A DNA stretch of 64,000 nucleotides, from contig OX597816.1 in the NCBI GenBank assembly GCA_951406725.2, positions 96,534,001-96,598,000 of the forward strand, read 5' to 3'. Position 1 is the stretch's first letter. Each line of letters opens with the position of its first letter. The notes below the pieces were generated by a model. The model did no database searches. It had not been told where the DNA came from and saw only the letters and a program-made list of their open reading frames with translations. The position numbers were made by a program, and so were the translations under genes. Positions 1-64,000 of the stretch are shown piece by piece. This stretch comes from Octopus vulgaris. Taxonomy: Eukaryota.

Positions 1-10
1 ATGCTTACAC

Positions 11-2283
<2,273 letters not shown>

Positions 2284-2285
2284 AT

Positions 2286-2853
2286 ATATATATTGTATAG
2301 AGGGCATTATTACACATAAATGCCTCACACTAAGAGGGACAAAGTCATTACTACCAAAATTACACTAATCATACCTAATGCAGTTCTTCAAAGCAAGACA
2401 TTTAAAAAATGAATTTAGTTCTGTATCACCGTGATTTCACATTTAACTTACGTCTATAATCATCAGCAGAACTGATTCTGAACACATCATAAATAAACCA
2501 CCAACCTTACCTAGCGAAGACGAACAGACATCTATTCACTCTGGCCAAGCAAATGGAATGTTTATAAATCATATATTCGGTAAATGGTGGGCTTTTTCGA
2601 ACTGCATGTCGGATAAGGAAAGTATTTCGGAATAAATTTAACAATTAAGGATAACTTCTTAATAAGGAATCTTAACAAGAAATTATCAGGTAGTTAACGT
2701 GAAAAACCTCATAAGGGAAAAGAATTCGAAAATAATTTTTTTCCTTTTGAACAAATTAATTATATTTATATTGTATAGAGGGCATTATTACACATAAATG
2801 CCTCACACTAAGTGGGACAAAGTCATTACTACCAAAATTACACTAATCATACC
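2286..2853 (-). mobile_element. Penelope/retrozyme-like non-coding unit (478-bp period, terminal direct repeat) carrying a hammerhead ribozyme
   Basis: An ~83-bp segment at 2293 recurs at 2771 (period 478). A hammerhead motif lies inside at 2417-2473. Confidence 0.65.
2417..2473 (-). ncRNA. Type I hammerhead ribozyme
   Basis: AGUUCUG-CUGAUGA-uuauagacguaaguuaaaugu-GAAA-UCAcggUGA-UA-CAGAACU. Perfect 7-bp stem I, intact core, near-palindromic stem III, weak stem II with a GUAA loop. Confidence 0.8.
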
Positions 2854-2887
<34 letters not shown>

Positions 2888-3047
2888 ATATTATAGGGCT
2901 GGCCTGCTAGGTAGCCGGCCAGAATGCTAGAAGAAGATCATCAACAATCAAACTACAAGGGAAATTCTCTAGAGGAATAAATCAGCGAACACCAGAACCA
3001 ACTTTGGCGGGCAGGACATATGAAAAATTAAATAAATAACAGACTTA

Positions 3048-3123
3048 AATGCATACCTCGGTTTCGGTCTTAACAAAAGAATTACTTGCATAATTCAAGT
3101 GTCCGTGACTTCTTCAGTACATT
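3048..3123 (-). ncRNA. Type I hammerhead ribozyme (array copy 1)
   Basis: AAUGUA-CUGAAGA-aguc...GAAUUAU gcaa GUAAUUC...gacc-GAAA-C cgag G-UA-UGCAUU. Confidence 0.8.
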
Positions 3124-3593
3124 CGGTCCTCGAGATGCAAACCGCAAGACTAACCCCAGCTCTCTGTGTCAAGACAGACACGTGCTTAGTCCTACTGATT
3201 ACATCGGGAATAAAATTTCAAATGTCTTGGTTCTGGCGCGCTGAGAGACTCTTGAAGCGAAGGGCTGCAGTGAATAATTCACTGCGGGTAGTGCTTACAA
3301 CTAGGGAACGTATTTATTTAAATATTTAAAAATTGAGGGAGATAAATTAATATTAATTTTAATATCAATTTAAAACCAGTAGTCCAGCATTCAAAAAATC
3401 TGAGGAGTCAGAGAAAATTCAAATATATGTGTATATTGGCAGGGCTGGCCTGCTAGGTAGCCGGCCAGAATGCTAGAAGAAGATCATCAACGATCAAACT
3501 ACAAGGGAAATTCTCTAGAGGAATAAATCAGCGAACACCAGAACCAACTTTGGCGGGCAGGACATATGAAAAATTAAATAAATAACAGACTTA

Positions 3594-3669
3594 AATGCAT
3601 ACCTCGGTTTCGGTCTTAACAAAAGAATTACTTGCATAATTCAAGTGTCCGTGACTTCTTCAGTACATT
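3594..3669 (-). ncRNA. Type I hammerhead ribozyme (array copy 2)
   Basis: Same motif as copy 1, offset +546. Confidence 0.8.
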
Positions 3670-4139
3670 CGGTCCTCGAGATGCAAACCGCAAGACTAAC
3701 CCCAGCTCTCTGTGTCAAGACAGACACGTGCTTAGTCCTACTGATTACATCGGGAATAAAATTTCAAATGTCTTGGTTCTGGCGCGCTGAGAGACTCTTG
3801 AAGCGAAGGGCTGCAGTGAATAATTCACTGCGGGTAGTGCTTACAACTAGGGAACGTATTTATTTAAATATTTAAAAATTGAGGGAGATAAATTAATATT
3901 AATTTTAATATCAAGTTAAAACCAGTAGTCCAGCATTCAAAAAATCTGAGGAGTGAGAGAAAATTCAAATATATGTGTATATTGGCAGGGCTGGCCTGCT
4001 AGGTAGCCGGCCAGAATGCTAGAAGAAGATCATCAACAATCAAACTACAAGGGAAATTCTCTAGAGGAATAAATCAGCGAACACCAGAACCAACTTTGGC
4101 GGGCAGGACATATGAAAAATTAAATAAATAACAGACTTA

Positions 4140-4215
4140 AATGCATACCTCGGTTTCGGTCTTAACAAAAGAATTACTTGCATAATTCAAGTGTCCGTGA
4201 CTTCTTCAGTACATT
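4140..4215 (-). ncRNA. Type I hammerhead ribozyme (array copy 3)
   Basis: Same motif as copy 1, offset +1092. Confidence 0.8.
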
Positions 4216-4787
4216 CGGTCCTCGAGATGCAAACCGCAAGACTAACCCCAGCTCTCTGTTTCAAGACAGACACGTGCTTAGTCCTACTGATTACATCGGG
4301 AATAAAATTTCAAATGTCTTGGTTCTGGCGCGCTGAGAGACTCTTGAAGCGAAGGGCTGCAGTGAATAATTCACTGCGGGTAGTGCTTACAACTAGGGAA
4401 CGTATTTATTTAAATATTTAAAAATTGAGGGAGATAAATTAATATTAATTTTAATATCAATTTAAAACCAGTAGTCCAGCATTCAAAAAATCTGAGGAGT
4501 CAGAGAAAATTCAAATATATGTGTATATTAGCAGGGCTGGCCTGCTAGGTAGCCGGCCAGAATGCTAGAAGAAGATCATCAACGATCAAACTACAAGGGA
4601 AATTCTCTAGAGGAATAAATCAGCGAACACCAGAACCAACTTTGGCGGGCAGGACATATGAAAAATTAAATAAATAACAGACAAGACATTTGAAATTTTA
4701 TTCCCGATGTAATCAGTAGGACTAAGCACGTGTCTGTCTTGACACAGAGAGCTGGGGTTAGTCTTGCGGTTTGCATCTCGAGGACCG

Positions 4788-4863
4788 AATGTACTGAAGA
4801 AGTCACGGACACTTGAATTATGCAAGTAATTCTTTTGTTAAGACCGAAACCGAGGTATGCATT
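4788..4863 (+). ncRNA. Type I hammerhead ribozyme (inverted block copy 1)
   Basis: CTGAAGA at 4794-4800, GAAA at 4846-4849, GTA at 4855-4857 (predicted cleavage after 4857). Stem I is aatgta/tgcatt. Confidence 0.8.
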
Positions 4864-5333
4864 TAAGTCTGTTATTTATTTAATTTTTCATATGTCCTGC
4901 CCGCCAAAGTTGGTTCTGGTGTTCGCTGATTTATTCCTCTAGAGAATTTCCCTTGTAGTTTGATCGTTGATGATCTTCTTCTAGCATTCAGGCCGGCTAC
5001 CTAGCAGGCCAGCCCTGCCAATATACACATATATTTGAATTTTCTCTCACTCCTCAGATTTTTTGAATGCTGGACTACTGGTTTTAAATTGATATTAAAA
5101 TTAATATTAATTTATCTCCCTCAATTTTTAAATATTTAAATAAATACGTTCCCTAGTTGTAAGCACTACCCGCAGTGAATTATTCACTGCAGCCCTTCGC
5201 TTCAAGAGTCTCTCAGCGCGCCAGAACCAAGACATTTGAAATTTTATTCCCGATGTAATCAGTAGGACTAAGCACGTGTCTGTCTTGACACAGAGAGCTG
5301 GGGTTAGTCTTGCGGTTTGCATCTCGAGGACCG

Positions 5334-5409
5334 AAAGTACTGAAGAAGTCACGGACACTTGAATTATGCAAGTAATTCTTTTGTTAAGACCGAAACCGAG
5401 GTATGCATT
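5334..5409 (+). ncRNA. Type I hammerhead ribozyme (inverted block copy 2)
   Basis: Same motif with one stem I substitution (aaagta). Confidence 0.72.
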
Positions 5410-5669
5410 TAAGTCTGTTATTTATTTAATTTTTCATATGTCCTGCCCGCCAAAGTTGGTTCTGGTGTTCGCTGATTTATTCCTCTAGAGAATTTCCCTT
5501 GTAGTTTGATCGTTGATGATCTTCTTCTAGCATTCTGGCCGGCTACCTAGCAGGCCAGCCCTGCCAATATACACATATATTTGAATTTTCTCTGACTCCT
5601 CAGATTTTTTGAATGCTGGACTACTGGTTTTAAATTGATATTAAAATTAATATTAATTTATCTCCCTCA

Positions 5670-5737
<68 letters not shown>

Positions 5738-5774
5738 GTATATATATATATATATATACATATACATTAGTATA

Positions 5775-5890
<116 letters not shown>

Positions 5891-6121
5891 GAGAGAGAGA
5901 ATGGGGGGCTATGAAAGGTAATGGTGTCAGTAAGACCCAAAGGTGTCAGGTAATGCTGAGTGAGTGCTATGAATAGACCATAGTTAAGCTCCAGGTTCAG
6001 TGATTATGCGAATAGGGAGTCCACCTTATGCCATATATCAGCGTGTGTATATATAAAAAAGTTTTTCAGAATGAGATAAAAAACAAAGGCTGAGGGGATT
6101 TTAGAACATTTATAAGTAGAA

Positions 6122-6170
6122 TATCTTACGGCTGTTTCCAGGATATTTATTATATCCCTTCATAGGAGAC
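6122..6170 (-). ncRNA. Degenerate hammerhead ribozyme
   Basis: Damaged core (ccUAUGA), stem II ggauau/auaucc, then GAAAC agcc GUA aga. Confidence 0.45.
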
Positions 6171-6421
6171 GGTATATATATACATTCAATTTTTAGGGAT
6201 TAATCGATATGCGGGTATTCTATTTCAGATAATACAAAAAGTAACCTAATAAGCATATCTGAAAGTAAACTCATGGTATCAGTTTGCACATCACGAAATA
6301 ATACTTAAAGTATATAACGAAAATTACCAGCAGGATATATATTATACTTTATGACACAACCTGTTCCAAGAATCAAACTCACTACCTCGTAATTTGTGTG
6401 CATGTGTGTGTGTATGTGTGT

Positions 6422-6458
<37 letters not shown>

Positions 6459-6677
6459 CACGTGTGTGTGTGTATGTACGTGTGTGTGCGTGTGTGTACA
6501 GCGTAGCATGATACAAGAGTTACAGTTTATCAAAGAGGCTTCCACAAATCACTAACCAACTTCACTACGTTTATTTGACTGCGTGATATATAGATTCCAC
6601 CTTCATATGAAATACAAGAGGGCAAGTGTTAAGGGCATTATTTATATGGAAAATGAAACACGAAAATAAAGAAACAT

Positions 6678-6995
6678 GTTGTAAATGGCACTCCGTCGGT
6701 TACGACGGTGATGATTCCCGTTGATCCGAACAACGGAACAAGCCGCGCTTGAAATTAACTTGCAAGTGGCTGAGCATCTCATGCGTACTTTTAACGTAGT
6801 TCGCGGGGAGATTCAGAGTGACACTGAATGTGACAAGGCTGGCCCTTTGAATTACAGGTGCTACTCATTTTTGTCAGCTGGCTAAACTGGAGCAATGGGA
6901 AATAAAGTGTCTTGCCCAAGCACACAACGCGTCTCCAGTTTTCGAACTCACAATCATGAGCCGATTACCTTAACCACTAAGTCACGCGCCTTCAC
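6678..6995 (-). mobile_element. tRNA-derived SINE
   Basis: Minus strand: gaaggcgcgtgacttagtggttaagg (A box) ... gagttcgaaa (B box) ... ttgggcaagacacttta. Confidence 0.7.
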
Positions 6996-7959
6996 AAAGA
7001 AACATCTATTAAGCTTTGAATAAAAACATGATTTTTGTGCATTCATTTACTATGTTTTGTATTTGTAATTGTCTGTAAAATATTCTTCTAGAGATTCTCA
7101 TTTCCTCCACACTAAATAATTATTTTAAAGAATATAAATATTCTTCAATTGTCTTAGATACTTAGTGGCATAGATACTTCGGAAGATTCCTTAATATTTG
7201 ATACAATTTTCCCATGCAGTTTTATAATTGGAAAACATGGATTTGAATAAATGTTTGAATTTTAACGATAATTTGATAATATGGATGTACTCTTTTTCGT
7301 GAAGTTGCAATGTAATCTGCATGCAATCGTTTTGGAATATATCTTTTAACCAATGATGTATGATTTATTTTAAACTTACTTCAGATGCCGTTATTATATT
7401 TGTTGTCATTTTTCTTCCTTTCCTTTAATTGTTCTAACAATTGTTCCGTGAATATTAAACTGTTTCGCAATTTCCGTCAAATCTTTTCGCATTTGAAATT
7501 TGATTAATATTTCAATTTTCATTTCTGAAGAAATCGACTTTCCTGTCCAGTTTGGTTTGACATTTGAAAATAAAATTTAATTTCGGAAATATGTAATAGA
7601 AAATAAATATAACTTGAGTGCTAACTTAACATGTGGTGTTCCGCTTTGCCATAAAAGTGAGAGAGAAGTAAAATGTTAGATAGATATACACAAAAACAAA
7701 AATGCAAATGACGAAACGACGAGTTGACGTCTCTAAATGACATTTGTAAATTTAGAAGCAAATCGACAAAAACAGAAAGCATGCTGAAGTAAAAGCGTGC
7801 AAGATAAGAACTATATAATTTGAGTGACAAGTATACATACATACATACATACATACATACATGCATGCATGCATACATACATACATACATACATACATAC
7901 ATACATACATACATACATACATACATACATACATACATAAATACATACGTACATACATA

Positions 7960-8480
7960 CCGTAAATCCTCGAGTATAGTCAGCATTTTCCCCCAAATTC
8001 AAGGGTCAAAATCCCTAGTGCGTACTATATGCGAGGTTAAAAATGAAAACTTATTTTTTAAGCAATGTTTGTGTCTCTATTTGCTGCTCGGCAATGTTTA
8101 TTCAGGCGCATTTTGTGAGGTTAGGCGCGAATATACCTTAAGCTAAGCCTGAAAGCAATGAAGTCATGAAAGAATCATTCATAACTTGTAGTAAGCAACA
8201 TTTATTTAAACACAAATATTCAGAACACAGAATAACATATAGCAATAAGAATTTGCAAACATATTTACATTCCCATATAACAGTTAAGAACATCACCATT
8301 ATTGTATTACGCATGCGCGGAAGTGTTTGTTCGACTAGGTGCTGCTGGTTTAATTACGCACGACTCAAGTTAAAGAAGGAGTGCGTATTATACACAAGAT
8401 TTAGGTTTTTCAGAGGTACAGCCCCCTAAAAATTCCCTGCGTATTATACTCAAGGGCAGACTATACTCGAGGATTTACGG
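7960..8480. mobile_element. MITE with ~22-bp TIRs and TA target duplication (Tc1/mariner-pogo type)
   Basis: TA|CCGTAAATCCTCGAGTATAGTC ... GACTATACTCGAGGATTTACGG|TA, non-coding, inserted in (CATA)n. Confidence 0.85.
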
Positions 8481-8504
8481 TACATACATACATAGACAAA
8501 TACC

Positions 8505-9494
8505 ACGCTATATATTTTGGGAAGAAAGCTCCGGATTTTACCTACTTCCTCGACAACACTAATATTAATGTTTACTTTTCAACAGAACCTAGGCAATGCT
8601 TTGAATAACATTCTGCTGTTCTGCGCTAGACGAACCACATTTCTATAATCGTCAAGAAGACCCAGTAACCTTTTCCTTTTGGTAAGAAATAGACCAGAAT
8701 GACACCTTGAGCATTTCAAAAGACAGTCGCCATGATTTTTCCAGCTGACTTTGGTCGTCTTGAACTTTTTCGGTATTGGTGACGTAGAGTGGCGCCATTC
8801 CATTGCCTGCCTTTTTGATTCCGGTTTACATAATGATGAACCCATGTTTCATCACCTGTTATGAGCTTTCGAAAGAAGGTGTTGTCTCTTTGACTTTGTT
8901 CGAGAAGTTCAGTGCAGGCATTGACCCTGTTAGTCTTGCGTTTGGTAGTCAGCTCTCTCTGTACCCAACGGGCATACACTTTTGAAAAACCAAGTGATTC
9001 GACAATGTCGTAAGCACTTCTATGGCTCACTTCAAGGTTTTCTGCCAACTCATCAAGAGATATGCGCTGTACTCTATGATCAGAGCATCTGGTTTGGCTT
9101 TATTGGCAGGGTTCACAGAAGCGGACGACCAGAACGGGGTTTATCGGCTACACTCACAGTTCCCACCTTTTCATCTTTCAGACGACGGACCCATCTGCAT
9201 ACATTGCTAAAATCTAGAGTATTGTCCTCAAAGACATTTTGTAATCTTCGGTGAATGTTCAGAGGGGTTTCCCCTCAGCAACAAGAAATCCAATCACTGC
9301 TCTTTGTTTTTAATGTAACTCTAAGGCGGCAGCCATTTTGAATTTTCCTTACCAGTCTAAACACCTGAAAAGTGAGAAACATATTTCAGAACGTAAATGA
9401 TATAAACATTTATAAATGGGAAAATTTTCAGTTATTTTTATCAAAAACATCACATGAAATAAAGAAAATGGCATTACTTTTTGACCCACCTTCG
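8505..9494 (-). mobile_element. Decayed mariner transposon
   Basis: ORF fragments with WVQRELT, ITGDETWVHHY and KSAGKIMATVF. TIR-like TA-CGAAGGTGGGTCAAAAAGTAATGC at 9496-9471. Confidence 0.88.
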
Positions 9495-9498
9495 TATA

Positions 9499-9530
<32 letters not shown>

Positions 9531-9579
9531 CACACATACATATATATATATACATATATATATATAAATACATACATGC

Positions 9580-9638
<59 letters not shown>

Positions 9639-9759
9639 TACATATAGAGAGAGAGAATGATGTGCTATCGTAATTTAATATTCTGATGAAGATCGTGGTC
9701 AACGACAAAACAGTTATGGTTTTTCCTTCGCCTTTTCTTAGTAGCAATCACGCATCAAA

Positions 9760-11000
9760 AGCCGAAAGTTTGTGACTTATACGTCATCAAACATATCTCT
9801 TCGTCTTTAATTATTCTTTAACTTCAAAAATGGAATTTGACACCCATCAGTTTTTCACATGAAAGTTTAAATGGATTTCGTACTAAATCCAACTTCTCGT
9901 CTTGGAATTATTGATAACATCGGCCAAATTCATTCCCAGCGCTGTCAGATGCTGACAAATTTCCTTTTATGCAAATTCTCGATGCTCTCGGCGTTCACCG
10001 ACAGTCCCAAGAAATGACATTTTTCAAACTTATCAATATTTTCATTTTATTCCGACCTTTTTTCTTCATACCGTCTTCCAGTTTGCTCATCATAGCTTTT
10101 AAAATATGAATGAATTTTCGGATGTTTGTGCCTTTTCTTTTCATCTAAAGATTCAGTTGATCGAAAATGCCAGCTAAATAAGCGAAGCGCATGAACCCTT
10201 CCTCATCATTCAATCAGGCTAGACATTGTATCATATCCTAAACTTCAAACATGTTTGAATTCGCTTCTAGCATCTTATTTCGTACATTACCTCTTTAAAC
10301 TACAAAACATTTGTATGGAAAAGGAGTAGATGGTGGTTTGCGAAATAGATTGGAAAATTCTATCAGTTTCACTAAAATACAGTGTTGCTCGAAAGACGGT
10401 CAACGATATAGCTTTTGAGATCAAGGATCATGTGTGGGAGATGAAGTGACAACATTTTACTTATTTTCAACTGTGAGATGAGAGCGTTGTTTTTAACATT
10501 ATTCTTAACTTGAAATTGTTTGATCTCAAATTCTCTCTGGAAGTGTTTTAAGGCCAATGTCTGAAGATATATCCTACAATGAATTGTTGTTTCTTTTTTT
10601 TATTTCAGGGCTCAATTTTTCGCATAAACATTAAATCTACTTTTTGTTCCCAACACCATCTCTACAATATCCACAGATTCCATGAAAAATGTAACATTTC
10701 TTTCAATAGCTGCGGTCTTGATAGGTATTAAATTAATTGATAGTAGAATAAATAAACCTGCATGAGGCTTTTTTTGCAAAGAGGAATTGGAAACACAATT
10801 CCATATCAGCCGATTCATAAAATTCAGTTGAAAATAAGTAAAATGTTGTCACTTGATCTCCCACACATGACCCTTGATCTCAAATGCTATATCGTTGACC
10901 GTCTTTCGAGCAACACTGTATTTTAGTGAAACTGATAGAATTTTCCAATTTATTTCGCAATGTAATTTCCAGGTTTCACAAACAAGAACCGTGATCAAAG
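9760..11000 (-). pseudogene. Decayed hAT (Buster/Charlie-like) transposase with an internal inverted duplication
   Basis: Minus-strand peptide remnants MRFAYLAGIFDQLNL, KGTNIRKFIHILKAMMSKLE and VNDIAFEIK resemble hAT transposase motifs. 10338-10472 is an inverted copy of 10826-10960. Confidence 0.6.
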
Positions 11001-12162
11001 TTTCCCAGTCTCTCCAGGTGCAGGTGTATTTTTTTTATCTTTCTTATTTGAAATCTCCTGTACTCAGAAGCAATTATACTTAAACACCTTTAGGCTTACT
11101 TTTTTCCTTAAATTAGTGTAGAAGATTAACATGGCAAACTTTGCTTAAACTTATTTGGTTTCATAGAATAATTTGACAAAACTTGTCTACACATAATACA
11201 CTGAGTCCTTTCCTCTCCTTTGTGGCTGATAGATATGAACCAATACTAAATATATTATAAATAGCAACGTCTTCTGTTGATATTCATGACCGACTGAAAA
11301 TTATGAAAACAAAGTGCTTAACGATATCTATATTGAAGTTTTTTTTTAAAGTTACATAGTTATATTTTAATTTGTGGATATAATTGAAATATATCTACAA
11401 CTTAAGATAAACAAAAATATTTGTCCTTATTTTTAATTTAATCTACGTCTTTTAACAGACTATAGAGAATTCGGAGATTACATTAAATGGAAGTAAATTT
11501 CTACAGATTGCACAAAATCTATAGGATATCAGACTTTATTGAATATTGGACTCAGTTGTCTCTTGAAACCTATAAATACCAGGTTGACTAAATTCTCTGG
11601 CAGAAAACCCATGATGTATGTTGAAATCCTTGGAATATTGTTAAGTTAAATTTTGTGCGACTGTGCGTGAAATTCTCATTTTCTTCTTTGGAGGAAGGGC
11701 GGTTGCATCAAGAGGAACAGTATTTATAAAGAATATATTAACATCGATAGCTTAGGCTAGATATAGGGAAACGTATTGAGGATCTTGTAATGAGACAGAT
11801 GTACCGAGATAGCCAGGAGGGTGGATAACTAAACGCGAAGAGAAGTAGGTAGGTTAATCAGAAGCAAAGAAGTGTAGCTTGAGTTGGGTAGAGGTACAGA
11901 CAAACGAGGAAATAACCAAATGGTGATAGAGGAAGCGAAGAAGTAAGAGGAAACAAAGAAAGGAAACAAGAAGGTAGGACTGCTAATAGGTTGAGGTCAG
12001 CCGATGTAAGATTCTGCTCTCTCCAAACAAGTATTATAAATTAAATCAATGCGAAAGATAGGGTGAGCGGAGATGATCCAACGAAATACTTTTTAATTAC
12101 ATTTATAAAAATAACGTTGCTGTTCTGGGTTCGATATCCGCCATGGGAACTTGCTATTTTAT

Positions 12163-12283
12163 AGGCGCAGATGTGGCTGTGTGGTTGAGAAGCTCTCTTG
12201 CCAACAATATAGTCTTCGGTTCAACCCCACTACGCGGCACTTTCACAAAATGACATCTCCTATAACTCTGGACCGACCAAAAT
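12163..12283 (+). mobile_element. tRNA-derived SINE head (truncated)
   Basis: ggcgcagatgtggctgtgtggtt ... ggttcaaccccactacgcggcac, homologous to 18542-18660. Confidence 0.7.
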
Positions 12284-12284
12284 C

Positions 12285-12342
12285 GGTCTGATAAGACGTA
12301 TGTAAAGCTAAACGCTTTATGGACACGAAACCCTGAGTAACC
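12285..12342 (+). ncRNA. Degenerate hammerhead ribozyme
   Basis: GGU-CUGAUAA-(hairpin uguaaagc/gcuuuaug)-GAAAC ccuga GUA-ACC. G8 is mutated to A. Confidence 0.55.
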
Positions 12343-13452
12343 CTATAAACCAGACACAACTATCTTTATATAAGTACATATAAGTGAACATCTTCAGGTC
12401 CCCTGCTGTTTGGATGGCTGGCTGGCTGAATATATTTATGTGAGTGTGTTTGCTCCCCCAGTATTAGTTTGTTTATGCTGCCGTAAATTAACATTCGGCA
12501 AAAGAGACTGATAGAATAAGAAACGGTCTTAAAAATGTAAGTACAATGAGTCGATTTATCCACTAAAAAATTCTTCATGGCGTTGCTGCATTCCCGGGGA
12601 CCGAAATAAGCGTTAGCTAAAACATACCAAAACTGAAGATAGAAATTAAAAATAAGACGATAAATAAACCCTTTCATGACACAGAGATAAACATTGTAAT
12701 AATTAGGAGCCACATCAGGCATAAGTATAACAAGGGCTAGTAGGATAAAGGGTAGGACGGCAAACTAACTTGAGGTACAATAATCAAAATATGAAATTAA
12801 TTATTCAGTTTAGCATAAAGAATGTTTTTAATCGCACGGGACAGATGAGCCAACGAACAAACATGATGTAGCTTGAAGTTTGTTTGTTTTTTTAATGAAT
12901 GCTGTTAGGTTTTATGCTATTACGAATTCGAAACTAACTTATATAACCTAGTATAACTTCAAATTATTAACAAAGAAGAGTAGATATGCTACTATTATTA
13001 TGGAATTATTTAGAATTATATATTATGAATAAATAAATAAATACATAAATAGGTATAGAAAATATGTCTTAGAGATATATTTGGGGTGAATGGCTTATAT
13101 TAAGTTTGGAGATAGTGAAAAGGAAGAATGACCGAATGATTTAATATGGGGAATAAAATAATTTAGTTCGCTACTGATAAAATGATATGCTTACATTTAT
13201 TATTTACATTACTCAGCTAGAAAAATAATAAAGATATATGAAATAAAGTTAAAAATTACATTAGGAAGAGAATGTAAGGTAAAATGATTATAATAGAAAC
13301 ACAATTATTACAAGAAAAAACAGAAAGTTAGAAACATATAGACACTGAATAATTCATATAAATATATGTGTGTGTGTGCAAATACACAAAGGTACAGCAC
13401 GCACATATACAAATACATATACCTATGTTTATGTACGAGTGTGTGTATGTGT

Positions 13453-13511
<59 letters not shown>

Positions 13512-13964
13512 CATGGATTTGTTTGCAAGAACAAACATTCCAAAGAATATAAATATTCACGAAAATATTTATACACACAAGTCTATGGATAAGAATGGCC
13601 ATATATGGGAAGTCCGTCGTGTAGAAGGCAGTTGGACTGGAAATGAATAATACGCAACAACGATATGGACGCACAGTTACAAGCAAATAATTTGTATACT
13701 TAAACAGACACGCGTACAAATATATGCAATATGTGTTTCGCCAAACAGGACATACATAAACGCGTGTTCATTCATATATATTAAGCCCTCACAATGATAT
13801 ATGCTGATGCACATATATACATTTCTACATATAAAGAAATTTACGTATACATAAAACGGGAGACATATAGCTTTACAGATAAGAACGTGTGTAGATTTTA
13901 CAAGTTTATATATATTTAAGTATGTGTATGTGTAAATATATATATATATATATATATATATCAC

Positions 13965-14295
13965 CTTGATCACCTTGACCGACCAGTCCGTCGCTACTCA
14001 CGTGCTCTCTCAACGAGATTCCAAGCAGTGACCTCTCCATGGCTCTTTGTGACGTTACCAATCTCTGTTCTTTCTTTGTTGTAGCCCAGGTTTCACTACC
14101 ATATATCATTGCAGGTAGAACTGTGCTATTGATGAAGTTGGCACGGGTGGTCCTGTTCAACCTTCCGTTGAGCACATCCCTTATGCCATTAAGCGCCTTC
14201 CATCCGGCCCTTACTCTCTGTGAGATCTCCTTTTCGATATCTCGGCACATATTCACTTCCTGTTACAGGTAGACATATTCCTTTACCTCCTCTAT
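13965..14295 (-). pseudogene. RTE-clade LINE ORF2 fragment
   Basis: EISQRVRAGWKAL...VLPAMIYGSETW...QRAMERSLLGISLREH, the post-RT region of RTE elements. Confidence 0.85.
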
Positions 14296-15877
14296 TTCAT
14301 CACTCTATTCGGGCTCGTGTGTTCCTACATCAATGTATGTATACATTTGTATACATAAAAATATGCACGCATATATCATCTTTTAATTGCTTCAGTCATT
14401 AGAGGCTCTGGAGCACCGCCCTGAAAAAATTTAGGTAAACGAATCGACCCCAATATTTATTTTTAAAAAGCGAGGTACTTATTCTATACCTCACTTTTAC
14501 CGAACTGCTAAGTTACCTGAGATGTAACAAATTAGAGCAGCTAAATCAATGATATCGACAGTGAATTTCTTTCACACGACAAGAACACCACACTGTTCTG
14601 GCCTGCCCATCCTTGAAATAGAGATGAACCCATTGAGTTAAAGTCAAATCAATATTAGTAACTAGGAGGACCCGTGAATATTTCACGGAATTAATAGTAA
14701 ACCTATAGGTTTATTCCTGAAAACTTTATCCATAAAGACTGAAAGCGTGGGTCTATATCAAAAGACAGTCGCTCATCTGCTATTCATTGTGAAGTGAAGG
14801 GAATTGGAATGCGATGATTACTTAATGCACTTTATATATATATACTTAGAAAAGGACGCGTGTGGCTTGATCATATAATAATATAAATAATATATAAATA
14901 TATGCATATATACATGCATATATGTACATACCTTCATATATATGTATATACACATACATATATGGGTACAGGACATTAAAAAATGTAGACACAATGAGAA
15001 AACGAAAACATAAAAGCAAAAACATAGAAAACGAACTTTTTTCGAACAATGAAAAATCAAACAAACAGAGAAACGAGACATGCAACATAAGGAGCATTCC
15101 CTTCATCGGTTGTCCCTGTTTCATCTACTCCGCGTTTCGGAGGTAAGGACAAGACGCGACTCCGTTGAAACAGTCCTTCCCGCGGAAGGTGAAAGTGGTA
15201 GCAAAAGGTGGAGAATGAGAACAAAACAATAAAAATAAACGGTGAGGGCTGTTAAGTCAAGACGTTGTGAAAAATTATTATGAACGCTAGAAAGACGAGC
15301 TACGAGAAGAGACAGATAAAAGCATATCTTGTCTTTACGAAGGAAGTGGAAGAAAGATCGCCTTTCGTCACGTGTCGGCTTAACAGCCCCCATCGTTTCT
15401 TTTACTGTCTTGTTCGGAAAGAGGAAAATGTTGAGAGAGAAGGAAAATAGGTAAGGAGCTGAGTTTGAGATTTTGTATATCATCTCATGGCCATGTACAT
15501 ATCTATATCTATAAACATACATGTATATATGTTTAAATACAATAACAAAATTATTTTAACTGGGCATTGATGACCTAGCAAACAGAAATGATGTAGAACA
15601 AGCCGAGTGATCAGCAGTCCGAATAATTCCACCAGTATCCATATTGTATCCGTAGTAATTTATTCATTAATCGTCTATACCGTCTTAGTGTAAATATGTA
15701 ACTCTAAGTAAGAATAATTCTGACACACTTGCTTTTTTGAGGTTAGTTTATCCTTTATAAATCAATTTCCAAAAATCGTATGAATTTACTTTGCCATTGG
15801 CTCAGGATTATGGTTTCGATAACAAGCTGCGACAGAAGACTAACATTTACATGACCGATTCTCTTTCAAATTCATTA

Positions 15878-16068
15878 ATTCTTTTCTACTCTAGGCACAA
15901 GGCCCTAAATTTGGGGGGAGTGGGACAGTCGATAAGATCGATCTCAGTATGCAACTAGTACTTAATTTATCGACCCCGAAAGGATGAAAGACAAAGTCGA
16001 CCTCGGCGGAATTTGAACTCAGAACATTTCACCCGGCGTGCTACCGTTTCTGCCAGCTCGCCGCCTTA
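15878..16068 (-). mobile_element. tRNA-derived SINE (central 'ctttcatcctttcggggtcgataaa' family)
   Basis: ggcggcgagctggcagaa head, gagttcaaattcc B box. Homologous copies at ~50.0-50.4k, 62.4k and 63.7k. Confidence 0.8.
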
Positions 16069-16498
16069 AATTCATTAATTCTAAAGGCCATATCGTACCA
16101 GACAGGCGTCTTTTATCTGCAAAGAAATTATCCCTATCACATATTAATCTTTCAGTCATTCTAAGATGATATATAGATTAATTGAAGGAGTTATTTGGAA
16201 ATCAGAATTTTATCTGAATTAAAGTAATCACTGTTGTGTCATCTCGATGAAATCTCAACGAATTTCACTGTATTTATCATTCTCAGAATATAGATTTTAC
16301 TGGAAATGTCTACGCAGCTAAACAGCTTGTTTGACCAACTGTTACGCTTGCAATGGATTTGTTACCAACTGACAATTCATCACGTTTCTGTACAGTTAAC
16401 AGTCAGTCATAGGTCGAAGTTTCTCGTCAGTCATACTTCAAAGAAACAGTTTCAAATCTTTAACCAGGATCCAGGATATCCTTTCACTATTGACTGAT

Positions 16499-16675
16499 TC
16501 ATCATCATCATCATCATCTTCTTCTTCTTCTTCTTCTTCTTCTTCTTCTTCTTCTTCTTCTTCTTCTTCTTCTTCTTCTTCTTCTTCTTCTTCTTCTTCT
16601 TCTTCTTCTTCTTCTTCTTCTTCTTCTTCTTCTTCTTCTTCTTCTTCTTCTTCTTCTTCTTCTTCTTCTTCTTCT
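16499..16675. repeat. (TCA)n(TTC)n microsatellite
   Basis: Direct reading. Source of the poly-Ser ORF. Confidence 0.97.
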
Positions 16676-16934
16676 AAGCAATAGTAGTTTCGTTCATTCT
16701 TTTTCAGTTTTTCCCTTCATTTTTTCAGCATCACTCTCTAACACTATTTCCTCTTCCTCTCACATAGTTTCTATTACTTTGAAGCACACACACGCACACA
16801 CACACACACATATATACACACATATATACACACACACTCACACACACACACACATACACACACACACTCACACACACACACAGAGATACGTACACACACA
16901 CGTACACACATACACATACCTATGCTGATATACA

Positions 16935-17525
16935 GTCATGCTTTCACCTGATGATAGACTTGTCAAAGGCTTTCTCCAAGTTAACAAACGCCAAGTACAA
17001 AGGTTTATCTTTGGCTAGTGATTTCTCCTGCAGCTGTCTTACCAGAAATATAGTATCAGTGGTGCTTCTCCCTGGCATAAAACCATACTGCATCTCATCT
17101 AAACTATCTTTCCCTAATTAGTTGGGCTATGGCCCTCTTCGTAAATTTCATCTCTTGGGCCAACAATTTTATACCTCTGTAATTATTTCTATCTAAGGCG
17201 TCACTTTTACCTTTGTAACAGTTGACTAGGGTACTGCTACATCAGTCAGTGTGTATTACTCCTTCCTGTAGCACCTGGTTAACTATAAGGGTGACTGGAC
17301 CATAGCTTAAACCGCCAGATAATTTAAGGATCTCAGCGGTGATTCCTGATGGGCCAGGGGCTTTCCCTGTCTTCATATCCTTAATTGCTTATCTACCAAG
17401 ATAATGTCGATTCGGTCAACATTTGACAGACTCTCTTTTCCCCATTCATTCTCTTCATTTAGCAGCCTTTCATAGTGGTGTTCCAAAGTCTCTTTCTTTG
17501 CAGCATCATTAAATGCAAGTGAGCC
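16935..17525 (-). pseudogene. RTE-type LINE reverse transcriptase fragment
   Basis: QYGFMPGRSTTDTIFLVRQLQEKSLAKDKPLYLAFVNLEKAFD; also KGKSDALDRNNYRGIKLL. Confidence 0.9.
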
Positions 17526-17941
17526 GATGGTGCTTGATCGAATACGTATATTAATTATCAGTGATCTCAAATTTAAAATTGAAATACTATACTGACGACG
17601 GGAGTGAGTAGAAATATGATTTTACATCTTTTTACATCTCTTTAACTATGAAACACATATATAGTTAATCAAAGCCGGGTGGATTCGTTTTCTCTTTACC
17701 TGCGTGAGTTAAAAGTATTACTATCTGGGAGATATCTTATGGTAGTTGAATAGTATTTAACTGCTTTTTCTAAATTTCGGTATTAAGTGAAGCAATTTTT
17801 GCTGATCCCTAATTATAATTATGCTTATTATTATAGATTTTTGTATAAGGTTACCGATAATGGTTCTTTTAACATATCGAACTACCTGGTAAAATTATTA
17901 ATTATTAATGGATTAATTAATTTTACCCTTTATTTTTATTG

Positions 17942-17975
<34 letters not shown>

Positions 17976-17992
17976 TTACACACACACATATA

Positions 17993-18151
17993 TTTATTTA
18001 TTTTATAGAAGGACCTTCTACAGGACTAGAACTGTTTCATTCAAATGAAATCATCAGTCCTGTAGAAGCTCCTTCTATAAAATAAATTAATTTACTCTGC
18101 CATGTATTGAGTACCTTATTTACTGTGGTTAACCCCGACTCAGCCCGGGAC

Positions 18152-18155
<4 letters not shown>
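17993..18155. mobile_element. Short fold-back Penelope-like remnant with a hammerhead core
   Basis: Inverted arms ttttatagaagga../..tccttctataaaa. Minus strand CUGAUGA-uuuc auuu gaau-GAAACAG uucuaguc CUGUA. Same family as 34098-34290. Confidence 0.65.
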
Positions 18156-18182
<27 letters not shown>

Positions 18183-18541
18183 AAGTCGTCTATAGGGGAG
18201 GTTTTTGAATATGCATATATCATAAAACCCTATTGTATTAGGCCGGCTACAGCTGGCTACAGCGTAACAATGCATTAAAATATTTATAAATTCCCTCCAT
18301 GGATTATCATTATAATTACTGTGTGTGTGTGCTCGCGTGTGTGAATGTGTATGTGTGTGTGTGAAGGCGTATAGTTTTGTGATTATTTCGTTACTCCAGT
18401 ACCCTCACCTCTAGAAATGAGTTGCGATGTCACTGGTGCCAAGCTGTGTTGATCTTTTAGTTTCCCTTGGACAACATCAGTGGCGTGAAGAGGGGCAACT
18501 TCTGGTCTTCTACAAACAACCTTGCCCGCACTTGTATCTAT

Positions 18542-18940
18542 AGGCGCAGGAGTGGTTGTGTGGTAAGTAGCTTGCTTACCAACCACATGGTTCCGGGTTC
18601 AGTCCCACTGCGTGGCATCTTGGGCAAGTGTCTTCTGCTATAGCCCCGGGCCGACCAATGCCTTGTGGATGGATTTGGTAGACGGAAATTGAAAGAAGCC
18701 CGTCGTATATATGTATATTTATATATATGTATGTGTGTAAATATGTTTGTGTGTCTGTGTTTGTCGCCCTAGCATTGCTTGACAACTAATGGTGGTGTGT
18801 TTACGTCCCCGTCACTTAGCGGTTCGGCAAAAGAGACCGATAGAATAAGTACTGGGCTTACAAAGAATAAGTCCCAGGGTCGATTTGCTCGACTAAAGGC
18901 GGTGCTCCAGCATGGCCGCAGTCAAATGACTGAAACAAGT
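18542..18940 (+). mobile_element. Full-length tRNA-derived SINE with internal microsatellite
   Basis: A box tggttgtgtggt, B box ggttcagtccc, ttgggcaagtgtcttc core, conserved tail gatagaataagtact...gactgaaacaag. Many copies in the window. Confidence 0.85.
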
Positions 18941-18955
18941 ACACACACACACACA

Positions 18956-18986
<31 letters not shown>

Positions 18987-19160
18987 CCTTTTTTGCTTTT
19001 ATTTGTTTCACTCATTTGACTTGCCCTTTAGTCGAGCAAATCGACCCCAGGACTTATTCTATCGGAGTCTTTTGTCGAACTGCTAAGTTACGGTACCTCT
19101 TTCCGCCTCTCATTCTCTCTCTCCCCCTCCCTCTCTCCCTCTCTCTCTCTCTCTCTCTCC

Positions 19161-19191
<31 letters not shown>

Positions 19192-20271
19192 TTTCTTTTT
19201 TCTTTTCATTTTTTATCTAGTTTCACCTCAAAGCTTGACCATGAAGGGGCACCGCCGTTTTGCTACATTGTTATTATCGAGACCCTCCTCTAGTATCTGG
19301 CAGTTAGTGAATAAGGGAGTTTGATGTATATGTATTAATTGAAGGGTACAGTATTATATATCCATAACGGCCGATCTTACTAATCGGCTTGGCACTAGAG
19401 GTTCAAAAGAGTGTTATGTAACAGTTCGATTATGTAACCCTGCCATCTTCAGAGGTAGCCTTTATGGAATATATATATTGTGTTTGTGTGTGTGTGCATA
19501 TTCAGAATACACTTAATATATATTTGCATCTTACGGTCTTTCTATATGCATGCGTGTATGTTGAAGAGTGAAATGTGAAATGTATTAGCATATGTAACTA
19601 TACGAGAATTTGCTTTTCAGCTGCATACTCGGATTGATTTGCAATGACATCGATCCTAATGCTAAGTATTGTATACATATCTATCATTATAAAGAGGTTC
19701 ATCGTTTATTGATACATGTACAACATATTTACAGATGTTAAAACATTAATCAAACGAATGTAAACTTTCAAATAAACTCGTCTAGATGGATTTCTTTCAA
19801 CAGATGAAATATGCTACTACCAATGTTTAATATTATTAAAAGATTTTTTTTTTTAGTTGTTGTTTCAACCTTCTTGTGATGTTTACCCTTATTTGCTCAC
19901 CTGAAGAAATTATTCTACGTAAGGTATCTTAGCAAAAGAGTAATTCATTTTTTGTCACCTGCAAAGAAAATGGAATCTACACTTTAAAAAGGTCTTATCG
20001 CTGTAGCAACCCGTTATAACATTTACTCAATGTATTGAATGAGTGAGCTGTTGATTTTAGTAATTCAAATCTGCTACTTTTATATCGCTTACAAAATGGT
20101 TTAGAGTAAAGTAGAAATGAAAACAAATATTTAAGTAGGAAATAAAATACTATTTATTATTCATCATTTACTTAGCGATGTAGATTGGCAGGTTTTTAGT
20201 TCAAATTGCATCGATAGTAGCGGTCAGGTACTACACATCTGCTATTTAGACTATATCTATAATAATACATG

Positions 20272-20575
20272 TGGAGGCACATGGCCTAGTGGTTAGAGCA
20301 GCAGACTCGCGGTCGAGGGATCGCGGGTTCGAATCTCAGTTCGGACGATGTGTGTGTTTATGACTGAAACACCTAAGCTCCATGCGGCTCTGGCAGAAGG
20401 TAATGGCGAACTTCTGCTGATTCTTTCGCCACAACTTTCTCTCACCCTTTCCTCCTACATCTTGCAGCTCACCTGCGACGAACCGGCGTCTCGTCCAGGT
20501 GGGGAACCTATACGCCAAGGAAACCGGGAAACCGGCCCTTATAAGCCAGGCGTAGCTCGAGAAGGAACAAACAAT
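20272..20575 (+). mobile_element. tRNA-derived SINE
   Basis: TGGCCTAGTGG (A box) and GGTTCGAATC (B box), followed by a non-tRNA body and an A-rich tail. Confidence 0.8.
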
Positions 20576-20865
20576 ATAATAATACATATTTAATATAATA
20601 TAATACAAGATCTTGTTCCAATGTAATATGTGTGTATGTGTGTGTAAGTGTGTGTGTGTGCTTGCATGATATTTCCATTCTGTGTAAGTTGGACTTTTTT
20701 CTATTATATGCATGCATATGTACTTTTTTGTATTAAGTGTATTTAATATTTTCTTTATGCCGACTTGCCTAACTTGCTTGTCCTTACATTTACTCCTCTA
20801 CCTGCTCAAGTTCAAATATCTTGAGCACTACGAAGTGTATTCTATACAGAGAATACCTGCCTCTA

Positions 20866-20934
<69 letters not shown>

Positions 20935-20940
20935 ACTATC

Positions 20941-20977
<37 letters not shown>

Positions 20978-20980
<3 letters not shown>

Positions 20981-21728
20981 AAATTTAATAAGGGTAGAAA
21001 TTGATATTAATCAATTAAAACCAGTGGCCCAGCATATTAAAAAACCCCGAAGATTAAAATATTTTTACATACAAAATTTAAAGGACTGACCACTAAATAT
21101 GGACAGTCAACATGCTAGATATAGACGTCAAATTGCTATTATCCACAAAGAATATGTTCGCAAATAAAAACTCAGCACAAAGCCAAAGCATTAAAAATAA
21201 GCAAGACAAATGAAAATATACGAAATAAAAATGATTTTTAATATGCTGGGCCACTGGTTTTAATTGATTAATATCAATTTCTACCCTTATTAAATTTTAA
21301 TTTAAATAAATATGTTCTCTAACCGGTAAATTGACTGCTGCTACTTATTAGCTGCAGGGTAGTTTTTCCGATCTCAGCGCGCCAAAGTGAAGGCATTTGA
21401 AAGATACACAAAAATATAATCGGTTGGACTCCATGCACGCGAGACTCCGGTCAAACGTTTTTGCATCTAGTCCTGCAAATTGTATTTCTATTGACAGACC
21501 TTGCTGACAAGATTACAGTTTATCCTTGCGGATATTAATAATCGAAACTGATTCAGTACATGGGTAATCATTTTTATTTCGTATATTTTCATTTGTCTTG
21601 CTTATTTTTAATGCTTTGGTTTTGTGCTGAGTTTTTATTTGAGAACATATTTTTTGTGGATAATAGCGATTTAACGTCTATATCTAGCATGTTGACTGTC
21701 CACTTTTAGTGGTCAGTCCTTTAAATTT

Positions 21729-21733
<5 letters not shown>
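20978..21733. mobile_element. Diverged relative of the 546-bp family: ~524-bp circularly permuted unit with an inverted partial copy and a hammerhead
   Basis: 20978-21236 is the reverse complement of both ends of 21236-21733. Shares atgctgg..ctggttttaa, tctcagcgcgcca, catttgaaa and tttgcatct with the 546-bp unit. Confidence 0.8.
21499..21563 (+). ncRNA. Hammerhead ribozyme (G8A-mutated)
   Basis: CCUUG-CUGACAA-GAUUA...UAAUC-GAAA-CUG auu CAG-UA-CAUGG. Confidence 0.65.
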
Positions 21734-21780
<47 letters not shown>

Positions 21781-21805
21781 TGTATATATTTCTCTCTCTC
21801 TCTCT

Positions 21806-21866
<61 letters not shown>

Positions 21867-22220
21867 CTATTATGCAGAAGTGTCGTAAGTCCAAAATGTT
21901 GCTTTTTCAGCGCATGAATAAATAGTTTAACCATTCCGTAGCAAAACCTTCGTACTACACTTTGACAATTTTTGATGTCTTGGTATCTTAAGCAGCTAGA
22001 GATACGATAGTTTGACCAAAAGAACCGGCTATTGCAAGCAAAACTAAATTCTGAAAAAACTAATTTGGCCAAATTTGGACATACAACAGTTTAACATAAT
22101 ATTAACGATATATATAATTGATTTAGGCAACAGTAACATGACTGAGGGTGTAAGAAACATCTATATTGCTATTATTACATTAAATAGGGTCCTGAAATTA
22201 TATTAATAATAATAATAATG

Positions 22221-22264
<44 letters not shown>

Positions 22265-22266
<2 letters not shown>

Positions 22267-22500
22267 ACCTACAACAACCATCCCTGTTGTTGTAGGAGCT
22301 CTGGGAATGATTAAAAAAGGCACCGACAAATTTTTTGACCAGATCCCCGGGAAACCATTAATGAAGCTTATAAAATTGTGTTGACATCAAACGCCCACAT
22401 TCTCGGGAAGTTTCTCTCCCTCTAATAGTCTCTGGTTGAAACCCGATCAGAAGATAAAATGGAATGCAATTTAATTGGAAAATGATAAAATAATAATAAT
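22265..22500 (+). pseudogene. R4/Dong-like (REL endonuclease) LINE 3' end within (TAA)n
   Basis: TTTIPVVVGALGMIKKG, the C-terminal REL motif. Flanked on both sides by (TAA)n. Confidence 0.7.
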
Positions 22501-22629
22501 AATAATGATGCTTTTTACTGTAGGCACAAGGTCTGAATCTTTGGAGGAAGGCGTACGTCGACTTACACCGACCCCAATATTCAACTGGTACTTATTTCAT
22601 TGATCTCCAATAACAACAACAACAACTAT

Positions 22630-23420
22630 AATAATAATTTCTTTTATTTGCCACCAGGGCGAAGGATAACGGGAACAATACAAAGATAAAAAGTGTGGGA
22701 GCTTACATATAATGGAATGATAAGATAAAAAAGAAGGGAAGTATACATAGTATACGCCACTAGAAAAAAGGGGAGAAAGGTGATATTGATGGGGTCCTCC
22801 TGAAACATGAGGACCTCTAGAGATAATCAAAGAACCCACCCACCCAAAGAACCTAGAGATAATCAAAGAACCCACCTGAATACCAAGGACGAGAGTCCTC
22901 TTGAACATCTTTCTTCCGACTCACAGGTCTTCGCTGAGAGTGGTACCATCCATTCTTGCCACTTTCGCAACTTTCACCCACCTTTTCATAAATTCACTCG
23001 AAGATAGCCCCCCTCCCCCTCTCCACTCTCACTTTCCTTTTCAAGTGAAACTTGAAAAAGTCGATGACGGCTTTACCAAAGAGGAATTTTCTGTCCTCAT
23101 TCCTTTAAGCCTCATCCATTGGATAACCTCTTTTGCCACAGCCACTAGATAAAAGAAAACTGCCTTGCCATCCCGATTAAAGGAGGGCGAAGGGGCAATC
23201 ATCATTATGGACTTGGCTGACAGACGAATCTGTCCTACATGAGACGGCAGCTGTTCAACTCCAAAAGTCAGCAATGCCTGGACACTGAACGAGTGCATGC
23301 AGAACGGTTTCGTTGCTCTCCGAGCACCTCGGACAATCCCGTCTGACAGCACATCTGTGTCTGTAGAGTTTATCTTGAACTGGTAACGCCCCGCCCCCGG
23401 TAGCACTGCCAAACCAAAGA
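22630..23420 (-). pseudogene. L1/Tx1-clade LINE 3' fragment
   Basis: WQCYRG..LPVQDKL and CPRCSESNETVLHALVQCP (CCHC zinc knuckle), followed by a 3' UTR and an A-rich/(TTG)n end. Confidence 0.75.
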
Positions 23421-23659
23421 TATCTAGAAATTATCCATAACGGTTCCCTACCGGAATAGACCTGTCAGTTCGTCTACGTCGACGCCTAGGGTCTCCCCGA
23501 GGCCGTCGTCGCATTTCTCCGTTACTAATCATCTGTAAATATCTAAAGTGGAACATCCACCAATCCCATTGCTCAACTTGTAGAGAACAGTGAGTGCATA
23601 TAATGTACACATACAGGTACACTCACATATTCATGGGTGTGAGCGTTTATGTATGCGTG

Positions 23660-23701
<42 letters not shown>

Positions 23702-24163
23702 TAAAAAAGTTCGTGTTGTAACCGTCAGTACCTACAGGACTATATCATCCACCTAACATTGATGTAAATGAAGTGCAGTTGGAAAGTCATAGAAATATTT
23801 GTATATCTAAGTAGTGCATATACCCCTTTTTTATTGAAGCTGCAAAAACTGTCACTCAGAGCTTCATGTTTCCGTCCGTCGTACATTTGTAGTCAAGACA
23901 AGAATAAAATTGTGTTGGTACATGTAACATGATTTGATATAATGCAATTTGACGAATAAGCATTTGAATTTGATTGGGTAACTTATTTTCAAAATATCAA
24001 CGGTACTGTATTCGCTAAAGGTTGGGCGGATTAGTGTGTATAAATTGGACTGCAATATATATATATATTATAATAGAACAACCTTGAGTGAAGAAGTGAG
24101 TAATGCGTGTCTAGAAGGGTTTAATTAATATTTAATAATTAACAGAGGCGTTAAGGTTGTTTT

Positions 24164-24202
<39 letters not shown>

Positions 24203-24205
<3 letters not shown>

Positions 24206-24706
24206 GAGGTTACATCAAAAATATCCGCACTTTCGCCATAAAATATCTTTATTATTGTCGCACTACCTTCTGCGCATGGTTACTTATAGTTGATACTACT
24301 GTGGTCATGTAATCGAAGTTTGAGCCTGATCGCACCAATTTTCTTTCCGGTTTTGCAATGTAAGCACGGCCGCTCCACTAGCAATGTGCACCAAAGACGA
24401 ACTAAGAGCAGTGATCCGATTTCTCTAGTCGGAAGGTGTGTCAGGCTTTTAGCATAATACGGGAACAGTGCACTACCGCATAGAAGTGTATATGAGTGGA
24501 TCGAGAAGTTTAAAAGTGACCGGACAAGCGTGATGTACGAAGAGGGAGCAGGACGGCCGTAAACCTTCACCACTGACGAAAAAATTCAGCAAGCTCGAGA
24601 GATGGTAATGGTGAACCGGTGATTTATCAATGATGAGGTAGCTTGTTCTCTGCAGATTAGTCATGGTTCTGCCTATCAAATCATCCACGATGAGGTCGGC
24701 TTCCGT
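24203..24706 (+). mobile_element. Mariner 5' fragment
   Basis: TA-CGAGGTTACATCAAAAA TIR-like start. HTH remnants RAVIRF, YGNSALPHRSVYEWIEKFKSDRTSVMYEEGAGRP. Confidence 0.8.
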
Positions 24707-24884
24707 AAATGAAACAAAAGGCATTCAATACATTTATTGGGTGTTACATGTATTACTCAAAACAGTGAGATTTGGATTCCTTACTACTTCAAGTTTCAAA
24801 GCCCCTTATGGGACCTTTCTCGTCAGGGTGGCAGCGGTTTCGAAACTTTAAGTAGCACGGATCTGAGCCAAACGCTTTTGAGTA

Positions 24885-24963
<79 letters not shown>

Positions 24964-25055
24964 CGTGTGTGTGTTTGTGTGTGTGTGTGTTTGTGTGTGA
25001 GTGTTTATGTTTCTGTGCGTGTGCATGTGTATACGTATAGAGTGTTTGAATTAGT

Positions 25056-25270
25056 GTACAGATATTGTATATTGAGAAAAAGGAGGCAGTCAGAATTTTG
25101 GATAATTCTTTATTACTGATTTCGTTCGGTTAAATAAACTCTTCAAGACAAAAATTAGAACCATTTCGCTTTTAATTTTTGTCTTGAAGAGTTCATTTAA
25201 ACGAACGAAAGCGCTAATAAAATATTATCCAAAATTCTGACTGTTTCTTCTCAATATACAATATCTGTAC
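25056..25270. repeat. Fold-back inverted repeat with degenerate hammerhead-like cores
   Basis: ~100-bp imperfect inverted arms. The right arm reads UUGAAGA-guuc..gaac-GAAA gcgc UA. Confidence 0.6.
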
Positions 25271-25839
25271 TCAACTGTAATGTAAGTATGTATGTATGCA
25301 TGTATGTATGTATGTATGTATGTATGTATGTATGTATGTATGTATGTATGTATGTATGTATGTATATATGTATGTATGCATACATGCATGTATGTATGTA
25401 TGTATGTATTTATGTATGTGTGTATGTAAATGAATACAGAGAGAGAAAGAAAGAGAGAGTGAGAAAGAAAAAGGGGAGAAATGGAGAGAATTGTTAGTGC
25501 TTCTATTATCAAAGAGAGGTTTATCGCCTGCGATTTTGAGTGTTCTGAAAGCATAGATGCTAGGATAAGGACAAGGTGAAAACAAGGTTCGGAGAGATAT
25601 TTGTTCCGCTGACAATGAAGTGATACACGGTCCAAAAGATGCGTTGTGTCCCTGTCCAAGGCACTTCAATTCACGTTCCTCCAGTCCAGTCCGCTGAAAA
25701 CATGAAAGATGTGAACCATTGCTGTGCAAATTCTCGACTTTTTGCTGTCACATGAGGGATGTTCCTCTGGTTCCAGGGTAGGAAAGTCGAGAGGGTATCC
25801 ATGTCCATAATTTGTGAAAGAAGAGTCCTTTTTTTAATG

Positions 25840-26520
25840 TATGTATGTATTTATGTATGCTAATATGCATGCATGAATTTATGAACTGTTCTTCTTTTAA
25901 TTGCTTGGCAATAATGTTGTGAAATAATTATCTTTTGTTGTTCATCATCATTTAAACCTTACGAAGGTCTTAGATTCTTACTGACCGAGATATCGTGATT
26001 ATTTGTAGTGTATGAATCAAGGTTCTCTTTTTAAGAACCCAAACTAAGTCGTAATTTGCTGGTACGTTGGTGAATTGGTATATATCCTGCTGCTCCAATA
26101 ATATTTACGATACTGAAAGTGTATCTTAGATACTGTATTTGTGAACACTTAACGGTTCATAGATGGCCGCTTTCTCCTGTATGTTTTCCGACCACGTTGG
26201 TGTGCGGAGCGCAGCTGATTTCCACAAGAGAGCATATCTTTTTCTAATGATCCCACACAACACTATCTGACCCTCTGTGTATCTTGGTAGCTGTTTTGAT
26301 TTTTAAGTTCCAAAAATATTCTTTTGACCCATCAGTCTCATTACATTCGACTTCGTCTTTTGTTGTTGCCTTTCTTTTATTTTTTGTCTTTCGTCGTGAG
26401 GCCCGGCTAAGGGTGAGTCATGTCTCATGTGGCCCGCTTCTCAAAACAGTTCTCCCAAACGTGGTTTACAATATATTCGGGGATAAGGTTTTGGATTACA
26501 ATATACGATTTAAAATCAAG
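25840..26520 (-). pseudogene. R4/Dong-like LINE REL-domain remnant
   Basis: RHD motif, EYFWNLKIKTATKIH, SVVWDH*KKICSLVEISC, IIGAAGY. The 3' side abuts (CATA)n. Confidence 0.7.
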
Positions 26521-26634
26521 AGTGAGTTATGTTAATCATAGAAGAGGAGAATAAAAAAAATTGAATTTGTGTTTCTTGGAGAAGATCATTATCACATTAC
26601 TCCGGCAAATATGTTGCATATTATTGATATCTAT

Positions 26635-26958
26635 CTTTTATCATTTACTTATTTCGGTCATTAGCCTGCGGTCATGCTCCGGCACTTATTTTTAAGCCTA
26701 GTACCCAATCTATTTGCCGAACCTCTAAGTTACGGGAATGCAAACACACCAACACCAGTTGCCAAGCAGTGGTGAAGGGTAACAGAGACAGACATATACA
26801 CATGGGATTCATTCAGTTTCCATCTATCAAGTCCCCTCACAAGGTTTTGGTCAGTCCGAGGCTATAGTAGAAAACACTTGCCCAAGGTGCCACGCAGTAT
26901 GACTGAACGTGGAATCATGTGGCTGGCAAGCAAGCTTCTTACTACACAACCACGCCTA
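26635..26958 (-). mobile_element. tRNA-derived SINE (18542 family)
   Basis: Reverse-complement homology to 18542-18940. Confidence 0.8.
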
Positions 26959-27242
26959 TATATTATAAAAATATATATTGTGCATGTATCACATTCAGAA
27001 CCCTTTTGTGTGTGTATGTGTGTGTGTGTGTGTGTTTCAAAAAGAATCCAGATATGACCATTCCATTTTTCTATATTACCAGGGATTAGATTATCAAATG
27101 CATTCTTTAAGATTAAGGGAAGATTTTACTTCTGTTTCTAGAAGATCAGACAAATCCATCATATACACAACGAATGTATCACAAAGCTGTACAATAAAAG
27201 AAATTCGAAACAATACATCAATGGTAGCATATGTTGAATTAA

Positions 27243-27248
27243 TTTATT
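27243..27248 (-). promoter_or_regulatory. Polyadenylation signal of the protamine-like gene
   Basis: AATAAA on the minus strand about 30 nt after the TAA stop at 27280. Confidence 0.55.
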
Positions 27249-27279
27249 TTACGAAAACTAATTACTCTACATATACTCA

Positions 27280-27454
27280 TTAGCATCGCCTCCTCCTTCT
27301 CCTTCTCCTCCTCCTTTTCTTCTTGCAGCGTCTACTTTTCCTCTTGTGTCTTCTTCTTTTTGCATCTTTCGGTGAAATAAATCGATACTTTTTGCAACCG
27401 CATTTGGCGCAGCGTGCTTTAATGGCGAATACGCCATTCCGTAACCTTACGAGT
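27280..27454 (-). CDS. Exon 2 of a Cys/Arg-rich zinc-ribbon (DUF5679-like) protamine-like protein
   Basis: Acceptor tttatgttttttcatatgtcattcgacAG|. Encodes (K)LVRLRNGVFAIKARCAKCGCKKYRFISPKDAKRRRHKRKSRRCKKKRRRRRRRRRRC*. Phase matches the donor at 55614. The Arg tail uses mixed codons, so it is not a microsatellite. Confidence 0.8.
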
Positions 27455-27540
27455 CTGTCGAATGACATATGAAAAAACATAAAATATATATATATGAATA
27501 CTATGGTTCGGCAAATTGACCTACTAAGTGAAGTCAACTA

Positions 27541-27571
<31 letters not shown>

Positions 27572-27731
27572 CATACATGCATACATACATACATACATAC
27601 ATACACGCACACACACACATATATATATATATAATATATATATATATAATAAATATATATATAATATATATATATAATATATATATAATATATATATATA
27701 ATATATATATAATAATATATATATATATAAT

Positions 27732-27843
<112 letters not shown>

Positions 27844-28064
27844 TATATATAATATACATTATAATTTATAATGGTTATATAAATTATAATGGTTATCGGC
27901 ATTCTTTTGTTTCGGCATATTTGGCATTAGAATTTTTCTTCTGCCCTTATCTTGTAAATTATGTATAAATTTTACCTTTAAAGGCGTTTTTTGATATGCT
28001 GGCCATTGATAAAATTTTTTCCCGAAAAAAAAAGTTATCCTATATTAATTATATATATAATATA

Positions 28065-28139
<75 letters not shown>

Positions 28140-28397
28140 CATACATATACATATATATATATAATATATAATATATTTTATATATATATATATTTATATA
28201 TATATAATATATATATAATGTATAAAATATTATATATTATATTTATAATAATGTTTAAAGTGTGTTACTGTGTTTATGAGTTTTAAGCTTCAATTAGCCG
28301 TTTTGAAACTGAAAAATGGTAGTTTTACTGGTTGCTTAAATAGCAAAAAATTTAGATAGCATAGATATATATGAAAAAAAACAAAAAAACATTGTAC

Positions 28398-28459
<62 letters not shown>

Positions 28460-28585
28460 TAATGAGAAGAAGAAGAAGAAGAAGAAGAAGAAGAAGAAGA
28501 AGAAGAAGAAGAAGAAGAAGGAGGAGGAGGAGGAGGAGGAAGAAGCTGAAAAACGAAAGAAAGTTAAAAGTATAAATAAATAAGT

Positions 28586-28915
28586 ACAATCGACCCCAGG
28601 ACTTACTCTTTGTAAGCCTAGTACTTATACTATCGGTCTCTTTTGCCGAAGCGCCTAGTTACGGGGACGTAAACACACCATCATCGATTGTCAATCGATG
28701 GTGGGGGGACTTACAGAGACATACAAACACTCACACACACACACACACACATATACGACCGGCTTATTTCAAGTTCCGTCTTTCAAGTCCACCCACAATG
28801 CTTTAGTCGGTCCGAGGCTATAACAGAAGACGCTTGCCCAAGGTACCACGCAGTGGGACTCAACCCGGAGCCATGTGGTTGGTAAGCAAGCTACATACCA
28901 CACAGCCACCCCTGC
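28586..28915 (-). mobile_element. tRNA-derived SINE (18542 family)
   Basis: Reverse-complement homology to 18542-18940. Confidence 0.8.
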
Positions 28916-29253
28916 ATATATATTCTGTGTGTGTATGTGTGTATGTATATATATGTGTGTATATATATAAATGTGTGAGTGTATGTGTGTGTATATATCT
29001 ATATACGTGTGTATGTGTGTATATGTATATATGTACATATATGTGTACTTGTGTTTATACATATCTGTGTGTGTATGTACATACACACACGCGGCCTTCG
29101 GGCTAAAATATTTTAAAGGATTTTAAGGATTTATATAGATTCAAATGAATATGTTACTTAAGTTAGATGCACCAGAATTTTGTATGGTGTTATCCATATA
29201 AATCCATGGGGTGATTATAATCAAAATAAGCAACAATAATAACTTCGGTAATT

Positions 29254-29337
29254 TGGTACGATCGTTTCACGCTACATCATTTTATTAAATGTTGTAAGTA
29301 TTACAACAGTTTTAAAATGCTGAGCAATCATCAGCCA
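29254..29337 (-). ncRNA. Type I hammerhead ribozyme with long stem II
   Basis: UGG-CUGAUGA-u ugcu..cauuuu..UGUUGUAA uac UUACAACA..aaaaug..agcg u-GAAAC GAUC GUA-CCA. Intact core and palindromic stem III ACGAUCGU. Confidence 0.8.
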
Positions 29338-29389
29338 TTTATAGAGGTTTTCCATTAATACATAATTTTCATATCAAATGCTTCATTTG

Positions 29390-30045
29390 GCTGTCTCAAC
29401 ACGTATAGGCGGCCGGTGGTCAGAAATAACGTAAAGGATGACTCATCCGAGAAAATAACATTCTTCTATTGCTCTAGGAACCAATTCTGTAGGTTTTTAC
29501 TCCACACTAAATGCATTGCAACATTTGTTTTTGAAAGTACTGGTTTTCTGATTTGCAGCCCTCCCGTGAAATCCGGCTTTGTGCAGCTCCCGGCGAACAG
29601 TTTTTGTAGAAACTGGTTTCTGGAGGTGGTCCTTAAGCTCTGCAGAAATTTGGGGAGCTGTACTTTTGTGATCCTTTCTAACAATTCGCCCAAGAGTCCG
29701 ACGGTCCCTATCTGAAAGTTTTGGTTTTCTTCTGGAGTTTTGTTTCGACGACGAGGTTTTTCCCTCTTTCTCAAAGGCCGTCATTACTTACTTGATAATG
29801 CCTAACATTTCAACTGTTTTCATTACGCTCGTACCTGCCATATGAGTACCACCAATTTGACCTCATTGAATGTCTCCAATAGACCTGTCATTTTAATGAA
29901 TTTTAATTACTTTTTGCTGATATCTGAAAAGAAACAGCAATTTTAGCAAAACATATTAAGCAACACTAATAATAAATCAAAAAACAAAAATAAACTAGCT
30001 TTTGACGGTTTTATAGATATTTCGAAATTATGACGCTATGATGCC
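29390..30045 (-). mobile_element. Decayed Tc1-like transposon
   Basis: RKPKLSDRDRRTLGRIVRKDHKSTA...VSTKTVRRELHKAGFHGRAA and VIFSDESSF (first Asp of the DDE triad). Confidence 0.88.
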
Positions 30046-30414
30046 TATATATGTATGTATGTATGCATGTATTATGTATGTATGTATGTATGCATGCATG
30101 TATGCATGTATGTATGTATGTATGCAACATTCCGTCTCCACTGTGGCATATCATTTTGAAGCTGAACGATAGAGAAAAGAAGGGAAATGACTAAAAAGGA
30201 AATGGAGGCTGCATCAACCAAACCCTCTACAACCGATCCCTTGTGAACTTTGCAACAGACGCTGTGATGCAAGAATCGGCCTCATTAGTTATCAGAGGCA
30301 TAAGATAAGCATGGACAGAGATGAAGAAGCAGTCAAGAAGGAGTTAAATATGTTATCAGAGACACGATAAAACGCAGATGACGACATATATATAGTTTTT
30401 CTTCTATCATTTTA

Positions 30415-30615
30415 TATCTTACATTATAAAAGGGAAGCTGATCTCCCTCTGCCTGTCCGTAACATCTTTTTTAAGGAGAAATTTTTGGAGGTACAGGGAG
30501 TGATACGTGGAGGAAAAAGGCAGATATAACCCCTACTGGCCGTGCCGTACGAGGCACATCATACATAGTTTCAGTAATAATGGCCATACCGTTGCTACGC
30601 ACGGTCAACCAGAGT
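30415..30615 (+). mobile_element. Short Helitron-like remnant
   Basis: A|TCTTACATTATAAAAG start and a subterminal hairpin ACCGT..ACGGT. The terminal CTAG is degenerate. Confidence 0.35.
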
Positions 30616-33079
30616 ATATATGACATAATTTTGCTCTTTTTGGGGGTGGGGGAATGTTGTTTATCCTGAAGTTATAGTACGAGATATTCTTCGCATATTC
30701 TGTAGAATATGAAGGAAAATAAATGTTATTGTTCAACAGTATTCGAACTGTAACTAATGTTCGCAAAGAAAGTCAGTCAACATCATTTGCACAATTTATG
30801 AAATTATGTGCATGATATAGAAATATTCTTATCAGAGTAATGGAAATCGCAAACTTGTATTTTGAAGATATGATTTTCTAATAAAGAAGGGCTATTAATA
30901 GCAACATCTTTCCAATGTACACTTCCAATATATTTTGTCATATATTACAACCAGGTACTTTTTTTAGATACTGACGACTGGTATAGACACCGGTAAAATA
31001 ATGTATATATAATCTGATGTCAATACGTACAAGTTTGAAACAATGGGAGAGTAAGTTATTTTTTATTTTCCATAGTCATGAAACTGTATGCTAACTTTAT
31101 GAAGATATGATTTTTAAATGAGGAACTTAAATGATCTGTTTAGATGTTAGATCTCTCAAACACAATATTCATTTGACCTCATTCCAGTACATAAAAAGAA
31201 TTGCTTGATATGCCTATACAAACTGGAGGAAGCTTGCCAGAAATTTAACTTGGAAAGTGATGCACATTTTATTTAAAAGCAGCTTTTAGAGTGGTCGCTG
31301 TCACACACTCTCCAAGCAGAATTAAAAGGATCGACTTTGCTATTTTTTCCTATGTCTATTCCCTACCCAGTCTTCATAGTCCTCAGCAACTTTAGCATTA
31401 ATACTTGAGCAGTGTGATAGAAGTATACCGCAATCTATCAGGCACTACAAATGCAACTCTTAATCGAGAGACTCTTTTGGCAACAAGCTTTGATATTCAA
31501 CGAAGGATGACGCCGGATCAAGCAAGTTTGATGAACCTGAATATAGTAAAAAGTTTGTTTGCTCAAGCAGTAGCTTTTACAGTGCCCTTATCTTGAATCT
31601 CTGCAGCGTTGCCCACAGATATCAAGACTGCTCATTCTGTTTTAAGTTGCGCACAATGACAGTCCAGTCTACAATATTGGCAAACAATCTAAAGAAGACA
31701 TCCTAAAGATAGCCAAGCAGAAAGTTTGGGCTGAGTGCACAACGTCTCACTGACATGTTTCAAAGAATATTTTCATGTAGTGCTTTTTAAAATCTTATTT
31801 GCACATATTTTTATTGCAATTCGGATGAATCTGCGAAGTATAATTTGTCATGCTTTCTTTGACGTGTGATGCTTTTGAGACAAATTCTATTCATTAGTTT
31901 AAAATTGCGAATTAGTAAATTATATATTTATATATTTCCCTTCAATTCTGCGTTGATTATGTAACACTAAAAGAACCTAGAGGTTTTCGTGACAGATGTA
32001 TTGTATTCAGTAAGACTTTCTGGAGTGGACATTTCTTGCGCTGCAATTTTCATCTAAAAACAGATATCTTCTCGCTCAATTCATGAGCAAAAGAATCACA
32101 TGTTAGTAACTTGGATTTGTTGGTTCCAGCTACAACAACTCAGGGTGACTGTCACCAGGACTTGTTGATAATTCAAGGGAAAACACAGTTTCACCGGAAA
32201 CTGAAGGCACTTGACCTACAATGGCGTATTAGAAAAATGCGCAGAATGAAATCGCCCATCTTGATACAACTTGTCTTAACAATGACCTCGATCATACAAG
32301 ATGTAAAAAATTCTGATTTTTGGTGTATTTAAGTTTTGTCGTAACATAATGGGGACCTCTTTCATTTATAGTCAGCGAGGCGTGGAAGTAGCGGAATGAA
32401 GAGAATTGTGGAATCTGTTAAACAGTAGCATTGATGACGTCAGCTATGGAGCAAACTGGTTTACATCATTTAGGTAAGGGTGGTACCTGTTGAATACTGG
32501 TGGCAATAATACCCTGTGCGATGTAATCTTAGGAAGAATGATACGTTCAGGAAGTGTTATTTTGGAGATGAATATTGAACAACTGAAGTAAAACTGGAAA
32601 AAACTGGTCAGCTCAAGCATGGCGCACTCGTGTTAGTAGAGCGATGAAATTTTCCTATCGTTTGCCAAATTCATTTGATTTTAAGTGGAATTTATCCGTG
32701 GTCTTGCTATCGGATTAGTTCTTGAAAAAGTATGGTTTCCAGTGCATACACTGGATTACATTTTACACTTACTTATTAATGTCATTTCGATGTTTAGATC
32801 TGCCGTCGCTGGGATATAAAGTGACCAATGGTAATAAAGATCTCTCCGTGAGAAAGCCTTATTTTTCTTCACTTCATTTCCGAATGCCCGAGAATCCAAT
32901 GGTTTCTATTTAATGCCTACGAAAGGTAACTATTTCTATATGCATTTATGCATTGTGTGTGTGCGTATGTATGTATGTATGTATGTATGTATGTATGTAT
33001 GTATGTATGTATGTATGTATGCATGCATGCATGTATGTATGTGTGTATGTAAGTATGGATACATTCATACAACACGGAA

Positions 33080-33131
33080 TTTTGTCAGTGAACAGGTCGC
33101 GGTCTCAAAGCGACGAAAATATTTTGGCGAA
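33080..33131 (+). ncRNA. Hammerhead ribozyme variant with G3-C8 swap
   Basis: UUUUGUCA-GUGAACA-g-GUCGC ggucucaaa GCGAC-GAAA AUAU UU-UGGCGAA. Confidence 0.6.
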
Positions 33132-33587
33132 TTAAATTTAAATATTGAAATGAATTTAACGGTTTTTGTGCGTTTTTAAATGGTTTATAAGCACATTCCA
33201 CGCTGCAATTATTTTTGTTTCAGCACCCGATCTCAAATTCAGATCACCTGCTATGCAAGTACATCTCCGTATATATGTATGAATTTTTTCTTCGGTGAAG
33301 CACAGCGCATAACGCTATAAAGAATAGAGTGTAAAAAGGGTTTTCCAAGTCAATATTTCCTTGCTAGTTTTCATAACTGTATGTGCCTAGGGAATGTGCC
33401 TTAAGAACCATTATTTAACGAAAGTATTATTCCGTGGTCTCCCGAAAATTAATGATATTCTTTTGGTCTCATATTTATATACATATATACATATACATAT
33501 ATTCAAATATACATATATACATGTATATTATGTATGTTTGTGTGTGTGTGTGTGTATTTGTGTGTTATGTATGCATATTATACTTAT

Positions 33588-33634
<47 letters not shown>

Positions 33635-33792
33635 CACATATATTATACACACATGTTTAGTGAAAAGAGGCTTGTTCAAAAGAAAAATACATAATCACCA
33701 AATTAGTACACCGGTTGGTCGAGTTTTTAAAACCCCAACCTGTTGATTAGGATAAAGTAATGAAGCTCTACCTACAAGCGTTGGTGGGAGGC

Positions 33793-33872
<80 letters not shown>

Positions 33873-34034
33873 TATATGTATGTATGTATGTATATCAGTG
33901 TGTGTCTTTGATTCTGTGTTTGTCTCGCACTACCACTTGACAACCGGTTTTGATGCGTTTACGTACCTCCAATCCAGCGGTTCGACAAAATAGATCATAA
34001 GAATAAGTAGAAAAGTAGTGGGGTTGATTCAATA

Positions 34035-34097
<63 letters not shown>

Positions 34098-34290
34098 GTA
34101 GGTCCCGGGGAGTCGGGGTTAACCACAGTAAATAAGGTACTCAATACATAGAGAGTAAATTAATTTATTTTATAGAAGGAGCTTCTACAGGACTAGAACT
34201 ATTTCATTCAAAAGAAATCATCAGGAGCTCTTGATGATTTCTTTTGAGATGAAACAGAGTCCTGTAGAAGCTCCTTCTATAAAATAAATA
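34098..34290. mobile_element. Fold-back Penelope-like remnant with back-to-back hammerheads
   Basis: Centred on GAGCTC (34225-34230). Minus strand gagcuc-CUGAUGA-uuucuuuugaau-GAAAUAG uucuaguc CUGUA-gaagcuc. The plus arm is a mutated copy. Confidence 0.7.
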
Positions 34291-34421
<131 letters not shown>

Positions 34422-36307
34422 ATATACTTACATATACAGTACACATACATGCATAATACCAATACTTCACTGTATATCGTTACAAATATCTAAAAGCGTT
34501 TATATGTGAGTGTTTATGGTCGTATTGGTGTTTCGAATGGGCTGGCAACTGTGTTTTATGTAGATCTGTGCGGTTTTCTGTATCATTTTAGTATTGTTAG
34601 AGCGCTTTCTTGTCAGTGTGTGTGTCTATATGTATTCAAAAGTCATATTTGTGTGATTGTTTGTGACTTTTTGCATTTTGTTTATTTGTACAACTTTTAT
34701 GCTGTGTGCTGTGATGTGTGTATGCGTGTGTGCGTTGTGATGTGTGCGCGTGTGTGTGTGTTGTGATGTGATGTGTTTGTGCGTGAGTGTGTGCACGCGT
34801 GCGTGTGATTGTACGACTGTTCTGGAAATTTAACTATTCAAATGTTCCTTTGCCAATTATAAAGCACGCGATTAATATGCAATTTTTACCATCACTTTAT
34901 TCTGATGATGAAACCAACAATACTGAATTTCAAAATGGATTTTTCAAAGCAAAACAGAAGTAGTAATACGAAAATTTGTTCATTTACCCGTACTGACACA
35001 CTCACATTCACACGTACACAGACAAACTGACAAACTCATACACGCGCACGTGCACTCAAAAATACATGTACTCGAAAAAGTGAACAGGTATCTACTGCTA
35101 TGTATTTTGTTGTGTATTTACATGAATATATGATTATTTTTCACTAGTGTAATTATGATCAGAATTCTCTAAGCAGTATTATAGCCCAGTCACCCACCCC
35201 CCGCGCGTAAAGCAATACACAGGATCATATAGCATTTATTTATTAACAGTAATCCACATGACTACATTAGGACTGGGCCCCGAAACTCAAAGGGTAACCG
35301 GATTGCTGCTCTGTGTACCCATACATCAAGACGGCACACATTGTAGGCGGGCGGCACAGACACAGACAAAAGAAAGCTTAAGAAAAAATGGGGACACTGA
35401 AAGGCATAGTTGTGCTAAATGAAAGGAGTAAACAGGAGAAAAGGGGCAATGAGTAAGAGTTGGTGCGAGAGAAACAAACTCCCACATACTCCCCTAATAA
35501 TACAAACTAGTATATGTATACATACATGTATACATTATGTCATCGTTTATTGTGACATAAAGTGACATAATAGTAAATTTTGATAACCAGGTTGCTTCGA
35601 GTTTATCTGTTCGCAATCAAATACACACGCAAACTACGTGCACATGCACTCACACATTCATTAACGCTATGCACACATAGATATACAGATATAGACACAT
35701 CTTTCACAAAAGAACCAGAGTAACTATACGTCACAGATTTTTGTACATTCCTCGGCAGAAGCCATGAATATGAATAAATTCTAATGTGTGTGAATTGCTG
35801 TCCTTTCCGAAGATGCTAGCTCACCAACGATTTCATCAAATTATTCGATGGAGAAAATCTTCAACAATTAAAGGAATTTTCAACCCAATGAAATATAAAA
35901 ACGATCTATGTAAAATTTTCTTTAATAATTAAGTCATTTTGGATCTAAAGCTTTCAAGTATTTTTAATAATGAACTTGGATCTGTTCAATCTCAGTCACA
36001 GATTTTTTAATTATTTTTTTTTTTAACTAAACAGTTTGAAACTTCGGATACTGGTTGAATGTGCCACGTAGAACACCGCTTACTTTTGTATTTTAGAAGT
36101 TATTTCGTGTTAAATTTGTCGTATTTGGGTAATTTTAATCAGGCAAGGATGTATATTCAGCTGGAGAAAGTTACTGGTGTTGTTTTCGAACAACAACTTT
36201 CGGGTCCATTGACAAAACGATGAATCCACAACAGAAAAATTTTAACAAAACCCTTTTTTAATAACCAGAAATGTTTTTATAGCAACTTATATGAGAATGT
36301 GTCCATG

Positions 36308-36373
<66 letters not shown>

Positions 36374-37249
36374 GCTAGCTAGCTAGCTAGCTAGCTAGCT
36401 ATCTAGCTATCTATCTATCTATCTATACTCATACACACACATTAATAATAGGCAGAAGTTACAGAGTGACAATGGCCAAATTCGTGTTTGATAAGTGCCA
36501 ATACACGAGACTCTCAGCTTTTGACTTACTTTCTAGCTTCTGCCGATGATATACATACATTATATATAAGTGTAAAACAAATCTCATCACGCAATCGAAC
36601 CAATGAAAGAGCCTCTACCTGGTCGCTGGACACACTGAAAATAGCAGTCAAAGTACCCCCTACCTAAATCACACGCCGATTGTACGTAATGTCCTAGATC
36701 ATCCCTGAAAAGACGGTTTTCTGGGAGCTGGAATGTCTTTGATGATAGGTTTGCTGCATCAGGGTTGATCTGAGGCTAAATAAAAACAAAATTATTACTG
36801 AGACAGACTAACGATGGAGCTTGTATGTGGTTGCATGATCTGCTAGAAAAAGTAGCCATACATTAAAGATACATGAAGTGCTGTCACATTAAGTTTTGTA
36901 TTTTAGTGCTATACTGTACTATACAGAGTCTTCACGCAGAATTTGAATCCTGTGTTGGAATTTAATCAGTCATATTGAGACGAAACGATAGATGAGTTTC
37001 AATTCTGTTTTGATATCATTAGTGACTGACTAACCTAATTAACTCTCTCCAGCAACATCGCTCATTAAATCACAATTACTGAAGGGTTAAAAATAATCGA
37101 ATGAACTGATTTGCGTTTTAACGCATTCTTGGAACCTGGCTTGCGTAATAAATTGTGGTTTATTAATGGTGATTACTTCTATATTTCCAGAAGATGTGAA
37201 ACCAAAAATGCTTTGTAATATTTTAATTGGTATATTCTTTTATTCTTTT

Positions 37250-37787
37250 ATTTTTTTACTTGGTTCACTCATTTGACTGCGGCTCTGCTGGAACACCGCC
37301 TTGAAGGTTTTCTAGTCGACGAAGAAATCGACCCCAGGACTTATTATTTGTAAGCCTAGTACTTATTCTATCAGTCTATTTTGCTGAACCGCTAAGTTAC
37401 GAGGGGGCAAACACACCAACATCGGTTGTCAAGTGATGGCGGGCGGAGGAACAGACACAAAGACAAATACACATATCTATATATATATGTATGTATACAA
37501 ATTATTTAATTTTATAAATATGAATATACTTTGTATTAATTTTTACCTAAATTGTTTTTTATACGCTAGCTACTTGATAAAATCCTATATAGGTTTTATC
37601 CTTGATTATAATATATATATATATATACGACAGGCTTCTTTCAGTTTCCGTCTACCAAATCCACTCACAAGGCTTTGGATGGCCCGAAGCTATAGTAGAA
37701 GACACTTGCCCAGGGTGCCACAGTGTGGGACTGAATCAAGAACTATGTGGTTAAGAAGCAAGTTTCTTACCACACACCCACGCCTGT
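37250..37787 (-). mobile_element. tRNA-derived SINE (18542 family) with internal insertion
   Basis: Head at ~37630-37787 and tail at 37250-37470, separated by an AT-rich insert. Confidence 0.8.
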
Positions 37788-38527
37788 GGGGTAGGTTTAT
37801 GAACAGAGTTCATGTAGAGATTTAAGGAAGTTACTCGGTCGCTAATTAAATTCCAATATAGGATTCAAAGTAATCCAGATCAGTCTAATAGGATTCAATC
37901 GTGTTGAGATAACCAGAGACTGGGGCTCGCGCATATGTATGGGTGAGCGCATGCATAGGTGTATATGCCTGAGCGTGTGTGTTTTGAGTTTGTCTGTGCC
38001 ATCTGTGGAATCAAACGGCTTGTATCCCTTATGATACTGGTTACGTAATTAAAACAGTTCCTTTATTTTCCTAGTTTGCCTCTAGTCAGAGGATAAACTA
38101 GAAAAAGCAGTGCGGTCGACATAATCCGCTGACTTTTAAGTCCTAATCTGTTGATGAAAACCAATAAAGAAAAATAGTAAAATATAACTATGTATGCTTA
38201 GTCTGATAAAGGCCAAACGTAAAATCTTATTGCATTTACCACCTCGATTATTTGCATATATTAACAATAGCAACATAATAAATTTGAAACAATAAAACTG
38301 GCATTGCATGTCGATTACTTTATTCATCGAAAAATATTTCAACATGGATTCATTAAATCGTCCTCCACTTCCTTGCAAACTTCGGTGAAACAAATTTATA
38401 TTTTAACGACGTGCACATAGAGCAGCCTCCTTTCAGTGCGCAAACCCCATTCTGTAACCTCACAACTCTGTCAATAGATGTTATAATAAACATAAGATAG
38501 AAATACGAGAATAATTTTATCTATACA

Positions 38528-39514
38528 TGAGGTAGGTGCAAAAATAATTGCGGTTATTTATGCTTATATTTGTATACATTTTTATGTAGCTATAGTTACG
38601 TACAATCCCACTGGAAAACCTATATTTGGCGCCATTGGTTTACGTTTACAGATTTTTGTTACAATTTAGTCACGTGTATTTCAGACTAAGAATTTTTTTC
38701 AAATATAACAGGTAAATTAAATTAGTTTACTCTATGAATTCAAAGCCGAAAAAGAGAGAAAACTGTTTGCATTTTAACTAAGATGTCAATTAATCAAATA
38801 TTTAACATTTGTTCCATATATTTTGAGAGAAGACGAAAGCTTTGAAAACAAAGAAGACTGTAGATAGCATCTATGACGAGCAAACCCCAAATAAGGGCCA
38901 TTATTTGAGTGAATCCACGTAAAATATATCGAGACAGAGAAGACATACGTTGACTGTAACCCAATTATTCTGCAGCATATGCAAGATAATGGAAAATATG
39001 AATAACTCCATAAATATACCGAATGAAAATATAAAGATCCCAGTTACAATGTCTACACTGTGTAAGGAAAATTAGTACTTTCTTTATCGCATTGCGACAC
39101 TTGGCGAGAAATTGATTATACGCAAACCCCTCTGCAGTGGGGCTGGTTTGAGACCGCCCTAACAAAACACTCTCACAAACCGAATCTGCGTGGTACCTGG
39201 CAAGTAGAATCACCCACTACTACTTCTAGAAATTTTGCGAAACCATCACCGAGAATTACTGCTATGAGACCGATATAATGCACAAAGAATAGTAATGTTT
39301 ACGACCAGCACTTGTTCTCTGTGATAAAGTATGAGAGCGAATGAGCGTTCAGAAGCTGAGCGTAGTGAAATACAAAATTAACTTCTCCAGGTTACCCCGA
39401 TCATCCACAATTATAGATTTGCTCGGCAATTTTTTTTTTTTTACTTCTGAGCTGGCATCACTTATTACTTTAATTATTGGTGATTATAAACCGCAATTAT
39501 CTTTGTGCCAACCA
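38528..39514 (+). mobile_element. Highly decayed mariner with Hsmar1/MADE1-like TIRs
   Basis: Left tgaggtaggtgcaaaaataattgcggtta. Right taaaccgcaattatctttgtgccaacca. Internal remnants homologous to 43810-44951. Confidence 0.7.
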
Positions 39515-39584
39515 TATATATAACACGACACGCGCGCGCCCACACGTACATACATATATACATACATACATATGTGTACATATA

Positions 39585-39630
<46 letters not shown>

Positions 39631-40271
39631 TACATAAAGAGAGAGAAAGAGATACAGACAGAGACAGAGAGAGCTACAAGTGCAATTTAAAATAAAGCTA
39701 ATTCGTATCGCAGAACGGTTCCCCGCTCTCACTTTTCGAGACGATTATGTTTTTACCCTCATAAATTACAGGCTTATGTAACTAAATATATTTATTCAGA
39801 ACGAATTTTATAGATATCTGAATACCATGTCACTTGATAAATGTTTACAACGTTGTATACTTATACTTCGTTTCAATCAAATATTATTATTATATATATT
39901 GTATCGGAATAAGGATAGTTTTAAAATTTGCTTAATCTTTTGACTTTCTGCAGTTTTTCTTCTTTTCATTCTTACTTTCAATGAAATATTCTGGAGTCCA
40001 TAACTTATATTTATCAATTAAAGATTTCATTACTTCGAATACTACTACTAAAGCATAAATAAAGCTTGCATGGTCCTGATGTTATTCCCTCCACAAGATG
40101 AACCGGTGTCTAAAACTATTTAACTCAAAATCTGATAATCACTTCGAAGTTACTTTCAAACAGGCCCATAGGCTGGAGAGTTACCGCTTGAGTGATGCAA
40201 AGGCGTCATCCACCAGGATTAGTAGGGAATCACAGTGGATGCTGCTGCTACTACTACTATTGCTACTACTG

Positions 40272-40323
<52 letters not shown>

Positions 40324-40353
40324 ACAAAAATGTCAGATACGTACACACATTTG

Positions 40354-40398
<45 letters not shown>

Positions 40399-40577
40399 GT
40401 ATGTATATATATACACACATATATATATACATACATACATATACACACACAAACACGTGCATACACACATACATACACACTCATATGTATATATCCATAT
40501 ATTTATACATAAGAATAAAGTCATTATTTCATGATTTATCGCGGCCAGCATACTAATAATACCATCATGGTTAATTT

Positions 40578-41016
40578 ATATTAAAATTAAACTAAGGGCG
40601 ATGAATTCCTCTGTATGTCTGCTAGAAATAGATGCCAAAAGGTCTATAAACTACTTAAATTATTACTCGAATACCACAAGGTTTTAAGCGAGGAAAATGG
40701 GCAGAGAAGATTTATAAAATAATTTGGATAGTATCAGATCTTAAGATTTCACGGTTTGCAATATTAAAATCACTTTCCGCCCATCAGTGGCACAAACCAG
40801 TCATACCTTTTACGACTGGTATGTGCCACTGATGAGTGGAAAGTGATTTTAGTATCGCAAACCGTGAAATTTTAATATATGGTACTATCCAAATTTTCCT
40901 CGCATACAACATCGTGGTATTCTAGTAATAATTTAAATGATTTATAGACCGTTTGGCGTCTACTTCTATCAGACAGACGATGGAATTATTCATCGTCTTT
41001 ATTATAATTTTATGTA
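40578..41016. mobile_element. Fold-back element with a hammerhead on each arm
   Basis: Diverged ~210-bp inverted arms around 40808. Hammerheads at 40731-40793 (-) and 40823-40885 (+). Confidence 0.78.
40823..40885 (+). ncRNA. Type I hammerhead ribozyme
   Basis: GUGCCA-CUGAUGA-GUGG...CCGU-GAAA-uuuuaaua-UA-UGGUAC. The opposite arm preserves palindromic stem III AUCUUAAGAU-C. Confidence 0.7.
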
Positions 41017-41029
41017 TATATATACATAA

Positions 41030-41870
41030 TTGACCTTTGGTGAAGTTGATCTTCGACACTGTTCACTGTTATCCTTCCCCGTTTTGCAGGGTCAACTGGG
41101 ACCTTTGACCGCAGGAGGTTAAGTCGTTTCTTGAAAATATCTACCCCTATCACATGTAGATCTCTCAGCTGTTTTGGCTATGTATTAAGCAGTTGTGGAC
41201 CCTTCATACCCAGTATGTTACAGTAGATGGTCTTCACTCTAGGCAGCATAGTGACGTGCAGTTCTGGAGTTTGTATAACTCTCGATGCCAAAGTTTGGGG
41301 CCAACCTCTTTAGGATCTTCCTTGTGTATATCACTGTATATTTGTCCCGTCTTCGCTCCAGATAGTTGAATCGTAGCTCTTTCGGCCTTTCCCAATAGCT
41401 CACATGTTCCATTGATGCATCTTCCTCGTGTAGCACCGCTGAACTGCCTCATGTTCTGCAATTAACTTTACACTGTGAGTTGACCACATTTGAAAGCAGT
41501 AGTCCAAATGGCTGAGAATAAATGTTACCCCATAGAACCAGTATAGTTTCCAGGTCTCTCATTCTGAAAGTTCAAATAATTCATCCGGCCATAAACCTGA
41601 ACATTGCCACCATCTTGGTGATATGCACATGAAACAAGGTGTTGTTGCTCACCTCAGTCACCAGATAATGCACCGTACCTGATTCTCAGATTGCTGCTCC
41701 ATTTGGTCCAAAGTAAGGTTCCTTGACTACTTGTTCTACTTTTGTGTCGTTGGCATGGCTAGTAAGAGTGGCTGTCTGTGTAACTGAGGGTATGTCCGAA
41801 AGGGCCACCGTAAACATTAGCGGCCCAAAGACAGTTCCCTGAGGCACTCCACTCGCTATTAGTCACCCAG
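41030..41870 (-). pseudogene. CR1/L2-type LINE RT 3' fragment
   Basis: SGVPQGTVFGPLMF, TLTSHANDTK (YADD-like), ILSHLDYCF, YWER..LERRRDKY. Confidence 0.85.
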
Positions 41871-42061
41871 CAACGTCTTCATTTATTCTCTCTTCAAAAT
41901 CTAAAACATTATGCTTCTTATCTCTTAGTACAACACTGGCAAGCCTCTGGTTTTCTGCTTCTATTCAAAAGTTTGGGGCCAGTCCATAGCTTTCTCTCTT
42001 AATTAGATAATATAGTTCTTTTCTGCTCCCTCATGTCTTTCCATGTCAGTTCTTTTGTTCT

Positions 42062-42133
<72 letters not shown>

Positions 42134-42690
42134 TCTCTCCCTCTCGCAATTTATCTCGCTCAATTTCTTACTCTCTTTCACGTATGTGTATGCCTTGAGT
42201 GTTTGAGCTGTGTGCGTGTGTGTGTGTGTGAGCTATATACGCGTGAACTATATGTCTATATGTATGTGCATGTGTGTATGCGTGTTTGTTTGTGTGTGAT
42301 TTTTGTGTGTGTGCGTGTTTGTGCATGTGTGTATGCGCGCTCGAGTATGTGTATATGTCTATTGCACTCTGTTTACACTATGCGAATCAGTACAGTATTC
42401 TCGGTACGAATCATTTAGAAGCAAATGGTTTTCTGTAAAACAAAAGAATGATTACAATGTACATAAAGCAACAAAGCCCCTTGCGGCGTAGTTATTTATT
42501 CATTTGCATGTTCCACACTGAATCATAAGTGATTTCAGCGACTTATATCCTACATAACTAGACCGATGTATTAACTATTACTACCATACTATGTATGTAT
42601 ATACATACATAGACACAGAAAAACAGACAGACAGGCAAGTAGGTTGGTAGACACTGACGGACTAAATGATTGATAAATAGAAAGATAGAT

Positions 42691-42731
<41 letters not shown>

Positions 42732-42740
42732 CAGATAGAC

Positions 42741-42803
<63 letters not shown>

Positions 42804-42812
42804 CAGATAGAC

Positions 42813-42879
<67 letters not shown>

Positions 42880-43007
42880 CAGATAGACAGATAGACAGAC
42901 AGATAGATATAGATAGATAGATAGATGGAGAGAGAGAGAGAATAATAAATAGACAGACAAGCAGACAGAGAGAGAGAGAGAGAGAGAAAGATAGATACCT
43001 AGATAGG

Positions 43008-43097
<90 letters not shown>

Positions 43098-43651
43098 TGA
43101 AAAGAAGACATCGCCATAAGTAATCATATCTAATTTTATCTTGAGTTTAACCAATCCCTTGACAGGCGTCTTTGATATAGTTTCATGTTTATACTGGACC
43201 CATTCTGATTAACACTGTTTATATATTGAAATTGAACGCGTTTTCTTGCTTTATTTTTTTTTGTTGTTCACTCGTTATTTGTCACAAACGTAACAGCAAT
43301 GATATTGCTGACAAGTGAAGCAAGTAGTTCAATTCAAATCAGAAACACAACCTTCATCAATAATAAAAACAGCAATTAATATATGAGAAGGTGAAATGAG
43401 ACTTGATAGCCATAGTGAAATCAGAAAGACAATTTCAATCGCCATTAAACTCAAAAATACATGCGCATCACAATCATCAACTCAATCAACATCACCACCG
43501 CCAACAACAACAACAACACCAACAACTAAACCAGTAGTTCACAAACCTTACGCTTAGTTTTCCCACGGACCACTGGACCCCTTTTAATATACTTATCCTT
43601 ATGTGTATATATATATATATTTAACACTATTTATATATTGAAATTGAACTC

Positions 43652-43714
43652 GATAACTGAAGAGATGTCGGTGCAGATTTCCGCCCCGACATCCGAAACT
43701 CGGATTTTTATTAT
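43652..43714 (+). ncRNA. Hammerhead-like motif (stem III degenerate)
   Basis: AUAA-CUGAAGA-a-GAUGUCGG...CCGACAUC-c-GAAAC ucgg.. with a perfect 8-bp stem II. Confidence 0.55.
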
Positions 43715-43810
43715 GTCAACCGAATAATTGTCACATATTAAATTACAGATAAATTCCTCTATTTACTTAAAATCGCGGTCTCTTTCATTCTTTTGTTGTC
43801 TTACCATTAC

Positions 43811-44951
43811 TATTAGATTGTCAAAAAGGTTCTTGCGGGATTTTTAATTTTGGTTTTAAATGATGTATTTTCAAATTAATTTTCGTTAAATTACTTTTGA
43901 CTTTATTTATCATTCTAAATTCCGTTTGTCGTTCTATCTAATCGTGCTACTTCTTTTTGAATAATTCGGCCATTTTTTCCGGAACGTTGAATACAACATG
44001 GGCAAAAGGCAAATTCGCACAATTTTCTTATTCTAGTTCAAGCTAGGCCGAAAAGCTGCTGAAACAGCTCACGATATCAACGATGCGTTTGACCCAGGAA
44101 CCACTAATGAACGTACAGCACAATGGTGGTTCAAGAAATTTCGTAGCGGTGACGTGAGTCTTGAAGAGGATAAGTGTAGTGGTCGGCCATCGGATGTTGG
44201 CAACGATCATCTAAGAGCCTTAGTCAACGCCAATCCATGCACAACTGTTCGAGAGCTTGCTTCTGAATTAGACGTAACGTATAAAACAATTTCCAACCAC
44301 TCGGAAAAGATTGGAAAAAAAAATTACTTGAGTAATGGGTGCCGCACGAATTAAACACCCCCATACACACACACGCACACACACACACACACACACACAC
44401 GCCGTTTTGAAATGTCGTCTTCCCTTCTGTTACGCAAGAACGACTCGTTCTATCACAGCTTTTTGGATCCGGGCGAAACCATTACAGCGGAAAAGTACTG
44501 TCAACAAATGGATGAAATGCATAAGGAACTCAGACAACAACAGCCAGCATTGGTCAATACAAAAGGACCAATTCTTCTCCACGACAACGCTCGGCCGCAT
44601 GTCGAACTAACCCTGCAGAAATTGAACGAATTGGGCTACGAAACTTTGCCTCATCCGCCATACTCACCAAACCTCTCGCCTACCGACTACCACTTTTTCA
44701 AGCATCTCGACAACTTCCTGCGTGAGGAATGCTTAAAAAGCCAAGACGATGCCAAATACGCTTCAACGACTTCATCGCCACCAGTACGCAGAATTTTTAC
44801 GCTACTGGCATAAATAGACTTGTTTCACGTTTTCAAAAGTGTGTTGACTCTGCTGGTGTTAATTTCGATTAATAAAGTTTTGTTTGAGCCGAGATATGTG
44901 CATCTGAATTTAAAGATTAAAAACCACAAGAACTTTCTTGACAACCTAATA
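43811..44951 (+). mobile_element. Mariner transposon (Hsmar1/SETMAR-like), internally deleted and frameshifted
   Basis: TIRs tattagattgtcaaaaaggttcttgcgg / ccacaagaactttcttgacaacctaata. Transposase from ATG 43998: MGKRQIRTIFLF...WWFKKFRSGD..., HDNARPH, HPPYSPNLSPTDYHFF. Confidence 0.93.
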
Positions 44952-46367
44952 TTAATTCAGTTGAATAAATTTAAAACGGTTGGGTTTTCACATTTTTTAT
45001 TATGGTATTTTAACATTAAAAAAATATTTTGTAATGTTCATAAAGTTCAGCTTTCATACGTACGTAGTAATCATAATAAAAAACGTGAAAACCAGACCAT
45101 GCTTTAACTTTATTCAACTGATATATTATTCTAAATACATTACACAAATTCGGAAAAAAAATATATATATGAAATTTTGAATTTAGCTCACAGGCCCCCA
45201 GTACTACTTTTGCGGACCCCAGTTTGGAAACCACTGGACCAAATAGTAAAACAGTAAAAGATCGACGATACCGTCCGAAATTACGGAAAATTGTTCAGAG
45301 GTATCAGAAGATAAATGGATATCTCCATATACGTATGTCTTCCTTGCATGTATATATTTTAAATAGATATCTCCATATATGTATGCTTTTCTTGTATGCA
45401 TGTATTTTAAACAAAATAGATGGGTAGATTAATTAAACTTGAAATTGCTTCGTTGGAAAATTGACGTAAAAAACATCATTGAGTAACTCTTCTATTAGTA
45501 GAAATACCGTAGGAAGATATAGTACAAGCTTGGAGCAAGCTTTGCCTCTTTTTTCCCTATCCTTTATATTGATTTATTATAGTTATTTATTTATTGCTCA
45601 TCGTTCTGTAATAATTATAATCGGAAATATTAATCAAACTGAAAAAACTCTAAATAAATGCAGTGGCTAACTTTTTACATTTTCTTAGGATTTTTCCATC
45701 GTTTTCCATTTTTTTTTTTCCTTTTACGTTTTAATAGGAAATGCAAACGCTTGTGGCTGTCTACAGAAAATCGGTTAGAGAATGTGGTGCGTCCATCAAA
45801 GAAATCTTAAGTAACGAAAAAATATAAAAAGCAAACACTACACCTGCAGAAAATAACAATAACAAGCAAAGAAAACAAGATTAATCAACTATATAGACAC
45901 ATAAACGCTACAGAACTAAACGAAATACTTAGAGAAAGATTAAATTCTTTCATTCGAATTCGAAATAATATCCGTTAATTACTTGCTGTTTCGGTATTGA
46001 TACATTTATAATTTTAAAAGCTTTTCTTAAAAACTTGTGCAAGTAATAAATTCCTTTATTCTCTCATTTGATTTATTTCTATTTCCCTTTTACTCAAATG
46101 ATACCGAGAGAATAGATATGAGCGGTATAAAGAGATATTTTTCTAAATATTTCCGTTAAACCGCTATCGCTTTATAAACATCACCTAAATCTGTATATTT
46201 CCTTCACTGATTTTTTTAACCCCTCCCTCGCCTCATTTTCCCTCTCTTACACACACATACACGCATTCAAAAACACACACACACAAACAAACAAACATAC
46301 ACGCAAAGATAGAGACGGAGAAAACATATGTATACATATACACACATATATATATATGTATGTATAC

Positions 46368-46415
<48 letters not shown>

Positions 46416-46514
46416 ATACATATATACATATACACACATTATATCCATATATACACATATCTTTTGTTTTATTCGTTTCAGCCATACAGCTACGGTCATG
46501 CTGGAGCACCACCG

Positions 46515-48400
46515 TGATCTCTTATTTCCTCAGGTTGGGTGGGAGTTATATCACCACTCCTATATGTGCCTTTCTCCCAACTTTTGGGCCATTTGGTGTA
46601 TGAGGGAGTTTGACACCACAGCCTTCGTCTGTACCTCATGTTGGGCCGTTAGTTCAGCCAGTATTGTGGAGATGAAGATGTCTAGTTCCTTTCTGAAGAC
46701 ATCTACGTCCACATTATGTAAATTTCTTAATCTTTTGTGGCAGATCATTGAAGAGCTGTGGACCTTCGAACCCTAGACTATTGCGGTACCTGGTCCTGAA
46801 TTTAGATGGAGTGGAAGGTACCTTTGGTACAATATAATGACGTCCAGTTCTGGCATTTGTATGATATTCTATGCCGAAATTAGGTACTAGCCCTTCTAGA
46901 GTTTTCCATATGTAGATTATAGCATATATGTAGATTATTGCATATCTTCCACCTTTCTGGGTAGGTCATATAATACTTTCTTTCAGTTTTTTGGGAAGTT
47001 TACCGTTTGTAAGAAATCTCTGGAAAACTATCTGCTTACAATACTTCAGGAGAATAGCTGAGAAGCCACAGGGATCAGTTGCTGAGCTTCAGCTCATTTC
47101 ATCTACGGCCGCTGTTACATCTGTCTCTTCAGTGTTGATGTAACTCATGGTTGGTGCCGTCTTCTTTAGGGATACAATATTAAAGAAATAAGTCGGTTTT
47201 TTTTTTTATCTGCATGTGTACCACTGGGGAGATGAAAAACACTTCTAAATTGTTCACTGAATACATCACTTATCATTTCTGGGTCATTCCCTTAGAATAA
47301 TTATTCTGGCCGTTTCCTTTGCAAATTCGTTGAAAGTTTTAGGACTTGTTTTTATGCTTTCCACAGCTCTGTTCTCTCTTTCTTTCTCTCTCTCTCTCTC
47401 CCTCCCCCTCTCTCTCTGATCTGCTCTGCTCTTTCCTTTTCATGAAAGAGTTTGATCTTTCTTTCGATTTCTAGGAGTGTCCGTATTAAAATAGACTTCT
47501 CCCTATCCTTTAGTTACCTAGTCAACCGGTTCTGAGACCTTTGGCCTACGTCTCATAAGGATTTTTCTGTCCCAGAGAATCTTGTTTGTCGGTATATTGG
47601 CCTTTCATTCCTGAGTGCACTGTTGACATAAACTGATAGAGTTTCAAGTCAATGACTTGCATACAAATAATGTTGGACCAGTTTTGTTTATGGATCTCTT
47701 TGCGGATTGATTCCGATTTTATTTTATTGAAATTCAGGTTGGATATGGCTTGAGTCCCCTTGGTAGGGTAGATCCCAGTAGTTCGCTTAGGAACATACAT
47801 AGTTAGTTCAACAATGTCACACTCACATTATGGATAACGTCCAGATTATTTGTGAAGCAGAAGTCCAAGATGTCGTTTCTCTTGGTTGGCGTATCACTTG
47901 TTCCATGAATAGCAGAGAAAGTTCCAGTAATAACTCTACATGCTTTTGTTCATGCAGTGACATCCCAGAGAGGATGTGGCCTTTCAGCCATTTAACATTT
48001 GGGAGGTCGAAGTCAGCCAGGAGGAGTATGTTGATGTGCTGTTCTAGATTTGTTAATACTTCTTCTATGTGGCTGAGGTTATCCTCACATTTTCCATCAT
48101 ACTTCATGGTATTTGGTGGAGGGTATGTTGAGCATACAACTCGACCAAATTGCTTTATATGTTGCAGAGTGAATTTATATGTCGCAGAGTGAATTTGAAT
48201 GCGACAGTAATACAAGTGGTATAACATTTTCACGGATGTACATAGCAACAACACTTCTTTCTCTTCTGTGTATGTGAAATACAACATACCCTGGGATGTG
48301 TACATCTGCATGTGTTACATTAGAGGATTCAGTGAATGTCATACATATTGGTTGATTGCATGCAAGATTTTTTAGTTGCCGGGTTTTAGCTGGCTTCCGA
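46515..48400 (-). pseudogene. CR1-type LINE remnant (APE endonuclease, linker, deleted RT, 3' end)
   Basis: TYPPPN, ILLLADFDLPNVKW, MEQVIRQP, LRNLHNVDVDVFRKELDIF. Confidence 0.8.
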
Positions 48401-48456
48401 TGTTCAATAGGGATACAGGTGCAACATCTGGTGTCAGTAGTGGCGATCCTGCATCC

Positions 48457-48500
<44 letters not shown>

Positions 48501-48970
48501 ATGTGTGTGTGTGTGTGCGTGTGTGTGTATGCGCGCGCATGTATACACAGACACACACACATACACACGCACGCGTCAATATACACCTAGACAGTAATAT
48601 TGATGCAGAAGGGTAAAACAAATCACAAAAAATGAGTATGTGAATATTTTCGTTGATATTTAGCAGGAGCAACAAAGTGATTGAAGGACCAAGAGTTCCG
48701 TGCGTTACCACTTGAACTCTAAGTGATAATGCACTAAATTCTCGGACCTTGAGTCAGTCTATTACTGTTGAATATTAATGAAAATACACATATAAATATA
48801 TGTATGATATATATATGTATATATATACACTCACACATAACCACGCACAAACATGGCACACACACACGTGTTAGATACATATTTACATATTTATGTGCAT
48901 ATACATATATATATATATATATATATATCCATATATATATGTATGTATATATGTATAAGTATACATGAAA

Positions 48971-49019
<49 letters not shown>

Positions 49020-49306
49020 TACATGTATATATATATATATATATTATGCGTTTGAGGATAAATAAATTATCTCTATATCTGTATATTTCAATATATTTCA
49101 ATGCTTCTACAAAAAAGCCAATTTTGTTTACACATATCGTAATTTCAATTTCACGTCTATAAAAAGAGTTTATGAGTTCAAAAATTTTCCGCCAATCATA
49201 GAAATATGATGTTCGAGTTTCATGGTTGGCCGCCGACAAATGTTTCTGCAATATAAGGTTATTATCCTATTCACGCTGCTCGGCATTATTTTGCTTCTGA
49301 GAGTAT

Positions 49307-49406
<100 letters not shown>

Positions 49407-49446
49407 ATGTATATATGTGCGTGTGTATGTCCATATACATACATAG

Positions 49447-49487
<41 letters not shown>

Positions 49488-49627
49488 TATATAGATATAT
49501 ACACACACACACACAACACACATATATATACGTGTGTGTAGAAGTATATATGTTTATATGTATGTATACATATATGTAAATGTGTATATGTATATAAGTA
49601 TATGCATATGTATGTACAGGTAAAACA

Positions 49628-49880
49628 GAATCCACTCACAAGGCCTTGGTCGGCCCGAGGCTATAGTAGAAGACACTTCCCCAATATGCCACGCAGTGGG
49701 ATTGAACACGGAACTATGTGGTTGGCAAGCAAGTTACTTAACACACAGCCAATCCTGCACCGTCGAAGGAGTCGACTCCAGAACTTATTCTTTGTAAACT
49801 TGGTACTAATTCTATCAGAATCTTTTGTCGAACCGTTAAGTTACGATGCCATAAACACACCAGCATTGGTTAAGCGACAG
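49628..49880 (-). mobile_element. SINE fragments (18542 family: head and tail pieces)
   Basis: Reverse-complement homology to 18542-18940. Confidence 0.7.
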
Positions 49881-50004
49881 TATAAATTATAGCTTTGTAA
49901 ATTAAATTTAGGGTTTATAATACAAGTGTTTTGCCAGCGTTGCTCTATAGAAGTGAGACTTAGGCGGTCTATCGAAAGCATTTAAGGCACTTGGAACGAT
50001 ATCA

Positions 50005-50378
50005 ATATTCTTTTCCACTCTAAGCACAAGGTCCAAAATTTTGGGGGAGGCGACCTGTCGATTAGATCGACCCCAGTACGCAACTTGCTCTTATTTTATC
50101 GGCCCCCAAAGAATGAAAGGCAATCTCGACCTCTGAATTCTGAACGTAATGACAGACGAATACCTATTTCTTTACTACCCACAGAGAGGACAACCAAGGA
50201 CAGACAAACGGATTAAGTCGATTACATCGACCCCAGTGCGTAACTGGTACTTATTTAATCGACCCCGAAAGAATGAAAGGGAAAGACAACCTCGGCGGAA
50301 TTCGAACTCAGAACTTTGCGGCAGACGAAATACCGCTTAGCATTTCTGCGTGCTAACATTTCTGCCAGCTCGTCGCCT
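50005..50378 (-). mobile_element. Tandem/nested SINEs (15878 family)
   Basis: Two copies of atcgaccccagt...gaatgaaagg, with the head ggcgacgagctggcagaa at 50377. Confidence 0.78.
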
Positions 50379-50659
50379 CACGATATTATCAATATTGTCT
50401 TAGGAATATTCTTGGGATAAGTTGAATAATGGCAAGGATAAATTGAATAATGGCAGGGATAAATTGAATAATGGCAATCAGTGATGTGAAGGCACTTGAG
50501 AGAAGTGTTAGAAGTGTAGAATCGATGATTCTGCAAATTCGTTTGAGGTGGTGGTGAACATCTTGTGAGAATGAATGATGAAATAAATACTTCCAAAGCA
50601 ACTTTTGTCTGGTGAGCTGGACTTGTTTGTCCCCCACTCTACTTTGATCCCTTGTGGCT

Positions 50660-51010
50660 ATAATAAAGAAAGAGCCGGAAGGAGCCTAGCACACAAACCC
50701 GAAATGAGGTTCAAGGACTGCCTCAGAATTGCTGACACAGACAGGAGTTTCAGTTGCTAGGAAGAGGGAGTCACAAGACCAAAATAGATGGAGGAAAGAA
50801 GTGCACACTGGTTGTTCGAAGTTTGAAAGAGAGAGAATGAATCACGAGACGATCGAAAGAAAGCTTAGTAAAAATGGACCAGAGGAAAAATAAGGGAGTG
50901 TTGCTTCTTATGTGTGTGATTCTGTGGGAGAAAATGCTTGAATCAGGTAGTCCTGGCCAATCATCAGAGAACTCACAGGTATCAAACCCTTGTAAATTGT
51001 GATACTAGAT
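50660..51010 (+). pseudogene. RTE LINE ORF2 C-terminus remnant
   Basis: KPEMRFKDCLR and a C2H2-like end. Homologous to 53420-53620. Confidence 0.6.
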
Positions 51011-52720
51011 TATAAAACTAGAACAAGTATGTGGTTCAAGAGGAAATTCTATTCTTGATTATTTCAAAATTTTCTGTAAGAATATTGCTGGATTGTAAAA
51101 AAATGTACAAAGCTCCATCGCTAGAACGTAAAGAACAAAAATAACATCACATTTTGAACTTGACAATGCCTTCAATATTTTTATAAATTGTAATTGTAAT
51201 GTCCATGTTAGATTGTTGATTTCTCTTTCTGTGAATCCAAAATAATTACTTCGGCACTTACTGACAAAACCATGTGCACCAACTATTATTGGAATAAATG
51301 TGCATTTATAATCCGGGTAATTAAGCCGAAGGCTTCGAAGCCGCTATCCGTAGCCTACTTTTCTCTGATCTGCGAAGAGATATCAACATCAAGCAGCCGG
51401 CTGTTCTCTATAACAGTGCTTTTTTTAATTTTGCTTGCCTGTCCCAAACAATTATATCTAGCCAGCTATGCTTGCACTTGATGACAATTTTATGGGAATG
51501 CTCCACCAGTATTCCTTGAGTTGACATTTATGTGTGTATTCACCATCTGTGGGATTCTCTCTATCGCAGGACAGTCATTTTTTCGCTTTAAGAGCATTTT
51601 TGAGCAGCTTTTGATCCCATACATAATGTATGCAGGTATGTATTTTTTGTATTTATGTATATATCAGGCAAAAAGCTTTCCAGGTAGTTTTGGATAGGTA
51701 TGAGGTAATATTGAACCGGACGACTAGTTTTTATTTCTGGTAGCCGACATCTTTGATGTACGGAACTTGCAATAAGACGTCCAAGACGTCCAATGAGTAC
51801 TGTGAGAGAACCAGTATGATCTATGTGTGTCATAATACACTGAGTTATTTACGTCACGTATGAAGTGTGCTAGCTATCACTTTTCTACACGTAGAAACCT
51901 TACCGTTAATAGCTGGACTCCTGCTGTGCAATATGCTGTTTTCACATCCAATTTTCACATGTATCTTAAAAATGCATATAAACACAATATAGAATAGCTG
52001 TCCCTTCACATTCCTAAGTTCGTCCGCCTTTTACGAGATTTTCCAATCCATCGCATGATGTGTCCAAAACTTAGCCACCACATAATGCCTATACACATAC
52101 ATACATACATACATACATACATACATACATACATACATACATACATACATACATACATACACACATACACACACACGTGTGTACGTAAGTACACCATCCG
52201 TTTTCGACTTAACAAAAGCCCTAACCCTAAGCTAATCCTAAACCTAAACCCTAACTTAACACTAAATACTAAACACTTGGTGTACGCATTCTTTATATTC
52301 GCCCATATATATTATATATATATATGTAAATATATATACAGACACACGCACACACGTATATATTTATTATATAGACATATGTATATGTACATAAATATGT
52401 ATATATGTTTGTGATCAAGCATGCTTCTTGTACGAAGTCCGGGAATAAAAAAAGGATGAGCATAAAGTAAAAAATAAGGAATACACACGTGCGCGCGCAA
52501 ATATATATGTTTATGTAAGACTTTTAATAGAACAGGAATCATCGCCCATTCGAAGTTTCAGTCTGTTAGATTTAGGTTGAAACTTCGAAGACGGTGGAAT
52601 GTTACTTTTCCACTGAGTGCAAAAATGTGTGGCATCTGTATTTCAAAGAGCCAACCTTGTTACATTCTGTATGTGTGTGCGAGTGCATGTGTGTGTAAAT
52701 ACGCACACAGACACACACAG

Positions 52721-52755
<35 letters not shown>

Positions 52756-52895
52756 CATATATATATATACAAATATCAGAGAGAATCCACTAAGTGGACG
52801 CTCTTACGCTAGAAATAGATCCGCAATGGTCTCAACCACTAAGAATTGTTCTCGAGAAAAATTTAGCACAACTATGAACGTAACCCTTATTTTGA

Positions 52896-52944
<49 letters not shown>

Positions 52945-53272
52945 TACATACGTTCATGCAGGCATACATACATACATACATACATACATACATACATACA
53001 TACATACATACATACATACATACATACATAAGTACATACATACATATATATTCATACATACTTTAAATCTCTTTGAGAACTACGTTAAGGCTACACGTGT
53101 TTGTGGAGTGCTCAGCCCCTTGAACGTGAATTTCAAGCTCTTCCATAATTCGGATCAACTAGAACCTCATTGTCCTATGCCACAGAGTGCTAGCATATAA
53201 AATATGTATATTCATGCGTATATACATTTCGTTTATACATAGACACGTCCACTTACATTTATCTATACAAGC

Positions 53273-53303
<31 letters not shown>

Positions 53304-53419
53304 TGTATGTATGTATGTATGTATGTATGTATGTATGTATGTATGTATGTATGTATGTACGTATGTATGTATGTATGTATGTATGTATGTACGTACGTAC
53401 GTACGTATGTATGCATGTA

Positions 53420-53875
53420 TGTAAGATCGAAGTTTGAAAGAGAGAGAATGAAGCACGAGAAGATCAAGAGAAGACTTAGGAAGAATGAACCTGTGGAAAA
53501 TGAGGGATTGTTACTTTTTATGTGCATGATTTGTAGGAGGAAATGCTTGAGACATGCAGGCCTGGTCAACTATCAAGACAACTCACAGGAATCAAGCCCT
53601 TGTAAACTGTAATGCGGCTTTTACTATATCACACAGAGCATGCAACATGTGGAAAGCTGTGCCTTTCAGTTGGAGGATTGAAAAGGCATATCAAACGACT
53701 TCATAATGTGACACCTGTTCCCTCTGCCAGCCAGCACAGCTATGCATTATGCAACAGAATGTGTAAATGTTTGGCCGGTCAAGGATCAAACAAGGACCTC
53801 ACAGAGCATCATCAATGACTCATTACAATGACTATTTCTAGCAATGCCTTTGCTCGAATACGAGGAAGCAGCTAG
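53420..53875 (+). pseudogene. RTE LINE 3' end with C2H2-like zinc fingers
   Basis: FMCMICRRKCLRHAGL, ATCGKLCLSVGGLKRHIKRLH and ALCNRMCKCLAG. Embedded in (TATG)n. Confidence 0.6.
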
Positions 53876-54084
53876 TATGTATGTACGTATGTATGTATGT
53901 ATGTATGTATGTATGTATGTATGTATGTATGTATGTATGTATGTATGTATGTATGTATGTATGTATGTATGTATGTATGTATGTATGTATGTATGTATCT
54001 CTCTATCTCTCTCTATATATAGATATAGATATATCTATGCATGCATGTATGTATGTATGTATGTATGTATGTATGTATGTATGT

Positions 54085-54505
54085 CATTATTTGGTTTATT
54101 TCAAGATTTTTTGCCAATAGAGAAAGAACCGGTTTCTAACCTAGATCCAAGACTCATTCATTGGAATTTCAACATCAAGATAGTTTTGGTTGTATGTATT
54201 TATGTGCGTGCAGATTTGTATGTTTTACTTTATGTATGTATTCTCATGCATATAGTTGCATATCTAGACATGCTCATATGTATTTAAATGTTAAACGTCT
54301 GTAAAATTTTACAAATTTTTACAGTTCCAGTGGTCGATTGGATCTATAGTTTTCGAATTAGCTTTCTGGTTTCGAGAAGCCTAATTTCTCAAGATTGGTA
54401 TTTAGGTAGTGAGTTACATATCCCAGGGCCCCAATAACTACAGGTATAACACTGAACTTGTAATCTCGATAGAGTAACTACAGATTTCTCAATATTTCAC
54501 TGTAT
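54085..54505 (-). pseudogene. R4/Dong-like LINE 3' end
   Basis: YSEILRNL*LLYRDYKFSVIPVVIGALGYVTHYLNTNLEKLGFS...TGTVKICK. Flanked by (CATA)n. Confidence 0.78.
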
Positions 54506-54771
54506 GTATATATGTATGTATGTATGCATGCATGCATGTATGTGTGTGTGTGTGTGTGTGTATATATATTTACATAGACGTGCAGTATTCTTCTGTCAGC
54601 TGAAGAACTCAAATTGATACACACCTTTATGGCAATATGTAATTCTTTCGATCGCTTTTACCAATGTGTTTGTGTATGCAAGTAAATATGCATGTATGGG
54701 CGAAAGTAAATAATACGTACACCCGGTGTTTAGCGTTAGACTTAGGGTTAAGGTTTAGGGTTTAGAATATT

Positions 54772-54898
<127 letters not shown>

Positions 54899-55306
54899 TT
54901 CGTTTTCGTATTTGGCTTCCAAGATTCTTTGTGTGAATTCGTGTGTTGAAACATTTTATTGTGTCTGGAGAGAGTCATTCGCTGTTAGTGCCTTATTACT
55001 TCACTCACTCGCCGGTTCGATTTCCACTCGTTTAGTTACTTTTTCTAAAATGTTCCTTGCGTCTTGCAACCTTTTCAATAGTCGTTGATTGTCAACTACT
55101 ATAATATATATATATATATCATATTATATTATATCATATTATATTATATTATATTATACTATATGTATATACACACACATGTACATGTATATGTATGTAT
55201 CTTTATATACTATATACATATGGATACATGCCTACACATGTGTGCATATATGTATCTGTATGTGTATCTATATATATATCTATCTGTCTATCTCTCGCTA
55301 TACATA

Positions 55307-55384
<78 letters not shown>

Positions 55385-55614
55385 CATATATTTATGTATA
55401 TTCTTATATTATATGCGTGTGCGTGTGTATGTGTGTTTGTGTGTAGATATGTATTCTATATACATATATGTATTCTATATGTGCACATGAACTCATAATC
55501 AACATATGCACACACACAAACATTTACATAGACCTATATTTACCTTGAACAAAATCTCTTACAGTAGTGTGTCCACTACTTTATATCAATAGGGGCAATG
55601 TAAAAACTACTCAC

Positions 55615-55751
55615 TTCGAATTATATGTCGGTGTTTTCCTACAACATTTCACACAGTATATCAATCTGCATCTTGCTTTTCTTGATTTCTTTGATCCGCA
55701 ACATCTTGCACCAGCTTTGATAGAAGGGTTCTCTATATTTCTGGATACCAT
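55615..55751 (-). CDS. Exon 1 (coding) of a Cys/Arg-rich zinc-ribbon (DUF5679-like) protamine-like protein
   Basis: ATG at 55751 with an in-frame stop just upstream. Encodes MVSRNIENPSIKAGARCCGSKKSRKARCRLIYCVKCCRKTPTYNS+AA, then the consensus donor GTGAGT (55614). 137 nt, phase 2. Confidence 0.78.
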
Positions 55752-56414
55752 AATGCAAAGGGTTTATGTTTTGATTCTCCTATGGAAATCTCTGATTTTC
55801 AAAAAAGGCACACCGTCTCTGCTTCGACGAAAATCTTCTGGAAAATTACAGTTTTCAATGTCATAGGTTCTGAGCTGGCTGACTTCGTTAGATTTTACTA
55901 GGCAAGTTATTGTGGAAAATTTCGCTCTTGTATCTTCCTAGCTTGAACTAGAACAAAATATACGCATATTTGCAGAGTTAGCGTTTTTATTCTGATTCGA
56001 ATAACGTCTTATAAGAAATAACGGAATATTACGTCGACGATGTCATAATGCTGCATGTGACGCGAATATATTTAAATACAAACACAGACAGACACACACA
56101 CACACAGTCTCACACACACACACACACGTTTGCATATGGGTGTGCGTGTGTGCGTGCGTATGTGTGCTTGTGCATACATACACATACGTGCATATTCTAC
56201 TGATTTTGTTTTATGAATTGTTTTGCGTTTGCGTCAATGAACAGATTATATGGTCATTTTCCGTTAGTAACTCAGCAAACTTAAAGAATTCTATGTTTGG
56301 CCCCTAGTGGGGAATAAAGAAATTGAAATGATATATTTCTCTCTCTTTCCATATACATATTATATATATATATATATATCTGTGTGTATGTGTGTGTGTA
56401 TGTATATATGTATG

Positions 56415-56469
<55 letters not shown>

Positions 56470-56472
<3 letters not shown>

Positions 56473-59400
56473 GGGTAGTGGGTAGCGATTTTCTTCACTA
56501 CTTCAGGGAGTGACGACCCTGCCTGACACGAGTTCCGGGCTCAGCTGCCTCCGGCTGAGAGTACCCGGTATGGGTTACGGAAAGGAGACAACCTTCAAAG
56601 AATTCCGGAGTGGAGCCCGAAGGCGGTTTAGTGTTCGACTCGACACTGCACCCCAAGCTGGAGCCAAACGTAATGCTCTGCACTCCTTTGGACTACTTCA
56701 GCAAGGTCGAGAGAGCAATATGATATAATCCTGACGATTGGGCTACCCTGGATTTTCTTAGTTCTAGTCCAGGCCTGCGAAAAACTAAAAACGACATTTC
56801 AGTGCTGCTGAAAAAATTACAGAAAAAGCACGGGAGGTAGCAGTCACGAGTGATATGTTCATTCAGATTGGCGTAAGATATGGGCGCTAAGGGTTACCTT
56901 TGACGGTGGGAGGGACCCCCGTACCCCATAGGTTAGCTACTGCCCACCTCAAGCTGTCAATAAGTTGCTGACCAGCCACAGGCCGACTGCTTCATTGAGT
57001 GCTTGGAGCTAAGAGTTTGACTTGAAAAACGGCCTGAAACCTCTGCACCAGGCAAACAACTAAAAGACAAGAAACCACCAGTCCTGCGGTTAGCAAGCTG
57101 AAATGTCAGGACCATGTGCCCAGGCATATCTGATGACCTACTCAAGGCTGAAGACACAAGAAAGACGGCCATCATTGACCGTGAACTAAAGAGGCTGAAC
57201 ATGAACATTGCTGGACTGCAGGAGACAAGACTCCCCCCAAACGGCAAACTCAAAGAACAGGATTTCACCTTCTTTTGGCAGGGAAGCGATCCAGAAGAAC
57301 CTTGTCAGCATGGTGTTGGCTTTGCAGAGAAAAGCCCATTACTCTCCTCAATGGAACCGCCATCAGGAGGCACTGAGCGTATCCTCTCACTGCGCTTCTC
57401 GACCTCATCTGGCTCAGTATATCTACTGAGCATCTATGCTCCCACTCTCTACAGCTCAGAGGGAACCAAAGACCAGTTCTACAAAGATCTCAGCTGTGTC
57501 ATTAGAAACATACCAACCGATGAAAACATCTACCTTCTAGGAGATTTTAACGCTCGCGTGGGATCTGACCATGACTCGTGGCCCATTTGTGTTGGACAAT
57601 TTGGTATAACCAACATGAATGGCAATGGTCAGAGACTACTTGAATTTTGCACATACCATAACCTGTGCATTTTCAACACATTCTTTGCCAACAAGCCATC
57701 CCACAAGGCATCTCACCACTGGCATCAGTTGGATCTCATCATTACACGAAGATCCTTTCTAAATTCTGTTCAACTGACCCGTAGTTACCACAGCGCGGAT
57801 TGTGACACAGATCATTCACTAATAAGAAGCAGGGTGAGGATTCTGCCTAAAAAAGTCCATCACTCCAAGTAAATGGGCCGACCACGCATTAACACTACCA
57901 GAACCTTGGACCCTACACTGCGAAAATGTTTTGCTGTTTCTATGAAGGTTGCCCTCAGTAGCTGCCCAACCTCCTCTGCTAAAAGTAAGAAGAATTATAT
58001 CTTGGAAGCTTTGTATACCACATCAATAGATACATTCTGCATGAGAGAAAGGCAAAACCCAGATTGGTTCAGTGCTGGACTCTCAGAGCTGGAACCAGTT
58101 ATTGAAGCAAAGCGCGCAGCTCTGATGCAATACAAGATTGATTCTTCTACAAAGTCACTTGAAGAACTCAGAAAGGCAAGAAATAAAACCCAGCTGACTG
58201 CCAGACGCTGTGCAAATAAGTATTAGCAGGAAATCTGTCAGAGTATCCAGTCAGCTGCTGACAGTGGCGACAGCCGTGGGATGTATACCGGTTTGAAGAA
58301 AGTCCTCGGTCCATCCGCAACCAAGTCAGCCCCTCTGAAATCAACTACTGGAGATCTCATCAAGGAACAAAGCAAGCAAATAGATAGATGGGTGGAATAC
58401 TATCAGGATCTCTACTCACGGGAGAACACGGTAACTGAGGCTGTAATCGAGGGTGTCAAAATCTTGCCAGTCATGTGCGAACTTGACAGTCTGCCATCTA
58501 TAGCAGAGCTCACCAAGGCTAATGAATCCCTAGCCAATAACAAGGCTCCGGGAAAAGACCCTCAGAGATCATCCCCTCAGAAATCATCAAAGCCGGCAAA
58601 AACACCGTCCTGCTTCGGCACCTTCATGAGCTTCCGTGCCAGTGCTGGGAAGAGGGTACAGTCCCTCAGGATATGCGGGATGCTAACATCATTACGCTTT
58701 ACAAAAAGAAAAAGATGACCGTGGTGATTGTAACAATTACCGTGGAATATCTCTTCTATGCACTGTTGGAAAGACATTTGCTCGCGTTATCCTGTCCAGG
58801 CTACAACTGCTTGCTTCTCAAATTTATCCAGAATCACAGTGTGGCTTTAGAAGAAGCAGATCAACTATTGACATAATATCCTCCATACGCCATCTTCAGG
58901 AGAAGTCCAGAGGGCAGAAAATGCCATTATATATGGCCTTTGACTTGGTAAGTAGAAAAGTCCTCTTCATCCTGCTCCAAAAAATCGGATCTCCACCAAA
59001 GCTGCTGAGGATCATCAAATTTTTCCATGATGATATACAAGGCACCATTCAGCATAATGGTTCAACATCAACCGCCTTCCAAATAAAAAACAGGGTAAAG
59101 CAAGGTTGTGTCCTTGCTCCTACATTATTTGGCATCTTCTTCTCGCTGCTGCTGTCACATGCCTTTGAGACATCAGATGATGGTTGGAGTGTTTCTGCTC
59201 AGGAGAAGCGACAGGAAACTGTTCAATCTCTCGCATGTGCGTGCCAAGACCAAAATCAGAAGCATCCTGATCAAGGAGATGCTATTTGCTGATGATGCCG
59301 CTCTGGTATCACACGTAGAAGAAGCCCTGCAAAGGCTCATTAACTGTTTTAGCAAGCATGTAGCGACTTTGGCTTAGTTATCAGCCTCGAGAAGACCAGC

Positions 59401-60290
59401 ATCATGGGTCAGGCTACATCGGACATCCCAAACACATATTGGAGACCACAGACTACAGGAGGTGGAGAAGTTTCCCTATCTTGGCTCTACCCTCACCTAC
59501 AACCTATCCCTTGATGCTGAGCTCAATATACGCATTGGCAAGGCAGCTGCTGTGAAGGCCCAATTCTCCAAACGCGCATGGGACAACAATAAGCTGACCA
59601 AGACCACAAAAATGAAGACTTACCAGGTATGTGTACTTAGCACTCTACTGTATGGAAGTGAGACTTGGACGCCATACACACGCCAAGATCGTCACTTAAA
59701 TATCTTTCACCTGCGCTGCATCCGGAAAATCCTTGGTATCAAATGGCAGAATCATGTCCCCAACAAAGATGTCCTCAAGCAAGCAGGAATACCAAGCATG
59801 TTTGCATTCCTCACACAAAGACGTATGAGATGGCTTGGACAAGTTAGCCGTATGGAAGATGGCAGAATCCCCAAGGACATACTCTACGGAGAGCTTGCTA
59901 GGGGCATTAGCTCTGTAGGAAGACTATTCTTACGATACAAAGATGTTTGCAAAAGGGACATGAAGGCCTGCGACATAAATATTAACAGCTGGGAAGCAGT
60001 TGCCACCAACCGTGGAGTTTGGCGACGTACTGTAAAAGAGGGAACATAGTGGAGTGACAGAAGGAGATAGGAGAAATGGAAAGACAGGAAAAGACGTCAA
60101 CAAGAAACTATGACATTACATCCAGCCAGGCAAAGTCTTAGCTACATTTGCGGCACCTGCCAGAAGGAATGTTTGTCCAGGATAAGACTACACAGCCACA
60201 GCAGGAGATGTAATAGTACATAAAATGTAAAAGCCAGACTAGATTATTTTATGCGCAATTCCATTGTCTCCTGAGACAAAAAGGATGCCA

Positions 60291-60301
<11 letters not shown>
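56470..60301 (+). mobile_element. Near full-length RTE-clade (BovB-like) LINE, inactivated
   Basis: GC-rich 5' UTR. APE (GLQETR, IYAPT, GDFNARVG, DTDH). RT (QCGFR, VKQGCVLAPTLF, LFADD, YLGS, LLYGSETW). C-terminal CxxC..H finger and (CAA)n tail. Multiple stops and frameshifts. Confidence 0.95.
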
Positions 60302-60326
<25 letters not shown>

Positions 60327-60344
60327 CATATTCTTTCATTTTTC

Positions 60345-60863
<519 letters not shown>

Positions 60864-60930
60864 TCTATGTTTGTATATATATATATATATATGTATATAT
60901 TAATAAATTTTAGGGTAGCAAAAAATTCTA

Positions 60931-60981
<51 letters not shown>

Positions 60982-60996
60982 GTATATATATATATG

Positions 60997-61028
<32 letters not shown>

Positions 61029-61031
61029 AAT

Positions 61032-61080
<49 letters not shown>

Positions 61081-61124
61081 TGTGTATGCGTATATATGTA
61101 TGTATGTATATGGTGGTTGTCTAC

Positions 61125-61420
61125 TCCTTATGCACAGTCTGACGATCTCTTGTGCTTAAACCTTAGATTCATCATGGTGTCTGATCTAGCTTTGTAAACC
61201 AGACAATGTATCGGTAAGCAACTCACATAGATTGCATATCTGATTGGGGCACCAAGATCTGCAGTTACGTTCTGATCTTCGTGGAACTTGAAATGTCTTT
61301 TTAGGCCTCCGCTAGATTTGGAGGTGTGCACAAATATATAGGCAGAGTAGGTTGTGGAGATTCGTTTTTCATGGGTTCGCAAATGAGATTTGAGCCCAGC
61401 AAAAGAAAAACGGGATCTAT
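61125..61420 (-). pseudogene. LINE 3' end with C2H2-like fingers
   Basis: FSFAGLKSHLRTH and SKSSGGLKRHFKFH, similar to 53612-53818. Confidence 0.5.
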
Positions 61421-61465
61421 CATAGATAGACAGACATATATATATATATATATATATAGATAGAT

Positions 61466-61566
<101 letters not shown>

Positions 61567-61574
61567 AGACAGAC

Positions 61575-61688
<114 letters not shown>

Positions 61689-62349
61689 GTTTTCTCCTAA
61701 AATTTATCAAAATTTTATTTGAAAATTTTCGAAAAATCAACTTGAATCTCATTTTACCTGTCGAAGACGAAAATCGTATTCATGTTTTCGAAACAATTAA
61801 TAATAAAGAAGCCAGAAGCCTTTACAGTTACGTATTTCTAGCCAATGAATTTTAGCTAGTATCCTCTCAGTAGAAGTCGAACTCGTTATCATTTCAATGT
61901 TATTGTATCGTTGTTTATCCATACTGTTGGTCGAAGGAAATGAAGACTAAGGCTACTACTAAGATCGATGTAAGCGACTAACTCAGAAATTTCAAGCCTT
62001 ATACCTACATTAGGAAGGAGCATGGTCTTATATTTCTTTTCTTGCATACATTTGCATCTCTTTTCAGCTTGACAAACTTCATTCGGTTTTTTGAATGATA
62101 GTCAACTATTTTACACTAAATGAAAAACAAAAGAGTGTTTTTGGGAGAGAGCTGTTGTTCCCTATAACTTTGTGGAAAGGAGTTTACATCCTCTAAACCC
62201 TTTGTGTTCTTACTGTATTCTATTGTGCTGTTGTGCTCGGAATGCATTTTCACCCAAAAGAGTAAACTGATGATTTATAATATCGACAGCTCTACGTCTT
62301 CCTTTCTTCTTCGTAGTTTTTGTTGAAATCCTATAGAGGTACACAAATG

Positions 62350-62535
62350 TGGATTATATTGGCTTCTAATTTTGGCACAAGGCCAGTAATTTCGGGGGAC
62401 TTTAAATCGACTCCAGTGCTCAACTGGTACTTCTTTTATAGACTCCGAAAGGATGAAAGGCAGAGTCGACCTCATCGGAATTTGAACACAAATCCTAGTG
62501 ATGAACGAAACACCGCTAAGCATTTTGTCTGGTGT
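62350..62535 (-). mobile_element. SINE (15878 family)
   Basis: ccgaaaggatgaaaggcagagtcgacctc...ggaatttgaac homology. Confidence 0.75.
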
Positions 62536-63696
62536 GTTAATGAATGTGAATTACAAATGTAAATTATATTGGAATACACTTCATATATTTGAAACACTCT
62601 AAATTACATTCCCAAAAAATAAACAAAAACATATATGATAAGGTTAGTTTTCAATAATAAACTACAAGCGTGCCTTATCTTTTCTTCCTCTCTTCTCCTG
62701 TAGTAACCACAATGATTTCTGCTTCTCCGTCTAAACCAGCAAAACTAATGCATTCATGCCTAGAAATTATCCATGTTAAGCTCTAAATTAATCTGCTGAA
62801 GTCATAAGCTATTAAAGAACGAACATTTAAGAAAAATAAAATAGTTTAAAACGGATATGATTACTTTCTGTTATATAGGAAACTTTTCAGTTGAATTATT
62901 TAAATACCTATTTTCCATTAATGAAAGTTAGCATAGCTAGTTCTCCTACATTGACTTCTTAATGTTTCCAATCAGTTAATTCCAACAAATTGCGACGGAA
63001 GCTGTAATGAGAAATGTTAATTTGGTTTTACAGTGATTTACTGTCAAAAGGTCAATAGATGAACAATTACTGATCTTCGTGAAATATATAATTAGGCTCA
63101 TCGTTGAAATAAGTTTGCAGTAGAGTCTACATAACACTGGCATCCTACACTAACTTCTTGTTCTACTTTAAAGAGATATCAATATGTATCAGGAAATTGA
63201 TCTTTGTCCGAAAACAGAATCGATAATAATTAATCTAGGAACAAAGTTTACTGTTAACTGCTCAATTATACTGGTAAATTGTTGCGTTCGGTTGAATATC
63301 ATATCTTGGAATTTTCATTTTTGTTTAATTTATTAACTGAAATCCTTTATAACTATTGCAGCCGTGGCATAAAAAGTGGAGCAGAAATTAAACTAAGGTA
63401 ATTTAGTAGGTTTAAGCATGAGTAATGTAACAAACATTGACAGGCTTGATTTGCTGAATCGTTTGAACGTGGAAAATATACCTCGTAGTATTTGTTCAAA
63501 CTCTTTGTGTTTTATGTTCAAATACCACAGTGGTCTACTTTGTGCTTCATCTCTCAAGGGTCAATCAAATGAAGTATTAGTGAAGTACTGAAATCAATGT
63601 AATTCCCTGTGTGCCTAAATTAGAAATAACTATTTCCGTAAGCTCGAGGGAGAAAAATTCTGAACGTATTTTGGTCATCTTATTACCACAGCACAA

Positions 63697-63875
63697 AAGC
63701 GGTGAGCTGGCAAAATCGTCAGAACGTCGAAAATGTAGCTTTGTGATGTATATCCCAGCTCTTTTCATTATGATCTGAATTCCTGCTGATATCAACTTTG
63801 CTTACCATGCTTTCGGGGTCGATGAAATAAAGCGCCAGTCTAAAATTTGGGTTTGGTGATATCAACTTACCCGCT
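63697..63875 (+). mobile_element. SINE (15878 family), diverged
   Basis: gcggtgagctggcaaaa head and ctttcggggtcgatgaaataa core. Confidence 0.7.
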
Positions 63876-64000
63876 TAGAGTCTATATAACACTGGCATCC
63901 TACACTAACTTCTTGTTCTACTTTAAAGTAATATTAATATGTATGAGGAAATTGATCTTCGTCTTGTGTTCAAATCAAAACCCTCATTACTACATCAATG

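Follow-up and report, generated by a model that had tools for sequence, protein, structure and literature searches.

The 64-kb window, by which we mean the whole stretch of DNA analysed, contains at 2880–5673 an array of 546-bp units in two arms of opposite orientation, 3.3 units in one and 1.8 in the other. The left arm (2880–4682, 1806 bp, minus strand in the sense of the ribozyme) is built of units that are 99% identical to one another, and has its 5' end at unit position 10 and its outer 3' end at a position termed site A. The right arm (4682–5673, plus strand, ~992 bp) is reversed relative to the left and has its outer 3' end at a second position, site B. The two arms are 99% complementary over 1011 nt, and when read in the ribozyme sense both diverge from 4682, a head-to-head junction at which unit position 10 is joined to unit position 371 with a 1-nt overlap. 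Two (TA)n tracts detected with TRF bracket the array, the left target tract at 2854–2881 and the right one at 5673–5886. The site A end (2880–2897, minus strand, unit positions ~158–177) belongs to a genome-wide cluster of 3' ends and shows small sequence changes beside the TA tract, and the site B end (5661–5692, plus strand, unit positions ~258–289) is AT-rich and grades into the TA tract. The unit has a GC content of 39% and occurs as two types in the array, with variants at unit positions 108 and 191 that alternate; the 191 variant is present in both arms, in register. No open frame inside the units is longer than 97 aa, and a tblastn comparison of the unit with proteins of Penelope-like elements (PLEs) returned no match. 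An earlier note, made from the sequence alone, had described near-identical tandem and inverted units without credible coding capacity, and the block alignment and the frame and protein comparisons bear this out.

Five type I hammerhead motifs with a CUGAAGA core lie at the five complete cut sites of the array, the number given in the earlier note, one of them with a stem I mismatch. Three are on the minus strand, at 3047–3124 (core at 3117, predicted cut 3' of 3054), 3593–3670 (core at 3663, predicted cut 3' of 3600) and 4139–4216 (core at 4209, predicted cut 3' of 4146). The plus-strand motif at 4787–4864 combines a 7-bp stem I, the core at 4794–4800, a long stem II and a stem III of 2–3 bp, a layout with which the previously predicted cut after 4857 agrees; the mismatched motif (5333–5410, plus strand, core at 5340, predicted cut after 5403) departs from pairing at 5336. 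When the whole window was searched with a descriptor that demanded the core, GAAA, a closed stem III and a stem I of at least 5 bp, four of these five were recovered, each with a 7-bp stem I, along with one hammerhead of another family at 2466 on the minus strand; none of 20 block-shuffled windows gave a match. The copy at 5340 was missed because a U>A change at 5336 breaks the stem I filter. The CUGANGA core, GAAA, NUH and three stems of a hammerhead are all present, and core variation is common only at the free position. A search with the Rfam hammerhead models, as the earlier note had proposed, gave no match at E ≤ 1 on 1–12000 or at E ≤ 10 on 4760–4900, a miss that is likely owed to the long stem II. 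The hammerhead at 2466 is part of a second, unrelated retrozyme copy directly to the left of the TA tract (2284–2853, minus strand, 1.2 units). That family has a ~480-bp unit and a 5-bp stem III, forms arrays of up to ~7 units with head-to-head arms, and gave 2029 first-look candidates, the best 40 scored being 92–97% identical.

Covariation was assessed in 22 chosen variants from three subfamilies, out of 76 distinct strings. Across these 22 variants the hammerhead structure pairs 95.9% of alignment cells, a value reached by none of 500 shuffles in a control that ignores relatedness and in which two of five measures were not exceeded. Changes on both sides occur at three of 24 pairs (A-U/U-A/C-G in stem I, U-A/C-G in stem II, and the base of stem II), and these compensatory changes suggest a ribozyme fold kept under selection, with the same reservation about relatedness. 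At its base, stem II of the window copies has an A·C mismatch, or an extra A with a bulge, rather than a clean pair; the G10.1-C11.1 position in the window register is unpaired in 13 of 22 rows, A-U in six and G-C in three. An extra nucleotide after position 9 is described for PLE hammerheads (PMC4209133), and such a nucleotide together with a bulge would restore a G-C pair at the base of stem II. Stem III is near-palindromic and can pair between two copies as a 12-nt duplex (−8.6 kcal/mol). The complete cut-to-cut monomer of 546 nt (4858–5403, plus strand) folds at −141 kcal/mol (z −3.26), surpassing 100 of 100 shuffles.

The 546-bp repeat is a dispersed, young and non-coding family present at hundreds of places in the genome. 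A monomer search of the 2.8-Gb genome yielded 1502 first-look candidates, the best 40 scored being 95–99% identical, and exact matches numbered 270 for a 33-nt ribozyme pattern and 706 for a 20-nt pattern, with none for the reversed controls. The 160 distinct insertions mapped here combine top-scoring hits with position-ordered pattern lists and are not a random sample; the position-ordered set (63 loci) takes in all but one of the 64 on the lists for contigs C1–C4. Five loci (L169, L170, L187, L226 and L253) were excluded because they repeated another locus or were segmental duplicates, L182 and L196 are possibly one duplicated event, and eight loci were hand-corrected from their flanks. Arrays are short, with up to ~4 units seen, and mostly two-armed, and the ends that were read lie mostly within (TA)n tracts, with a minority having other flanks. 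These dispersed copies, which a genome-wide count had been expected to reveal, together with the insertion footprint and the compensatory changes, support the earlier reading of a recent, non-autonomous hammerhead retroelement of the retrozyme/Penelope kind. Copies at 88% identity were considered as a possible PLE 3' end and proved to be sister retrozyme subfamilies.

The outer 3' ends of the family fall at either of two places in the unit, site A (unit positions 158–180) or site B (258–292). In the position-ordered set 43 of the 63 insertions are inverted, every one head-to-head, and these join A to B in 34 cases, B to another end in eight, B to B in one and A to A in none (binomial p 1e-9). 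Across all 160 insertions 97 are inverted (78 A+B, 14 B+other, three A+other, two B+B and no A+A), and A+B is found in 78 of the 80 inverted insertions that are scorable. The 63 direct insertions end at A in 17 cases and at B in 46. Inversion is the norm of this family and its usual insertion footprint, a point missed in the earlier note, and the insertion in the window is a typical A+B case. A tail of ~105 nt is on one arm, and microhomology to the TA target is seen at each of the two start sites.

For a haplotype test of how the arms are related, the individual units of 40 loci were aligned. At diagnostic sites, opposite arms carry the same allele in 126 of 127 comparisons (58% for random pairs), and divergence is 0.86–0.88% within loci and 2.39% between loci; therefore, each insertion comes from one source haplotype and has undergone little later homogenisation. 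Locus-private alleles (n = 173) are present in one copy in 136 cases, in all copies in 19 and in some copies in two, with 16 at sites covered once. The 19 that are fixed in every unit are spread over 14 of the 40 loci and would fit a bottleneck through a monomer. The window units alternate at positions 108 and 191, a pattern that a monomer circle cannot give; a dimer circle fits all but one base of the window array.

Of 74 arms long enough to include the predicted cut site, 72 read through it, from which it follows that the template was circular or uncleaved, and we give even chances to a circular one. In the position-ordered set 5' ends are not in excess at the cut site (three observed, 1.9 expected), and cleavage is invisible in the DNA. 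Run-off of the cDNA at the ribozyme cut site had been suggested by the top-scoring copies and was rejected on this count; a wider post-hoc window round the cut site gives a mild excess only (23 vs 13). The idea that the cDNA stops once a single round is complete, or where it runs into the other priming site, was not supported, with no excess of such ends in the inverted copies. One hotspot of 5' ends does occur at unit positions 439–445 (4750–4756 in the window, and equivalents), before a G run, with 12 ends against 2.9 expected (scan-corrected p 0.009), which suggests linear templates, a transcription start or an RT stop as possible sources. A transcript that crosses the junction would be expected to fold back on itself, whereas transcripts starting inside an arm would not.

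The array has the sequence hallmarks of an animal non-LTR retrozyme, being composed of tandem, dispersed and non-coding units with a type I hammerhead and a GC content under 45–50%, apparently without an LTR/PBS/PPT organisation. In the portions of two retrozyme studies that bear on this comparison (PMC7229834; 10.64898/2026.07.22.740005), the likeness extends to low-GC tandem units with one hammerhead each, a folded monomer and co-existence with PLEs. Units are given there as 170–400 nt (PMC7229834) and 51–972 bp (10.64898/2026.07.22.740005), and the 546-nt unit, called unusually large in the earlier note, falls inside the wider range. Compared with these animal retrozymes, stem II is much longer and the arrays are short and mostly two-armed. 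The same portions describe neither inverted arms nor fixed priming sites, and present PLE mobilisation and circular templates for retrozymes as proposed, not demonstrated (PMC7229834; 10.64898/2026.07.22.740005).

The footprint also invites comparison with EN+ PLEs, for which the literature describes (TA)n targets, a 5'-truncated copy in inverted orientation at the 5' end, a one-armed extension and two AT-rich internal starts (PMC8557442, PMC3846280, PMC11167929), all features of the family described here. A tail on one inverted PLE arm is already known from such work (PMC3846280, PMC8557442). The retrozyme unit differs in having no RT or endonuclease and a tail of ~105 nt rather than 30–40, and the PAc start is reported as non-homologous, in contrast to the TA microhomology at both retrozyme start sites. 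Another close system is a putative Hydra-clade PLE of the same genome (L298/L319), which is alike in its canonical-core hammerhead, long stem II, GUA site, long tail, TA targets and A+B rule. The distance from cut site to site A is ~60 nt in this PLE and ~170 nt in the retrozyme, and the two share short similarity before site B in related subfamilies but no extended DNA homology. In L1 twin priming both target ends prime cDNA and produce a head-to-head inversion, the second primer landing at variable internal sites and the arms being non-overlapping. In the retrozyme, by comparison, neither site varies, and the two arms frequently represent one and the same stretch of the RNA. The literature, covered mostly through open-access main texts, yielded no statement of obligate two-site pairing or of a Hydra-clade helper, and the supplements of PMC8557442 may list these PLEs; hammerhead, ribozyme and retrozyme are absent from the main text of an octopus repeat annotation (PMC13282606). 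The element class is already known, and it is the footprint that carries the value.

Two autonomous PLE types of this genome follow the same pairing rule. Of 32 Hydra-type loci, 25 are A+B (25 of 25 scorable), two join A to an unscorable end and five are not inverted. For the Neptune-type PLE, among the first 100 matches listed, the tail pattern is on exactly one arm in seven of eight inverted pairs and on neither arm in the eighth. The Hydra-type PLE (L298:5737–8394 and L319, tandem copies) is young and abundant, with an 885-aa frame in L298 and many open frames near 900 aa, a Ser/Asn-rich insert, a long-stem-II hammerhead and a 156-nt tail. Its clade call rests on motifs recognised by eye (RWL, DKT, CxxC, CxH, hammerhead and TA flanks); L298 has no Pfam match, and a CxCX5C linker was not found by eye. 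The Hydra clade is characterised by RWK-like, DKT, CxxC and CxH motifs, a C-terminal EN without CCHH, a canonical hammerhead and a (TA)n target (PMC8557442). The Neptune-type PLE (L081:1244–6500) is also young, with a 479-aa frame that lies ahead of its 781-aa RT/GIY-YIG frame and overlaps it, a 505-bp pseudo-LTR, a hammerhead-like motif found by eye with a U3-A8 core variant, and 801 exact 3'-end matches.

A direct connection to the Hydra type is offered by one chimera (L173/L255, G000:C26:34859728–34860309), in which a Hydra-type arm with its end at site A of that element meets, head-to-head and with no TA between them, a retrozyme arm that ends at site B; it is the sole such chimera found when the 160 loci were compared with seven PLE segments. 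The 97-nt segment leading up to site B matches the Hydra tails of L301, L302 and L304, three related subfamilies, above 299–300 of 300 shuffles. Of the ten Hydra or Neptune tails compared with the site B segment, these three match clearly, and the other six Hydra tails, among them that of the chimera's own subfamily (38 of 300 shuffles as high), and the Neptune tail gave no clear match. No extended DNA homology of the unit to the autonomous PLEs examined was found, and the Neptune-type 781-aa element was rejected as sequence donor on the same ground. No PLE coding continuation or RT/GIY-YIG frame is present in the unit or the 160 copies, the inverted chimera excepted. No autonomous element carrying the unit was seen among 50 GIY-YIG loci, 20 Hydra-type loci and the flanks of the 160 insertions, a set made up of the best candidates of large families (for GIY-YIG, the best 150 of 6136 were scored), and one may exist. 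Taken from sequence comparison, a Hydra-type PLE of the same genome is a slightly favoured candidate for the helper, which would otherwise be a Neptune-type or an unseen family.

The reading we favour, and hold to be quite likely, is a recent insertion of a hammerhead retrozyme family, probably by a PLE enzyme. This enzyme would nick a (TA)n tract on both strands, and each cut end would prime a cDNA on the same source RNA, with site A as the start of one cDNA and site B as that of the other. Both cDNAs would travel round the RNA, which would be circular (or an uncleaved multimer), end at varying positions and anneal by 0–6 nt of microhomology, and the gaps would be filled to give tandem arms in inverted orientation; single-end priming would give a direct array. 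The ribozyme is predicted to cut readthrough transcripts to monomers for circularisation, probably aided by dimers through the near-palindromic stem III. A PLE protein is reported to nick and extend both strands in vitro and to start at two internal sites (PMC11167929).

A cDNA primed at site B alone might instead fold back and copy itself as the inverted arm, which would be joined or trimmed at site A, and ideas of self-priming and EN-resolution have been put forward for PLEs (PMC3846280, PMC8557442). In line with this, all inverted insertions of the position-ordered set have a B end with its partner at A or another upstream site, the A arm is contained in the B arm in 47 of 73 simple A+B retrozyme insertions, junctions at which both arms start at the same position number 9 of 91 (3.5 expected), and the 191 variant is in register in both window arms; 53 of the 73, the window's included, are compatible with fold-back copying. 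However, a copied arm must lie within the arm it was copied from, and this containment fails in 20 of the 73 and, for the Hydra type, in 10 of 24 insertions; in four Hydra-type cases the B arm is little more than the tail, and the arms of one chimera come from two different RNAs. Broken containment means that some members of the family, at the least, require two cDNAs templated by RNA; we infer two-ended priming to be the main route and consider fold-back copying an unlikely one. Still less probable is an origin as solo pseudo-LTR remnants of an autonomous PLE that expanded in place through unequal crossover, a route suggested for vertebrate retrozymes (10.64898/2026.07.22.740005). The unit does resemble in size the 505-bp pseudo-LTR of the local Neptune-type element, and the period-2 variants of the window could stem from later duplication. 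Yet none of the 160 copies continues into PLE coding sequence, the inverted chimera apart; the arrays continue across the unit junction, their 5' ends being free and their 3' ends fixed at new sites; and the 136 private changes in single units point to weak homogenisation after insertion and to units that were alike when inserted. Long TA tracts next to near-identical units in tandem and inverted order make assembly difficult, and palindromic reads or a repeat misjoin might mimic such an array, but the asymmetric A+B layout recurs at 78 loci whose flanks and junctions differ, and the arms are offset rather than mirrored and carry unit-specific variants, which makes an assembly artefact highly improbable.

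Extending two-ended priming further, and more tentatively, PLE insertion itself may be obligately two-ended, with a dimer of the enzyme using a single RNA to prime from both cut strands, at two different fixed sites every time; animal retrozymes would then be circles that hijack this process through a Hydra-clade enzyme, the array being written in one rolling-circle event. We regard this as possible, with the balance somewhat against it. If true, it would explain both the tandem/inverted structure and the one-sided tail of PLEs, and would name a helper for an animal retrozyme. The origin of the tandem/inverted structures of PLEs is called an open question in PMC8557442, and so are, in PMC7229834 and 10.64898/2026.07.22.740005, the enzyme that mobilises animal retrozymes and the template it copies. 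With its RNA small and defined, its two start sites mapped, a quantitative pairing rule common to two autonomous PLEs and a named candidate enzyme, the family makes both questions testable in the in vitro system of PMC11167929.

More hammerhead-like motifs and diverged relatives of the site B segment were encountered in the flanks of L085, L089 and L096 and in L318:4380–4490, L291 and L305, which suggests further families. Elsewhere in the window, 136-nt inverted repeats at 10338–10473 and 10825–10960 are 97% complementary, spaced by 351 nt and MITE-like. Broken frames at 57102–60049, 44355–44813 and 47823–48753 carry motifs from which we take them to be LINE-like, mariner-like and other non-LTR reading frames.
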